A stretch of DNA of 64,000 nucleotides from an uncultured Methanoregulaceae archaeon. Lineage in GTDB: Archaea > Halobacteriota > Methanomicrobia > Methanomicrobiales > Methanospirillaceae. Position 1 is the stretch's first letter; each line of letters opens with the position of its first letter. The notes under the pieces were generated by a model that searched no databases, was not told the origin of the DNA, and saw nothing but the letters and a program-made list of their open reading frames with translations. Shown one piece after another: positions 1 to 64,000 of this stretch. The position numbers were made by a program, and so were the translations under genes. The stretch is from positions 1,344,001 to 1,408,000 of the forward strand of contig CAVTTL010000001.1 in assembly GCA_963737635.1 (NCBI GenBank), in the 5' to 3' direction.

Positions 1-792
1 GATAAGAAACTCCTTGCATTCCCCATAATCTCCGGTATTGTAACGCTGCTCGTCATCGCAACATTTATCCCTGTTATATTCTTTTCGAACGGTTTGTTTT
101 CATTTAACACGAATACCCTCGGTGGAATCGGTTTTCTTTTCCTCTTTTATCTCGTCAGTTACTTTGTTGTAATCTTCTTTAACGTAGGTCTGATCAGCTG
201 TGTTAACGCAAAGCTGAACGGAAAAGATATGACGGTCAAAGAGGGGCTCTCAGCCGCCACTCGCCACCTCGGCTCAATCATTGCCTGGGCGGTCGTGGCT
301 GCCACAGTTGGTCTCATCCTGCGCATGATCGAAGACCGGTCCGGGTTCCTTGGCCAGATCGCCGCCTCGATTATCGGCGGTGCGTGGAGCCTGGTCACCC
401 TTTTTGTTGTACCGGTACTCGCTTTCGAGGACAAAGGTGTCTTTGAAGCAATGAAGGAATCGCTGGAACTTTTCAAAAAGACCTGGGGAGAGAGCGTTAT
501 CGGAACGATCTCGATCTCTCTCATCTTTGCTGTTATCGGCTTTGTGGGCCTCCTTCTTGTAATCGGCACACTTTTCGTCGGTAATACGACGCTCTTTTTG
601 GCTGCTCTTGCGCTCTTCATTGTGCTCGTTGCCGTTCTTGCAATCCTCGCATCTGCGATGCAGGGAATTTTCACCGTAGCGTTGTATACGTATGCAAAAA
701 CCGGCTCAGCACCGGGTATTTTTCCTCCCGGTATAGTTGAAAGTGCGTTTACCCCGTCAAACCGACAGCAGTTCGGCCCGGGAAACATCTGA
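1..792 (+). CDS. Polytopic membrane protein, DUF6159-like (5'-truncated by window edge)
   Basis: Frame +1 is open from base 1 (DKKLLAFPIISG...). Several TM segments and the motif S.ELFKKTWGE. Confidence 0.7.
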   Translation, partial: DKKLLAFPIISGIVTLLVIATFIPVIFFSNGLFSFNTNTLGGIGFLFLFYLVSYFVVIFFNVGLISCVNAKLNGKDMTVKEGLSAATRHLGSIIAWAVVAATVGLILRMIEDRSGFLGQIAASIIGGAWSLVTLFVVPVLAFEDKGVFEAMKESLELFKKTWGESVIGTISISLIFAVIGFVGLLLVIGTLFVGNTTLFLAALALFIVLVAVLAILASAMQGIFTVALYTYAKTGSAPGIFPPGIVESAFTPSNRQQFGPGNI

Positions 793-850
793 TTACTCTT
801 ATTTTTTTGATTTTACCAGGATCCGCATTATTACCGATTTTCAGGACGCA

Positions 851-1561
851 CTAATAACTGAGCTGGCATTTTTCGAAATTTCCGTCCGTGTAGACCATGA
901 TAGTGACGGGTGCGCCCTTCCTGTGCTGTCGCATGCGACTGTCGTAGATTTTCTGGACGTGTCGGAGCCCGTGCCGGGCAAACCATTCCTGCACGCATTC
1001 TAAAAATGCGATCTGGTGAGTGAGGAAGGCATGTTCATATTCCATTGTTTCCCGGGCAATAGCAAGACTTTCATCGTCTGTGATCTTTATATCGTATTCC
1101 CCATGCTTGTCAAGACCGGAGATCTGGCGCCAGTCCACGTTTCCTCTTTCATCAGGTTCCCGGTGGAGCATGTAAGGGTAGATCCGGCAGATCGCAAACC
1201 TGTTCTCATATATCCTGCACCTACCGTTTTCAAGGAACCAACACGATCCTACGGCGTCATTCTTTACCTTCAGTGCATAGCCGGACACATAGAATATGCC
1301 GTTCTGGTCGCAGAACTCGGGATTCGGAGCCGGTTCGAGTGCTTCGGGATCGATTTCACGAACTATAACTACATCCCGGTCGAGAAGGAAAACATGGCCG
1401 TTGAATGCACGTGTGCAGCATTTTGCGCAAGCAGTGCACCGGAACCCGACATCCCGTATTACACCGGGAAGATGATGTATCGGATACTCAAAAAGGGCAT
1501 TTTCCTCCTGCATCAGGGCAGCGATACGGTAGGGAATGGGGGTAAGAGAAACGATAACCAC
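851..1561 (-). CDS. YkgJ/UPF0153 family Zn/Fe-chelating cysteine-cluster protein
   Basis: FRCTACAKCC motif and CWFL..GRCRIYE.R..ICRIYPY motif. Start uncertain. Confidence 0.85.
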   Translation of the reverse strand: MVIVSLTPIPYRIAALMQEENALFEYPIHHLPGVIRDVGFRCTACAKCCTRAFNGHVFLLDRDVVIVREIDPEALEPAPNPEFCDQNGIFYVSGYALKVKNDAVGSCWFLENGRCRIYENRFAICRIYPYMLHREPDERGNVDWRQISGLDKHGEYDIKITDDESLAIARETMEYEHAFLTHQIAFLECVQEWFARHGLRHVQKIYDSRMRQHRKGAPVTIMVYTDGNFEKCQLSY

Positions 1562-1747
1562 CGCTATGTACGGGATAGGGCGTCAACAAATATTGCCTTT
1601 GTGCCATCTCCTGTAAGGAGGGGAATGATCCTCATGAATATCCGAAAACGGTTAAAAACTACAAAACGGGAAATGTTTGAAACCGGGCGAATAAAATATT
1701 CCTTTTATCTTGAATAGTTTTCCCGGATAAAATTTTTGTTGGGGTTT

Positions 1748-2032
1748 TCAGAGTACGGTTCGCAGCAATGCAATGTTTTTTTCCAGTTTTGCAAGAATTT
1801 TCTCGCCAGAACGGTTCTGCGGGATCTTTTCTTCAGTAAAACTTTTACTGAGACCGTATTTCACAAAAATTTCACCTTCCGTGCTGAGATAAATATTGTT
1901 CAGTATCTGCTGATCACGCAACCGGTCAAAATCAGTGATTCCTTTCTGCGAAAGCATTTCGCGAATCCGTTTCACCTTTCCGCGCTCATATGCACTCAGG
2001 TTTTTTGAGCCTTTTGGTCGTCCTCGTGGCAT
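1748..2032 (-). CDS. Small basic protein with N-terminal AT-hook (putative DNA-binding protein)
   Basis: Starts MPRGRPKGSKN at ATG 2032; K/R-rich; TATA-like TATATATA about 25-30 nt upstream. Confidence 0.65.
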   Translation of the reverse strand: MPRGRPKGSKNLSAYERGKVKRIREMLSQKGITDFDRLRDQQILNNIYLSTEGEIFVKYGLSKSFTEEKIPQNRSGEKILAKLEKNIALLRTVL

Positions 2033-2270
2033 ATACAAAAAGTTTTGTCTGGATCTATATATATGGATAGGATCGTTGGCATGATTGAGACCATGATTGA
2101 TATATAATTGAAAGATAATCCGGGAATATAAGGATTCGCAAAATCGCTTTCAAACGAAGAATTTCCCCAAAAAAATGGAATATTCGTGGAGATTTGTCCG
2201 GATTTTGAATACAAAAAGATACGCGCGGAAAAAATGAAAAAAAAAAGCGACAAAAATTACAGCACCGATT

Positions 2271-2735
2271 TTATGAACCCACCATAATGGGTGTTTGCTT
2301 TTCTGGGGCCTTTTTCTGCACTGCCGGTTTCTGGAGATGAGCCTGATGTGAAGGTTCTTTTGCTTTCTCTTCGTGATGCCCAGTCATTATCCTGCTCTGG
2401 TGTGCGAGCGCTGAAAGAATCTGCCGGCTGACTTCAAGATTTTCCTTGGTGAGTGCGGCTATATCCGCCATAATTTTTGTCTGATCGGCGATAAGCGCTT
2501 GGATCTCATGAGAATTTGTCGCACCGGTATCAGCCTGCGGAAGGGTCAGTTGTCGTTTCTTTGCAAATTCGCTCCGGCGCTTCCATATCTTGCTGATACT
2601 GTCAAGGCCTTTTTTTGTATCCGGGAATACTTTGAGGTACTGCTCATAAAATTCATGGCTGTCCCTGCACGTGAGGACGAGATCGATCTCTGCCTCCTCA
2701 ACTACTTGGTATTTTCGGGCTGGAGTTTTCTGCAT
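2271..2735 (-). CDS. Hypothetical protein with central coiled coil
   Basis: 154-aa ATG ORF with a heptad-like segment (IQALIADQTKIMADIAALTKENL) and a T-rich tract downstream. Confidence 0.65.
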   Translation of the reverse strand: MQKTPARKYQVVEEAEIDLVLTCRDSHEFYEQYLKVFPDTKKGLDSISKIWKRRSEFAKKRQLTLPQADTGATNSHEIQALIADQTKIMADIAALTKENLEVSRQILSALAHQSRIMTGHHEEKAKEPSHQAHLQKPAVQKKAPEKQTPIMVGS

Positions 2736-2934
2736 AACTATACACTTCTAAGTCTACCATGCGGGAAAAAAGAATTGTGGTTCATGCGTATCTTTGCTCA
2801 TCACAAATAACGAAAGCAAAACCGTATTTGGTTTTTTTGTTTTCTGCGAACAGGATATATCATTGGATGTTGCCATCGATCATTTTCACCCTGCCCACCC
2901 CTCTGCATAAAAGGCTGGTACTTCACCATTCTTT

Positions 2935-3390
2935 ATGGCGTTTGAAGATGCCCTCGTTTATGTCGTCATAGCACTAGTCGCCGGGTTTCTGTTAGGCTGG
3001 TTATTTGTGAAGGCGCAGATTTCCGCTATTGAGCAACGATACCGGGCGGATCTTGAACGGTGGAAAGCCGAATCTGCCGCAGAGATACGGAAAGACTCGG
3101 TCAACCGGTCCCGTTCTACCTTGAAAGGAAAAATTGCCGAACAGATGGCTCCCCTGCTGCCGGAGTTTGCATATCTTCCCGCAGATGCCCGGTTCATCGG
3201 GTCCCCGGTCGATTACATTGTCTTCGATGGCCTTTCAACAGTTGCCGATGAAAAAGGATCCGCTATCAGTATCGTATTCATGGACGTGAAGCATGGGAGC
3301 GCCACGCTTTCCCGGACACAGCGGATAATAAAGAAAGCGGTAGAGGAAAAAGCTGTTTCATGGCAGACTCTTCATCTTGAAGACCACTGA
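2935..3390 (+). CDS. Membrane-anchored Holliday-junction-resolvase-like endonuclease (Endonuc_Holl)
   Basis: N-terminal TM helix; SRSTLKGKIAEQMAP, DARFIGSPVDYIVFDG and DVK PD-(D/E)xK-type motifs. Confidence 0.85.
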   Translation: MAFEDALVYVVIALVAGFLLGWLFVKAQISAIEQRYRADLERWKAESAAEIRKDSVNRSRSTLKGKIAEQMAPLLPEFAYLPADARFIGSPVDYIVFDGLSTVADEKGSAISIVFMDVKHGSATLSRTQRIIKKAVEEKAVSWQTLHLEDH

Positions 3391-3547
3391 TGGGTAGTGC
3401 TGGATAAGACCCAGCGCGTCCGTTAGATAAATCTACTTTCCCTTGGAAAATTGAACGGCACCGGAAAGATGCAGAGGCAAAAAGACCATGTTCTGTTGAT
3501 TTAACTACTGAGTTCTCACGTATTGAGGGTTAAAAATCGAGAAAAAA

Positions 3548-4045
3548 TTAGTAGGCCCTAAAAGGCACAAACTCGTCGATGATCTTGACCCGGTCTCCTT
3601 GGGGGGTAACCACCCAGACTTCCGCCCTATCATTGTTACCGGTCGTGCCCGGGAGACTGACGGTAGTCTGACCTATATAGAGGGGTTGTGTCATATTGCC
3701 GGTCTCTACTATACCATCGGAACGAGTAAGCATAACGTCGATTTCAGGAATTAAATTCTGGCCCATGCCACCTTCGAATGTGAAAATTACCTGCGGATTT
3801 ATTGCCTTTCCATTACTTTGTACCTGAACCGTCACATCCCAATTAGGTTGTACCGTCTGGGTTGGCCCCGGTGTTGCGGGCACAAAGGTAGTTGGTACGG
3901 CAGTAGCCGAGGTAACTGGAACAACTGTGGTTTGTTGCGTCGTTGGAACCGGTGTTGCCTGCTGGGTTGCGGGTTGAGTACACCCGGCAAAGAAAAGGAA
4001 AAGCACAAGGAATGCAATACCGCCAAGGAGTAAATTCATTTTCAT
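3548..4045 (-). CDS. Secreted/lipoprotein-like surface protein with Pro/Thr-rich linker
   Basis: Signal peptide ending FAGC followed by a PT-rich stretch. Confidence 0.75.
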   Translation of the reverse strand: MKMNLLLGGIAFLVLFLFFAGCTQPATQQATPVPTTQQTTVVPVTSATAVPTTFVPATPGPTQTVQPNWDVTVQVQSNGKAINPQVIFTFEGGMGQNLIPEIDVMLTRSDGIVETGNMTQPLYIGQTTVSLPGTTGNNDRAEVWVVTPQGDRVKIIDEFVPFRAY

Positions 4046-4233
4046 GCAGGAGGTTTCACCTTGTGAAGTATTTAGGGTTGTGTGTGGGAACAGGGAAAAC
4101 CATTTTTTAATCTGGAAGATTCCGCTGAGTCAGTCGAGCCATTTGTTCACGGACTGGCAGTACGTGTACATATCTTTGATATCGATCGTTTTCGGCGATA
4201 AAAGGATTTTTAATTATAGGCTAGAGAGTGATT

Positions 4234-5827
4234 TCACTCATGACGCCCTTGAGCTGGTTCGATCCCGGTAGGTTGGCCCCGGATCGTGCGCTCCTTCATG
4301 ATTGTGTAAACCTCTTCTGCGCAGTCACGGGGCACCTCAACAAAAGAGTACGTATCGAGGATCCTTATTGCCCCGATGGACTTACCTGGGATACCCGTTT
4401 CACCGGCAATTGCACCAACAATGTCCTTTGGGGCGACATTATGGTCGCGGCCGAGACCCAAAAAGAACCTTACCATACCGGGTTCTGCTCCGGTATCGCC
4501 GAAATCAACCGGGGTACTGCGGTCCTTGTGGGAATCCGCACCCTGTTCCATACGCATTTTCAAAAGAGCAGCGGCGATTTCAAGCGTGGAAAGATCGCCT
4601 TCCTGTTCGATCATCCGTGCATACTGCTCAATACCGCCTTTTCTGACAGTCTCGTGGACCTCGTCGATTATCGTCCGGGTCCTTGACTCCATCACATCGT
4701 TTGCGGTGGGGAGCGCTTTTTTTGGGATCTGGACTTTTATGTATTTCTGGATCTCCCGGAAGCTTGGTGTAGTCGCGGGGCGTAACAAACATGATTGCCC
4801 GACCGCTTTTGCCTGCCCGTCCAGTCCTGCCGATACGGTGGACATAGTACTCAACGTCCTGCGGGACGTCGTAGTTAATCACCATATCCACATCCTCGAC
4901 ATCTATCCCGCGCGCGGCAACATCTGTTGCGATGAGGATATCAATACTGCCTTTCCGGAAACCGCTCATGACCCGGTCCCGCTGGGACTGTTTCATATCT
5001 CCATGGAGCTCCTCGGCGCGGTAACCCCGTGCCCGGATGTGGCCGGCAAGGTCTTCTGCGCCCCTCTTAGTATTGCAGAAGATGATAGTAAGCTCCGGGT
5101 CGACGACATCGATTACCCGGCAGAGAGACTCGAGCTTGTCCCGGTCCCTCACTTCGATATAGGATTGTTCGATAGCAGGAACGGTGAGTTCTTGGTACTC
5201 AACCCGGACAAACTCAGGCCGGTTCTGGAATCTTTTTGAGATCTCGATGATGGGCTGGGGCATCGTCGCGGAGAAAAGGAGTGTCTGCCTCTTCTGGGGA
5301 ATGCGTTTGAGGATATACTCAATGTCATCCCGGAACCCCATATCCAGCATCTGGTCAGCCTCGTCGAGCACTACCCTGGAGACATTGTCGAGCGAGAGGG
5401 TCCGGCGCCTGAGATGGTCCATCACGCGCCCAGGCGTCCCGATAACGACGTGGACGCCATGGGCAAGGGCTTTGAGCTGGCGTTCTATGGGCTGACCGCC
5501 ATAGACCGGGAGAACGGAAATTTTCGGAAGATAGGTAAGGAGATGGGAGAACTCCTCGGCAATTTGGATAGCGAGTTCCCGTGTCGGGCACAGGACAATA
5601 GCCTGCACGACCCGTTGCGAAGCGTCGATGTTTTCGATAACAGGAATGCCAAATGCTGATGTCTTCCCGGTACCTGTCTGTGCCTGCGCGGTCACGTCCC
5701 GGCCGGACTGGATAAGGGGAATGGCAAGCGCTTGGATGGGGGTAGGCTCTTCAAAGCCCATGTTTTCGATGGCTTTCTCGATCTCTTTTGAAAGCGAAAG
5801 ATCGGAAAACTGCAATCTTGAATTCAT
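4234..5827 (-). CDS. DEAD-box RNA helicase with DbpA-type C-terminal RNA-binding domain (one frameshift near 4758)
   Basis: Q motif GFEEPTPIQ, AQTGTGKT, PTRELA, DEAD, SAT, HRIGRTGRAG. The C-terminus (REIQKY...KDIVGAIAGETGI) continues in ORF 4234..4854. Confidence 0.9.
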
Positions 5828-5943
5828 ATCGCACGACTATTTGACGCTCAGGCTCATAAGATGTACCTTATCTCATAGTTTCCCCGGGACTACTAATAGT
5901 ATTATCAACGGGGCGATGCTACCGGGAATTGTCAGGGAACACC

Positions 5944-6516
5944 ATGAAAGTCATCGCATTTAATGGGAGCGCCCGCAAGGACGGTAATACCGCGATCCTT
6001 GTACGGACACTGTTTAAAGAGCTCGAAAAAGGAGGCATCAAGACCGAGCTTGTGCAGCTTGCAGGCAAGAAACTGCACGGGTGCACTGCCTGCATGAAGT
6101 GCATGGAGAATCGGGATCGCCGCTGTGTGATCGACGATTTTGCAAACGACTGCATCAAAAAGATGGACGAAGCTGACGGGATCATTCTTGCCTCGCCGAC
6201 ATATTTCTCTGATGTAACTGCGGAAATGAAGGCACTGATCGACCGGTCTGGTTTTGTTGCCATGGCAAACGATTCGATGTTCCGGCGCAAAGTGGGGGCC
6301 GCGGTTGTGGCAGTGCGCCGGGGCGGGGCAATCCATACATTCGATACGATCAATCATTTCTTCTTCATCAGCCAGATGGTCGTCCCGGGATCATGCTACT
6401 GGAACGTTGGAATCGGGCTTGCGCCGGGCGACGTGGATCATGATGAGGAAGGGCTCAACACCATGAAAGTGCTGGGCGAGAACATGGCATGGGTCATGAA
6501 AAAACTCAAGAAGTAA
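5944..6516 (+). CDS. Iron-sulfur flavoprotein (Isf) / flavodoxin-like NADPH-dependent FMN reductase
   Basis: GSARKDGNT, compact CTACMKC...C cluster motif, ASPTYF. Confidence 0.88.
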   Translation: MKVIAFNGSARKDGNTAILVRTLFKELEKGGIKTELVQLAGKKLHGCTACMKCMENRDRRCVIDDFANDCIKKMDEADGIILASPTYFSDVTAEMKALIDRSGFVAMANDSMFRRKVGAAVVAVRRGGAIHTFDTINHFFFISQMVVPGSCYWNVGIGLAPGDVDHDEEGLNTMKVLGENMAWVMKKLKK

Positions 6517-6554
6517 TTTTTTTCATTCCTGGCACCGAGGAGACTTCGGGGCAT

Positions 6555-8000
6555 TCATTCTTTCAAGCATTCAAGTGTGCTTGTATCCTCTTCAATCCTG
6601 CTGTGGTGCCGGCTGTAAAGGACGTAGATCACGAGGCCGACGGCAAGCCAGAGTACGAATCTCAGGTGGGTCACGAGCGGCAGTGCAACGATCAGTAAAC
6701 CGCAGGAGAGGATGCAAAAAACCGGCACAAAGGGGACAAACGGGCACCTGAACGGCCGGGGTAGCGATGGTTGCGTGTGACGGAGGACGATTATGCCAAG
6801 CGAGACAATCATGAATGCAGCAAGCGTTCCGATGTTGACAAGCTCGGCGATGGCAGTTAGCGGGAGAAAGCCGGCGATGAGCGCGATGACGGCACCGACA
6901 AGGATAGTGACCTTGGCCGGGGTCCGGTAAACGGGATGGATCTGCCGGAAGATCCCAGGGAGCAGGCCGTCCCTTGACATGGCAAAGAAGATGCGGGTCT
7001 GCCCGTACAGGAGCACAATGATAACGGAGGTGATCCCGCAGATTGCCCCGACCGAGATCAGCGCGGATCCCCACGAGATCCCAATCTGTTCAAGGGCAAA
7101 AGCAACCGGGGCACTCGTCCCCGCAAAGAGTGTGTAAGGAACGATCCCGGTGAGAACTGCGGAGACGGCAATATAGAGCACGGTCGCGATTGCAAGCGAT
7201 GAAAGAATGCCAAGAGGTACGTCCCTTTGCGGGTTTTTGACTTCTTCTGCTGCAGTCGAGACTGCATCGAAACCGATATAGGCAAAAAAGACGATCGCTG
7301 CCCCAGTAAGGACACCGCTCCAGCCAAACGGCATAAATGGTACCCAGTTAACCGGCCGGATATGTCCGAAGGCGAGGTACAGGAAGAGAAGGATCACGCC
7401 AAGCTTTATCGCGACAATCACCGTGTTGACACGGGCACTCTCCCGTACTCCGATGATGAGCAGAACGCTTACTAAAAGGACGATGATCATTGCCGGGAGA
7501 TTGACCCGTCCCCCGCTTGTACCGGGTGGGTTTATGAATGCAGCGGGTATTATGATCCCTGCACCTGCCATGAGGCTTGTGGCATACCCGGACCCACCGA
7601 CCGCCACAGCTGCAATGGAAACCCCGTATTCGAGGATCAGGTCCCAACCGATGATCCAGGCCCAAATCTCACCGAGCGATGCATAGCTGTACGTATACGC
7701 GCTTCCGGCGACAGGAACCATCGCGGCAAACTCCGCGTACGAGAGGGCGGCAAATGCACAAACGATGCCGGCGATGATAAAAGAGATGACAAGTGCCGGC
7801 CCGGAATAGTTCGCTGCCACCAAACCGGTAATGACAAAGATACCGGTACCGATAATGGCACCGATACCCATGAGCGTCAGATCGAGCGGCGAGAGGACCT
7901 TCTTAAACGCGTGCTCGCCACCGGTACACTCCATGAGCTTGTCGACGGTTTTGGTCCGGAAGGCCCGGGTATTTTTTGGGATGAGTGCCCTGAGGTTCAT
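6555..8000 (-). CDS. APC-family amino acid permease
   Basis: GAIIGTGIF, GSAYTY and FAYIGFD motifs; about 12 TM helices. Confidence 0.92.
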   Translation of the reverse strand: MNLRALIPKNTRAFRTKTVDKLMECTGGEHAFKKVLSPLDLTLMGIGAIIGTGIFVITGLVAANYSGPALVISFIIAGIVCAFAALSYAEFAAMVPVAGSAYTYSYASLGEIWAWIIGWDLILEYGVSIAAVAVGGSGYATSLMAGAGIIIPAAFINPPGTSGGRVNLPAMIIVLLVSVLLIIGVRESARVNTVIVAIKLGVILLFLYLAFGHIRPVNWVPFMPFGWSGVLTGAAIVFFAYIGFDAVSTAAEEVKNPQRDVPLGILSSLAIATVLYIAVSAVLTGIVPYTLFAGTSAPVAFALEQIGISWGSALISVGAICGITSVIIVLLYGQTRIFFAMSRDGLLPGIFRQIHPVYRTPAKVTILVGAVIALIAGFLPLTAIAELVNIGTLAAFMIVSLGIIVLRHTQPSLPRPFRCPFVPFVPVFCILSCGLLIVALPLVTHLRFVLWLAVGLVIYVLYSRHHSRIEEDTSTLECLKE

Positions 8001-8043
8001 GAGTATGCCATCATTATTTTATAGCAGTTGATCAGGAATACTC

Positions 8044-8787
8044 TCACACCTCAATCGTTGTCCCATCCTCAGATATCACTAAGCCCGGGCATTCCTTTTC
8101 AAACTGTCCCTTCAGGGCCCGGCGTTCTTCAAGGGTATGGTACACCTCTGCCCCGAAATGCGTTAGTGCAAGGCGTTTTGCCTTGGCCACTTCGGCGATA
8201 TGGATCGCATCTTCGGGATTCAGGTGCTGCCAGTCCGGGCTTTTCTGCCCGGGCTTTAGCCCGCACTCGGTGATGAGAAGATCGGCGCCGCGGGCAAGAG
8301 TGATTGCGTTGTCGCAGATGCCGGTGTCGGTGCAGTAGGTAACGATCTTACCGTCAATCTCGAACCTGAACCCCCGGCAAGGAACGGGATGGACCAGCGG
8401 CAGGGAAGTGATCTTAAAAGGAAGTTCATGGACGCCGTCGGTGAGTTCCTTCACTGTGACCGCGAAGGGGACTTTGTCAAGCGGCACCGTGTAAGGATCG
8501 CGGACAAGCCCTGCAAGATCTGCCTTTGTGCCGACCTGTCCGCAAATTGTCAGCCCTTTCCTGAACCGGAACTTCACCAGCGTGTGGAGCCCTTCGGTAT
8601 GGTCGAGGTGGAAATGACTGATGAACAGGAAGACCGGCTTATCCTGCGAAATATACCGGTTAGCCTTTGCGATACCGTTTCCAGCATCAAGGATGATATT
8701 GCAATCCTGTGCCGAAATCAGGGCCGAGACCGTGTTCCCGGTGGCGGAGTCGTACCAGCCGTTTGTTCCAAGAAAGGTAACCTTCAT
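8044..8787 (-). CDS. Metallo-beta-lactamase fold hydrolase (RNase Z/BN-like)
   Basis: MKVTFLGT, LDAG, HFHLDH, YCTDT, LITE and LTHF motifs. Confidence 0.85.
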   Translation of the reverse strand: MKVTFLGTNGWYDSATGNTVSALISAQDCNIILDAGNGIAKANRYISQDKPVFLFISHFHLDHTEGLHTLVKFRFRKGLTICGQVGTKADLAGLVRDPYTVPLDKVPFAVTVKELTDGVHELPFKITSLPLVHPVPCRGFRFEIDGKIVTYCTDTGICDNAITLARGADLLITECGLKPGQKSPDWQHLNPEDAIHIAEVAKAKRLALTHFGAEVYHTLEERRALKGQFEKECPGLVISEDGTTIEV

Positions 8788-8958
8788 ACCCGGAACTTGG
8801 CCTTCTTTCATCATCAAGGTGCAGGTACCTGGGAGATTGCTGTGAGGGACTAACCCGTTCTCGCGCTTTTCCTGTGAGATCGATCACAATCTCCATGTAC
8901 CAGGGCGCCGCAATGGTAATCAGATGCAGGTAATTCCCGCACCGGAGCGTGGCCGCCT

Positions 8959-9804
8959 ATGGCACCGGTAAGAGTCGGCGTACATGTCTCAATCGCCGGT
9001 TCGCTCGATCTTGCCGTCGACCGGGCAAAGGATGCCGGCTGCGATGTCTTCCAAATGTTCTCGCGCAACCCCCGGGGATGGGGGTTCAAGCCGCTCGCTG
9101 ACGATGACTGCACCCTTTTCAAGCAGAAAATCAAGACGACCGGTCTTCTCCCGGTCGATCATATGCCCTACCTCCCCAACTTCGCATCCCCGAAGTCCGA
9201 GAATTGGGATAAATCGGTGCAGACCCTTCAGGCTGAACTCGATCGATGCGGGCGCCTCGGCATTCCGTATCTTGTCACCCATCTTGGCCATCACCTCGGG
9301 GACGGGATCGCGGGAGGAAGAGCGCGGGTGATAAAAGCAGTAAACACAGCGCTTGAAACATCAGATAATGACGTAATGCTGTTACTTGAAAATACCGCCG
9401 GCGAGAAGAACAGTGTCGGTAGCAGTTTCGAGCATATTCAGGCGATCATCAACGGGATTGAAAAAAGCGACCGGGTTGGCATATGTTTCGATACCTGCCA
9501 CGCATTCGCCGCTGGGTACGAGCTGCGCACCGAGGATGGTCTTGCTGCCACCCTTGTACAATTGGACAAGACCCTGGGTATCGATCGGCTCAAGGTCATC
9601 CATGTCAATGACACCAAAGGCGATCTTGGGAGCGGCCTTGACCGGCACGAGCATATCGGTATGGGGTTCATCGGCGAAGATGGCTTTCGTCGCATCCTTC
9701 ACAACCCGGTCTTCTCCCGACTCCCGCTCATCTGCGAAACGCCGGTAGATGACCGAAGAGACGACCGGGGCAATATTCAGGCAGTGCGGGACCTTGCCCG
9801 ATAA
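8959..9804 (+). CDS. nfo: Endonuclease IV (AP endonuclease)
   Basis: GVHVSIAG, HMPYLPN, LENTAG, DTCH, DRHEHIG and ETP motifs. Confidence 0.93.
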   Translation: MAPVRVGVHVSIAGSLDLAVDRAKDAGCDVFQMFSRNPRGWGFKPLADDDCTLFKQKIKTTGLLPVDHMPYLPNFASPKSENWDKSVQTLQAELDRCGRLGIPYLVTHLGHHLGDGIAGGRARVIKAVNTALETSDNDVMLLLENTAGEKNSVGSSFEHIQAIINGIEKSDRVGICFDTCHAFAAGYELRTEDGLAATLVQLDKTLGIDRLKVIHVNDTKGDLGSGLDRHEHIGMGFIGEDGFRRILHNPVFSRLPLICETPVDDRRDDRGNIQAVRDLAR

Positions 9805-9810
9805 TTTTTT

Positions 9811-10014
9811 TTAATATCGCCGGATATGAGTGATGCGCTCTTCACTTACCGGTTGTTCGTAGTACTCCGGTGAATAGATTCGCTCTTCCACGACTCCTGC
9901 TGCCTCTTCGAGGTTTTTGGTCATTGCCAGGCATTCAGAACCGTGCGCTCCATTAACTTTAACCTGTATTCTTCCTTCCTTATCGATCACGATCTCCATT
10001 TCCTGCATTTCCAT
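9811..10014 (-). CDS. DUF2997-like small acidic protein
   Basis: IVIDKEGRIQVKVNG.HGSECL.MTKNLEE..G.V.....PEYY pattern; GGAGG SD upstream. Confidence 0.75.
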   Translation of the reverse strand: MEMQEMEIVIDKEGRIQVKVNGAHGSECLAMTKNLEEAAGVVEERIYSPEYYEQPVSEERITHIRRY

Positions 10015-10032
10015 GATTTTTTCCTCCTTTTG

Positions 10033-11652
10033 TCAAGTCAATTGGTGCACCGGTGCATCTTTTCTCATGAGCGTACCGGTCACGAGGTCGCGGGCCGTGA
10101 CGCGCAGTTTTCTTTCCCGGTCGAGCGTGAACGTCAGCTCGAACCGCGGTTCGCCTCTCATCGCCGGCGGATCGGCGATGAGTAATGTAGGCGCCTGTGT
10201 GTTTACCAGGATCGGCCTGCTACCGATGCCGGAATCTCCTTGGGGCCCGACAAGACGAACTCCACCGGCAGTGTCCGAGACGAGCTCAAGTGAAAGCGCA
10301 TGCGCATCCGGCGAGCTCCTGATCTCGTACACAGGGATCCCGAGCCGGGTCTGGCCATCGTAGGCGGCACTGATGGTGACGCGGGCGACTTGGCCTGCGC
10401 TCGGGTAGGGGGCCCCGGAACGCACAAGGAACCGGTACCGGTGCTCCCGGCTTTTTGAGTCCCAGTACCGGAGCGCATAATCGTTTTTGATTTGGGAAGG
10501 TAAAATTGTACGAGGCAGAAAAAGTGCAGTTCCGCGGGCAATGGCATCGAACGGATGATCGGACAGTACAGGTATTCCCGCGTATTTTTTTTTCACGATA
10601 TTCTGGACGGCAGGTATCGCACAACCACGGCCGGTCATCAGGATCGCGACAGGCAGTATCTCTCCGTATCCGTGGGAGGTGGCAGCTGCCCGCGCACAGG
10701 TGATAGTACAATCCAGGATTGACTCAACCCCATGCTCCTTTAGGATCCGGCCAACATCATCCCGGGAAACTCTGACCGGGACCGTTGTTCCGGAAGGCGG
10801 ATCTTCAATCTGGATGATAGCATTGTCTTCAGATGTCAGTTGTCCGTACAGCTCCCCGATCCTGTCATTAATCCCATCACGTAACCTCTTGTTTTTTACT
10901 CCGGTGAACTTTCTGTTGTTCCGGGCGAGTACATCCTGCGCAATCCAGCCATCGACTGCTTTACATCCTGTATTATCGGAAGCAGTACCAATCACCTGCG
11001 GTCCCCTGTCCGGTGCATCATCGAAAAGTACGAAGCGTGCGGTGAAGTCTGTCTCATCCCAGCAGATAATGAGATATACATGCCCTGCTTCCGGAGATAC
11101 CCCGTACCCGGCAACGATGGCAGCCGGTTCGGTGAGCGTGTGCCAGGACCTGATGCCTTGAGCATGAGCAATACCTCCAAGCCATTCGGTGTACCATCCC
11201 GGCGCGTCCGTGGGAATGGCAAAGACCGCCGATGAACACCCGGGATACTCCCGCGTCGCCCGGGCTATAACGGCAGCAAGGAAATCCGCTGCTGCATCGT
11301 GGAATGTGATCCAACGGTCCGCACCGATCGGGATCCGCACCGGGCTTTCCTCCAGCAGGTATCTCCGGATCCATCGCGCGGTTGCGGGATGATCGGCATT
11401 TCCCGCACGCACCACTTCGTCGCCGATGGTCTGGCCCCCATCCTGATCATAATGGATCAATACTGGCACTATGTGGACCGATCTGCCGGTTCCCGCGCCG
11501 GGTACTTCCTGCGACAAGCCGGGAAACTTCTGGGTGTTATACTTGCCATCGTTCCGTATTGAAATGCCGATAACTAGCGAACCGACCCCGAAGTCTATCC
11601 CAAGGCGAACTGCCGGTCTGGGGGATTGTGCGTACCTGCCCACCATGGTCAC
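10033..11652 (-). CDS. Divergent Hsp70/DnaK-like actin-fold protein
   Basis: GIDFG, AVFAIP, EPAA, MTGRGCAIP, AIARG and a C-terminal SBD-like FELTFTLD..RKLRVTARD. Phosphate-2 motif is degenerate. Confidence 0.8.
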   Translation of the reverse strand: MTMVGRYAQSPRPAVRLGIDFGVGSLVIGISIRNDGKYNTQKFPGLSQEVPGAGTGRSVHIVPVLIHYDQDGGQTIGDEVVRAGNADHPATARWIRRYLLEESPVRIPIGADRWITFHDAAADFLAAVIARATREYPGCSSAVFAIPTDAPGWYTEWLGGIAHAQGIRSWHTLTEPAAIVAGYGVSPEAGHVYLIICWDETDFTARFVLFDDAPDRGPQVIGTASDNTGCKAVDGWIAQDVLARNNRKFTGVKNKRLRDGINDRIGELYGQLTSEDNAIIQIEDPPSGTTVPVRVSRDDVGRILKEHGVESILDCTITCARAAATSHGYGEILPVAILMTGRGCAIPAVQNIVKKKYAGIPVLSDHPFDAIARGTALFLPRTILPSQIKNDYALRYWDSKSREHRYRFLVRSGAPYPSAGQVARVTISAAYDGQTRLGIPVYEIRSSPDAHALSLELVSDTAGGVRLVGPQGDSGIGSRPILVNTQAPTLLIADPPAMRGEPRFELTFTLDRERKLRVTARDLVTGTLMRKDAPVHQLT

Positions 11653-14452
11653 CCGGCAATCTGGATATCGTACATTCCGGCGTCCCGGTATGTCGGGCAG
11701 AGTTCAATCTCGTTTTGGAATCTGATGGATAACAGATTACAGAGAAATCTCCACTGGTTCGTCGTGGCATTCGTGCCGGTTGCCTGCTCCTGTTCCCGTG
11801 CGAGAGCAAGGTCAGCAAGGGTAGTCTGTGAAAGGGGCCGCATAAAGGGAACCCGGAAAACATGGATCATCCCATCTATGCCGCTGGTGACAATGCAGTC
11901 TCCACTCTTTATGGCAGCGATTCCGGTGACTGCACCTGCGTGAGCCGGGATGGTCCGGATCAGGAAGTGCCCGTAGAGAGCATAGAACGCAAGGGCGCCA
12001 TGGTTATATCCTGCCGCTATTGCGAGCCCGTCATCAGTGAACGTGAGGGTAGTCGGCCTTCCCGGGATCTGCGGGATCGTCCCGGCGGCGGTTCCTTCAG
12101 GTAGATGGTATAGCCGTATTACGGGATCGGCACCCGCTGCGGCAAGGAAGGTACCATCCCGGGAAATAGCGCAGGCGCTCACTTCATGTTTGGCATCCCG
12201 GAGAACGATACTTTTCTTTTCCCCGTTAAGCTGCCAGATCCTGAGGGTCGTGTCGTTACTCCCGGTCACAAAAAGGCGTCCTTGTGGGTCAATGCAGCAG
12301 CAGGTTATATTGCTCGAATGACCGAGCAGCGTAGCTATCGGTTTCCCACCGGATATACCCCGGATCCTCACTGCTCCGTCCCAGCCGCAGGATATGAATG
12401 TCTCTGTATCCGGTAAGAAAGCAAGGCACCTAGCGGTGGTTGTAAGACTTTCGCATGTGGCAACAAGGCCGCCTTTTGCAAGGTCCCAGATACGGAGACT
12501 TCTGTCTTTCCCGGCACAGGCAAAATATTCCCTGTCAGGGCTGACCGCAAGTGCCCTGACTGACGGCGTGTACACATCAATAGATCTGACAAGGGTGCCG
12601 TCTTCCCGGGAGAAAATGCAAACCCTGCCGTCCGTAGTCCCGGCGACTATTCCGTTGCCAGCCGCGCCGGATGTGAGGGAAAAGGCGGTTACCGCACCGG
12701 CCGGCGCCGGAGTGTACGGAGCAGTTCACCGGAGGGAATGCTTCGGAGGGTGACGGTGCCATCCCCTCCCGCGCTGGCAAGCAGTTTTCCGTCAGGAGAG
12801 ATGACACAGGCAGTAACTGTTTGTCTATATCCCCGGAATTCTTTTATCCGCAGCCTTTCAGGAACGCTGAAAAAGTATATGGTGCCCTCGTTGCAACCGG
12901 CAATCGCCAAAATGCCGTCAGGTGTAAAGGCACAGCATGTCGGAAGGCGGTTGTAAAAGGGGAGTTCTGCTGTCGGGTTCTTCTCTGTCCAGTTCCAGAA
13001 CCGGAGTACGTGATCATTGCTACCGATTGCGGCCCTGCGGTTTTCTGCCGATATCGCGTGGCAGCTGGGATGACCGGAGAACGTGGTGAATGTTCTCACG
13101 GTGATGCCGCTGTTTCCGTCTTTAAGTACGGGGAGGAAACGTTCATACACCACGAAAAGTCTGATCGGCCTGTTCTGTGTACGCGAGAGCCCGGATTGCG
13201 TCACCCGTGCCCGATACGGTCCATGTCTCCACTCCGCTTACAGTGTCTTGGCAGCGGATGGTCCCGTCAGCATAACCACAAGCAATGCTCTTACCCCCAT
13301 GGGCAGGGGAAATGGCAACGACCCGGGAAGGGTGCCCCTGAACTGCCAGCAGCGTTTTACCTGTCCGGCACGCGATGCGGATCGTCTTTCCGCTACTATC
13401 CCCGGCAATAATCTCCTCGCCGTTACCTGACATTGCCACACAGGAAATGGAATGGTCTTTATCAGCGTACGACCAGACTGTGTTTCCTTGGGGAATGCCG
13501 TAGCAGGTGAGCGTGCCGTCGTTCCCTCCGGAGATGATGTAAGAATTGTCAGGTGTGATCGCAAGAAAACCGATGGGTCCGGCGTTTGTGGTGATGGACG
13601 TAATGAGCCGGGCTGATGAGACCTGCCAGATTTCCATCTTCCCGTCGCTGTCAGCCGGCTGCGAGGAGTGTGCCGTCGCGGGAGAATGCAAGATTCAGGC
13701 ACTGGCTATCCTGATTTCCCATTGATACGAGGGGTTTTTCTGACATTGGGGGGATCCACGCTTCCGGCGAGCTCGCGGATCAATTCCTCAAAGACTTGGC
13801 CTTCATCACCACCCGGTCTCCAGCCAGCGATCTTCATGGAGTTCAGTGCCGCGATTGCAAGTGACAGTGGCGCACAAACGACCAGCTGCCACAAGACATC
13901 CCATGCCCGATCTTCGGTCAGGCCTGAGATGACCGCCTCCCACTCGCCATACGACCATCTACGGGCACCACGTGCCGGATCCGTTCCCATCAGTGCACAT
14001 GCAAGAATCCCGCCCATGCCGGTACCGGAGGAATAGTGGAGCGCCCGGGTTTTGATCCTGTCCGGTGCTGCGGCATACCCGCGGGCGAGAAAAGGATGAT
14101 AGGGGTCAGGATCAAGTCGGCACAATGCCTCATGCTGTCCGGTAATATACAAGAAGAGCGCCCGCAATCCCGGCTCCGAGGGAGTATATCCTCTGTCTGT
14201 TGCAATTTTTTCAAGTAACGGATCCTGATGGATCAACACCTCGTTACAGAACACATCGATTGCGTCCGGTGATGAAAGGGCGCCCAAGGTATTGAACGCG
14301 ATCTCCTGTGAATACGCATATGAGTCCGCTCTGGCAAGAGCGGTGAGTTCGCGGACTGCCTCTAGGTTCCCGCTCTTTACCTTATCAATAACGCCGCTCA
14401 ACCGCCGGTACAATAAGGGGCCGATAACCGGAAATGTGGGGGCGATCTTCAT
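11649..14452 (-). CDS. Large protein with N-terminal helical (HEAT-like) region and many WD40 repeats (~930 aa; four frameshifts near 13767, 13651, 13165, 12703)
   Basis: WD40 units (GHSSNITCCCIDPQGRLFVTGSNDTTLRIWQL; LASAGGDGTVTL; ACAGKDRSLRIWDL) span consecutive ORFs and join with single-base corrections. ATGA/GTGA overlaps with both neighbours. Confidence 0.8.
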
Positions 14453-16018
14453 AAAGGTTCACGAGCGCCTGCGTCGAATGTCTCCAGCACAATGGTTTTC
14501 CCATTCCCTGAATGTCGCGCGGCTGCCCGCGATGCAGACTGCGCCCGCCCCTCGGCGAGCCAGGCCCGGAGTACCGCCACCGTCTCCCGCTGCGAGACGG
14601 AAAGAGGCACCTGCGTCTTTATGCAGCAGAGGATATCAGCGGTCGTGACCCGGCGCATGTTTTCGCTGAACGCTTGGTACATTGCGTCGATGATTGTCTG
14701 TTCGATCTCGGCTCCGACATATCCTTCGCTCTCCTGTGCAAGGATATCAAGGTCGAACTCCGTGGGGACACACTTGCGTTTCTTGAGGTGTACAGCGAAG
14801 ATCTCGCGCCGTTCTTCAAGGGTGGGCAGGTCGAGGAAGAAGATCTCGTCGAAACGCCCCTTCCTCAGTAGTTCCGGTGGAAGGGCGGCGATATTGTTCG
14901 CCGTCGCTACCACGAAGCAGGGGGAAGTCTTGTCCTGCATCCATGTGAGGAGATGGGCAAAGACCCGCTGGCTCGTGCCGGCATCCCCGCTGCCAAACGC
15001 GAACGCTTTCTCGATCTCGTCCACCCAGAGAATGCATGGGCTGATCGTCTCGGCAAGCGACAGCGCGCGGCGTGTTCTCTCCTCGGATTCACCGACAAGG
15101 CTGCCAAAGAGCGCCCCCACGTCGAGCCTGAGCAGGGGCAGGTGCCAGAGATCCGCAATCATCTTTGCGGTGAGGCTTTTACCCGTGCCCGGGATGCCGA
15201 TCAGCGCGATGCCTTTGGGTACCGGGAGTCCGAAGTCTCGGGCATCCTGCGTGAACGCCCGCTCGCGCAGGAAAAGCCAGTCCTTGAGAACCGCGAGGCC
15301 TCCGACGTTCTCCAGGGTCTCAGTATAACTGTAAAACTCCAGCGCGTCCGAGGCGCTCAGGATGTCTTTCTTGTCTGCGATGATCGCATCGATGTCCCGG
15401 TCATCCAGGGTACCGTGGGTGACGATCGCCTTTGAGAATGCCCGGCGTGCCTGATTGAGGGTCATGCCAAGGGCTGCCTGAATGATCTTTTCACGACCGG
15501 CAGGCGAAAGCGAACAGGTGATACCGCTTGTGGCGAGCAGGGTGTTGAGGTCTGCAGAGAGCTCGGCCGCTGTGGGTGGAGGGAAATGCACAATTACTGC
15601 CTCGTCCCGGATTTCTTCCGGTACCCGGGTGGTCGGTGTCAGGATCACGATCGTGCGCCGGTTGTACCGGAAAGCCTGGGAGAAATTACGGATGCGTCGT
15701 TTCACCTGGGGGTTGTTCCAGGTACTCGTGGAAATCCTTGAGGATAATAACGGCATCGTCGCCCGTCTTGACGATGTTGTCAAGCGCCGCGAGCGGATCC
15801 CGCGACTGGTTCAGGAAATTCTTATTGCCGGCGATGACAGAAAATCCGTCAACGCTGTCCCACGCAATGCACTGGCGGGGAGGATCCCAGCTCTCGCAGA
15901 CGTTCTGGATTTGTGATACCACTCGTTCTTCTTCCGGGGTGATCACGACGATCAGGGTGACCCGGGCCCGAAGCGAGACGTTGAGCCTGCGGGAGAAATC
16001 GGGTTCGGCAAGATTCAT
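14449..16018 (-). CDS. Ycf46-like AAA+ ATPase (frameshift near 15715)
   Basis: Degenerate N-terminal module (EEER...ILKDFH). Intact Walker A GIPGTGKS, Walker B LWVDEIEK and SRH PPELLRKGRFDEIFF. Confidence 0.88.
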
Positions 16019-16021
16019 AGC

Positions 16022-16420
16022 CTATTTCCACCTCCTGACAACGATGCGCACGGTTCCGTCAATCTCTTCGGTCTCGGAGACAAGGTCAAAGCCATTCGCA
16101 GCAGTCTGTTTGAGTACCATTTTTCTAGCGTATTCTTTCTGGATTGTTTCCGCCTGTTGTTTCAATTCTTCGGCAATCTTTTTCTCGTTTTTTCCTGAAA
16201 TTCCCCACCAGTCCGCGACAAGGTCGTACGTGCCGTCAGGGTTCTTGACAAAGCCAAGCCCGTACGCTTTGTTTGTTTTCGCGGCTATGTCCACGTTGTG
16301 TTGGCCGTGATATCCTTTGATTGTGGTATTGTTTTCAACTGTGTAGCCGAGTTCCTGTAGGCATTGGATCAGTGCCTCGTGATGCCTGAATGTCGTCTTG
16401 ATACGGCTGAAATGCGAGAT
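16022..16420 (-). CDS. DUF1257/Ycf35-like protein, apparent ATC start
   Basis: The frame extends upstream of the listed ORF without stops to (I)SHFSRIKT..L.QCLQELGY. Also GFVKNPDGTYDLVADWW, IQKEYA and GTVRIVVRRW. Confidence 0.8.
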   Translation of the reverse strand: MSHFSRIKTTFRHHEALIQCLQELGYTVENNTTIKGYHGQHNVDIAAKTNKAYGLGFVKNPDGTYDLVADWWGISGKNEKKIAEELKQQAETIQKEYARKMVLKQTAANGFDLVSETEEIDGTVRIVVRRWK

Positions 16421-16424
16421 GGTG

Positions 16425-17062
16425 TCATCCCCCCCGGAAGCAGGAGGCGAGCTGCCGAATCATATGTTTACAGGGAAAACCGGTGATCGTAGCAATACCG
16501 CCGGGTGCAATAGAAAATTCAACCGTTTCACCGTGCGCTTGAGTGCACACATCACCGCGGATGTTTCCGGTCAGCGGAATAATCTGCTGGTTTGACGACC
16601 CGATGTACGGGCTATCGCAGGGCAGGATGTTTACATACGGGCCGGCGATGAGAAGATCCGTGATCTCCAAGAGCCGGTGCCAAGCAGGATCAGTGCTCGA
16701 TGTAAGTTGTTCGTACGTGTATCCCGTATATGTCACGACCGTTCGCCTTGCTCTCCGGATCCGCTCTCCCACATATGCAAGTGCATCTGCCTGTGCGAAG
16801 GGCTCTCCTCCGGAGAACGTGGCGCCATCGATATCTTTGATGCCAAGGATCCGCCGGTGATCTCGTCAGCAGAAACCATATGGACAGGAGAAGACGACCA
16901 GAGTGCCGGGTTGAAACACTCTTTACACCGGATCGGGCACCCCTGCACCCAGATGACGGCCCGGATGCCGGGACCGTTTGCGGTTGACCTCGCAAGAAAA
17001 CCCGCGAGGTTGAGTTCTCTCCTGCGTCGGCATCCGTGATCGTTCATCTGATGCACCATCAT
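16425..17062 (-). CDS. Radical SAM protein, NrdG/organic-radical activase-like (frameshift near 16855)
   Basis: NGPGIRAVIWVQGCPIRCKECFN (CxxxCxxC), TFSGGEPF, YTGYTYE, DLLIAGPY, GSSNQ. Confidence 0.85.
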
Positions 17063-17353
17063 TTTTCCGCCACTACGTCTTGGCTGCTGAAATGATTTCC
17101 GGTTTGTGTGATCGGTGTATCTTATAGTATCACCTAACTATTCCCGGAATGAAAATTACCCTTGGGGACGTGCAAATTAGCATACTTATGAGATACAATC
17201 TGACTATACAGGTTCGATTTTTACCTTTTAATAAGCACTGTTCCGGAGTTTTGGAATTCATAAGGATTTCGATCAGGAAATGCAGGGATGCGCGCAGGAT
17301 CAGATCCCGTTTTCCCGCTCTCTTATAACCATTCGGTAACAATAGATCCGGCA

Positions 17354-18364
17354 GTGAAGGCGACATTTGATGGCACTTCGGTGCTGATCGGTAGAGACGG
17401 GCGGGTGTTGTACGACCAGAGTGGATACGGGCGTCCCGAAGGCGAAGGGGTACGCCTTGCACCGCAGGAAGCATTGTACCTGTTGCACCGCCAGAAGATC
17501 GAAGTCGATGACTATACGTTCGATACCCTTCTTTCCGAATACGCGGACCAGCCCAACTTCCTGCGCAGGTTTCTTGTGTACCGCGATCTACGGGAACGCG
17601 GGTATGTCGTCCAGACCGGTCCCCATGATTACCGGGTATTCCGGCGCGGCGAAAAACCGGGGACCGGGGAATCGCTCTACCTCGTCCGCGTCCTCTCGGA
17701 ACGCGATCCGATCCGGTTTACCAAGTTGATTGAGGAAGTGGTCACGGCAAGAAATATGCGCAAGCAGTATGTCCTCGCGGTTGTCGACGATGAAGAAGAA
17801 CTGACCTATTACGAGATCAAGCTCCAGAAACTGACCGGCTCCGAACTTCCTGCACCTGAAACCGGCACCTGCGATGCAGTGCTGGTAGGCAAGTCTGCGA
17901 TGATCCGGGTACCCCCGCAGTCCGATCTGGAAAAGGCCGGCTTTGGGAAACGGTTAGACGAGGAGCGGCTCATGCTCTCGCCGGTCGAGCTCCTGTACCT
18001 TGCAGGGAGGGGGCTCGTCCGCATTACAAAAGACGGCACTTCTCTGACCGTGGAAGAATTTTTTGCAGCCGCTAAAGAAAGCGACCAGGAACTTGCCGCA
18101 AAAGACAAGGTTTATACCGAGCTGCGCCGGCATGATTTCATTCCCCGGACCGGCTACAAGTTTGGCCATCATTTCCGGGTGTACTGCGGAAAGAATGTGC
18201 ACTCGGATATGCTGGTACATGCAATAGAAAAAGAGGCCGTACTTCCCATGAGTGTCATCTCCCGATCGGTTAGGATGGCGCACAGTGTCAAAAAGAAGAT
18301 GTTGTTTGGCTGTGTACATATCACCGGAATCCAGTTCGTCGAATTCGCGCGGATAAAACTTTGA
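17354..18364 (+). CDS. endA: tRNA-intron endonuclease (euryarchaeal two-repeat type)
   Basis: Two repeats (VYRDLRERGY; VYTELRRHDFIPRTGYKFGHHFRVY) and RMAHSVKKK. Confidence 0.93.
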   Translation: MKATFDGTSVLIGRDGRVLYDQSGYGRPEGEGVRLAPQEALYLLHRQKIEVDDYTFDTLLSEYADQPNFLRRFLVYRDLRERGYVVQTGPHDYRVFRRGEKPGTGESLYLVRVLSERDPIRFTKLIEEVVTARNMRKQYVLAVVDDEEELTYYEIKLQKLTGSELPAPETGTCDAVLVGKSAMIRVPPQSDLEKAGFGKRLDEERLMLSPVELLYLAGRGLVRITKDGTSLTVEEFFAAAKESDQELAAKDKVYTELRRHDFIPRTGYKFGHHFRVYCGKNVHSDMLVHAIEKEAVLPMSVISRSVRMAHSVKKKMLFGCVHITGIQFVEFARIKL

Positions 18365-18412
18365 AATCTCTCTCAAAATTTCCCCTAATCTAGTCCTGTG
18401 AGTGAACCCGGT

Positions 18413-19669
18413 ATGCCAGAATCTTCGATCAATCCATGGTCAAGCACCCCCTCTCTCGACATTGAAAAGACATTTGCCGAGTTTGGCATCGACCCGATCG
18501 CCCCGGTGCTTTCCGAATTGCCCGAGATCCCGTACTTCATGCGACGCGGTATTGTGGTAGGTCAGCGTGACTACCTCCCGATAGCCCGCGCGATACGGAA
18601 CCACACGCCGTTTCATCTCCTGACCGGGTTTATGCCAAGCGGCCACCCGCATCTCGGTCACCTCATGCTTATGAAGGAAGTGGTCTGGCATGTGCAGCAG
18701 AGTGCAAACGGGTACGTGACGATTGCCGACCGGGAAGCCTATGCGGTGAGGGGCCTTTCCTGGGAAAAATGCCGGGAATATGGGAAAGAGTACCTTTCCT
18801 GCCTCTATGCTCTGGGTTTCAAGGGAGAGACCTATTTCCAGAGCAAAAACGACCGGCTCAAGGACCTTGCGTTCGAGGCAGCGACAAAAGTGAATTTTTC
18901 CGAACTTACCGCAATCTATGGGTTTTCTCCGGAGACAGCGCTTGCCCATGCGGATAGCGTCGTTACTCAGGTGGCAGATATCCTGTTCCCGCAGGTCGAG
19001 AGAGAACCGGCCCCGACGTTAGTCCCGGTGGGAATTGATCAGGACCCCCATATCCGGCTAACCCGGGGGATCGCCCACAAGTTCCGGATGTTCACGGTCG
19101 AGGAGCGCGATGGGTACATCAGCGTGCGGTCGAAGAATGCCCCCGAAGCGGCGCTGGACGCGATCAAAAAGGCGTTTCCCCATGCGAAAAAATACGAAGG
19201 CCACGTAGACATCAAGGAGGCAGAATGCGCCGATGTCAGTGCAAAGGCCAGGGAGATTGAGCGAGCCTGTGGCGGGTATGCATTCTATACACCCTCATCC
19301 ACGTATCACATCTTCCTGCCCGGCCTTACCGGTGGCAAGATGTCATCCAGTATTCCCGAGAGCCTGATTACCTTTTTCGAGCCGGAGGCGGCGGTGCGAA
19401 AAAAAGTGATGAGCGGTCTTACCGGTGGCAGGATGACGCTTGAAGAGCAGCGACGGCTTGGCGGTGAACCGGAAAAGTGCACGCTCTTCCTGCTCAACAT
19501 GTTCCATATGGTGACCGACGATGCAAAACTTGCGGAGCTTCGGCGCAAGTGCCGGACGGGCGAGATCACCTGCGGGCAGTGCAAGAAGGAGACCGCAGAC
19601 CGAGTCGTGGCATTTTTAAAAGACTTCAAGGAGAAGATAGACGTGGCAGCAGAGACAATCGAGGTATGA
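18413..19669 (+). CDS. trpS: Tryptophanyl-tRNA synthetase
   Basis: HLGH, VGIDQDPH and KMSSS motifs. Confidence 0.95.
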   Translation: MPESSINPWSSTPSLDIEKTFAEFGIDPIAPVLSELPEIPYFMRRGIVVGQRDYLPIARAIRNHTPFHLLTGFMPSGHPHLGHLMLMKEVVWHVQQSANGYVTIADREAYAVRGLSWEKCREYGKEYLSCLYALGFKGETYFQSKNDRLKDLAFEAATKVNFSELTAIYGFSPETALAHADSVVTQVADILFPQVEREPAPTLVPVGIDQDPHIRLTRGIAHKFRMFTVEERDGYISVRSKNAPEAALDAIKKAFPHAKKYEGHVDIKEAECADVSAKAREIERACGGYAFYTPSSTYHIFLPGLTGGKMSSSIPESLITFFEPEAAVRKKVMSGLTGGRMTLEEQRRLGGEPEKCTLFLLNMFHMVTDDAKLAELRRKCRTGEITCGQCKKETADRVVAFLKDFKEKIDVAAETIEV

Positions 19670-19675
19670 GGGGCG

Positions 19676-21124
19676 ATGGCAGAACTGACGTTAAACGAGA
19701 AGAGACTACTTGGGGCACTTGCAAAGGAGACGGCGACGGACGCAGGACACCTTGCTTCAGTTCTTAATGCCACTCCGGAAGCAGTCGTACAGTGGGCGCA
19801 CCTTGCCGAAGACAAAGGGCTTGCAAAGGTCGAGCGGATTGTAGAGAAAAAAATTATGCCGACAGCCGAAGGTGAACAGTATGTCTCATCGAACCTCCCT
19901 GAGACCCAGATTTTAGCAGTGATACACCCAGGCGCGATACTCGCGGATCTTCAGGGACATCCTGCATTCAAAATAGGTTTCGGCCAATTGCGAAAAAAAG
20001 GACTCATCCATGTTGATGGGTCAACGGTAATAAAAAATGAAACGAAGTCGACCAACGCGGAAGAATTTGCACTGCGCAATCCGGTTTCCGGTGAACAGAA
20101 TACAAGAGAACTGATCAAGCGCGGGATCCTCGTAGAATCCGAGACGGTCCGGTATGCCATTTCCATTACTCTTGAGGGGATCGCTCTTGTAACTCAGGGC
20201 CTTGATCTCCGCGAAGAGATCGGCACCCTGATCCGGGACCAGATCCTTTCCGGTGCTTGGAAGACGGCAAATCTGCGTAAGTATGATGTCAAAAAACTGC
20301 CAAAAACCGTTTACCCGGGAAAATCCCACCCGTACCAGAGGCTCATAGACGAGATGCGCCAGATCCTTCTGGAGATGGGTTTTACCGAGATGCACGGGGA
20401 GATTGTGCAGAGCGCATTCTGGAACTTCGACGCGCTCTTCCAGCCTCAGGATCACCCGGCCCGTGAAATGCAGGATACTTTTTACCTCAAAGAGGAAGTA
20501 CCGCTTCCTCAAGGCTGGGAGTGCCTCCGCGACATGCACGAGCATGGCGGGAACACCTCTTCGACCGGCTGGGGCGGCAAATGGAACCCAAAAAAGGCGC
20601 AGCAATGCGTGCTCCGGACCCATACTACAAGCCTTTCGATCCAGTATCTTGCCGCGCACCCGGAGCCGCCGGTTAAGGCGTTCTGTATCGGAAGGGTCTA
20701 CCGCCGCGAAGCAATCGATCCCACCCACACGCCGGAGTTCGAACAGCTCGAAGGGATCGTTATGGACAAAGGCGTGACATTCCGACACCTGCTCGGCTTT
20801 TTGAAAGAATTCTACCAGAGAATGGGATTTTCGGACGTGCGGTTCCGGCCCGGTTTTTTCCCGTACACGGAGCCCTCGGTAGAACCCGAGATCTGGGTTG
20901 ACAGTCTTGGCTGGGTTGAGATGGGTGGTGCCGGTGTTTTCCGGCAGGAAGTCACCGATCCGTGGGGTGTGAAGTGCCCGGTACTCGCGTGGGGCCTTGG
21001 GGTAAGCCGGGTCGCGATGTTGCGTCTGGGCTTAAAGGACCTGCGGCAGTTGTACCAGAGCGACCTCGAATGGATCAGGAATAGCCCCGTGCGTGCCCCG
21101 GGAGCATCCGGGAGGAAGGCATAG
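19676..21124 (+). CDS. pheS: Phenylalanyl-tRNA synthetase alpha subunit
   Basis: [34 protein letters not shown]. Confidence 0.96.
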
Positions 21125-21125
21125 C

Positions 21126-22754
21126 ATGGCGATCATCAGCCTTTCTTACAAGTACCTCGAACGACTGACTGGCACGGATCGGGAGACCATTTTAGAGCGT
21201 CTGCCGATGATCGGTTCCGAAATCGAACGTTTAGAGGAAGATCATGCGGATGTCGAGTTCTTCCCCAACCGCCCCGATCTCTTCTCAGTAGAAGGCGCTG
21301 CCCGGGCAATGCGGGGATTCCTCGGCATCGAGACCGGTCTCCCGGAATATGCAGTCAAACCCTCCGGGATCAGCTTCACGGTCGACCCCAATCTGAAAAA
21401 TATCCGGCCATTCCTCGCGTCAGCTGTTATCCGGAACGTCACTTTCGATGACGAATCCATCCTCTCGGTTATGGCGCTTCAGGAAGCCCTCCACTGGGCT
21501 GTGGGACGGGGCCGGAGCAAGGTTGCTATCGGTATCCACGACCTCGACACCGTTACACCACCGTTCCATTATACTGCCTCGCCACGAAGCAGGAGATTTG
21601 TCCCGCTCGATTTTACCGAAGAGCTCACGCTTGATGGCATCCTTGCCGAGCACCCGAAAGGCCGAGATTATGCAAAGATCGTGAAGGATTTCCCGCTCTT
21701 CCCCCTGATTGTTGATGCTGAGGAGAACGTCTGCTCTTTCCCACCGATCATCAACGGTGAACGGACCCGGGTGACGACCGGGACAAAAAACATTCTCCTC
21801 GATGTCACGGGTACCGACCAGCGGGCGGTCAGCGTCGCGGCAAATATTATCAGTACCGCCATGGTAGAAGCCGGCGCAACCCTCGAAAGCGTAGAGATTG
21901 ATGGTACAGAATCTCCCGATCTCACCCCGGCAGAACGCACGGTCAGCGTCCGGGAATGCTGCGATCTCATCGGCGTCGATCTGACCGCCCCGCAGATGGC
22001 AGAACTACTTGAAAGGATGCGGTTTGGCGCACGACCGGCAGGATCCGATCGTGTCCGTGTACAGGTGCCCTGTTACCGGGCTGATATCATGCACGACTGG
22101 GATCTCTTCGAGGATGTTGCCATTGCCTACGGATATGAGAACTTCGCCGTGGAGGTTCCCCCCACGTTCTCGATTGGAACACAACACCCGGTAAGCACAA
22201 TTGCAGCTCAGGTTCGCATGATCCTCGCGGGACTCGGGTACCTGGAGATGATGCCTTTTACGCTGACAAATGAACGGGTACTCTGCGATTACCTGCAGCG
22301 CCCCCGCTCCTCTTCAACACTCCACCTCATGCACCCGATCAGCGAAGAGTATACCATCGTGAGAACGGAGATTTTACCGCTCCTTCTCGAGATGCTGCAG
22401 GTCAACCGGCACCGTGAGCTCCCGCAGCGGATCTTTGCGACCGGAGATGTTCTTTCCGATCTCAGGACAACGCAGCGGCTGGCCGCGGTAAGCACCCATA
22501 CAACCGCGGACTTCTCAGAAGCCTATGCCCACGCAGATGCCGTCCTTCGTGAGCTTGGGATCGCGTATTGCGCTGAAGTCTCCGCTGATGCAGCCTTCAT
22601 TGAGGGAAGGCGGGCGGATATTATTGTCGAAGGAAAAAGAGTAGGGATATTCGGCGAGATCCATCCTGCTGTTCTGACAGCATTCGAGCTGGAACAACCG
22701 ATCGCAGCATTTGAGCTCGATCTCAGAGCCGTACCGGGATACCCTTCCCTTTAA
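21126..22754 (+). CDS. pheT: Phenylalanyl-tRNA synthetase beta subunit
   Basis: PNRPDL, FPPIIN and [21 protein letters not shown]; follows pheS. Confidence 0.95.
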
Positions 22755-23529
22755 GATACTCTTTTACATCGCGAACGGTAAATTCACCGTAGTGAAAGAC
22801 GCTTGCCGCGAGGCAGGCATCTGCTTTTCCCCGGGTAAAACCATCATAAAAATGTTCGAGCGTCCCAACGCCGCCGCTTGCAATCACCGGGATGCGTGCC
22901 GATTCCGAAATTGCCCGGGTGATCGCAATGTCGAACCCGTTTTTCGTGCCGTCAGTCTCCATGCTGGTAAGAAGGATCTCCCCGGCACCACGCTCTTCGA
23001 CATCTTTTGCCCAGCGCACCGCGTCTATCCCCGTCGGTTTGCTTCCGCCATAGATGACTACTTCGTACCAGCAGGTGCTGCCATCACATAGTTTCACCGG
23101 CACTGCCTCCGGGTTTGGCGTGAAATTCCGGCGGACATCCATTGCGACCACGATACACTGGGTCCCAAACGATTCTGCGCCCTTTGTGATCAGGATCGGA
23201 TCCTGCACGGCGCTCGTGTTCAGGCTCACCTTGTCGGCACCGGCCCTGAGGATCTGCTGGATGTCGTCGAGTGACCGCAGTCCGCCCCCGACCGTGAGCG
23301 GGAGGAAGAGCTGATCGGCTGCACGTTTGATGAGCTCGACGATAATCCCGCGTTTCTCCTTGGAAGCGGTGATATCCAAGAATACGACCTCGTCGGCACC
23401 TTGCTCGTTGTAGCGCTCAGCAAGTTCCACCGGGTCGCCGGCGTCCCTGAGACCAAGGAAGTTTGTCCCTTTTACCACCCGCCCATCCTTTAAGTCGAGG
23501 CAGGGGATGATCCGTCGCGTGAGCACCAT
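22723..23529 (-). CDS. hisF: Imidazole glycerol phosphate synthase cyclase subunit
   Basis: [30 protein letters not shown]. Confidence 0.96.
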
Positions 23530-23677
23530 TTCATTTTTGTTTTCTTCCGCAAGTGCTATCTACCTATCTGCCAGCCCCCTTTTTTCGCGGGAAGTTTAAG
23601 TGCGTTCGTCACCTTATGTACCGGGTACGTGATTGAACAGTACCTGCCGCGGGCGAGGTACGATACAGGTGTTTTTC

Positions 23678-24904
23678 ATGAGTACCGGGAAGTTGAAGAT
23701 TGACTGGGCGGCACAGTATATGCCCGTGCTTGCCACCATTAGGAAACAGTTTGAGAAGGAGAAGCCCTTCAAGGGCATGACCATCGGTATGGCTCTCCAT
23801 GTGGAGGCAAAGACCGCAAACCTTGTCCAGACGCTTGCGGCGGGTGGCGCAAAAGTCTATATTACCGGCTGTAACCCGCTCTCGACACAGGACGATGTGG
23901 CGACGGCGTTAAATGAAGTAAAAAATGTCCACTGCTACGCGAAGCGCGGGTGCACGGTCGAGGAGTACTACGCCGCGATCGAACAGGTGCTTGACGCCGC
24001 ACCATCGATAACCATCGATGACGGCATGGATCTCATCCATTACCTCCACACTAAACGCCGTGACATGCTCAAGAAAGTGATCGGCGGCTGTGAGGAAACA
24101 ACGACCGGTATCCACCGGCTCCGGGCGATGGCGGCAGAGAAAAAACTTGAGTTCCCCGTTATCGCGGTCAACGACACACCGATGAAACGGTTCTTCGACA
24201 ACGTACACGGGACCGGGGAGAGCGTACTCTCCGCGATCATGATCACTACAAACACCCTTATTGCCGGCAAGTACTTCGTGGTTGCCGGGTACGGCTACTG
24301 CGGTAGGGGCCTCGCGAGCAAAGCCCATGGCCTCGGCGCCAAGGTCGTCGTTACCGAAGTTGATCCCCGCCGGGCTCTAGAGGCGCACATGGACGGGTAC
24401 CATGTCATGACGATGGACCAGGCTGTAGAGATTGGCGACATCTTTGTCACGACCACCGGCAACACCAGCGTAATCGGGAAAAATCATTTCGGGAAACTCA
24501 AAGCAGGTGCGATCCTTGCAAATGCCGGCCACTTTAACGTTGAAATCGACATTGCGTGGCTTGCAAAACATGCAGACTCGACTGTCGAACGTGACGGGAT
24601 CACGACCTATATCCTCAAGGGAAAACCGGTCCATGTGCTTGCCGAGGGAAGGCTCGTGAACCTTGCCACGCCAAAGGGCATGGGCCACCCGGTTGAGGTC
24701 ATGGACCTGAGTTTCGCACTGCAGGCGCTTTGCACCCGGTATATCGCGGAACACGGTCATTCCCTTAAAGGCGGTGTCTACGAAGTCCCCCAGGAGATCG
24801 ACGAACAGGTCGCCCGCCTCAAACTTGCGTCGCTTGGTCTTACCATCGATGAGCTGAGCGCGGCCCAGAAGAAATACCAGTGCAGCTGGGATATCGGAAC
24901 CTAA
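23678..24904 (+). CDS. ahcY: S-adenosylhomocysteine (or S-inosylhomocysteine) hydrolase
   Basis: CNPLSTQD, EETTTG, GYGYCGRG, GHFNVEI, GRLVNL, GHP.EVMD.SF. Confidence 0.94.
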   Translation: MSTGKLKIDWAAQYMPVLATIRKQFEKEKPFKGMTIGMALHVEAKTANLVQTLAAGGAKVYITGCNPLSTQDDVATALNEVKNVHCYAKRGCTVEEYYAAIEQVLDAAPSITIDDGMDLIHYLHTKRRDMLKKVIGGCEETTTGIHRLRAMAAEKKLEFPVIAVNDTPMKRFFDNVHGTGESVLSAIMITTNTLIAGKYFVVAGYGYCGRGLASKAHGLGAKVVVTEVDPRRALEAHMDGYHVMTMDQAVEIGDIFVTTTGNTSVIGKNHFGKLKAGAILANAGHFNVEIDIAWLAKHADSTVERDGITTYILKGKPVHVLAEGRLVNLATPKGMGHPVEVMDLSFALQALCTRYIAEHGHSLKGGVYEVPQEIDEQVARLKLASLGLTIDELSAAQKKYQCSWDIGT

Positions 24905-24959
24905 CCTTTCCGATCCTATTCGTTTTTAATTCTAATTTCCAGACGCTCGGTCCATCTGT

Positions 24960-25892
24960 CTACCGGGCTTTTTCCTCCGGAGCATCCGTACTTACTTTTT
25001 TACCCACATTCCATTGTTCGTAGATAACGATCAATGCCCCGGCGGCAAAAAGGGGAACAGCAAGCCAGAACTGGCTGCCGAGTGGATCGGAAAAGACGAA
25101 AAGTGAGGCAATGCAGCCGATGAACGGTGCAGCTGCGTAAATGGCTCCTGCCCTAGCGGCACCCATATCCCGCAGTGCAACAATAAACAGAATGAGACCA
25201 AGCCCGAAGGAAACGAATCCGGTGAGGATGGCAAGGACGATCAGGTTTGCTGCCGGCAAGGGCTCACCGAGGAGAATCACAAGCACCGCCGCGATGCTCC
25301 CGCCAAAGATCACCTTGCAGAGCGCGATAAGGCCGGGAGGGTAGGCAGAAATATGCGCCATACAGTTGTTGTCTATTCCCCAGAAAAAACCAGAGATGAT
25401 AATGCCGAGTGCTCCAAGAGAGAACCCAAGGGCGCTTTCACCATTCCAGCCAAGAATGATGCTGCCGGCAAAAATAAGGATAAGGGCGAGGCCCATCGTT
25501 TTATCGGCCGGTTCACGGAACACCCAGAACGCAAGCAAGACGGTTGCCACGATCTCGAAATTTAAGAGAAGTGCCGCGGTCGCCGCCGGTGTAACAGTGA
25601 GCGCGAAGCACTGGGTAACAGGGGCCACAAAACCGCCGATGACAACTGTTCCCGCCAGAAGGTACAGTTCCTTTCTGCCTGCACGCGGCTGCCCGGTAGT
25701 AAAACGCGGGCCGCTTACCACTCGCCAGCAGAGGACCCCGGCGCCGGACCCCAGAGAGAGCAGTGCGATAAGGAGCAGGGGGGCCATCCCATCGACTAGA
25801 ATTTTCAGAAGCGGTGTCGCTGTCCCGAAGAGAATGGTCGCGCACGCCAGTGCAGCGATCGCTTTTGGCAGTTTGGGAAAGTGGACGTCCAT
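24960..25892 (-). CDS. DMT/EamA family transporter
   Basis: About 10 TM helices in two repeats; LLLNFE and WGIDNN motifs. Confidence 0.85.
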   Translation of the reverse strand: MDVHFPKLPKAIAALACATILFGTATPLLKILVDGMAPLLLIALLSLGSGAGVLCWRVVSGPRFTTGQPRAGRKELYLLAGTVVIGGFVAPVTQCFALTVTPAATAALLLNFEIVATVLLAFWVFREPADKTMGLALILIFAGSIILGWNGESALGFSLGALGIIISGFFWGIDNNCMAHISAYPPGLIALCKVIFGGSIAAVLVILLGEPLPAANLIVLAILTGFVSFGLGLILFIVALRDMGAARAGAIYAAAPFIGCIASLFVFSDPLGSQFWLAVPLFAAGALIVIYEQWNVGKKVSTDAPEEKAR

Positions 25893-25944
25893 GGTATCAG
25901 GCTCTTTGAGAATATGTGCAGAGAAATCTCCTATTTGGGATGAA

Positions 25945-26808
25945 TCAGGTCTTTGACCCTTCCCGCGCCGCGTAAAGATATTCCTGGGCAATTCCGCAGT
26001 ACGCGCCGAAATGTTTCCTGGCAAACGTCCGGATCCCATCGTACTCCCGTCCAGTCAAGGGAGCGTCCGGGTTAAGTGTGGTGAGATAGTGCGCCCCCAT
26101 TATCCGCCGGATCCAGACATCAACCGGGAATGCCTCGAACTTCTGGAACGCAAAGAGCAGGACGCAGTCCGCCGCCTTTGGGCCGATACCGGAGAATTTC
26201 ATGATCTGCCCGGCGCGCCTCCTCGTACGGCAGCGCGGCGACGTCTTTTGCCCAGTTTTTTTGTGCCGCAACGTCACGGGCTGTGTCAAAGACGTATGGC
26301 ATGCGGTACCCGAGCCTGCATTCTGCGAGAGCGGATGATCCCCCGGAGCAGGAGATCCTTGACGGTTCAGGAAATGAAAAAAAAGTCGTATCACCCTCAT
26401 CAATTTCATCACCGAACTTCTCAGCGATCAAGGCGATCCGCCGGCGGATCATAGGTATATTGGAATTGGTGGCGCAGATGTAGGAGCAGAGACATTCCCA
26501 CGCCGGTCTGCCGGTACGAGGCGCAGGCCCCGGCACCGTTCGATAGCCTCATGGATGAATGGATCAGTGTCAATCGATAGAAGTATTGCGCCCAGATCAA
26601 GGTCGAGTGAGAAATAATGCTGGATAAACGTCTTATCGGCGCCCTCAAAGGTCAGGGTCGCACCCTTCTGTTGGCACCGGATTACCCGGTCGCCCACGAC
26701 TCCGCACCAGCTGCCATCCGGCAGACGGTCCCAGCGAAAGGCCTGCCCACACCCGAGCGTCTGGTCAAGTGAGAACGGCTGGTTATGGCGAAGCACGATC
26801 TGTGGCAT
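25945..26808 (-). CDS. ogg: 8-oxoguanine DNA glycosylase (OGG1-like HhH-GPD), three apparent frameshifts
   Basis: TLGCGQAFRW, GLRL.RQ..WECL.SYICATN, LGYR, GIGPKAADC, FPVDVW and AQEYLY spread over three frames. Confidence 0.85.
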
Positions 26809-26971
26809 CTTGAACTGTCCCGGTCAGTTATCTGCTTTTAACCTTTTTAGATTAGAGCGGACGATTAATAATGTGAATTCTATGTATGACAAGCCTATTT
26901 TGAGATCGCACACCTTTTTATTTTCGCGATGGGACGGATAGCCTTTTAATATATCGATTAACAGTTCTTTC

Positions 26972-27301
26972 ATGGAATTAACAGAAACCCTCAAGGCCTT
27001 TATTGAAGAAGGCGGAGACTGGGAACGCAAACAGACCACGCTTCCCGGTGTCTCCATTATCCGGCTTCCGGCGACAAAAAACCGTCCGGCTTCACTTGCG
27101 ATCGATATTAACCCGCTTGGTGAACATGGTCTCCCCATGAAGAAAAAAGGAATCATGATCATGAATGCCGCCGAGCTCGCAGCATTCAGAGCAATCTTCA
27201 ATAATGAAAAAACCGATGGCCTTTTGAAGGCACTCGAAGAAGTCCTCCCCGAGCGTAAATCAGCAGCAAAAACCAAAAAAGCGGACGTTGTCCAGATCTA
27301 G
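26972..27301 (+). CDS. Conserved hypothetical protein
   Basis: 109-aa ATG ORF with TTTTAATA box upstream; WERKQT.LPGV and INP...G.P.KKKG motifs. Confidence 0.7.
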   Translation: MELTETLKAFIEEGGDWERKQTTLPGVSIIRLPATKNRPASLAIDINPLGEHGLPMKKKGIMIMNAAELAAFRAIFNNEKTDGLLKALEEVLPERKSAAKTKKADVVQI

Positions 27302-27338
27302 GACGTAAAAGACAGCACAATCCCGTTGGACTTTCGGA

Positions 27339-27827
27339 GTGATGCGTATTAAAATAATTCACATCGTCCCTCTTTTTCTTCTCGTCCTTACGCTCGCGGG
27401 TGCCGGGTGTCTTGGAACAAAAGCCCTTCCGGTCAACAAGACTGCACCCCCCTCTGTTCTTGTCGATTACCACCGGACCGGGGGCACTGACGGTGTCAAT
27501 GATCGTCTGGTGATCTTTACTAACGGCGTTGCGGTGATCTCCGGGGAGTCCACCAATACCGAGATTTCACTCAATGCGACCGATCTCGCACTTCTTTCCG
27601 TGCTGTTCAACGAGTCCCAGTTCTCAGATCTCCAGGCCAACTACCCGGCTCCCTACCAAAGGTCGAATCTTATGACGTATACGGTCAGTTACCGTGGAAA
27701 GACGGTGACAGCCGAGGAATCGGACATCCCGCCGTCATTCGAGACGATAGTCGAGAAACTGGACCAGATCCTTGAGAGTGCCGGTACGCAAAAAATCGTT
27801 TATCCGACTCTCGGGATCGCACGTTAG
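27339..27827 (+). CDS. Lipoprotein-like secreted protein
   Basis: Signal peptide ending AGC; YHRTGG..G motif. Confidence 0.7.
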   Translation: MMRIKIIHIVPLFLLVLTLAGAGCLGTKALPVNKTAPPSVLVDYHRTGGTDGVNDRLVIFTNGVAVISGESTNTEISLNATDLALLSVLFNESQFSDLQANYPAPYQRSNLMTYTVSYRGKTVTAEESDIPPSFETIVEKLDQILESAGTQKIVYPTLGIAR

Positions 27828-27980
27828 TTATTCGTCAGTACCCCATGGAGGTACCCTCGGGCGGTGTGCAGTACCACTGCTGATACAACCTCCCCCGATT
27901 ATAGCGCAATGCGGTCAGGAATAAAAGCCTGCATTTCGCAATCAGGTACAATGAAACTATTCTTAAAAGATATGCGTCAA

Positions 27981-29186
27981 TCATGCCCTTTTCGCTATCT
28001 TCGCTATTACCTTGCCGGTGAGACTCCTTTCAAGTGATATGGCATGGTTGTCGCACATCTCATGACAGCAATAACAGCGTATGCAATTCTTATAGGTTAT
28101 CTGGGGCTTTTTACCAACTATAGCGATGGTCGTTTTCGGGCAGCTCTGCACGCATTTCATGCAGCCGATACAGGTGTTGGGGTCAATCTTAGGCCATGGT
28201 GGATATGCCTTTGCAACGGCAAAAAACATACGAAGCACTATTCTGCGTTTCAGGTCCGTTCGATCGCTCTCTTTACCAATGCCGGAAAACGTGGAAGGGT
28301 GCTTAAAGTCTCTGACTATGAGCGCCGCAGGGTCATCTCCTAGAACGGTAACGTCACTGAGGTCCTTCCTGAGATAACCCCGCTCGACGGCCGCCTTGAC
28401 CGTGCCGATATCCATCGGGTCAAAGGACATCAGTCGCGCCGTCACGACATCGATAGCGCTATAGTCTCCCGAGGCCATCACAGCACCTATCTTTCGCGGT
28501 GTCCCGGTATGCGGTCCATCGCCTTCCATACCGACAACTGCATCCATGACCTGCAGCTTCGGCTTGACGACCTCGTTGAGGTCTATGATCATGCGGCAGA
28601 AATCGTCCGAGGAGGGCATTTTCCCGTGGTAGAGCGGCTTTTCAAATCCGGGTATGACCCCGAACAGGTTTTTTGCAGCGCCACTAAGATAGGTCAATGA
28701 ATGCGTCTTTGCTTTGGAGACAACGACCACGGCGTCCGCATCCAGTGCCGGGTTGATGATCGAAAACCGCTTCGCCATTTTACCGTCAGGAGCAGGCACT
28801 TCACGGCACCCCGTGTCGTAGTTCAGCGATATGTCAAGTTCCTCGGAAATTTTATCGTATCCCGAGGCAGCGTAGCTTTTTCTCAGGGTAGTTTCGGTAT
28901 AGGGCAGGCCTGAGCCGGGGCTATCACCCATGATCACCTTGCACCCGTGGCCCTTCAATATGCGGGCGACCGCATAAACGACTTCTGGATGCGTAGTCAC
29001 GCACGTCTCGGGTGCTGAACCCAGCAGCAGGTTGAACTTGAGGAAAACGGTCTGGCCGGGGGACACAAACCTACCTATGCCCCCGATCAAGTCGATCGAT
29101 CGTTCCACGGCAAGGTATGTTTTTTCCCGATTATAGTCTTCGCATCGTACCAGTGAGACTGGTTTTAAGCCGGTAGTATCGCTCAT
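27981..29186 (-). CDS. DUF362 family protein with C-terminal 2x[4Fe-4S] domain
   Basis: LKFNLL, TTHPEVV, KTH...GAAKNLFG, GMEGDGP; CIGCMKCVQSCP and CIRCYCCHEMC. Confidence 0.88.
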   Translation of the reverse strand: MSDTTGLKPVSLVRCEDYNREKTYLAVERSIDLIGGIGRFVSPGQTVFLKFNLLLGSAPETCVTTHPEVVYAVARILKGHGCKVIMGDSPGSGLPYTETTLRKSYAASGYDKISEELDISLNYDTGCREVPAPDGKMAKRFSIINPALDADAVVVVSKAKTHSLTYLSGAAKNLFGVIPGFEKPLYHGKMPSSDDFCRMIIDLNEVVKPKLQVMDAVVGMEGDGPHTGTPRKIGAVMASGDYSAIDVVTARLMSFDPMDIGTVKAAVERGYLRKDLSDVTVLGDDPAALIVRDFKHPSTFSGIGKESDRTDLKRRIVLRMFFAVAKAYPPWPKIDPNTCIGCMKCVQSCPKTTIAIVGKKPQITYKNCIRCYCCHEMCDNHAISLERSLTGKVIAKIAKRA

Positions 29187-29201
29187 GTTAAGACCATCGC
29201 A

Positions 29202-29218
29202 ACTGACATGTTGTCAGT
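29202..29218. promoter_or_regulatory. Palindromic operator ACTGACA-N3-TGTCAGT upstream of the DUF362 gene
   Basis: Perfect 7-bp inverted repeat 16 nt upstream of the ATG; matches a second copy upstream of the TetR gene. Confidence 0.6.
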
Positions 29219-29251
29219 AACGACACAAATAGATATCGTTCGACCGAAAAT

Positions 29252-29867
29252 CTATGGCGATGATCGAAAAGATCCCTTAAGAGCACCGAGCGTTTTCTCC
29301 ATCATCGCCCGTAAAGCATCAATTTTTTTCCGGCGTATCTTCCGGGTCGCGTGTATTCTTGAGCTCGCGATTCAGGTACAGGCTGACAAAGAAAAGCATC
29401 TCTGCGGTCTCGTCAGGATACTCCGTTTCGAAATGACCCTCCGCTATACCCTGCCGAACGATTTGCCGTACGAGGTGGAGGATCTTTTTCTTCAGGTCCT
29501 TTACGTACTCCTCCCGTCCGCTGATAGACTTATCAACGGATGCACCTTTGCCGAGCCCCATCTTTTTGCGGGAAAGATCGATTAAGGCATCGGATATCAG
29601 CAGCAGCTTCCGGGGTGCATTCAGCGCCGGGTCGTCCGCCACCCGGACAACATATTCGCCGAGGTGATCTAAGTACCGATCAATGATGGCCCGGACCAGA
29701 TCGTCCTTGGAGCGGAAATAGTAGTAAAAGGTGCCCTGCGCGATGCGTGCTTCGCGTATGATATCGCTGGGGGAAGTGTGATCGCACCCTTTTTGGGTGA
29801 AGATCGTTTCGGCGATGTCCATCAGCTCATTCCTGCGCACTTCAGGGCTTTTCTTGATCCTAGCCAT
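29252..29867 (-). CDS. TetR/AcrR family regulator (frameshift near 29330)
   Basis: HTH SDIIREARIAQGTFYYYFRSKDDL. The shifted frame gives RKKIDALRAMMEKTLGALKGSF, with stop at 29252. Confidence 0.88.
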
Positions 29868-29887
29868 GATCCCCCGTTAAAAGAACT

Positions 29888-29904
29888 ATTGACAAGTAGT
29901 CAGT
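29888..29904. promoter_or_regulatory. Second operator copy ATTGACAAGTAGTCAGT upstream of TetR
   Basis: 14/17 identical to 29202-29218; TGAC-N5-GTCA core. Confidence 0.55.
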
Positions 29905-30003
29905 AAAGTTGTATAATCATTTTCCAGAAAAGCGTACGTTTCCGGAAGCGATACCGGCTATCTCTGGGGGGACCCGGTAATGTGTTCTTCCCGGAGAAAA
30001 GGG

Positions 30004-30897
30004 TTATTTGTTCTCGTACATGCACGACTGCACGTCGTGCCCGAGTTTCCCGATCGCATCGGCACGGCACCGCTGGCAGTGCCGCATCTGTTTTACATAC
30101 TTCCCACAGGCATCCTGCATCTTCCTTTTCATCTCGGGTGTTGGCGGGGCGATGTCGGCGAACTTATACTGGGCGATAAGCGGAATAAGGTTAAAAGTGT
30201 AGACCCCCATCTCCCCGACCTTCTTTGCAATGTCCAGGATATGATCTTCGTTGATCCCCGGAATATAGACGGTATTTATCTTGACGATCATGTGCCGTGC
30301 CACCGCCATCTCGATGCCTTTGAGCTGTTGCGAGAGGAGCAGTTTTGCGGCTTCAATTCCGGTGTACCGCTTTCCTTTATAGTCGACGAACTGGTAGATC
30401 TTCGCCCCGATCTCCGGGTCGATGGCGTTGAGCGTAACGGTTATATTACCCACATCGTACTTCTGGAGCAGATCGATTGTGTCCGGGAGGAGCAGGCCGT
30501 TTGTACTGATGCACTTGATAACCCCTGGGTACTCTTCATGGAGCCTGCGGAGCGTCTCGAAGGTCTCCTCATTTGCGAGCGGGTCCCCGGGACCTGCAAT
30601 GCCTATGACCTTGATATAGTCGTATTTTTCGGTGACCTTTTTTACCATGTCCATAGCTTCGTCCGGTTTGAGGACCCGGGTAGTCACACCGGGCCTGCTT
30701 TCGTTAACGCAGTCAAAATCCCGGATACAGTAGTTACACTGGATATTGCACTTGGGTGCCACAGGAATGTGGCAGCGCCCGAAAGCATGGCATGCCTTTT
30801 CGGAAAAACAGGGGTGCTCCTGGATTTTTCGCATCTGTGCAGGGTCCCACTGTACTTTCCTCCCCGCCACTTCTGCGGTCTTTATTTCGTCGGACAT
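30004..30897 (-). CDS. nifB: Nitrogenase cofactor biosynthesis radical SAM protein NifB (stand-alone methanogen type)
   Basis: HPC, HIPVAPKCNIQCNYC, DCVNESRPG, AGPGDPLAN and HCQRCRADA; no NifX domain. Confidence 0.92.
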   Translation of the reverse strand: MSDEIKTAEVAGRKVQWDPAQMRKIQEHPCFSEKACHAFGRCHIPVAPKCNIQCNYCIRDFDCVNESRPGVTTRVLKPDEAMDMVKKVTEKYDYIKVIGIAGPGDPLANEETFETLRRLHEEYPGVIKCISTNGLLLPDTIDLLQKYDVGNITVTLNAIDPEIGAKIYQFVDYKGKRYTGIEAAKLLLSQQLKGIEMAVARHMIVKINTVYIPGINEDHILDIAKKVGEMGVYTFNLIPLIAQYKFADIAPPTPEMKRKMQDACGKYVKQMRHCQRCRADAIGKLGHDVQSCMYENK

Positions 30898-30911
30898 AGG
30901 CAACTACGTTT

Positions 30912-30930
30912 TAGATGAGTTTTCCATCTA
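30912..30930. promoter_or_regulatory. Inverted repeat TAGATG-N7-CATCTA between the nifB TATA box and start codon
   Basis: Perfect 6-bp arms adjoining a minus-strand TTTATTTATA. Confidence 0.4.
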
Positions 30931-31006
30931 TAAATAAAGTTCAATAGGGGTTATTTACCCCGGCCGACAAGATAGTACAAGTCAGCAGCTGATTCTAAAC
31001 AGAGGG

Positions 31007-32116
31007 TCAGATTTGGGATAGTTCCTCATCATGAGGTACCGATCGAGAGAATACTAAGAAAAAGTTGGGATTGACGATATAGACCGGAAACGTACCAAAA
31101 AGCGTCTTTTTTTCGACCTGGTAGATCTGTGCTTCGAGCAGGAGTTCGGCCGCCCTCTGCAGAGCGGAAATTCTGATATCTTCTACAGGTCCCGCGGCAC
31201 CGGAAAACCGGTCGTGTTTTCCTGTGATCTCGATCTGGCGCACGAGGCACTCGGTTTTATCTTTTGTGAACCGGCTCAGCAGATCCCGGCTGGTAATGCC
31301 ATGAATATAGCGGATTATAAAGTACAGGGTGGCAATTATCACGGCGATGGCAAGAAAAACATTCCCCAGATCCTTTAACTCCGAGACTGAGAGGATATTG
31401 CTGAAGGTCATGCCCGGGAGCAGGATGATGGTCGAGACAATACCGACAAGGGCGAGCACCGCTCCCGCGAGGAACAGGAAAGAGACCACCTGCTCCGGGA
31501 CTTTCTTTTTGATCAGGTGTTTTTTCATCCCGGAAACGTCGGAGAAAAAATCTATGGTATAGGGCTCCAGTCTCCAGACCAGGAAATAGAAGAGGATGAT
31601 CGCAACTGATTCAAAGAGAATAAGCTCGGTGTGAGAGGGCGTAAGTACCCCGGAAAGAGCCATATCGATCACCAGGATGATATCGATGGTAAAGATCAGG
31701 GCAAACCCGTAAAAGAGCGGACGGCAGTTAATAAAAAATGCATTGAGAAAGACGCGGGTGAACCTTTTTGTGCTCGTGATAATGCCGGTCGCACGCAGTC
31801 CGGCGAGATACTTGGAGATCTCTGTCTGTTGCAGGGAAGTATCCTGTAGGTTATGAGGGATAAGCAGGGTGATGAAATAGAACATAAACAGGAAGAAACT
31901 GGCGGAGATAAAGAGCAGGGGATACACCGGATTGTAGAAGAAGACGAAGATGTTTATCAGGATTGCAACACCGAGAACAACCTGGGTGACCCTGCCCGAA
32001 GTACCCATTGCGTAGAGGCACCGGTGCCGCTGCCGTTCGTCGCGGATCTCTGCCTGGAGCGTTTTATGCAGGGATGAAAAAGCTCCTGAAATTGAGAGGG
32101 GACCCTTTCTGTCCAT
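31007..32116 (-). CDS. Hypothetical polytopic membrane protein
   Basis: ATG at 32116 (MDRKGP...); about 6 hydrophobic segments. Confidence 0.7.
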   Translation of the reverse strand: MDRKGPLSISGAFSSLHKTLQAEIRDERQRHRCLYAMGTSGRVTQVVLGVAILINIFVFFYNPVYPLLFISASFFLFMFYFITLLIPHNLQDTSLQQTEISKYLAGLRATGIITSTKRFTRVFLNAFFINCRPLFYGFALIFTIDIILVIDMALSGVLTPSHTELILFESVAIILFYFLVWRLEPYTIDFFSDVSGMKKHLIKKKVPEQVVSFLFLAGAVLALVGIVSTIILLPGMTFSNILSVSELKDLGNVFLAIAVIIATLYFIIRYIHGITSRDLLSRFTKDKTECLVRQIEITGKHDRFSGAAGPVEDIRISALQRAAELLLEAQIYQVEKKTLFGTFPVYIVNPNFFLVFSRSVPHDEELSQI

Positions 32117-32230
32117 GGCGATCTTTTCCGGAAACTGCCGGATCAGGTGATGCTTTTTAGATCGTTTCTTTAAGTACTTATCTGAGAGGCAAGGGTATAT
32201 TGTTTCCCGGCGAATTGTAGTACGAGGATT

Positions 32231-32827
32231 ATGAAAAAATCTGAGAAAGTGAAAGGCAAGGAGAATGTGGCTGCACAAAAACAGCAGTATAAAACGGTGG
32301 GAATCATTGCGGTTGTGGTAATCGTCGTCATTTGTGCCGCAGTGTATATCTTCGTCTCCACCCAGTCAGCTGGAGCGGCAGTCGGGGATACCGTTAGTGT
32401 TACGTACACCGGGATGTTTGATAACAAGACGGTTTTCGACTCGAATGTAAATTCAACCCCGCTGACCTTCACGATTGGAGGTGGCCAGATGATTGCCGGT
32501 TTTGATGCCGCTGTCCGGGGAATGAAAGTGAACGGGGAAAGGATTGTTACCATACCGGATGCCTATACCTATAACCCGCAGCTTGTTGCGATAGTCCCCC
32601 TGAGCCAGTTTCCGGCAAATCAGACACTCACACCTGGAGAAAAAATGTACGAACGGTCACAGGACGGTAGTGCAAGGATTGTTACCATCGTCAATGTCAC
32701 CTCCGCAGGAGTGGCCATAGATGCAAATAACCCGCTCGTGGGTCAGAACCTCACCTTTGATATTAAGCTCCTGAGTATTACGAAGGGAAGTACCCAAAGC
32801 GCTGTGGCCGCGCTACCTACTTCCTGA
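32231..32827 (+). CDS. Membrane-anchored FKBP-type peptidyl-prolyl isomerase (SlyD-like IF insert)
   Basis: N-terminal TM; GDTVSVTYTG, FDS, GQMIAGFD, DANNPLVGQNLTFDI. Confidence 0.88.
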   Translation: MKKSEKVKGKENVAAQKQQYKTVGIIAVVVIVVICAAVYIFVSTQSAGAAVGDTVSVTYTGMFDNKTVFDSNVNSTPLTFTIGGGQMIAGFDAAVRGMKVNGERIVTIPDAYTYNPQLVAIVPLSQFPANQTLTPGEKMYERSQDGSARIVTIVNVTSAGVAIDANNPLVGQNLTFDIKLLSITKGSTQSAVAALPTS

Positions 32828-32892
32828 ACCTTTTTTAGAGCTTTTTCACACAGTACCGGAGATTGTTACTTCCGCGAATTTGCAAAAAACGA

Positions 32893-32964
32893 TGGGCCCG
32901 GCCGGATTCGAACCGGCGACCTCCGCCGTGTAAGGGCGACGTCATACCGCTAGACCACGAGCCC
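32893..32964 (-). tRNA. tRNA-Val(UAC), no intron, CCA not encoded
   Basis: GGGCTCGTGGTCTAGCGGTATGACGTCGCCCTTACACGGCGGAGGTCGCCGGTTCGAATCCGGCCGGGCCCA folds as a cloverleaf with anticodon TAC; AT-rich TATA-like boxes upstream. Confidence 0.96.
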
Positions 32965-33074
32965 GATAACCTACTTATGTCAGATTTAAACCTATTAAAA
33001 CCGTCTGTATATGTTCATGAAAATTGGCTTTGGCACATCCGATAATGTAACCGAACCGAAAAATTGTGGTGAAT

Positions 33075-33971
33075 TTATTCTTTCTTGAGTTTGATATCGA
33101 TGCCGTACTTTTCGGCATTTTTGTCAGCCATTGTCTGGATCGCAGCGATTTCGACGTCCTGTCGTTTTGGCTTGAACAGGTGGCGGAACCTCTTCTGGGT
33201 CTTGAGGTACTCCTCAACCGGTTTCCTGATTACTTTTTTGACCTTGGTCACTTTTCCCTCTACCATCTCATAGTTTACCCAGAGCCCGGTCTCGATAGCA
33301 AGCTTGGCGATCGCGAGCGTCTGTTCGCCTTCAAATCCCCAGCCGGTGCAGCAGGGTACGTGGATTTGCACATACGTCGGCCCGGTCGTATTGATCGCTT
33401 TCTCTATCTTCTGGACCAGATCGTTTGGATATGCAATTGATGCTGTCGCTACATAGGGTGAGCCGTGGGCTGCAAGGATCGCCGGCATGTCTTTTTTAGG
33501 CCGCTTGTTCCCAAACGACTGTGATCCGGCCGGGCTTGTGGTCGTGCTGGCATCGTAGGGAGTAGCCCCGGACCGCTGGATACCGGTGTTCATGTAGGCC
33601 TCATTATCGTAGCAGATGTAGGTGATATCGTGGCCGCGTTCAAACGCCCCGCTGATGCAGATCATCCCGATATCGAAGGTCGCCCCGTCGCCCGCCATTA
33701 CAATAACGTTCTCTTTTCTTCCCTGCTTTTTGAGTGCCGATTCAATACCGGAAGCGACCGCTGAAGCATTCTCGAAGAGCGAGTGGATCCACGGCACTTT
33801 CCATGCCGTTTCGGGATACGGAGTGGAGAATACTTCCATACAACCGGTCGAAGAGACCACGATCGTATCGGTGCCCGCAGCCTTGAGCATCAGCCGGGCC
33901 GCAAGAGCCGCCCCGCATCCCCCGCAGGCACGGTGCCCGCAGTCGAAGAGTTCACAGGATTTATCTGCCAT
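33075..33971 (-). CDS. porB: Pyruvate:ferredoxin oxidoreductase beta subunit
   Basis: [12 protein letters not shown]...[16 protein letters not shown] motif, PCCTGW. Confidence 0.93.
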
Positions 33972-33973
33972 GA

Positions 33974-35128
33974 TCAGAGCACCTCTTTACGCAGGCCCAC
34001 AAAAATACCGCCCTGTCCCTTCCCGGCAAGGGTGACGACTTCCCGGATATCGTTCTTCCTCACATCCCTTCCGCCAAGACCGATGACGTAATCGTAGATA
34101 AGAACCCCGGACCCGTAGAGGGCGTCCTTGACTTCTAATGCGACCGCGCCTTTCGCGCCAAGGGAGATGTTTTTATCAAGCACCGCAACCCGTTGTGCGC
34201 CTGTCAGTGCCTTTGCCACTTCTTCTGAGGGGAACGGGCGGAACACCCGGATCTTTAACAGACCTACCTTCACCCCTTCGGCCCGCAGATCGTCAATCGT
34301 GTCTTTGATGGTGCCGCAGATCGACCCCATCGCGACGATCACGGTCTCTGCATCCTCGATCCGGTAACCCTCGACCATTGCGCTGTAGTCCCGGCCAAAC
34401 AGCTTCTTAAACTCTGCGCCGGCGGTCTGGATCACGGACTTTGCATCCTTGAGGGCCTTATCGGTCTCGTACCGGAATTCGAGGTAATAATCGGGAGTTG
34501 CATACATCCCGAAACTTATCGGATCGGCAGCGTCAAGCCGTTCCTTGGGGGCAAACTTCGGGAGATACGTGTCGGCATCTTCCTGCGAGATCATGTCCAC
34601 CGGCTCATAGGTATGGGAGAGGATGAACCCGTCAAAACAGACCATAGCCGGGAGCAGGACTGTCGGGTCCTCCGCCACCCGGTAGGCAATATAATGGAGA
34701 TCGGTTGCCTCCTGGTTATCTTCCGCATAAAACTGGAGCCAGCCGGAGTCGCGCAGAGCAATGGAGTCCTGCTGGTCGTTCCAGATGGAGAGCGGTGCCC
34801 CCAGTGCACGGTTGGCAATGGTCATGACAATGGGCAGGCGCATCCCGGCAACGTTGAAACAGACCTCGAACATCAGCGCAAGCCCCTGGGAGGTGGTCGC
34901 AGAGTAGGTCCTCGACCCCGCGGCACTAGCCCCAAGGCAGGCGGAGAGTGCGGAGAATTCGCTGTCGACTGTGAGGTAGTCGGCATCCAGTTTCCCGTTA
35001 GCCACCATATCAGCAAGCGCTTCGACGATATGTGTCTGGGGAGTGATCGGGTACGCGGAAACGACCTGCGGACGGCAGAGCCGCACGGCCTCGGCGACTG
35101 CGTGCGAGCCTTCGGTGATTTCAAGCAT
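33974..35128 (-). CDS. porA: Pyruvate:ferredoxin oxidoreductase alpha subunit
   Basis: [23 protein letters not shown]. Confidence 0.93.
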
Positions 35129-35389
35129 CTACTTCTCCTCCTGTATCATGGTGATCGCTTTTTTCGGGCACTCCTCTGCGCACATGCCACAGCCCTTACA
35201 ATAGGCATAATCGGGGTCGAAGAAACCCTCGGCGTCTTCCGCGATGCATCCCTCGGGGCAGATGATCTGGCATGTACCGCACTTGGAGCACTTTTCATGA
35301 TCGAAGACCGGTTTGAAGACCCGCCATGACCCGGTCTTGTTGTCCCGCCCTTTTCCGGGACGGGCACGACACCCTACCGCGAGCGCCAT
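35129..35389 (-). CDS. porD: Pyruvate:ferredoxin oxidoreductase delta subunit
   Basis: KTGSWR plus two CxxCxxCxxxCP motifs. Confidence 0.93.
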   Translation of the reverse strand: MALAVGCRARPGKGRDNKTGSWRVFKPVFDHEKCSKCGTCQIICPEGCIAEDAEGFFDPDYAYCKGCGMCAEECPKKAITMIQEEK

Positions 35390-35934
35390 TATGCAGCCGC
35401 CCCCTTAACACTCTCGAACGCCTGGCGGGCGGCCTCGATATTCTTCTCTGCCAGTTCTTTTGGGAACCGGTGGAAGAGCGCATTTTTGAGCGCGTCAAAC
35501 TTGATCTCCCCGGTTGCGGCAGCAAATGCTCCCATGAGAGTGGTGTTTGTGATGGGAAGGCCGATCACCTTGAGGGCGACGGAGGTCGCATCGATGGTGA
35601 TCAGTTTAACGCCCTCGGGGATCTTGTAATCCGGTGCCTTCTCAGTATTGACAATAACGATCCCGCCCTTCTTTACCCCAGAAAAAACATTCACGTCTTT
35701 TATGAGCGTGCTATCCTGGACGATAATATAATCCGGCTCGTAGACCTGGCTCCGCAGCCGGATCTTCCGGTCATCGAACCGTACGAATGCCTGGACCGGA
35801 GCGCCGCGCCGTTCGACCCCGAACGCCGGAAACGCCTGTGAAAAAACGCCTCCTTCGAATGCAGCAACAGCAATGAGTTCCGCAGCGGTGACCGATCCCT
35901 GGCCCCCTCTGCCGTGGATACGTAGTTCTCTCAA
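35389..35934 (-). CDS. porC: Pyruvate:ferredoxin oxidoreductase gamma subunit
   Basis: RIHGRGGQG and FGVERRGAPV; TTG start. Confidence 0.93.
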   Translation of the reverse strand: MRELRIHGRGGQGSVTAAELIAVAAFEGGVFSQAFPAFGVERRGAPVQAFVRFDDRKIRLRSQVYEPDYIIVQDSTLIKDVNVFSGVKKGGIVIVNTEKAPDYKIPEGVKLITIDATSVALKVIGLPITNTTLMGAFAAATGEIKFDALKNALFHRFPKELAEKNIEAARQAFESVKGAAA

Positions 35935-36146
35935 AGGAAAAATCCCCCAGCAATGTTACTTGATAAATAACGAACCAGTTATGTAAAGTATCGTGACTTT
36001 ACACACGGTAGTTCATCCCACTCTACCTCAAGATTTTGCAGAGTACTATGGCCATTTATCATTATTAATTATGTTGATCTCTCTCTAAAACTGAAAGGGG
36101 GCTTTCATGCACAGCATCCTGCCCAAAACAGAGCGAGGAGCCCCCG

Positions 36147-36321
36147 TTACTCATCTTCAACTACCAGCACCCCCCATTCATGTGTTATCCCCGGTATTTT
36201 TCAAACGGAAGATAAACTCAGTGCCTTTATCTGCCCGGACTTGGAGCTCCGCCAGGAGCTGGTGGCGGGTGAGGAAGTTCACCAGCTTGAGGCGGAACGA
36301 TTTTGTTTTTTCATTAACCAC
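36147..36321 (-). pseudogene. Vestige of a histidine kinase C-terminus and a response-regulator N-terminus
   Basis: 36321-36178 reads KTKSFRLKLVNFLTRHQLLAELQVRADKGTEFIFRL (HATPase_c tail). It overlaps ATG AAT ... VLVVEDE*. Confidence 0.5.
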
Positions 36322-36328
36322 TATACGT

Positions 36329-37207
36329 CTAAAGATCTACACCGAGACCAAGAATAGTCTCTGCCCCGGAAAAGACGTCGCGGGCAAGTCGTGCCAGACC
36401 CTGGGACGCACACCATTCATCGTACACGGCCACATCGGTGCCAAGGAGCGATTCCACTTCGGGGGCGATAAGAGGGGCAAGCGTACCGGCAAGCGCAACC
36501 CGCGCGCGTGGGTTGAGCAGCAGGAGGGCGGCGCACTCCATGGCCGAAAACATGGCGACGGTCCTTACGCGGAGAGTATCTTCGTCGGGAAGAGTATAGT
36601 CCACCCCGGCCCGCTGGAACGCCTCGTTTGCGGTGCATTTCCCCTCGTCGATCCGGCGGATGGCATCGACGTCGAGCGCACCATGCCGGGTGCCGGGGGC
36701 AAAGATGCAGGCGTCAAAAGCACCGATCAGTCGTCCTGCCGATACCAGAAGGGTCACGGTGTTGGAACTTGCATCGGAGACCACGACATCGTCACCCAGA
36801 TCGTTGCAGACCTCAAATGCGATCCCTATCTTCTCCGGGCTGGACTGGTGGGAGTAGACTTTGAACCGGGGATCGGTCGGGGAACCCCGGTGCAGGCCGG
36901 GAATGACAACGGCGGGAATACCGCTTTTTTTGATCTCGTCAAAGACCTTTGTTCCCCCGCCGATATGTTTGCCTGCCCCCTCGCGGCTGACAACTCCCCG
37001 GTTTGTTACCTTCTCAATCCGTGTGATCTTTGAGAAGTTGTCGCCCATCGAATACGACAGGGCGATGCCTTCGATCTCGTCAGGCGGGCAGAGACGGTCG
37101 AGGTCAGCACAGGTAAACCCGGTAGCCTCTTCACGCGACAGTTTGAACCGGTCTTTTTCTGATGCAAAACGTATGGCTGTCGTGCCGTGGTCAATCCCGA
37201 TGAACAT
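36329..37207 (-). CDS. Methanogenesis marker protein 12 (UPF0285, ASKHA fold)
   Basis: MFIGIDHGTT, YSMGD, GAG..IGGGT, PGLH, YSH.SSPEK, DASSNTV. Confidence 0.85.
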   Translation of the reverse strand: MFIGIDHGTTAIRFASEKDRFKLSREEATGFTCADLDRLCPPDEIEGIALSYSMGDNFSKITRIEKVTNRGVVSREGAGKHIGGGTKVFDEIKKSGIPAVVIPGLHRGSPTDPRFKVYSHQSSPEKIGIAFEVCNDLGDDVVVSDASSNTVTLLVSAGRLIGAFDACIFAPGTRHGALDVDAIRRIDEGKCTANEAFQRAGVDYTLPDEDTLRVRTVAMFSAMECAALLLLNPRARVALAGTLAPLIAPEVESLLGTDVAVYDEWCASQGLARLARDVFSGAETILGLGVDL

Positions 37208-37246
37208 AGCAGTAATCCTATAGCATGGGTTACATAATAGGTATTG

Positions 37247-38179
37247 ATGTTTGTCGTAGTGACCGGCGGCGCCGGTTTCATAGGCTCCCATCTGGTTGAC
37301 ACGCTCGTTGCAGAGGGCAACGAAGTGCTCGTCATCGATTCTCTCTGCGCCGGGCGCCGCGAGACGATCGCCCGGCATATCGACGATTACAAGGTCAGGT
37401 TTGTCCAGTTCGACCTGCTTGATGATGGCTGGCAGGAACACCTCGAAGGGGCAGACCGGCTTTTCCATCTTGCAGCGGATCCGGATGTCCGGCAGAGCGC
37501 GATCAGCCCAGACCCTACCATGCAGAATAATATCATGGCCACCTATCGGGTGCTCGAAGCGATGCGCCTGCACGCCGTCCCGGAACTGGTGTTCACCTCA
37601 ACCTCTACAGTCTATGGCGATGCAAAAGTCATCCCTACTCCGGAGGATTACGCTCCGATGCTTCCCATTTCAGTCTATGGGGCGAGCAAGCTTGCCTGCG
37701 AGGCGCTGATCTCTTCGTACTGCCACTCCTTTGGCATGAAATCATGGATATACCGGTTTGCAAATATCGTTGGCGAGCGCAGTGGTCATGGCGTAATCAC
37801 GGATTTTGTACGAAAACTCAAAGAAAACCCGGCAGAGCTTGAGATTCTCGGGGATGGGAAACAGGTCAAGTCCTACCTCGAAGTTCATGAATGTGTTGCC
37901 GCCATGCTCTTTGCGTTACGGTCGCGGGACACGGTCAACATCTTCAATATCGGCTCTGAGGACTGGATTGACGTACGGAGTATAGCGGAGATCGTGGCCG
38001 AGGAAATGCAGCTCCCTGATGTAAAATTCCGGTTTACGGGAGGCGAACGCGGCTGGGTGGGCGATGTGCCCCGGATGCAGTTATCCATTGATCGGATCAA
38101 AAGCCGGCGCTGGAAGCCTGAGCTCGGATCGCGGGAGAGTGTCAGGCTTGCGACACGCGATCTCCTCAAAGCGTTGTGA
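37247..38179 (+). CDS. NAD-dependent epimerase/dehydratase (UDP-glucose 4-epimerase-like)
   Basis: TGGAGFIGSH, STSTVYG, YGASK, GW.GDV. Confidence 0.9.
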   Translation: MFVVVTGGAGFIGSHLVDTLVAEGNEVLVIDSLCAGRRETIARHIDDYKVRFVQFDLLDDGWQEHLEGADRLFHLAADPDVRQSAISPDPTMQNNIMATYRVLEAMRLHAVPELVFTSTSTVYGDAKVIPTPEDYAPMLPISVYGASKLACEALISSYCHSFGMKSWIYRFANIVGERSGHGVITDFVRKLKENPAELEILGDGKQVKSYLEVHECVAAMLFALRSRDTVNIFNIGSEDWIDVRSIAEIVAEEMQLPDVKFRFTGGERGWVGDVPRMQLSIDRIKSRRWKPELGSRESVRLATRDLLKAL

Positions 38180-38189
38180 AGGGGTTTTT

Positions 38190-39341
38190 ATGAAATGCAT
38201 CCTGATTCTCGGGGATGGCATGGCTGACGAGCCGATCCCGCATCTTGAAGGAAAAACCCCTCTTGAATATGCACAGACGCCGCACCTGGACCAGATGGTC
38301 CAGGAGGGCGCGTGTGGCATGCTCCGCACGATTCCTGAAGGTTTCGAGCCGGGAAGCGATATTGCGAATATGTCTATTCTCGGCTACGCCCCGGAGAAGT
38401 ATTATACCGGCAGGGGGCCGCTTGAGGCGCTGAGTATGGGAATCGATCTCGCACCTTCCGATGTCGCCTACCGGTGCAACATCGTGACGGTTAAAGATGA
38501 GATAATGGCAGATTTTTCCGCGGGCCATATCTCCAGTGCCGAAGGTGCCGCACTCCTTGCGGCGCTTGCCCCCCATGTGCCTGACGTTGTCGTAAAAGCC
38601 GGGGTCAGCTACCGCAACCTTCTGCTCGTTCCTCACGGTTCAGTGGCGGATTCGACGGCGCCGCACGATATCGTGGGGCAGTCAATCGCCGGGTACCTGC
38701 CCCGGAACGGGGATGCAGAGCTTCTCATTTCCTGTATGGAAACGAGCCGCAACGTGTTCAGGGGGCATCCGGTGAACGTGGCTCGGGTAAAGGCGGGCAA
38801 ACCCCCGGCGACGCAGATCTGGCCGTGGAGCGGAGGACGGCGCCCGGCATTTCCCCCGTTCTCCCAAAAATACCACCGTACCGGAGGCATGATATCGGCA
38901 GTCGATCTCCTCAACGGCCTCGCCCGGTGTGCAGGGATGGAAGTCATCACGGTCCCCGGCGCCACGGGATATTTCGATACGGATTACCTGGCAAAGGCCC
39001 GGTATGCTCTTGAGGCGATCAAGCATCTCGATTTTGTGTATGTCCATATCGAGGCCCCGGATGAGGCCGGGCACCTTGGCAGTATCGAGGAAAAAGTCCG
39101 GGCCATTGAGAACGTGGATAACGTCGTGGGCGCAATCCGGGAGGCATTTGACGGTATCGTCGCCGTCCTTCCGGATCACCCGACGCCGATCCGGATCAAG
39201 ACGCATTCCCGAGAACCGGTGCCCTTTGCGGTGACCGGGAAGGGTACTGACGGGTGTATGCGTTTCACTGAGAAAGAAGCACGGTCCGGGCTGTTTGGGA
39301 CAAAAGAAGCGACAGACTTCCTGTCGTTTTTATTTTCCTGA
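38190..39341 (+). CDS. apgM: Cofactor-independent phosphoglycerate mutase
   Basis: GDGMAD, TPLE, GSD.AN, GRGPLEA, EAPDEAGH, DHPTP. Confidence 0.92.
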   Translation: MKCILILGDGMADEPIPHLEGKTPLEYAQTPHLDQMVQEGACGMLRTIPEGFEPGSDIANMSILGYAPEKYYTGRGPLEALSMGIDLAPSDVAYRCNIVTVKDEIMADFSAGHISSAEGAALLAALAPHVPDVVVKAGVSYRNLLLVPHGSVADSTAPHDIVGQSIAGYLPRNGDAELLISCMETSRNVFRGHPVNVARVKAGKPPATQIWPWSGGRRPAFPPFSQKYHRTGGMISAVDLLNGLARCAGMEVITVPGATGYFDTDYLAKARYALEAIKHLDFVYVHIEAPDEAGHLGSIEEKVRAIENVDNVVGAIREAFDGIVAVLPDHPTPIRIKTHSREPVPFAVTGKGTDGCMRFTEKEARSGLFGTKEATDFLSFLFS

Positions 39342-39502
39342 ATTTTTGATGGAGTGTGGCATTAGTCCCCTGCAGCATCACCGTTTTACCCAAAAAAATG
39401 TTCATCGGGACACAAATATCCCATCGGTTTGACTTCCAAAAAAACCGCAGTTATGACAAGGTTTATGCAAAAATCTGCTCCATATAGCCACTGTTGGATT
39501 TC

Positions 39503-40024
39503 ATGAAAGCATTTGTTCTCTGCCCCGGTATCTGTATTCTCCTCCTGATCGCTGCTATAACGGTGGCAGGATGCATCTCAAACGAAAAATTACCGGGAAC
39601 TCCCCCGGCTGTGACAGAGATTTCCTCGACAATAACCGGGGAACCCTCTGCAAACACGACCTCATGCCCGATTCCCTCGTTATCTTTCAATGATACCCAG
39701 GAAAAAACAATAATACGGTACGGTTTCAGCCTGACAAACGCCAGCCCTGACTACCAGATACCCTATGGATCCATCATCTACCATGCACCAGACGGGACCA
39801 CGAGGGTTTTTGATCAGGATGGGAGACAGCTGCTTATTGCCAATGATTCTGACAGCATGTCCCCCACACCCGGTGGCTATAAACCTGCCACCCGGGTTCT
39901 TGGCACCCCGAACGGGGCTCTCATTATGGGTGGGGGAAACATGACCCACATATATCTTAACGGAACGTGCATCGCGACCGTTATAGATGCAACCGCTGCT
40001 CCCACGTCAGCAGATCACTCCTGA
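39503..40024 (+). CDS. Secreted/lipoprotein-like hypothetical protein
   Basis: Hydrophobic signal ending AGC followed by a P/T/S-rich linker. Confidence 0.65.
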   Translation: MKAFVLCPGICILLLIAAITVAGCISNEKLPGTPPAVTEISSTITGEPSANTTSCPIPSLSFNDTQEKTIIRYGFSLTNASPDYQIPYGSIIYHAPDGTTRVFDQDGRQLLIANDSDSMSPTPGGYKPATRVLGTPNGALIMGGGNMTHIYLNGTCIATVIDATAAPTSADHS

Positions 40025-40105
40025 TTTTACCACGGAGAATCTTAAAGAGGCTGTGGGGACAATACTGGATATCTCAACGAGAATACTGCACGAGGACTGT
40101 ATATC

Positions 40106-40822
40106 ATGAGCACAATACCCCCATTTAAGATCAAGCTCTATGCGGATGGTGCCGATCTCGACGGCATGATCGAGGAGTACAAAAAAGGGATCGCAAGCGG
40201 TTTTACGACCAACCCGACCCTTATGAAAAAAGCCGGGGTCAAAAGTTACGAAGATTTCGCAAAGGCTGCCCTCAAAGCGATTCCGGACCTCCCCATCTCA
40301 TTCGAAGTTTTTTCTGATGACCTGCCCGGGATGGAACGCGAAGCCCGGAAGATCGCTGGCTGGGGAAAGAACGTCTATATCAAGATCCCGGTGACCAACA
40401 CCAAAGGCGAAAGCACAGCACCGCTCGTGAAAAAACTCTCCCACGACGGTTTGAAACTGAATGTTACCGCTATCCTGACCCTCGACCAGGTAAAGACCGT
40501 GGCAAAGGCCCTTTCCCCGGATACTCCGAGCATCGTTTCGGTGTTTGCCGGTCGTATCGCGGATACCGGAAGAGACCCGATGCCGATCATGAAAGATGCC
40601 GTGAAGATCCTCAAGCCCTTGCCGAAAACTGAACTGCTCTGGGCAAGCACCCGCGAGCTGCTGAACCTCATCCAGACTGAGTCCTGCGGCTGTCACATCA
40701 TCACGATCACGAATGATATCTTAAAGAAGGTCCCGCAGGTGGGTAAAGATCTCAGCCAGTTGTCACTCGAGACCGTGCAGATGTTTTACTCCGATGCGCA
40801 GAGTGCCGGATATAAAATTTAA
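40106..40822 (+). CDS. tal: Short transaldolase
   Basis: LYADGAD, GFTTNPT, SFEV, YIKIP (Schiff-base Lys), NVTA, SVFAGRIAD. Confidence 0.88.
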   Translation: MSTIPPFKIKLYADGADLDGMIEEYKKGIASGFTTNPTLMKKAGVKSYEDFAKAALKAIPDLPISFEVFSDDLPGMEREARKIAGWGKNVYIKIPVTNTKGESTAPLVKKLSHDGLKLNVTAILTLDQVKTVAKALSPDTPSIVSVFAGRIADTGRDPMPIMKDAVKILKPLPKTELLWASTRELLNLIQTESCGCHIITITNDILKKVPQVGKDLSQLSLETVQMFYSDAQSAGYKI

Positions 40823-40933
40823 TTGAAAACTTGAAACTTTTTTAAGGAATACATTGGATGACGTTGATCTTGTAGATGGTTTATGTGCTGATTTAATTCG
40901 CATGGTCTTTGACACATAAACCCAAGTAAGAAT

Positions 40934-41826
40934 TTAGGACAAATGGATTTCACTATTTTTAAAACTCGCCAATCTCTGTCTAGCTAGATTCAAGTACTGG
41001 TGCAATCTTACATCAACAAACATCATTACCATTGACAATGCTACCACATACATCAAATAAATGGGGATGCCTGCCGTTCTTCCGATTGGTAATAGAGGGA
41101 ATTGTACTAAAAAAACATAAAAACTGAGTTCCCCGAAATACGAGATAATTCCTGTTTTATCTATGTATTTTGGATACCACGATTGTTTAACGATAAAGAT
41201 GCCCAAGCCGAAATAAAAAAGATCATCTAATGGAAACCAAAATACACCCATAGCATCCAGAATTCCAGTAAGAATGTGTGTATTTATATAATATGTTGAA
41301 CATGCACTAATAACAAAAAGGCATGCCAATGTCACGTATGGGTTACTATTAATTGCACGGCTAAGGAACGGGTAAATGAGATAATATAAAACGAAGATCC
41401 CTATGCACCACCCGGCATTATTTAATGGCCCTCCCAGTTTCCGTTTCCCGTGAAAGCATTAAACCCGGAAAACTGCCAGAATAAATTCCCAAGGTTAGTG
41501 TTGTTAGAATATAGAAGTAACATTGCTCCCAATAAAAGACTCATCCAATATGCAGGAAAAATTCGCAACAACCTACGGATTTCAAAACGGATGTACGATA
41601 TACTTGAATCTATATGTGATTTATTTAGTTCCAATACCGCTCCACTGACGAATAAAAATATCTGAACCCCGATAATTCCCATCCCAAGATAAACTAATTC
41701 GCCAAGCCAAATGTCGGGCCCATCGCGAACGCCGAAGATATTAATATAGATATGACACGCAACTACGAGGCATATTGCCAAAATACGCAGAAAATCAAAA
41801 AAAATTAATCTTGGTTTAGATGACAT
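40934..41826 (-). CDS. Acyltransferase-3 (OafA-like) O-acyltransferase (frameshift near 41431)
   Basis: FDFLR..AI..VV..H, F.FVSG and RR..RI.PAYW. Restoring one G gives WGGPLNNAGWCIG...YPFL, which joins ORF 40934..41335. Confidence 0.82.
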
Positions 41827-42320
41827 GATATCTTCAAAATTTTCACAAGCACAAGAAAATGCTGCGCAATCGCAAACTGGTAGAATTTAATCTATATGTT
41901 GTCCAGAACATAATACTAATTGGTTGATATTTCTCCAGACCTCTCTCACACTTCAAAATAACTCGAAATAATGTTTTACGGCACTATAGAAAAAGGTAGC
42001 GTACTCGAAGTGCCATAAATGTGAATTGGAAGTAATGATGAATACAGGGTATCCTCACTTTTTACAGCACATCGTATGCGCCACTCTTATACTAAGGCGG
42101 ACTTCCTTTAAGGGCTATTTACCATCTGCGTTCGTTGATTCATATGTACTTCGAAAAAGTTCTGGTTGGTTCTGCGTGTGATATCCCGAAAACATTTCTA
42201 CCTTCACTCTACCAAAGAATACTCGAAAAGTGCCACCGCATTTTCTTTCTATAATGCTTGATTCCTCGAATGGTATGCATCTACAAAACCATATAATTAC
42301 TAATTTCCATAAACACGATC

Positions 42321-44570
42321 TTAGTTATCACTGTTAATGGTCATACGAGAAATGCTAATGAAAAAGTTTCGTTTTTCCAAAGGATCTGTTATGTCCCCTT
42401 TTTCAAGATCTAAATTACCAAATTTTATTATGTTCATACCTGGTTTTATTTCAAATGTTGCCACAACTGTTTGTTGATTATTCAAATGAATTATTATAGG
42501 TGTCTGTGGGTCTCCTTCGATCATTGATAATTGGATTGTATTTATTTTATCCCGTACGGTATTTTGTTCACTTGGAATTGCAACAAATGATATGTTGACA
42601 TTAATATCCGATTGAAATTTTGAAAAAATAATTAAATTGAAGTCTTCTCCCAACCAATTCCAATAACCTGTCTGTTCCGACCCATCCAATCCTTCTGGGT
42701 TATTAATATACACAATTAAATTCTGATATAAATTTGGTGAAGTAATTTTGGGATAGTCATCCCCAATTGAAATTTTCACAGCCGATTGTGGGAATTTTGC
42801 AGGATCATTAAAGGAATAATTACTATTATCCAATGTGACATCACCTATTTGATTATTAATAAAAAAGATATTGTCCTGCCGGCCATGATATGCCAACCAT
42901 GCTAACGTATCTGGATTGGGTTCAGAGAGAATAAAATCTAGATTCTTAGTATTTTCTAAATAATTATATGTATTTTGCATTTTTTCTGAATTTGACCACG
43001 TCACTGCACTCCTCCCTCCGCCAGATATTGAAAATGAGGCTAAATAGAAGGTAATTGAAACAAATGCTATTAATGTACCAATTAAAAGTATTTTTGGCAA
43101 TGCTAACAATATTTTCTTCAGTAAAGTATTCTGAATTGAAATATGGAAGATACTTTTAAAATTATATGAAGGAGAATCCGACAATAAAATCCACAATCCT
43201 AGTACAAGAATCGGGGAAATTGACGTTAACATTTTAAAAAATGGATAGGGATAGGGATTCGGCATAGAAATAAAAACTATTGGAAAAAGAGAAAGGAAAA
43301 GAAGTTGTAATGATACAATATCCTTTTGTTTTCTAAAGAGGTTTATAAGACCTAAATAAGATAATATCATGAAAAAAATTGAAACCAATAAAATTATCGC
43401 TATTATTAAATCATCGTTAAGGGTAAATGCTTTATATCCGAACCATAAAAAACCCAAGCCGTCAATTTTCAAAGCAAATGGGTAAATAGAATCAAGGATC
43501 CCCGGGGGTGCATGCACAATTGCATTAATAAAAATAATACTCCTTTCAACATAACCAAAGTTTATTAAAAATCCCAAAATCAAAACAACAGATATTTTTT
43601 TGATCGAAGATTTAAAGGATCCGGTTTGAATGACATAACCGATCAGACCTATAATTGATACTAGGATAAATATCAATGTAAATTCTGTATAAATGGAATG
43701 TATTCCAGCAAAAATTACAATTCCAATTAATACATATTTTATGTCATTTTGTTTTAGAAGATTCTCTATCACTATTGGCCATAATAGAAGAAATGGAATA
43801 ATCATCGATTGAGCTAAAAAATTTTGAAGTTGAACCAGCGCGAACCCAGGAAGACAAGATGCTGCAATTGCCGAACCGTATTGCGCCCATTCATTTTTAA
43901 TAAATCTTTTTGAAAGCAAATAAGCCGATAGAGAGGTCAAAAATGGACTTAATAATGAAATTGTACCATAAAGAGATTTTGCATTAGATTGTCCTAAAAC
44001 TGAGAAATAGCCTTGTAATATCGACACACCTATCCGAACATCTTTCAATCCAATTGCTCGAACGAGATATGGGATATTTTGAACATCCATAAAAGTTGTG
44101 CTAAATGGTTTATCGATTAAAAATTGAGCAATGGCAACGTAATTATATTGATCTATCCAACCGTACCCAATATAATTTTCAGCCCCAAGCAACCAATATC
44201 CAAAGCCTTGGACTATAATTACAATAAATCCCAGCAAGAATATATTTTTGGGGAAGTCAGGTATATCTTTCCGAGATCTCTGGTAAATATAACAAAAAAT
44301 AACAAAAAAAAGAATAAAAAAAGGAAATGCTGATAAAGATAATGGAATATCGAGATATACCAAACTTTGTAAAATTATAATCGTAATCGATATACCGAGA
44401 AACGGAGCAAATATCCAAAAATAGGTCTCCTTACTTTTCTGTGGTATAATAAAATGAGCCAAAACGATTCCTGGTATCAAAATCCCAATTAAACTGATTA
44501 TTAATAACAAAGATGAAATAAGTATGTTATATATTATTGACAAGAAATTCCCCGTCGTTACAGTGTACAT
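42321..44570 (-). CDS. Large polytopic membrane protein, putative GT-C fold glycosyltransferase
   Basis: More than 12 TM segments, acidic loop (GWIDQYNY) after the N-terminal helices, soluble C-terminal domain; AT-rich; next to gtrA. Confidence 0.6.
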   Translation of the reverse strand: MYTVTTGNFLSIIYNILISSLLLIISLIGILIPGIVLAHFIIPQKSKETYFWIFAPFLGISITIIILQSLVYLDIPLSLSAFPFFILFFVIFCYIYQRSRKDIPDFPKNIFLLGFIVIIVQGFGYWLLGAENYIGYGWIDQYNYVAIAQFLIDKPFSTTFMDVQNIPYLVRAIGLKDVRIGVSILQGYFSVLGQSNAKSLYGTISLLSPFLTSLSAYLLSKRFIKNEWAQYGSAIAASCLPGFALVQLQNFLAQSMIIPFLLLWPIVIENLLKQNDIKYVLIGIVIFAGIHSIYTEFTLIFILVSIIGLIGYVIQTGSFKSSIKKISVVLILGFLINFGYVERSIIFINAIVHAPPGILDSIYPFALKIDGLGFLWFGYKAFTLNDDLIIAIILLVSIFFMILSYLGLINLFRKQKDIVSLQLLFLSLFPIVFISMPNPYPYPFFKMLTSISPILVLGLWILLSDSPSYNFKSIFHISIQNTLLKKILLALPKILLIGTLIAFVSITFYLASFSISGGGRSAVTWSNSEKMQNTYNYLENTKNLDFILSEPNPDTLAWLAYHGRQDNIFFINNQIGDVTLDNSNYSFNDPAKFPQSAVKISIGDDYPKITSPNLYQNLIVYINNPEGLDGSEQTGYWNWLGEDFNLIIFSKFQSDINVNISFVAIPSEQNTVRDKINTIQLSMIEGDPQTPIIIHLNNQQTVVATFEIKPGMNIIKFGNLDLEKGDITDPLEKRNFFISISRMTINSDN

Positions 44571-44823
44571 ATTAGGGCAGGTATTGTTAAAAAGTTTGGG
44601 TATTGTATAACCGTGAATTTTAAGGGATAAAGTTATATAGTGTGATTTAACCAAGACGGTTTTCAAATTGTAAATCGTTGGTATAATGTAAATTCAAGGT
44701 TTGTTCCCAATCTCAAGTCATCATGATTCGGGAACATATTAACTGTAGTGGCATGTCAATTGCGAAGTTCCCTAAGCGTCTTACTGGAAAGATTCATTTT
44801 TGATCGCTAGACCGGATTATACA

Positions 44824-45213
44824 TTATTTGAAAACGAATTTTTTATTGATAGTATATCCCCAGATAAAACTGATAACAATCTGAACCACTTTTGCTATGA
44901 TGGGATTCATGTGAAGGAATTCCACGCAAATGATGAGAATTAGATTGTTAAAAATATAGGTCACAATTACAACGGATACAAATTTCGTAAAGAGAATGGC
45001 ATTTTTTTCGCATTGATAGCGAAAAGTCCAATTTTTCTGGAGATAATAAACCGCAAGAGTGCCTATGGAAAAGGAAATCGCATTCGAGACAAGAAAATTG
45101 AGAGATGTAAAACTAATGAGGAGAGAATACAACCCAAAATCAATGCATGCGCCGATACCCCCGGCAATCCCATATTTGCAAAACTGACGGAAGGTGTTTT
45201 TGAATACATCCAT
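44824..45213 (-). CDS. gtrA: GtrA family flippase-like protein
   Basis: QF.KYGIAG...IDFG, YYLQKNWTF and NKKFVF; 4 TM helices. Confidence 0.85.
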   Translation of the reverse strand: MDVFKNTFRQFCKYGIAGGIGACIDFGLYSLLISFTSLNFLVSNAISFSIGTLAVYYLQKNWTFRYQCEKNAILFTKFVSVVIVTYIFNNLILIICVEFLHMNPIIAKVVQIVISFIWGYTINKKFVFK

Positions 45214-45269
45214 CTTCTTATTCTCCAGATTATTCTGCTGTGAGAGAAACAATAACTAATCCCAAATGT

Positions 45270-46157
45270 CTAGGTTTTCTTTTTTAATGTAATTAAACAC
45301 CGGATTCCCCGGGGATACCGAATCATTCTTCCCAAGTTCAGTTCGAGTCTCATAAGAAAATAAAGAGCTTCGTTCATGACCGGTCCGCCTAACTGGATTA
45401 AATTTTTCACGGAATTCTGCGTTTCTAATTCAGTTTGTTTTGTCTTTTGCCTGTTCCGCAATTTCACGAAACGAAATGCCGGGTAAACAAAGAATCCCAG
45501 ATGCGAGGCACTCTGCACGGCAAATCCGGCATTTTCAGCTTTTTGGGACAACTTATCCAGTGCATATCTCCGGAAATGTTTGAGTTGTTTATCATAAAAA
45601 TCATACAAGTTGGGGCTGGCAGGTACTTCTATAATTGCATACCCGCCGGGTTTCAGGATCCGGTAAATCTGCCGTAACGCAGCGGAATCATCTTCAATGT
45701 GTTCGAGAACATTCAGCGCAACGACAACGTCCATGCAATTATCCGGCAGAGGACAATTGACCAGATCAAACTGTATCAATGGGATGTCGGGATGGTGTTC
45801 AGCAATTTTTCCCAATGGTTCCAGGATACAATCGGACCCTAGAATAAATGTCCCGGGAAAGGCATTTTTAATGTCCCGAAGCAGGTAACCGGATGATGAC
45901 CCGATTTCCAGCACTGCACTGTCTGCTGTCAGGTGTTTTCCCACTTCCCGGCAGGCGTGAAGACGTGAGGCACGATCGATGTAATGATTTCCTTGATCTG
46001 CCTCTTTCTCGTGGAAATCCGTGAGATCCGGAGTCCATCCGGCATTGCATGTGGTATATTGTAAGACGGATTTGTTTTCAGAGCCGATCTGGAATCCATT
46101 TCCCGTCCAGACCGGATCATCATGGTATCCGGGGGGGACGGGAAATTTGAATCCCAT
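45270..46157 (-). CDS. Class I SAM-dependent methyltransferase
   Basis: VLEIGSSSG, LNVLEHIEDD, LKPGG, HFRRY. Confidence 0.88.
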   Translation of the reverse strand: MGFKFPVPPGYHDDPVWTGNGFQIGSENKSVLQYTTCNAGWTPDLTDFHEKEADQGNHYIDRASRLHACREVGKHLTADSAVLEIGSSSGYLLRDIKNAFPGTFILGSDCILEPLGKIAEHHPDIPLIQFDLVNCPLPDNCMDVVVALNVLEHIEDDSAALRQIYRILKPGGYAIIEVPASPNLYDFYDKQLKHFRRYALDKLSQKAENAGFAVQSASHLGFFVYPAFRFVKLRNRQKTKQTELETQNSVKNLIQLGGPVMNEALYFLMRLELNLGRMIRYPRGIRCLITLKKKT

Positions 46158-47107
46158 CAGAGATTCTCCGTTTTTTCAACGATGTAGAGAGGGCGCTGTT
46201 TCACTTCTTCGTAAATACGCCCGACATACTCTCCCATGATCCCCAGCGAAAGGAGCTGGACACCCGAAAGGAACGTAATAAGAACAATTGTCCACGTCAG
46301 ACCCGGGGTCATTTCAGCCTGCAGTATCACTTTTTCAAAGAGAATCCAGAATCCCAGCAGAAACGCACCTACTGCAATGATTCCGCCTAATATTGTAGCG
46401 ACTTGCAAGGGACGAATCGAAAATCCTACAATACCGTTGAACGCGATCTTGAGTGAGCCCAGGTACCGGTTATAATTGGATATTCCAGATGCCCGTTCGT
46501 CTCGGTCATATTCAATAAATGTCTGTTTGAACCCGACAAATGAAACCATGCCTCGCAGGAAACCGTGAGACTCATGCAGTTTTTTCAGTTCATCGATGAC
46601 GCAGCGATCCATCAACCGGAAATCCCCGGTATCTGCCGGGATCGAGACATCCGAAATTTTATTGATCACGAGATAACCGATATGCGAAATCCATGTTTTG
46701 AAAAATGTTTCACCTTGTCGGGATCGTCTCTTTGCATAAACAACCTTGTAACCCTCGCGCCATTTTTCCAGCATCGGCTCAATCAATTCAGGAGGGTCTT
46801 GCAGATCCACATCAATAACTACGCAGACATCTCCTTTACAGAAATGGATGCCGGCGAGCGTTGCGGCGGGCTGGCCAAACCTCCGGCTGAATCGGATGAG
46901 ACGGATATTTTCGTTCCGTTTGATCTCGTCCAAAATGATTTTTTCGGTGTTGTCCGGGGAAGGATCGAGACAGAAGAGGATTTCATAGGGACAGCGGAGT
47001 TTTGTTAATATAGATTCCATTCTTTGCAAAAATGGTTTGATATTTGTTTCTTCACGATAAACCGGGACAACCACGGATATGATTGGATTGGCCAATATTT
47101 TGTTCAT
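46157..47107 (-). CDS. GT2 polyprenol-phosphate glycosyltransferase (GtrB/DPM-like)
   Basis: SVVVPVY.EE, SRRFGQ, DVDLQDPP, GDFRLM, two C-terminal TM helices, GEY.GRIY.E.K.RP.Y. Confidence 0.9.
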   Translation of the reverse strand: MNKILANPIISVVVPVYREETNIKPFLQRMESILTKLRCPYEILFCLDPSPDNTEKIILDEIKRNENIRLIRFSRRFGQPAATLAGIHFCKGDVCVVIDVDLQDPPELIEPMLEKWREGYKVVYAKRRSRQGETFFKTWISHIGYLVINKISDVSIPADTGDFRLMDRCVIDELKKLHESHGFLRGMVSFVGFKQTFIEYDRDERASGISNYNRYLGSLKIAFNGIVGFSIRPLQVATILGGIIAVGAFLLGFWILFEKVILQAEMTPGLTWTIVLITFLSGVQLLSLGIMGEYVGRIYEEVKQRPLYIVEKTENL

Positions 47108-49327
47108 TTACATCTCCTGCCCAATACTTTTACTGATTGTGATATTCTCAAAATTATAATCTAAAAACCGTTGATCATTCGTTCCAGGTAATTGCGGGGG
47201 CAATTTTGGCTCAAACGCTAAAATATGTTTTCCTTTTGAAAGATATATATTATTAATCTCACAATGAACACTAGGACAATCCATAATTTTGTTATCATCA
47301 AGTAAAACGGATAAACTATTTTCTGGATTTAATGGAGCATAAATCAATTTCACATCAATGTATTGATCCTCATCATTATTTAGGATTAGTGACGGTGTCT
47401 CATTATTCGAACCTGTCCATCTCCACACGGAATTTTGGTTTGATTCAAGACCATACCATCCTTTATTTAACGAGACATCGAGCGAAACATTTTTTTTCAT
47501 AAGATAATAGCCATTGTTAATTAAAATTTTATCGCTGTCATTAGTAAAATTTAATATTGAAATAATATCTGAAGTGGATGTTTCCATTAAGGTCCATTGA
47601 CCAATTTGAGGGGAAGCTGCAAAGTAAGTAGGAGTTTTCAGAAATAATGTTTTTTTATCAAAAAGGAAGTAATATATCCACATTTGATTGCTGAAAGATG
47701 TATCCTGAACATTTATCGAGGTCACATTCTCTAAATTAGTATTATTCTGGAGATCGATTGTATCCTGTTTGATGGAACCAGAATTACTTGTACTGACAAA
47801 AATCATTGCTGATGCAGAAAGAACATTTCCTAATATTAATAAACATAGCAACGCATAAACCGCGATTTTTTTCCTGAAACTAGTTTTCGAATTATCTGAA
47901 AAATAACAATTAAAAAAATATAGCCCCGTAAGTAAAATTATTGGAATAAAATACGTTATCAATTTATAGGCTTTATACCCATCCCCAGAGAATGTGGGGG
48001 AGAGGAGAAAGTTTTCAATAATAAGATACCAATAGAAAACAAAAACCAAGATAAGGTATGAACCGAAAATAAAGAATAATTTGCGCTCTTTTTTAAAAAG
48101 ATAATAAATTGAACCAATAAATAAGACGATTATGGGCATTGATAATAAAATTCTAATAAGGATTGGGGAGGATTGCATCCAGATATTACTTCCAACCAAT
48201 CCAAAAATCCAGTCCGGAGATAATACTGGCATATTCCAACCTGCTACGGCATTATTAAAATCGATTAGAAATCGAATTCTTTCGATAAATGAAACTGGTG
48301 CGATTAAGAATGTGAAAAAAAGTGTAATTGAGCTATAAATTATTGATTGAATGACAAAAGATTTCGATCGAGAATAGATATAAAAGGAAATAATGAATAA
48401 TACCCAAGGGATGAAAAATAATGGTAAAAGGACACTATAACTCATAAGTAGTCCAAAACAAAATAAAATATTTAAAGGCAAAAAGGGGATATAATCTGAA
48501 AATTTATTGAATTTAGCAATGGGATAATATGATGTAAAAAATAAACCTAAGGCGAATCCCATTCCAACAATCTGACCTAAAAATCCATTATAAATTATAT
48601 ATAATAACTGAATGTTGATTCCAATCAATAAAGTGATGAGAAGTGCGATTTTTTTGGAATACCCAAAAATTTCTATACCTATTAAAAATATTATCGGGAG
48701 ACTAAAAATAAAGAATAGGTAAATTACAAGATTTTGGATTTGATATGTTTGAATTGAAAAAAGTGAGCTTGGTAACGCAGTTGATAAAAATGCTGAAAAA
48801 AATTGAGTGCTAAGCATTGAAGCAAATCGTGGTGTTACTTCCTGAACAAAAGGTACTGGGGATTGTAAATTTGAAGAAAGCGTAAGATATTTCGCTGTCG
48901 TCGCATAGTCTATAATATCATTATTGCCAAGTGTAATTGTATTTGTAATTCCATCAATTTTTGAATAATATGGAAAGGAAATTGCCAAAAATATAATTAT
49001 GCAGAGGAAGATTAAATGTAGATTTTCTTTTTTAAATGGAAATAACGTTGTAAGAACACGGTCTTTTTTTATAATAATGGCTAACATTAGGAAAAATAAG
49101 GGTGGAATTAACAAGATTCCAGAATATGCATTTGTTCCCCAAGGGCTGTATTCAAAAAAATACCAACTGCAACAACTTAAATATGCAAGACCGACAAAAG
49201 GAGAAAAATAGAAAGAATATTTTTCAAAATTTTTTGGGCAGATTAGTACTGTGAAACCAATGCCAGAATAAATATAAAATAATAAAATAAGTATGGTATA
49301 CAAAAAAAACTCAAACATAAAGGTCAT
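47108..49327 (-). CDS. Large polytopic membrane protein, putative GT-C fold glycosyltransferase
   Basis: Same architecture as 42321..44570 (GNNDIIDY loop; GWYGLE...WRWTG C-terminal domain). The ORF-track N-terminal extension derives from an IS remnant. Confidence 0.6.
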   Translation of the reverse strand: MTFMFEFFLYTILILLFYIYSGIGFTVLICPKNFEKYSFYFSPFVGLAYLSCCSWYFFEYSPWGTNAYSGILLIPPLFFLMLAIIIKKDRVLTTLFPFKKENLHLIFLCIIIFLAISFPYYSKIDGITNTITLGNNDIIDYATTAKYLTLSSNLQSPVPFVQEVTPRFASMLSTQFFSAFLSTALPSSLFSIQTYQIQNLVIYLFFIFSLPIIFLIGIEIFGYSKKIALLITLLIGINIQLLYIIYNGFLGQIVGMGFALGLFFTSYYPIAKFNKFSDYIPFLPLNILFCFGLLMSYSVLLPLFFIPWVLFIISFYIYSRSKSFVIQSIIYSSITLFFTFLIAPVSFIERIRFLIDFNNAVAGWNMPVLSPDWIFGLVGSNIWMQSSPILIRILLSMPIIVLFIGSIYYLFKKERKLFFIFGSYLILVFVFYWYLIIENFLLSPTFSGDGYKAYKLITYFIPIILLTGLYFFNCYFSDNSKTSFRKKIAVYALLCLLILGNVLSASAMIFVSTSNSGSIKQDTIDLQNNTNLENVTSINVQDTSFSNQMWIYYFLFDKKTLFLKTPTYFAASPQIGQWTLMETSTSDIISILNFTNDSDKILINNGYYLMKKNVSLDVSLNKGWYGLESNQNSVWRWTGSNNETPSLILNNDEDQYIDVKLIYAPLNPENSLSVLLDDNKIMDCPSVHCEINNIYLSKGKHILAFEPKLPPQLPGTNDQRFLDYNFENITISKSIGQEM

Positions 49328-49374
49328 GATCAGGTTATCGTTTGACAATATAAAATATGAGGATTTTAATTCTG

Positions 49375-49860
49375 AATAATCACGTTTCTGAAGAAAGGTC
49401 CGCGCTAGGGTTTCCGCTTCGAGATCATCCACGATCTCGACAAAGATCATACCATTGCGACAGACCCGAATACCGGTTGCTTCTTAGTTCTCCTCACGTG
49501 AAGTGCCCAATTCTCGAATTGTTTTTTCACCTGTGTCCTATTGACCACAGAGATATGTTTCATCCATTTAAACAATATGAGAGACGATCACTGGAACATC
49601 TTTGGTAGGACAGTTTTACCATTGTCAGAGCTCTCATAATCCTCTGGTGGCCAACGGATATTCGGGTAGTGTGTTCTGACTGCTTCGTTCCAAGAGAGAC
49701 CCCTGGAGAATCTCTTTCCGTTGAGCCCGGATCAAATGAAGAGGAGTGAGTTCAAACTGGCTTTTGAACAGCAACTATTCCTGTTATCGAGCATGTAGAC
49801 CTATTTTGACATGCATTTTGGGCATTAGATTTTGACCGGTTTTCCTCTTGTAGTCCGCCA
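49375..49860 (-). mobile_element. Degenerate IS1595-family (ISXO2-like) transposase remnant
   Basis: Broken frames give CPKC.SK*VY (Zn ribbon), IV*MDETYLCGQ*, KKQPVFG and RNGMIFVEIVDDLEAETL. Confidence 0.65.
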
Positions 49861-49998
49861 AGTCGGTGTAAAATAGTACTATATTCAATATAATTCGGGG
49901 AATCCCATAAGGCCAGCAAATACCGACTTTACGTAAAGAAGATTAAATGGCAATCATTCTCCATGAGGATTGGGGTCAAGGTGTTCTGCAGACCAAAA

Positions 49999-50736
49999 TT
50001 ATTTTTCCAAATAAAAGCAAACTCGACCATTATAGTTTAAATCCTTTAATTGAGCGAAATAAAATTCAATAAGTTCATGATTTCCACTTCTAAATTGTGC
50101 CCATTCTTCAAAAGAGTAATTTACCATACTTGGAAAAAGAAATGGCTTTATTTTCATTTCATGAAAACCACATTCCTGGGAAATTTGAAAGATTTCTTCC
50201 AAAATTACATCACGTTCAATCCAATCCGGACCCAATTGTTCTCTGAATTTAGCAAGAAATTCGAGAGTTTCTTTACTAGTTGAGTGTTTTGCTCCGGGCT
50301 CGACAAAAATTGCCCGACCCCCGGGTATTAGTACTCTGAACATTTCATTCAGAGTTTTTGAGTAATCCCTCATGTGATGTAATGAATCAAAACAGATTAT
50401 GTTAGAAAAACTCTGTTTCAAAAATGACAAATGACTTCCATCGCAGAGTACAAAATTAATAAAATTCAGATTTAACCGTTTATCTATAGAAAATCTTTGT
50501 TTGCCAACCGATGCAAAATTTTTGAATATGTCACACGCTACGACATCAAATCCCATTCTGTTGAGCCATTCTGATATCCAGCCAGTTCCAGATGCAAAAT
50601 CAAGAATTTTATTGTTTGCTGGATTCTTTTTGATACAGGAAAAAGTGAGGCCCAGATCAAATAAAAGTCGCGATTCATCACGCCCCACCATAAAGGGTTC
50701 GTTTAATGCGGGATTATTCTCATATTTTTCGCCCAT
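49999..50736 (-). CDS. Class I SAM-dependent methyltransferase
   Basis: ILDFASGTGW, SLHH and RVLIPGG motifs; GAGGT SD before ATG 50736. Confidence 0.85.
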   Translation of the reverse strand: MGEKYENNPALNEPFMVGRDESRLLFDLGLTFSCIKKNPANNKILDFASGTGWISEWLNRMGFDVVACDIFKNFASVGKQRFSIDKRLNLNFINFVLCDGSHLSFLKQSFSNIICFDSLHHMRDYSKTLNEMFRVLIPGGRAIFVEPGAKHSTSKETLEFLAKFREQLGPDWIERDVILEEIFQISQECGFHEMKIKPFLFPSMVNYSFEEWAQFRSGNHELIEFYFAQLKDLNYNGRVCFYLEK

Positions 50737-50751
50737 GGTGACCTCAACTAA

Positions 50752-50884
50752 CGCAATTATACTCCCTGCTTCGGGGGGATAAATATTGTCGTGCAACCCC
50801 GGTTCTTAAGTTTTTGGACGACCTGCGACCCAAGAAACCCGGCGCTTCCGCGACAAGAACAGATTTCTCACTCCAGAATGACAT
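50752..50884 (-). pseudogene. 5' remnant of a GDP-L-fucose synthase-like gene
   Basis: MSFWSEKSVLV-(shift)-AGFLGSQVVQKLKNRGCTTIFIPRSREYN, then an abrupt end. Confidence 0.6.
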
Positions 50885-50966
50885 GTAGTACACCTTGAGA
50901 GATCGTATTTAAGCACACTGAAGATGGAAATCTCATAATCATTTCACTATAAACCCGAACTTTTAA

Positions 50967-52100
50967 TTATTTGGAATAGAGATCCTCATAAATTTTGAGT
51001 GTTGCCCGGGCTGTTTTCTCCCAGCGAAACTCTCTGGCCCGGTCGATTCCTTTCCGGGATAACTCTTTCCGGAGGCTGTCATTTCCTATAACTTCAAGGA
51101 GAAGCGTCGTGAGTTGCCCGACATCGGTGGGATTGAAGAGGAGTGCAGCATCCCCACTAATCTCCGGCATCGACGACGTGTTTGAAGTGATTACGGGTGC
51201 CCCGCAGGACATCGCCTCCAGAATAGGAAGCCCGAAGCCTTCGTATAATGAGGGATATACAAACGCCGCCGCCGCAGAATACAATGCCGGAAGATCCTGC
51301 TCATCAACATAGCCGATACGCCGGATCTGATCGGAAGCCTGGGATTCGATCAATGCATCGATGTCAGAATTCAACCAGCCTTTTCCTCCAGCTACCACAA
51401 GAGGGCACCGCTTTTTGACATTTTCGGGCAAATTTACATAAGCCCGGATAAGAGTTCCGATATTTTTTCTCGGCTCATATGAACCTACGGTGAAGATAAA
51501 ATTCCGTGGAATCCCGTACTTCTCAAGTACCCGGTTCTGTTCCGCAGTTCCACGGGGTGCAAAAATATCTTTTGCGGCCAGATGAGTCACGATGATCTTA
51601 TCCGGCTCTACCTCAAAATATTTTACCAGTTCCTGTTTTCCATGATTCGAAATGGCGATGATGCAATCTGCAGATTTGACTGCTCCAAGAGTACCCTCAA
51701 GGCAGTGCTTCCGATTAGCCTCAGTATGGCACTCGGGCAGGGTCAAGAAGCTGATATCGTAAATAGTGATGACGAGTTTGCCATAATGATCCTTCGGAGC
51801 GCAGAATGTCGTTGAATGAAGGATATCAACATTGCCAAGGATCCATTTTCTAGGAATCGGGGAATGCCAGAGCCCATCAATTATTCTTTTGGGAATTTTT
51901 TCATAGCGCAGATGAAAATTTTTCTGGTGTGGTGCGACGGCATCTTTAAAGTTTGGGTGATATATGTGGTAAAAAAAAGGATAAAGCAGATACTGGTTGG
52001 TTTTATCGATTTTTGCAAGAGCGTCAACCAGATTGGCAGTGTAATACCCGACCCCAACTTTTTCTCCAACGGTCAGGCTGATGTCGATGCCGATTTTCAT
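50967..52100 (-). CDS. GT4 glycosyltransferase (MtfB/WbdA-like)
   Basis: TIYD, GSYEPRKN, YPSLYEGFGLPILEAM. Confidence 0.9.
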   Translation of the reverse strand: MKIGIDISLTVGEKVGVGYYTANLVDALAKIDKTNQYLLYPFFYHIYHPNFKDAVAPHQKNFHLRYEKIPKRIIDGLWHSPIPRKWILGNVDILHSTTFCAPKDHYGKLVITIYDISFLTLPECHTEANRKHCLEGTLGAVKSADCIIAISNHGKQELVKYFEVEPDKIIVTHLAAKDIFAPRGTAEQNRVLEKYGIPRNFIFTVGSYEPRKNIGTLIRAYVNLPENVKKRCPLVVAGGKGWLNSDIDALIESQASDQIRRIGYVDEQDLPALYSAAAAFVYPSLYEGFGLPILEAMSCGAPVITSNTSSMPEISGDAALLFNPTDVGQLTTLLLEVIGNDSLRKELSRKGIDRAREFRWEKTARATLKIYEDLYSK

Positions 52101-52106
52101 AGGTAC

Positions 52107-54620
52107 TCACGAGCTTCGGTAATGAAAAAGAGAATCAACATACCATTTTTTCCATCTTCTGAACTCTGAAAACGGGATTGCATGATTATACTCTAAAAAT
52201 TTCAATGCGGTCATCAGTGTCAGTCCCGCTATAAAGAGAGCGTTCTTCGGCTTGGTATTCCGGGAAATCTGACGATCCATATACATATGCGCATATGCAT
52301 AAATCCATGTCGAAGGAATGTTTCCCGTACCGTAGTGTTTCCTGATCACATTGAGGATCTCTTCATGGGCTTCAAGCCGCTTCGACATAGTCTTTGTTTC
52401 CTGGTACAAACGTGAATTTGCGAGGTAGTCACTGATATACCCAAGAGTTCCATAGTGTTTTGCTATGCGGATCCAATAATCGTAATCCATAGCATAATGG
52501 AGGTTATCATCAAATAAACCGATCTTTTCAATGACATCCCGTTTCCAGAATGTCGTCGGCTGGCAGATATAACAGGTCTCAGCGAGGTGCCGGAAATCAA
52601 AGGGTTCTGTGGGATACCGTTCGATTATTTTCCCCTCTGCGGTTATATGATATCCTTCCCCGTACACACATGAATCCTGGTTTTCAGAAGTAAGATAACG
52701 AACTGCACGTGTCACCGCACCGGGGAGATAGGTGTCGTCAGAATTGAGATATGCTAAGATCTCACCTTTTGCGAGCCTGAGACCTTTATTGATGGCGTCG
52801 GTCTGACCCTTGTCTTTCTCTGAAAACCAAGTAACACGTTCTTCATATTTCCTGAGTATTTCGAGCGTCTGATCAGTAGAGCCACCGTCCATGACAATAT
52901 ACTCAATGTTGGGGTAATCTTGGTTTAAAACGCTCAATATGGTCTCTTCAATAAACCGGCCTTGATTATAGGAAGGAGTTACTATCGTGACGAGCGGCAA
53001 TTCCTGAGTAATCATCAGATTGTTTTTTTGATAAACTGCTTTGCTTTTGATGAACTGCGTTGCTGTTGCAGTATTATCTATTAACATGAGTGAATCTAGT
53101 ATAACCGATATCTCCCGTTCATCGTTATTGATTGCCAGTTTTCTGGGGACATACAATCTATTGGGAATGATTTCAACGCTATATTCCGAATCCTTTTCTC
53201 CAAGAGCCGGAAATTCAAACTCAAAGGAATATTTCCCCAATGCCGGGATCAGGATTTTGGTTTTTTTCTTTTTATTGAGTACAACCGTCATTTTCATCGG
53301 GTACCGTACTGGGAGCCCGCCTATAAGATCCATCTGTACGGAACGGAATATCTTTTTTGGGCCCCGATACCTGAAAGCTACCCGGGAGATCCAGCCGTCA
53401 GGATAGAGCCCGTCAAAGACCCCTTCCTCCCTTTTGGGATATGCGATCTCAACTTTTTTTGCTTTAGCATATGCAGAAACAAAAAGATCAAGATGCATGC
53501 GTGCAACTTTGTCGTAGGTATAGTTGGTTGCCCGGGTTTTTCCAATCAGAATAAGTTTTTCGCGTAATGCATCGTCATCGATGATCCTGTACATCGCATC
53601 GCATATGCTCTGGGGATCACTTGGATCGAATAGATACGCAGCGTCTCCTGTCACTTCGGGAATACTCGTGGAATTTGACGCGATAATGGGACACCCTGTT
53701 GCCATTGCTTCTAAAAGAGGGATCCCGAAACCTTCGAAAAGGGAAGGGAAGACAAGGGCTTTTGCATTTTTATAAAGATTCGGCATATCGTCCCTATCGA
53801 TGTAGTCTAAGATGTGGATGACATCATTTAACCGATACCGGGAGATCAGGTCATGAATCTCCTTGTTCCCCCGGAGATCACTCCCGGTAAGAACGAGATG
53901 AACCGAATCGCCATAGGTTTTCCGGTACAAATTAAATGCCATAATCAATGTCTGATGATTTTTGTGAGGCCATGCATTCGCAGGGTACAACAAATAGTTA
54001 CCGGGAAGATCGTATTTCTCTCTAGTGTCATATTTTGGCTCTGATGCTTGTGCGAAATTATCACCAGCTGCCAAGTGGATTACTGCAATTTTCTCCGGAA
54101 TAATTCCCAGTTTCTCAATAAAACTTTGTTTCGAGAATTCAGAGATGGTAATAATATCCATTGCCTGTTCACAGGATGGCCGGATATACCCTCTTCTAAG
54201 CGCTAATTCCTCATGAGAAAAATAGTCCGGATAATATTCATGCTGAAGATCCGGAATGGTTACGATTCCCGGTATTTCAAGGGGCCGGGGATCAAGACTT
54301 AAAAAGGGACAAAACCACAAATCAAACTGGTATTTTTTAATAAGTTCCTGTAAAGAATCTCCTGAAAAATGTTTACCGGAAATACGGCGATGGAATGATG
54401 AAGAAATCCGGGTGAATATCCCACAATCATCGTGAATAGCAATTTTTGTACAATTCGGGGCTGAATACTTCAGCGAATAATCATTGTATGGTGCAGTGAT
54501 CAGGTAATAGCGATTAATAGTATCGATACGAAAAAGATGCTCCAGTAAATTTCGCAGGTATACCTCCATCCCCCCGTTTTTCCCAGGACGCAATGGTAAT
54601 AGGTTAATGCCGATTTTCAT
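52107..54620 (-). CDS. Fused GT4 + GT2 glycosyltransferase
   Basis: N-terminal PANAWPHKNH and FPSLFEGFGIPLLEAM; C-terminal VTPSYNQ, DGGSTD, YLNSDD and MDYDYW. Confidence 0.9.
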   Translation of the reverse strand: MKIGINLLPLRPGKNGGMEVYLRNLLEHLFRIDTINRYYLITAPYNDYSLKYSAPNCTKIAIHDDCGIFTRISSSFHRRISGKHFSGDSLQELIKKYQFDLWFCPFLSLDPRPLEIPGIVTIPDLQHEYYPDYFSHEELALRRGYIRPSCEQAMDIITISEFSKQSFIEKLGIIPEKIAVIHLAAGDNFAQASEPKYDTREKYDLPGNYLLYPANAWPHKNHQTLIMAFNLYRKTYGDSVHLVLTGSDLRGNKEIHDLISRYRLNDVIHILDYIDRDDMPNLYKNAKALVFPSLFEGFGIPLLEAMATGCPIIASNSTSIPEVTGDAAYLFDPSDPQSICDAMYRIIDDDALREKLILIGKTRATNYTYDKVARMHLDLFVSAYAKAKKVEIAYPKREEGVFDGLYPDGWISRVAFRYRGPKKIFRSVQMDLIGGLPVRYPMKMTVVLNKKKKTKILIPALGKYSFEFEFPALGEKDSEYSVEIIPNRLYVPRKLAINNDEREISVILDSLMLIDNTATATQFIKSKAVYQKNNLMITQELPLVTIVTPSYNQGRFIEETILSVLNQDYPNIEYIVMDGGSTDQTLEILRKYEERVTWFSEKDKGQTDAINKGLRLAKGEILAYLNSDDTYLPGAVTRAVRYLTSENQDSCVYGEGYHITAEGKIIERYPTEPFDFRHLAETCYICQPTTFWKRDVIEKIGLFDDNLHYAMDYDYWIRIAKHYGTLGYISDYLANSRLYQETKTMSKRLEAHEEILNVIRKHYGTGNIPSTWIYAYAHMYMDRQISRNTKPKNALFIAGLTLMTALKFLEYNHAIPFSEFRRWKKWYVDSLFHYRSS

Positions 54621-54640
54621 AAGTATCCACAAGGATTAGT

Positions 54641-55804
54641 TTACTCAGGACCGTTATTGGCGAGTAATTGATCCAAGGTCCGTATTTTATTATCTGATAT
54701 ATCTAATACAGGCAGATCTTTGATCAAATTAAGTCTTCTATCACCGGAAACATAGGACAATTGGCCCTCGACATCACGCGATTCCCGGTATTTACTGGTG
54801 AAATAACCCTCTTTTGCAGTTAATTCTTTAAAACCCGAAGCCAGATCTTTTCGAATAAAAAAGGCGTTATTTCCTGCAGTATTTGAACTGATAAAAACAT
54901 ACCCTTTCTGTTGGGCCAACATGCACAAGGCAGGTAAGGAAGCTCCCCAGTACAGATTTGAAAAATGTGCTCTGGTTCGATCGAAATCCGAAGTATAGGG
55001 TATAGTTATTGCATGGGTGCATCCAAAAACGCTATTATATTCACAAATTACGATTCTTGGGGATATTGCTGTAATCGCTTGCCAGACCCAATAATCATTT
55101 CCATCAATATCTATGCTCAATAAGCCAATATCTCCGGATATCCCGGCCTCTTTAAATATCTCATTAATATTCTCTGTGGTTATAAAATTACACAGAGCTG
55201 TTAAATCATATTTCCAGAATATCGAGTCTTGTTTAATTTCATCGATCGCACTCTTAGAGGAATCAACAATCAGCCCACTCCAATTATTATTCATCAATAA
55301 AAAACGCGTGTTTGATTCTTTATAATTTTCAACGCCAAATTCAACGAAATATTTGTTTTCCAAGGTAATTTTATTAATAATCCATTGAATGATTCCGTCT
55401 TCTCCCCATTGAGAAAAAACAGACAGTTCTGCATCAATTGGGGAAATTATCTGAGTATTGTCTCTTGTTTTAAGGATATATTGACTAAGTAGAAATTTTG
55501 AGGATTGGTCAAATTGATCTAGTTGTATCCTTATATTAGACTCAAGTTGAGTTGATGAGGAGATGATATCATTTTGGATCTTCCTTTCAGATGCACTGAT
55601 TATTTCGTTAATGTGCTTTTTTGTGGCGGTTTCAGATGCACTGATTATTTCGTTAATATGTTTTTTTATGGCAGTTTCAGATCCACCGATTATTTCATTA
55701 ATATGCTTTTCTGAGGCTATTTGCTCTTGTTTAAGTCTATCCACTAATTGGTTAAAGAAAGCATGAGAGACCGGAAGTATCTTGGCTAGCCAGCTGCGTG
55801 TCAA
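54641..55804 (-). CDS. Methyltransferase-like (FkbM-related) protein with N-terminal repeat coiled coil
   Basis: SQWGEDGI, FVEFGV, ESNTR and LLSIDIDGNDYW; N-terminal KHINEII repeats. Confidence 0.7.
   Translation of the reverse strand: MTRSWLAKILPVSHAFFNQLVDRLKQEQIASEKHINEIIGGSETAIKKHINEIISASETATKKHINEIISASERKIQNDIISSSTQLESNIRIQLDQFDQSSKFLLSQYILKTRDNTQIISPIDAELSVFSQWGEDGIIQWIINKITLENKYFVEFGVENYKESNTRFLLMNNNWSGLIVDSSKSAIDEIKQDSIFWKYDLTALCNFITTENINEIFKEAGISGDIGLLSIDIDGNDYWVWQAITAISPRIVICEYNSVFGCTHAITIPYTSDFDRTRAHFSNLYWGASLPALCMLAQQKGYVFISSNTAGNNAFFIRKDLASGFKELTAKEGYFTSKYRESRDVEGQLSYVSGDRRLNLIKDLPVLDISDNKIRTLDQLLANNGPE
55585..55712. repeat. 45-bp in-frame tandem repeat, about 3 copies
   Basis: Units start with TTTCAGAT at 55585, 55630 and 55675 and encode SETAxKKHINEIIxx. 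Confidence 0.9.
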
Positions 55805-55958
55805 TATGAGTATAATTTATGGAGTCTTTGATATATACTTTAAGTTAAAAAAGAAGCCAATGTTGATCAATGATAAATGAAATTTTCGTTCAATGTCAAG
55901 TCAATATATATATTGTATGTATTCTCAAGTTCATTAAAATCATGCGGAATTAAGTTAA

Positions 55959-57200
55959 TCAGGGGGAATATTGAATTATTACCTTCGGGTTCATATTAAA
56001 AATTCCAGAATAAAGAATAGCTTGGGAATTGGGTATCACTTTGAGTAATTGAATATCTTGAATAAACAATAAATACTCTTCAAATGTTCCAATCCCATTT
56101 CCTATATTTGTTACACCCACGGAAAGAGGATACTCACCTGATGCCAGAGGCACATTAAAATCAAAAATAATTGTTGCGATCTGATTTGCCAAGAGCTTTG
56201 AAGGTTTTAACTGCATTGAATCCGTTTCAACTTGGAAAATTCTTTGACCCAGATAATTGCGGACGATAAATCCAAAATGTGGTTCGATCAGATCTTTCTT
56301 AGAGATCACTTCAAAAAATATCCTGATGTTTTGTTCACTTTCAACAAATGAGATTTCCTCGTCATTTTCATTCAGGATTTTAAATGAGCGTAATTCGACT
56401 TCACCGGTGTTTAATCCCGATTTTCCTTTATTTTTTTCCGAATTCTCTTTTATGATTGATAACTCAGATTCTCCTTTGTGGATTTGTTTGACTATCGTAT
56501 TTTCATAGAAGTCGACAACTGATTTGGTTTCACCGTACTCTATTGCATGACCATGGTTCAGCAGGAGAGTACGATCACAGAGCATTCGTACCGCATTCAT
56601 ATCGTGCGACACGAACACGATCGATCCCCCACTTGCCCGGAACTCTTGGATCTTCCGCATGCATTTCTGCTGGAAATAGGCATCCCCGACCGCCAGTGCT
56701 TCATCGACAAGGAAGCACGTCGGATTTGCGTGAATGGCAATCGAGAATGCGAGTCGCATAACCATCCCGGAAGAGTAGGTCTTGATTGGCTCGTTGATGA
56801 AGTCCCCTAACTCGGAAAAATCGATGATCGTCTGCTTCTTTTTGTTGATCTCGTCTTTGGTCATCCCTATGAGGGTGCCGTTCATGTAAATATTTTCAAG
56901 GCCGGTCATCTCGTAGTTGAACCCGGTGCCAAGTTCGAGAAGGCCGGTCACTTTACCGTCGACATGGATCGTTCCCTTGTCCGGGATCACAATGCCGGAG
57001 AGGATCTTCAGGAGCGTGGACTTGCCGGCACCGTTCTGTCCGATGATACCGAGAGTTTCGCCGTTCTTTACTTCAAAGGAGATGTTGTCGAGCGCCACAA
57101 AGTCCTTGTGGTACTTTCTCCGGTAGACAATTTCCCGAAGTCTGTCGGCTGGCGAATGGTAGAGCTTGAACTGCTTTGAGATCCCTTCGACTCGTATCAT
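55959..57200 (-). CDS. wzt: Polysaccharide ABC exporter ATPase with C-terminal Wzt_C domain
   Basis: GQNGAGKST, YSSGMVMRLAF, DEALAVGD and VSHD, plus a C-terminal extension. Confidence 0.92.
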   Translation of the reverse strand: MIRVEGISKQFKLYHSPADRLREIVYRRKYHKDFVALDNISFEVKNGETLGIIGQNGAGKSTLLKILSGIVIPDKGTIHVDGKVTGLLELGTGFNYEMTGLENIYMNGTLIGMTKDEINKKKQTIIDFSELGDFINEPIKTYSSGMVMRLAFSIAIHANPTCFLVDEALAVGDAYFQQKCMRKIQEFRASGGSIVFVSHDMNAVRMLCDRTLLLNHGHAIEYGETKSVVDFYENTIVKQIHKGESELSIIKENSEKNKGKSGLNTGEVELRSFKILNENDEEISFVESEQNIRIFFEVISKKDLIEPHFGFIVRNYLGQRIFQVETDSMQLKPSKLLANQIATIIFDFNVPLASGEYPLSVGVTNIGNGIGTFEEYLLFIQDIQLLKVIPNSQAILYSGIFNMNPKVIIQYSP

Positions 57201-57249
57201 GGACGCGTGTACCGTAGTTGATTCGCAGATGCATTAAAAATATCGAACA

Positions 57250-57510
57250 CGGGGGACGAGACCTGCAATATCGAACAAGGATGCAGCCATGATCAAAAGA
57301 AATACAGACAAATTCCAAAACTTAAAAAGAGGAATTTCTGGACTACGCGCTTTCCGGGTACTCGATTTCGCATACCGGGTAATTCCGGTCTTTTGAGTCA
57401 CTTCTCCGTTCATTACATAATTCAGAAACCATGTGATGAGTTGTGGCATCCCTTTCTCCTTATCAGTAAGGTAATCCAGTACAGTGTCTCTTAAAGTCGT
57501 GCCCCGTATG
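57250..57510 (-). mobile_element. Internally deleted IS256-family transposase remnant
   Basis: DYLTDKEKGMPQLITWFLNYVM.GE..QKTG..RY..S.TRKAR resembles the N-terminus of methanogen IS256 transposases; the catalytic core is missing. Confidence 0.5.
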
Positions 57511-57560
57511 CTACCTCTAATCAATGGATGTAAATTCAATGATCATTTAATTAGATTAAG

Positions 57561-58442
57561 ATGATCAAGATAAAATCGCGTTTGTTATTTTTTGATTTGC
57601 TTCGGATAGGGTGTATCGCAGCGATAGTTTGTGATCATCTTATCCATCTCGGTTGTATAACCTTGCCGGGGTATCTTGAATTTCTCGGCGTTGTTCGACC
57701 CTACTTTGGGGGGGCATTTTGGTTATCACTTGGAAACTTAGGTGTATATGGTCTTATTTTTGTGAGCGGGGCTGTTCTTGCATTCACACATCCAAAGGTG
57801 GATAATTTATTTGAATTTTTCAAGAGACGATTAATACGGCTGTATCCAGTGGTTTGGATGAGTCTTGTCGTTGCATTATTAATAACGCCCACTTTGATCA
57901 CTTCAGTCACTGTACGTAACTGGATCCTTAGCATAATTGGAATGACAATTTACGCCGGGGAGTGGGGCGGACCGATTAATCCCATCTTGTGGTTCATCGG
58001 CCTTATCGTCGCTCTTTATCTGCTCTACCCATTTATAGCAAGATTCATCGATAAGTCACCACATGTCGCGATGGGGGCCATGATTCTAATCTCTGTGCTC
58101 TCGACGTTTGTTATTGTTTATTTCAACTTAGATCCATCGATTAATGGGCCTCAATGCATGCCGAGATGGTTGTTCCTTTGCAACCTCATGGAATTCGGTT
58201 TCGGAGTTTATATCGTGAAAATGGGGATATATCCAAAAATAACGTATACAAACCCCGCTATAAGCTATCTTGCAGAATTATCTTTTTGTATATTTTTATT
58301 CGAATACATTTTAATTGGAATCGGGCTCGTCAATTTAGGTTTATATTTTTTCATGCTTTTTGTTATCAGTGCAGCTGCATTGAATATCGACAAGCAGATT
58401 CAGCAAAAATTCAAACACTATTTTAAGGTCTCTGAGGGATGA
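57561..58442 (+). CDS. Acyltransferase-3 (OafA-like) O-acyltransferase
   Basis: FDLLR, FVSGAVL, RR.IRLYP..W, WGGPINPILWFIG, ELSF. Confidence 0.85.
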   Translation: MIKIKSRLLFFDLLRIGCIAAIVCDHLIHLGCITLPGYLEFLGVVRPYFGGAFWLSLGNLGVYGLIFVSGAVLAFTHPKVDNLFEFFKRRLIRLYPVVWMSLVVALLITPTLITSVTVRNWILSIIGMTIYAGEWGGPINPILWFIGLIVALYLLYPFIARFIDKSPHVAMGAMILISVLSTFVIVYFNLDPSINGPQCMPRWLFLCNLMEFGFGVYIVKMGIYPKITYTNPAISYLAELSFCIFLFEYILIGIGLVNLGLYFFMLFVISAAALNIDKQIQQKFKHYFKVSEG

Positions 58443-58601
58443 ATGATCGAAAGACCTCTACTTCCTCATGAGCTGAGGATGCTACGCATTTCTGTTGGCG
58501 TTTCTTCTGCACGATGGAAAATATCGATCACTTGTATCGGTAAGGAACCGATCTAACTCATGGGCCTAACGTACGGTCCAGCGATTTTTCCGGGTCTATG
58601 A

Positions 58602-59369
58602 TCAGATGAAATCCCGGATATCCTTTTCGAGTTTTTTGAAGATCGCGTAATCCAGAACGATCAGCACCATACTTGCGCCGAGAACAATCGAGAGATAAAA
58701 GAACGAGGGCATCTGCTGGTAGACGAAAATATCATGGTATGCCGACACAACGGCAGTCATAGGGTTCCAGATCAAAATTCGCTGTACAACTGCAGGAAGA
58801 ATATTAAAAACGTACACGATGGGCGTAAACCAGAACCAGATCAGGAGCGCGATCGTAACAACCTCCTTGAGGTCCCGGAGAAAGACCACAAACATCGCCA
58901 GAAAAAATCCCAGCGCATAGGCAAACACCTGCTGTATCAGATAGATGACCGGGATCAGCAGCAGGTACCAGGAAAGAGGAACCCGGAAAAAAAGAATGAT
59001 CAAAAAGAATATCACAAAGGTTACGACGAACGTGATCGTTTCCGATATCACAATAAAGAGGGGGAGCGTGGGAAGGTCCATGTGGATCTTTGCGATGATA
59101 TTTTTCTTGTCCAGAAAGACCGTTGAGGACCGGGTGACCGTGTTGGTAAATGCAGTCCAGGGAATAAGACCAGAAACGAGGTAGACCCCGTAGCCCCAGA
59201 TCGAGGTATTACCTGCCAGCCTCGCCCCCATCAGGCTCCCGAAGACGACCATGTAGATGAAGATGTTGACCAAGGGGTAGATGAACGACCAGACAAACCC
59301 GAGCACTGAGCCTGAGTACCGCTCGATAAAATCCCGTTTTGCAAGTTCAAGAATCAGGCTGAAATTCAT
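58602..59369 (-). CDS. wzm: Polysaccharide ABC exporter permease
   Basis: RDFIERYSGSVLGFVWS, RDL, WFTPIVY, NPM, IRDFI. Confidence 0.92.
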   Translation of the reverse strand: MNFSLILELAKRDFIERYSGSVLGFVWSFIYPLVNIFIYMVVFGSLMGARLAGNTSIWGYGVYLVSGLIPWTAFTNTVTRSSTVFLDKKNIIAKIHMDLPTLPLFIVISETITFVVTFVIFFLIILFFRVPLSWYLLLIPVIYLIQQVFAYALGFFLAMFVVFLRDLKEVVTIALLIWFWFTPIVYVFNILPAVVQRILIWNPMTAVVSAYHDIFVYQQMPSFFYLSIVLGASMVLIVLDYAIFKKLEKDIRDFI

Positions 59370-59437
59370 GGGGGTGTCCCTCTCTTTTGCAGGGATTGTA
59401 TCCGGATGGATCGGATGTACGGGATGTTCAATCTTTC

Positions 59438-60532
59438 TTAATTTTGCCGGTCTTGAGTATCCCTGATCGCTTCCCGGATTCTCCCGGCAAACACCGGAAT
59501 ATCGAACTGCTCCGCACGTTCGCGGCAGGCATCCCGGAAATACTCTCCATCCCTCTCGGAGATTTCTCGTATGCCTTCGATGATTCCCTCAGGAGTTGCC
59601 TCAACCAGCCTCCCGGTCATCGTGTCTACTACGGACTCGAGGAAACCGCCTTCCCGTGGCGCAACCACCGGTTTTCCCGCAGCCATCGCTTCGAGAGGGG
59701 TCATCCCGAAATCCTCATCCATTGCAGTACAAATGAGGCCTTTGCACCGTGAATACAGGTCGATCAGCTCCTCATCGGAGACCGATCCAAGCAGCTCGAC
59801 GTTCACCGGGAGATGGGCAAGATATCCAAGGTTCTTTGCAGCGTGATCCCCCGGACTGTATCCTCCGACAATTTTAAGATGTTCATCAGGGAGCCTCCGG
59901 AATACTTCTATCTGGAGGGGAATTCTCTTCTCGGGGTACAGCCGGTTGACCGAGAGCCAGTATGCGGTTTCATTACTGTAACGGAACTTTTTTGCATCGA
60001 CCGGGGGGTAAATAACCATCGCATCGCGGTGATAAAATATGGCGATTCGCTTTTTTGTATTTTCGCTGTTGGTTACAATTCTATCAATCCGACGTACAGA
60101 TCTTCCATCAAACCATGAATGCAGGGAGATCCAGATCTTTGCAACGATACGGTGCACCGGCGTTTTCTGATTTTTAAGGAAATACGCTTTCAGATCATAA
60201 AAAACCCGGACAGGTGTGTGACAGTACCACATGTTCGGATGGTGATTGCGGGAGGCATAATGTGCCCAGTTCCCGCTGAAGATGAAAAAATCGTACTCCG
60301 GAAAACGGGATAACGCGAACTTGAACGATGCATGAATCTGTTTGAAGGGGGGTGTCTGGATAACATTTCCTAAACTGATCACCCTGACATCGTCGAATCC
60401 CATACAGTGAATGGATTCCCGGTTTACATCTGAAGTAATAATATCTGCACCCAGTTCACGCGCAAGGATCAATACGAGACGTTCCCCCCCGCCAATCGCA
60501 CCAAAATAATCGTGGAAGATCGCAACTCTCAT
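59438..60532 (-). CDS. GT4 glycosyltransferase (WbaZ-like)
   Basis: HDY...GGGER, YCHTP.R, EDFGMTPLEAM. Confidence 0.9.
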   Translation of the reverse strand: MRVAIFHDYFGAIGGGERLVLILARELGADIITSDVNRESIHCMGFDDVRVISLGNVIQTPPFKQIHASFKFALSRFPEYDFFIFSGNWAHYASRNHHPNMWYCHTPVRVFYDLKAYFLKNQKTPVHRIVAKIWISLHSWFDGRSVRRIDRIVTNSENTKKRIAIFYHRDAMVIYPPVDAKKFRYSNETAYWLSVNRLYPEKRIPLQIEVFRRLPDEHLKIVGGYSPGDHAAKNLGYLAHLPVNVELLGSVSDEELIDLYSRCKGLICTAMDEDFGMTPLEAMAAGKPVVAPREGGFLESVVDTMTGRLVEATPEGIIEGIREISERDGEYFRDACRERAEQFDIPVFAGRIREAIRDTQDRQN

Positions 60533-60538
60533 GGCCGT

Positions 60539-61537
60539 TCAGCTGGTTTTTACCTTAGTTTCTTCCGTGAGCACGCGCTGATCCCAGTAATCGTAGAGAG
60601 ACAACAGACTCTGCTCGAAGGGTATCGCCGGTCCCCAGCCCAGATCCCGCCGTATCTTATCGTTACTGCCGATAATACGGGGATTGTCGATCGGACGGAT
60701 CTGCGCCTGCTCCTCGTGCACGCTGACGTTCAACCCTTTAAGATCCGCAAGCAGGGCCACGATCTCCCCTATGGTCCGGCCCGTACCGCTGCATATGTTA
60801 TAGACCTCCCCGCGTTTTCCTTTCGAAAGAAGGAGAACATAGGCGGCGACGACATCGTGCACATCGACGAAATCGCGCACAATAGACCCATTGCCAATAT
60901 GGATCACGGGATCCTGGAGGCCGTGGGCAATTCTCGCAAACTGCCGGGCGATAGCGCTTACTACAAACCGGTCGCTCTGGCCCGGGCCGCAGTGGTTGAA
61001 CGATCGCGTGCAGCAGATGTCAAGGCCGTACCCTTCAGCATAAATTTTCGCGAGCTGCTCCTGGGCCACCCGCGCAACCGCATAGGGATTTGCCGGATGC
61101 TGGGGGGTAGTTTCGGTTAATGGCAGGTCAGCGGCAGCGACAATCCCGTACTGTTCGGACGACCCGATCGAGAGCACCCGCGCACCGTTGTCGTTCTGCC
61201 GGACAGTATCAATGATATTTAAAAAAATATTGGTGTTGTTCATGAACGAAAAGACCGGCGTCTTCCAGCTCTCGGCAACGGAGCTTTGGGCCGCCAGGTG
61301 GAGAATATACTCCGGTTGAATCTCTTCAAGAAGCGATTTGATGGTAGGAATATCGAGCAGGTCTGCCTGGTGGAAATGGGAGCCGTTGCGCAGGCTCAGG
61401 CCACGGGGTACAAAATCCCATGCCGGTTTTGAGCGGCTGATGCCGTGGATCTCAAACCCGTTCGTATGATCTTCCAGGTAGGAGACAAGATGCCCCCCGA
61501 CAAAACCGCTGATACCGGTAATCAAGAGTCTTTTCAT
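60539..61537 (-). CDS. GDP-sugar epimerase/reductase (Rmd/Gmd-like)
   Basis: ITGISGFVG, HLAAQSSV..SW, GSSEQYG, RSFNH.GPGQ, RDFVDV.D. Confidence 0.82.
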   Translation of the reverse strand: MKRLLITGISGFVGGHLVSYLEDHTNGFEIHGISRSKPAWDFVPRGLSLRNGSHFHQADLLDIPTIKSLLEEIQPEYILHLAAQSSVAESWKTPVFSFMNNTNIFLNIIDTVRQNDNGARVLSIGSSEQYGIVAAADLPLTETTPQHPANPYAVARVAQEQLAKIYAEGYGLDICCTRSFNHCGPGQSDRFVVSAIARQFARIAHGLQDPVIHIGNGSIVRDFVDVHDVVAAYVLLLSKGKRGEVYNICSGTGRTIGEIVALLADLKGLNVSVHEEQAQIRPIDNPRIIGSNDKIRRDLGWGPAIPFEQSLLSLYDYWDQRVLTEETKVKTS

Positions 61538-61754
61538 ATTGGTCTCCTTTTCGCGCCGCATGAGAAAACGGATGTAACGCCGAAATAACCCCGGTATTTT
61601 CCCGTATCTTATCTATTCGTCATTTCACTCACATGAACATTCGCGTCACTTTTTCCAGTCTCCCCGATCCTTTGTTCCCCTCTTTTCCTATGGATTTATT
61701 GAACAAAACAGCCATTATTTTCATACCTCTTTCAATCGTATACAGGACACACAC

Positions 61755-62906
61755 ATGGACACCTCAAGCGGATTCCCGGTCGACGTCTCAGTCATTATGC
61801 CCGCTCTGGATGAAGAGCAGACGATCGGCGAGTGTATCCGCAAGATTCAGTCAGTGTTCCAATCAAACGCTATAAGCGGCGAGATCATCGTTGCCGATGC
61901 CTCAACGGACAGGACAACGGCGATCGCGGAGTCGCTTGGCGCGCGTGTCGTTAAACCGGGGAAACTCGGGTATGGCAACGCGTACCTCGCCGCGTTCAAA
62001 GAAGCGCGCGGCCGGTATATCGTTATGGGCGATGCCGATAACACCTACGATTTTTCGGAGATGCCACAACTCCTCGCGCCACTGAGGGACGGTGCCGATT
62101 TCGTTATCGGTTCCCGGTTCACCGGGAGTATCCATGCAGGTGCGATGACCTCACTCCACCGGTACATCGGTAACCCGCTGCTCACCTGGATGATCAATAC
62201 GATCTTCCGTACCCGTTTCACTGACACGCACAGTGGGTTTCGCGCGATCACCCGCGATGCGCTGGACCGGCTCAACCTGGCAACCGGGGGCATGGAGTTT
62301 GCGTCAGAAATGCTCGTTATGGCCTCAAAAGAAGGCCTGAAGATCGTAGAAGTTCCGGTCAGTTATTATCCCCGGAAAACGCCCTCAAAACTGCACAGTT
62401 TTGCCGATGGCTGGCGCCACATCAGGTTCGTGCTGCTCATGAAACCCCTCCCGTTTCTTGCCATACCGGGCCTGTTGTTCTCGCTGGTCGGGCTGCTTTT
62501 GATGACCTTTTTTGCTCTCGAGGGCAATGTTGAGTCTTCCCACCTCCACATCTTCATCGTCGGCGCCATTATGATCATGGGTGGTTTACAGGTCATCATT
62601 ACCGCATTTTTGATGAAGACGTATTCGGTCATCCATGGATACGAGACCAAAGCGGGTATCATCACGCTTGTTATGCAGTATAGCACCCTGGAAAAATTTC
62701 TCGTGCTTGGCATCATCCTTATCCTGGGGGGTGTCATCCTTGGCCTCAATATCCTGATCCAGTGGATTTCGGTCAGTTTTGGCGTGCTCTCCGAGATATC
62801 CACCGCTATTATTGCCCTTGTCCTGATCGTCACCGGGATGCAGGTCTTTCTCTTTGCCATCTTCCAGAGCATGATGCTCTTAAACGAGAACACCAGCCAT
62901 GCCTGA
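61755..62906 (+). CDS. GT2 dolichol-phosphate glycosyltransferase-like with C-terminal TM helices
   Basis: SVIMPALDEE, GYG.A, DAD.TY, GMEFASEM, SKL.SF.DGWRH. Confidence 0.88.
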   Translation: MDTSSGFPVDVSVIMPALDEEQTIGECIRKIQSVFQSNAISGEIIVADASTDRTTAIAESLGARVVKPGKLGYGNAYLAAFKEARGRYIVMGDADNTYDFSEMPQLLAPLRDGADFVIGSRFTGSIHAGAMTSLHRYIGNPLLTWMINTIFRTRFTDTHSGFRAITRDALDRLNLATGGMEFASEMLVMASKEGLKIVEVPVSYYPRKTPSKLHSFADGWRHIRFVLLMKPLPFLAIPGLLFSLVGLLLMTFFALEGNVESSHLHIFIVGAIMIMGGLQVIITAFLMKTYSVIHGYETKAGIITLVMQYSTLEKFLVLGIILILGGVILGLNILIQWISVSFGVLSEISTAIIALVLIVTGMQVFLFAIFQSMMLLNENTSHA

Positions 62907-64000
62907 AGGGGACCGGATGAAGATCGCGTTTGTGTACGATGTCATCTACCCGTACGTGAAAGGCGGCGTGGAAAAACGGGTGTGGGAGCTTGCGGTGCGG
63001 CTTACCCGGCGGGGCCACGAAGTACACCTTTTCGGGATGAAATTCTGGGACGGGGATGATATCCTTATTCACGAGGGTGTGATCCTGCACGGAGTCTGCC
63101 CGGCACGTCCCCTCTATGCCGGGGGCAGAAGGACCGTAGGGGAAGCGATCCATTTCAGCCTCCGGCTCATCCCGCACCTGGGAAGGTACCGGTTCGACAT
63201 AATCGACTGCCAGCAGTTTCCCTTTTTCTCATGCCTCACGGCAAAAGCACTCACCGTTTTCAAAAAAACGCCGCTCGTTATTACCTGGCACGAGGTCTGG
63301 GGCGATTACTGGTACGTGTATCTGGGCCGGTGCGGGGCGTTTGGCAAGTACATCGAACGTCTCGTGTCCCGGATCACGCCACATGTGATCGCGGTTTCAA
63401 CGACCACCAAAGAACAGCTCGGTACTCCTAGGTGGCCCGGAAACTATCAGGATCCTACCCAATGGGGTGGATAGGAACCGCATCGCCGCAATTTCCCCCG
63501 CAGCCGACCGATCGGATCTCATCTTTGCCGGACGCTTGATCCGGGAAAAGCATGCAGACCTGCTGGTCCGGGCGTTTGCACTCCTGTCAAAAGAGCAACC
63601 GGCGCTCACGCTTCAGATCATTGGTGACGGGCCGGAACGGGAGCCGCTTCTGCAGCTCGTCCAGGAATGCGGTATCGGGGACCGGGTCATTGTCCGGGGT
63701 TTTGAAGCGCGGCACGACGACCTGATCGCGCGGATGAAGGCATCAAACGTCTGTGTCCTGCCCTCCACCCGGGAGGGATTCGGGATCACTGCTCTCGAAG
63801 CGCTTGCCTGCGGGCTCCCGGTTGTCACCATCGATCACCCGGCAAACGCGATACGGGATCTCATCACGGATAAAAATGGTTTTCTCTCTGCCCTTTCCGC
63901 AGAAGATCTTGCCGACAAGATGCGCAAAGCGCTCGCTCACCACGAGGAGATGCGAGAGGCATGTGCCGCAACTGCGGCAGCATATGACTGGGATCGTGTC
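62899..64000 (+). CDS. GT4 glycosyltransferase (frameshift near 63420-63440; 3'-truncated by window edge)
   Basis: YPYVKGGVEKR and TWHEVW; after the shift, PNGVD, GRLIREK, GDGPER and PSTREGFGITALEA. Confidence 0.85.

Follow-up and report, generated by a model that had tools for sequence, protein, structure and literature searches.

The question raised by the nfo–endA interval of this archaeal genome is whether a radical SAM enzyme, two small proteins, an AAA+ ATPase, a WD40 protein, and an Hsp70 relative form one functional unit and, if so, of what kind. In the 64,000-nucleotide stretch of DNA from an uncultured Methanoregulaceae archaeon that we analyzed (the window), this interval holds 11 minus-strand ORF pieces that amount to six genes, and its flanks, nfo (AP endonuclease; 8959..9804, plus strand) and endA (tRNA-splicing endonuclease; 17288..18364, plus strand), mark the insertion site. 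Read along the minus strand, the genes encode an NrdG-like radical SAM enzyme (16425..17062), a DUF1257 (Ycf35-type) protein of 132 aa (16022..16420), a Ycf46-like classical AAA+ ATPase (14449..16018), a protein with a helical (HEAT-like) N-domain and WD40 repeats (11649..14452), a lid-less Hsp70-like protein (10033..11652), and a DUF2997 protein (9811..10014). The ORF pieces and Pfam bear out the six co-oriented genes that a first-pass annotation had described here, and the coupling-type junctions are all as it had written them: the TGA of the radical SAM gene (16425-16427) is followed after 4 nt by the DUF1257 start at 16420, the DUF1257 stop after 3 nt by the AAA ATG at 16018, the AAA and WD40 genes share an ATGA overlap (14449-14452), the WD40 and Hsp70-like genes share a GTGA overlap (11649-11652), and an 18-nt spacer with GGAGG precedes the DUF2997 gene. 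The A+T-rich intergenic region shared with the divergent endA (17063..17287) is, to judge from its sequence, the presumed operon promoter region. Pfam found Fer4_12 on both radical SAM pieces (9.2e-11 and 1e-06), WD40 repeats in three of the WD40 pieces (1e-12, 1.5e-16, and 1.6e-37), and only a sub-threshold MreB/Hsp70-type match on the 539-aa protein; a 248-aa helical piece and the 110-aa N-terminal piece of the AAA protein had no Pfam match.

Six frame breaks interrupt the cluster in the window, one each in the radical SAM and AAA genes and four in the helical/WD40 gene. We compared the window with contigs from runs X1–X4, which come from four studies and of which X1 may be the source sample. 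These contigs carry an additional G behind 12702 and behind 16852 and one base less at 13160, 13652, 13769, and 15721, each indel being present in two to four of the four runs; the sole further difference is a short substitution run in a single, much deeper X2 contig. Applying the six indels (16852 in the radical SAM gene, 15721 in the AAA gene, and 13769, 13652, 13160, and 12702 in the WD40 gene) yields radical SAM, AAA, WD40, Hsp70-like, and DUF2997 frames of 212, 522, 933, 539, and 67 aa without in-frame stop codons, lengths that agree with those of intact orthologues (213, 519, about 935, about 540, and 67 aa). The frameshifts are thus errors of assembly and not biological features, and the genes are intact: apart from one indel of a single base at each break, the X1–X4 contigs match the window. 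A decaying pseudogene array in this genome, three of its six genes being truly frameshifted, would account for the presence of six breaks in 7.25 kb as against one or two split genes seen in the other 56.7 kb, but this reading is scarcely credible: contigs of the same DNA from four runs and four studies differ from the window by six changes that restore every frame, other genes of the assembly (NrdD, NrdG2, and DeaD) are split likewise, and the assembly comprises 4 contigs yet reaches a marker completeness of only 90%. What the first-pass annotation had set down as frameshifts to be repaired are consensus errors, and the genes should not be entered as pseudogenes.

Within the genus, the operon is present in 56 of 108 species genomes and in 28 of the 50 high-quality ones, counts that overstate independent support since kin are not independent. 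The six-gene order is identical in four other genera of the family. Among 36 named Methanoregula-type loci, 32 carry all six genes in the same order, while three of the remainder are cut by contig ends and one has an internal deletion. Where the operon is lacking, the site is empty, with nfo adjoining endA in all four of the congeners that were checked. The six-gene arrangement is thus not a product of chance; it is one conserved unit. Across 19 loci, median pairwise identity was 82.7% for the AAA protein and 76-79% for the flanks, compared with 42.8% for the Hsp70-like and 39.8% for the WD40 protein, and the divergence of the latter two is correlated (Spearman 0.89).

Outside the methanogens, the same functions recur in a manner that reveals a composite operon: a four-gene core (Ycf46-like AAA+, DUF1257, DUF2997, and NrdG-like radical SAM) and an accessory pair, the helical/WD40 protein and the lid-less Hsp70, which recurs with the core in shuffled orders. 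The core runs AAA-DUF1257-DUF2997-4Fe-4S/radical SAM on plasmid pPPM1a of Paenibacillus polymyxa, with a near-identical arrangement on Paenarthrobacter pYJN5-1, and in Treponema succinifaciens the radical SAM gene adjoins the AAA gene. The radical SAM enzyme, which had earlier been considered an unusual addition, accordingly belongs to a recurrent plasmid module. The cyanobacterial plasmid pPg_01 of Pseudanabaena galeata carries WD40 paralogues, GrpE, Hsp70, DUF1257, DUF2997, and AAA genes without a radical SAM gene. We also selected 20 metagenome loci by an Hsp70-like ORF at E<=1e-90 against the methanogen profile, and detected AAA at 13, DUF1257 at 14, DUF2997 at 11, radical SAM at 11, and WD40 at 14 of them; these counts are lower bounds, as the profiles come from the methanogen clade and divergent partners can be missed. 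Seven of the 20 loci carry all six genes, five of the seven in orders unlike that of the methanogen operon, and loci with these genes range in G+C from 0.47 to 0.72. At the other extreme, and against the reading of one joint machine, one locus (L069) has only WD40 and Hsp70-like genes, and another of 21.6 kb (L073) has an Hsp70-like gene without any partner detectable by the methanogen-clade profiles. This survey upholds the idea that the six functions co-occur elsewhere, in other orders, and overturns the view that the set is peculiar to a methanogen, since the WD40/Hsp70 pair accompanies the core on metagenome contigs and on a cyanobacterial plasmid.

The AAA protein is a classical-clade AAA+ ATPase, with PF00004 (3e-29, 102.6 bits, cut-off 21.2) and AAA_lid_3 (1.3e-09, 37.8 bits, cut-off 27.2) both above gathering score. 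It consists of a conserved N-domain of about 235 aa, for which no relative was detected, and one AAA module, to which the VAT/p97/Cdc48 unfoldases are the nearest relatives of solved structure (E 5.7e-50). Columns invariant in 18 sequences include G274-S281 (GIxGTGKS), D333-E334, and R385/G387/R388/F389/D390 (R-x-G-R-F-D), which we take to be Walker A, Walker B, and the arginine-finger region; by these motifs the motor is predicted to be competent. Processive AAA+ unfoldases typically have an aromatic-hydrophobic-Gly pore loop 1. In the methanogen and close metagenome sequences this loop reads G-S-L-V-G-E-S-E, and because it contains no aromatic residue, the motor may remodel rather than thread. 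Identity to AAA genes on Nostoc plasmids is 36-37%; the name Ycf46-like is a presumptive assignment drawn from the shared DUF1257 and DUF2997 partners. The DUF1257 assignment (PF06868) scored 1.1e-15 and 58.1 bits for the window piece against a gathering score of 22.2, and 80.2 bits for a full-length orthologue. Its gene starts at an ATC codon (16420), which corrects the earlier reading; at the aligned position, 17 of 20 relatives' loci have ATG, two ATT, and one CTG, and the protein has an invariant N-terminal M-S-H. The DUF2997 protein (PF11211; 4.5e-15, 55.7 bits, gathering 24.1) has one invariant Cys at the N-terminus of a predicted helix, and the family was also found in the control genome of Synechococcus elongatus.

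In its corrected frame the radical SAM enzyme has the CX3CX2C motif as CPIRCKEC and the GGEP motif as FSGGEP and, on this evidence, is predicted to be competent. An intact orthologue matches Fer4_12 (1e-30) and Radical_SAM (8.8e-07). The best NCBIfam match is NrdG (TIGR02491) at 99 bits, below its cut-off of 126.1, and all 18 equivalog models listed (NrdG, PflA, and other activases) likewise fall below cut-off. The operon enzyme is an extra paralogue beside the canonical NrdG2, which we found in two relatives without the operon and one with it; the NrdG2 of this genome lies elsewhere and is split and below cut-off, and its NrdD is on the same contig at a distance of about 1.25 Mb. By Pfam, the six genes of the cluster include no glycyl-radical enzyme and nothing else on which the radical SAM enzyme would evidently act.

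The 539-aa protein is assigned by profile comparison to the homologues of Hsp70/DnaK, with predicted nucleotide-binding and substrate-binding beta domains. The family profile aligns to residues 2-495 of E. coli DnaK (E 2.5e-55) and the protein ends about 25 residues on, so that the C-terminal helical lid is lacking. Bacterial-type members match PF00012 at 1e-33 to 2e-37; the window protein alone remains below the Pfam cut-off. Among 29 methanogen proteins, the equivalent of Lys70 is Arg in 82%, the DFGGGT loop keeps its Asp in 31% and has lost its glycines, and the second Gly of the adenosine motif is replaced, whereas the ATP-site columns are 93-100% kept in 15 close and 34 distant metagenome homologues. 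Conservation is concentrated instead in the substrate-binding beta domain, with 60 of 98 invariant columns in the last 152 of the 539 residues. In metagenome loci and on pPg_01, a GrpE-like gene lies ahead of the Hsp70-like gene, while the methanogen operon has no room for one. A new finding here is that the methanogen Hsp70 has lost both its ATP-site motifs and its GrpE.

Also new is a conserved C-terminal tag on the WD40 proteins. In the window this tail (FQNEIELCPTYRDAGMYDIQIAG) is encoded at 11652..11720 on the minus strand. The motif [FYW][DE][IVL][EQDL][IVLF] lies within nine residues of the C-terminus in 25 of 26 methanogen WD40 proteins and in 15 of 23 metagenome WD40 ORFs, against one of 1538 control ORFs. 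Three WD40 paralogues on pPg_01 are only 36-49% identical overall, yet their 24-residue tails are near-identical; one paralogue pair is 83% identical over a 206-residue N-terminal stretch. Tandem paralogues also occur at the metagenome loci L072 (four) and L056 (three), with three to four on pPg_01. We read the conserved tail as a putative docking tag. At the opposite end of the protein, HEAT_2 matched the N-terminal parts of three metagenome relatives.

No system in PADLOC-DB v2 matched the cluster. The AAA module hits IetA models only (4e-24), WD40 pieces match a weak HEAT-ARM model, and seven of the 11 pieces have no match; nor did the searchable literature yield a description of the six-gene set, so the earlier statement that no characterized version is known holds up in both sources. 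There is a likeness to cyanobacteria and red-lineage plastids, whose Ycf46, Ycf35 (DUF1257), and DUF2997 families are the three linked as neighbors here; the operon differs in its archaeal host and in three added genes, those for the radical SAM enzyme, the tagged WD40 protein, and the lid-less Hsp70. Two reports describe a cyanobacterial duf2997-ycf35-fed7 cluster in which fed7 is a ferredoxin gene (PMC4284462), induction of the ycf46 operon under severe oxidative stress (PMC13683863), and stress-linked roles without a known mechanism for the Ycf46, Ycf35, and DUF2997 genes (PMC13683863).

As in DnaK-GrpE with ClpB/Hsp104, an Hsp70 member, with GrpE in bacterial relatives, is encoded together with an AAA+ motor, and by analogy this suggests Hsp70-guided delivery to the motor. 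Unlike the bi-chaperone disaggregase, the operon has no J-domain protein (no cluster piece matched a DnaJ or ClpB family in Pfam or NCBIfam), and its Hsp70 lacks the lid and, in methanogens, also the ATP-site motifs and GrpE. ClpB has two rings and an M-domain, whereas the operon AAA protein is a single-module member of the classical clade. Like Cdc48/p97/VAT, which work with exchangeable cofactors that recruit substrates, the operon motor has dedicated small partners and candidate repeat-protein "receptors" with a common tag; it differs in having one module and its own N-domain, in the lack of an accompanying ubiquitin-like system, and in a non-aromatic pore loop 1. The radical SAM enzyme shares the small architecture of the NrdG/PflA activases, with CX3CX2C and GGEP, but scores below every equivalog cut-off, has no linked glycyl-radical enzyme, and coexists with a separate NrdG2 and NrdD. 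The AAA module is shared with IetAS (an IetA AAA+ with an IetS protease), yet the NCBIfam IteA score of 80.5 bits is far below the cut-off of 510 and no IetS-type protease is present; the likeness is that of a generic AAA domain only.

We hold, at about even confidence, that the operon encodes one multi-protein, ATP-driven protein-remodeling machine in two layers, acting in stress proteostasis or in mobile-element conflict. In the first layer, the old four-gene core, the Ycf46-like AAA+ ring would be the motor, DUF1257 and DUF2997 would serve as obligate cofactors or adaptors, and the radical SAM enzyme would use a 5'-deoxyadenosyl radical to modify or switch a partner or client. In the second layer, the HEAT-like/WD40 protein would bind the target and plug its C-terminal tail into the machine, most likely into the peptide-binding beta domain of the Hsp70-like protein, which may be only one among several possible docking sites. 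The Hsp70-like protein would thereby bridge receptor and motor, and in methanogens, with ATP-site motifs and GrpE lost and the peptide-binding domain kept, it may act as an ATP-independent scaffold. Gene set, intactness, conservation, motif state, tag, and modular distribution are the observed basis, from which we infer the contacts, the direction of hand-over, the radical SAM substrate, and the target. The first-pass interpretation survives as one conserved, recurring unit, without its frameshifts, its restriction to methanogens, or its treatment of the radical SAM enzyme as an addition; its division of labor fits the WD40 tag and the fast WD40/Hsp70-like divergence beside a conserved AAA+, and the binding, activities, and co-transcription that it implies are predicted ones.

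Could the operon instead be an anti-phage or anti-plasmid defense, in which a protein of the invader is sensed by the rapidly evolving WD40 (and Hsp70-like) proteins, whereupon the AAA+ motor and the radical SAM enzyme put either the invader or the cell itself out of action? We consider this unlikely, if a serious contender. The patchy presence with clean empty sites, the sensor-like rapid divergence, and the tandem WD40 paralogues are what such a system would show, and the core AAA gene occurs on 79 plasmid and 57 phage records. Mobile or defense-type genes beside the bacterial relatives also point this way: a TrwB-type coupling protein, relaxase, PD-(D/E)XK nuclease, and methylase at L061, OLD-TOPRIM/AAA_21 and UvrD at L109, AAA_21 and HNH at L072, RloB, zeta toxin, HNH, and DUF4007 on a Geminocystis plasmid, and toxin-antitoxin pairs on pPg_01. 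Across the methanogen family, however, the operon keeps one fixed site between housekeeping genes, and operon and flanks have diverged in step (Spearman 0.40-0.70; flank against flank, 0.46), which suggests vertical descent with losses rather than mobility. Moreover, the cluster has no nuclease, protease, pore-forming, or NAD-degrading effector, and PADLOC recognized only a generic AAA domain.

Still more doubtful is a role in stress, with the cluster repairing or maturing a redox enzyme. The AAA+, Hsp70-like, and DUF2997 proteins would then take care of Fe-S or radical enzymes damaged by oxygen, and the NrdG-like protein would either be the enzyme so serviced or re-activate a glycyl-radical enzyme encoded elsewhere. 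Radical SAM enzymes are oxygen-sensitive Fe-S proteins, the methanogen host is a strict anaerobe, and the invariant Cys of DUF2997 would suit a redox role. The reported fed7 linkage (PMC4284462) and oxidative-stress induction (PMC13683863) in cyanobacteria agree with this. Yet NrdD and NrdG2 are encoded at other places in the genome, and no glycyl-radical enzyme is linked to the cluster; the four-gene core also resides on plasmids of aerobes (Paenarthrobacter, Bacillus, and Rhizobium among them); and the tagged, fast-evolving, tandem WD40 proteins of relatives are left unexplained.

Returning to the two-layered remodeling machine, a specific form of it, targeted unfolding by "receptor-tag-motor" under radical gating, is, as we see it, improbable. 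Exchangeable HEAT/WD40 receptors would share a short beta-hairpin tag and dock on the lid-less Hsp70 adaptor, which would pass chosen targets to the Ycf46-type AAA+ ring, while DUF1257/DUF2997 would be switched on or off by the orphan NrdG-like enzyme, for example through a protein-centered radical. Such a device would resemble Cdc48 and its adaptors, although its components are unrelated to theirs, and either invading elements or damaged proteins would be its targets.

For decades, Ycf46 and Ycf35 have stood as conserved ORFs of cyanobacteria and plastids without a mechanism. The operon makes both part of a larger set whose members evidently function together and include tagged WD40 receptors, an Hsp70 of its own, and a radical SAM enzyme; this set occurs in archaea, on bacterial plasmids, and on metagenome contigs that differ widely in G+C. 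Three of its features lend themselves to testing: the tag of 23 residues, a naturally occurring ATP-dead Hsp70 variant whose relatives are still ATP-competent, and an activase-like orphan that lacks a glycyl-radical partner. In case the machine serves defense or quality control, it would represent a new coupling of radical chemistry to protein unfolding and, should the receptor-tag-motor scheme be true, would provide the first mechanism for plastid and cyanobacterial Ycf46 and Ycf35.

The operon is a composite of two modules, each of which recurs elsewhere, and named records confirm both: a core of AAA, DUF1257, DUF2997, and radical SAM genes, and an accessory pair encoding a WD40 protein and an Hsp70-like protein. 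In the window, the minus strand between nfo (8959–9804, plus strand) and endA (17288–18364, plus strand) is read as eleven ORF pieces. Pfam matched Fer4_12, NrdG-like, on both pieces of the radical SAM gene and recovered DUF1257, DUF2997, and, in two pieces, an AAA ATPase with AAA_lid_3. The helical/WD40 gene comprises a helical piece that has no Pfam match followed by three WD40 pieces, and the sole Pfam match of the 539-aa protein is a sub-threshold actin/Hsp70 fold. The junctions are as described in the first-pass annotation, with gaps of 4 and 3 nt, an ATGA overlap at 14449–14452, a GTGA overlap at 11649–11652, and an 18-nt spacer with GGAGG. Operon G+C (0.50–0.60) is similar to that of the surrounding window, and recent import is therefore not indicated.

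Alignment to intact congener orthologues located six frame changes: the helical/WD40 gene has four, the radical SAM and AAA genes have one each, and the DUF1257 gene is unbroken. Contigs from four public sequencing runs of four studies (X1–X4), one of which may derive from the window's own sample, are identical to the window except for six single-base indels situated exactly at the six breaks: an additional G after 12702 and after 16852, and one base fewer at 13160, 13652, 13769, and 15721. Every indel appears in at least two and up to four of the runs. The sole further difference is a set of twelve substitutions (15355–15433) in one much deeper X2 contig, which we interpret as a conserved AAA segment from a relative. 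After the six corrections, the frames encode 212, 522, 933, 539, and 67 aa and agree with relatives. Thus, the breaks are assembly errors, which the six indels of the X1–X4 contigs remove.

The assembly consists of 4 contigs yet reaches only 90% marker completeness. A DeaD-type helicase at 4234–5827 (minus strand) is broken into a pair of overlapping ORFs, one with DEAD plus Helicase_C and the next with DeaD_dimer plus DbpA, and at 25945–26808 (minus strand) an ORF with OGG_N only precedes a 155-aa ORF that has no match; both are probably further single-base assembly errors. Likewise, NrdD (G000:C1:99135–100849 of the organism's own genome) and the canonical NrdG2 (G000:C1:2321631–2322186) each occupy two adjacent frames, consistent with indel errors throughout the assembly. 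Each of the six error sites in the operon falls within or next to a short G+C-rich palindrome: four at CCGG/GCCGGC, one at CCAGG, and one at GATC. This pattern would fit modification-related miscalls. CCGG density in the operon is only 1.5 times that in the rest of the window, and hence it does not account for six errors in 7.25 kb.

Within the host lineage, a profile of the Hsp70-like protein detected it in 56 of the 108 species genomes of the genus (28 of 50 high-quality genomes); related genomes and loci are not independent, and the host-lineage counts overstate independent support. A locus search with a single Hsp70-like sequence gave no confirmed locus, and an alignment query was needed. 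Thirty-two of 36 loci named as Methanoregula, Methanoregulaceae, or Methanomicrobiales MAGs contain the six genes in the same order; three of the others end at contig edges, and the fourth, L054, carries a deletion. This natural deletion in a Methanoregula MAG (approximately 9962–10522) takes out the entire WD40 gene together with the first two thirds (∼360 residues) of the Hsp70-like protein; the other four operon genes are retained. In four congeners that lack the operon, each 98–99% complete, nfo directly adjoins endA. DUF2997 occurs in 14 of 301 sampled genomes of the phylum, eight of them from the 17 sampled genomes of the same family (five genera). The same six-gene order is found in four other genera of the family, in three of them between endA and nfo. 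Because cluster-gene divergence correlates with flank divergence (Spearman 0.40–0.70 across 19 complete loci, against 0.46 for flank versus flank), the cluster looks like an old chromosomal resident of this family that has often been lost, rather than a recent import.

Beyond this family, a HMMER search of 1.84 billion representatives at E≤1e-30 assigned 266 clusters to the Hsp70-like family, extending down to 22–30% identity over the full length. We used an alignment of 33 diverse Hsp70-like members to fetch 80 metagenome loci, whose ORFs were then searched with profiles of the methanogen orthologues. Twenty loci encode an Hsp70-like ORF at E≤1e-90, accompanied by AAA (E about 1e-220) in 13, DUF1257 in 14, DUF2997 in 11, an NrdG-like radical SAM protein in 11, and WD40 in 14. 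All six genes are present in seven of these loci, in the methanogen order in two and in other orders in five, such as AAA-Hsp70-DUF1257-DUF2997-radical SAM-WD40 in L075 and radical SAM-WD40-AAA-Hsp70-DUF1257-DUF2997 in L061. Six of the partner-poor loci are contigs shorter than 5 kb, and L073 (21.6 kb) and L069 are real exceptions. The counts leave out the other 60 loci, namely three truncated close relatives, 35 more distant members, and 22 ordinary Hsp70-like matches. Among the 35 distant loci (mostly E 1e-57 to 1e-75), DUF2997, DUF1257, or AAA lies nearby in 12, and the methanogen-built profile detected no radical SAM gene. G+C of the 20 counted loci ranges from 0.47 to 0.72; we call the metagenome contigs bacterial on the basis of named plasmids, GrpE, conjugation and defence neighbours, and this G+C spread.

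Among named records, plasmid pPg_01 of Pseudanabaena galeata carries WD40 paralogues, GrpE, an Hsp70 family protein, DUF1257, DUF2997, and AAA, and no radical SAM gene. Paenibacillus polymyxa pPPM1a encodes AAA, DUF1257, DUF2997, and a “4Fe-4S single cluster domain” protein consecutively, with a nearly identical arrangement in Paenarthrobacter pYJN5-1, and a radical SAM gene adjoins AAA in a Treponema succinifaciens plasmid. Relatives of the AAA protein were found in 79 plasmid records at E≤1e-60 and in 57 phage records at E≤1e-50. In the Treponema plasmid (pTRESU01; L146), the radical SAM-AAA pair (6938–9093) is located within contractile-injection-system or phage-tail genes (VgrG/Pvc8 family, baseplate protein V), and the methanogen-built profiles did not detect DUF1257 or DUF2997 there. 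The two cyanobacterial clusters, pPg_01 (L144, 14010–15583) and a Geminocystis plasmid (L161, 5112–7042), have an “ATP-binding protein” and a small protein inside or beside the DUF1257-DUF2997 pair, the small protein being annotated as RloB family in Geminocystis; toxin-antitoxin genes interrupt both.

The AAA protein is invariant at its Walker A, Walker B, and arginine-finger columns, and the closest relatives of solved structure are VAT, p97, and Cdc48. Its pore loop 1 reads S-L-V-G, with no aromatic residue. The N-domain of ∼235 residues is strongly conserved, and we detected no relative of it; a degenerate AAA module was rejected, as hhalign of the N-terminal against the C-terminal half gave a probability of 0.8%. 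Complex prediction for N-domain residues 1–232 with DUF1257 and DUF2997 scored 0.36, 0.31, and 0.00 (mark 0.32), which is evidence neither way. DUF1257 begins with an invariant M-S-H, and its start codon in the window is ATC (16418–16420, with 16420 as the first base). At the aligned position, 20 relatives have ATG in 17 cases, ATT in two, and CTG in one (non-ATG in L021, L024, and L048). A sub-clade seems to accept near-cognate start codons for this translationally coupled gene, perhaps as a way of keeping its stoichiometry low. The structural model of DUF1257 (pLDDT 81.8) had a best E of 0.16 against the PDB in Foldseek and a best Z of 6.9 in a wide VIA-align search, to generic alpha+beta folds, and no fold was assigned. 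DUF2997 was modeled as a beta-hairpin plus a helix (pLDDT 78.1), with one invariant Cys at the start of the predicted helix. PDB sequence profiles gave no match below E 0.008 for DUF1257 and none below E 0.3 for DUF2997.

The radical SAM protein contains CX3CX2C and GGEP, and its top-scoring model is NrdG, yet it falls under every equivalog cut-off. A housekeeping NrdG is ruled out, with NrdD and NrdG2 both encoded elsewhere in the genome; because of this, and because relatives that lack the operon also have NrdG2, the protein is an extra, orphan activase-like paralogue.

The Hsp70-like family aligns to DnaK residues 2–495 (E 2.5e-55) and then ends; since both the alignment and the protein stop near DnaK residue 495, the family is lid-less. 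All ATP-site motifs are retained in metagenome members. In two metagenome loci a GrpE-like gene comes before the Hsp70-like gene, and in a third an unassigned ORF occupies that slot. In the 29 methanogen proteins, the Lys70 equivalent, the DFGGGT loop, and the second Gly of the adenosine motif are lost, and the operon leaves no room for a GrpE gene. The peptide-binding beta domain, which makes up the C-terminal 152 residues of these methanogen proteins, holds 60 of their 98 invariant columns. Among 150 HMMER representatives, seven of 880–946 aa (P0116, P0119, P0120, P0125, P0131, P0141, and P0142) have the Hsp70-like part at the N-terminus and a C-terminal fusion of ∼400 residues.

At their C-terminus, the cluster's WD40 proteins share a short, conserved, hairpin-like tail, which reads YDIQIVG in methanogens and FDIEIEG in relatives from metagenomes and plasmids. 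In 25 of 26 methanogen proteins and 15 of 23 metagenome WD40 ORFs (≥300 aa), the motif is found in the last 9 residues, compared with 1 of 1538 control ORFs (≥100 aa) from the same loci. Among the remaining eight metagenome WD40 ORFs, those of L059, L062, and L071 have the motif a few residues further in, that of L112 has a looser variant further in, and four belong to loci lacking the AAA-DUF1257-radical SAM core. The three pPg_01 WD40 paralogues are 36–49% identical overall with near-identical 24-residue tails, and one pair shares 83% identity across a 206-residue N-terminal stretch; tagged paralogues also occur in tandem in L072 (four) and L056 (three). By median pairwise identity among methanogens, WD40 (39.8%) and Hsp70-like (42.8%) proteins evolve fastest and AAA slowest (82.7%), with the flanks at 76–79%. 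By eye, AAA C-termini are of the FVPLQLD[IL] type where an Hsp70-like gene is linked (L058, L061, L063, L071, L075, and L144), with I-A-L-E-T-F-D as the methanogen counterpart, and this type is absent from core-only plasmid and phage loci (L145, L147, and L160). Some DUF2997 tails look similar, and in some bacterial loci the C-termini of both the AAA and DUF2997 proteins may, to the eye, resemble the WD40 tag.

These facts are most simply explained by a single machine consisting of the core and an added targeting pair, for which we infer the contacts, the radical SAM substrate, and the target. In this machine, a conserved AAA+ motor would work together with a radical SAM enzyme and two small obligate partners, and the targeting pair would have been added to these. 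The WD40 protein would serve as an exchangeable, fast-evolving receptor recognized through its tag, and the lid-less Hsp70 as an adaptor, which in methanogens may have been reduced to an ATP-independent scaffold.

A role in defence is a serious rival, suggested by patchy presence, the core on plasmids and phages, defence-type and mobile neighbours in several bacterial loci, and tandem receptors. Against it stand the fixed housekeeping site and vertical pattern in methanogens, an operon with no recognizable effector, and a PADLOC run in which no system matched, a result that also agrees with the earlier proposal of an undescribed system. Redox or Fe-S repair is a weaker alternative (PMC4284462, PMC13683863). 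Genuine pseudogenisation is contradicted by the X1–X4 contigs, which carry an indel at every break.

The gene set is not described in the searchable literature on DUF1257/DUF2997 (subscription-only papers and bioRxiv supplements lie outside it) or on Hsp70-like/WD40/radical SAM/AAA+ neighbourhoods. The accessible portions of the Ycf46/Ycf35 literature, including the Synechocystis loci, contain no description of the set either, and the papers found on Ycf46/Ycf35 do not mention radical SAM. In the accessible part of an eLife 2020 survey of NTP-dependent conflict systems, Hsp70 appears only alongside GTPase systems and Ycf46 is not mentioned (PMC7159879). What the window adds is a form in which both modules are joined on an archaeal chromosome and passed on by vertical descent, together with the WD40 tag and a motif-level case that the Hsp70-like protein may be a pseudo-ATPase.
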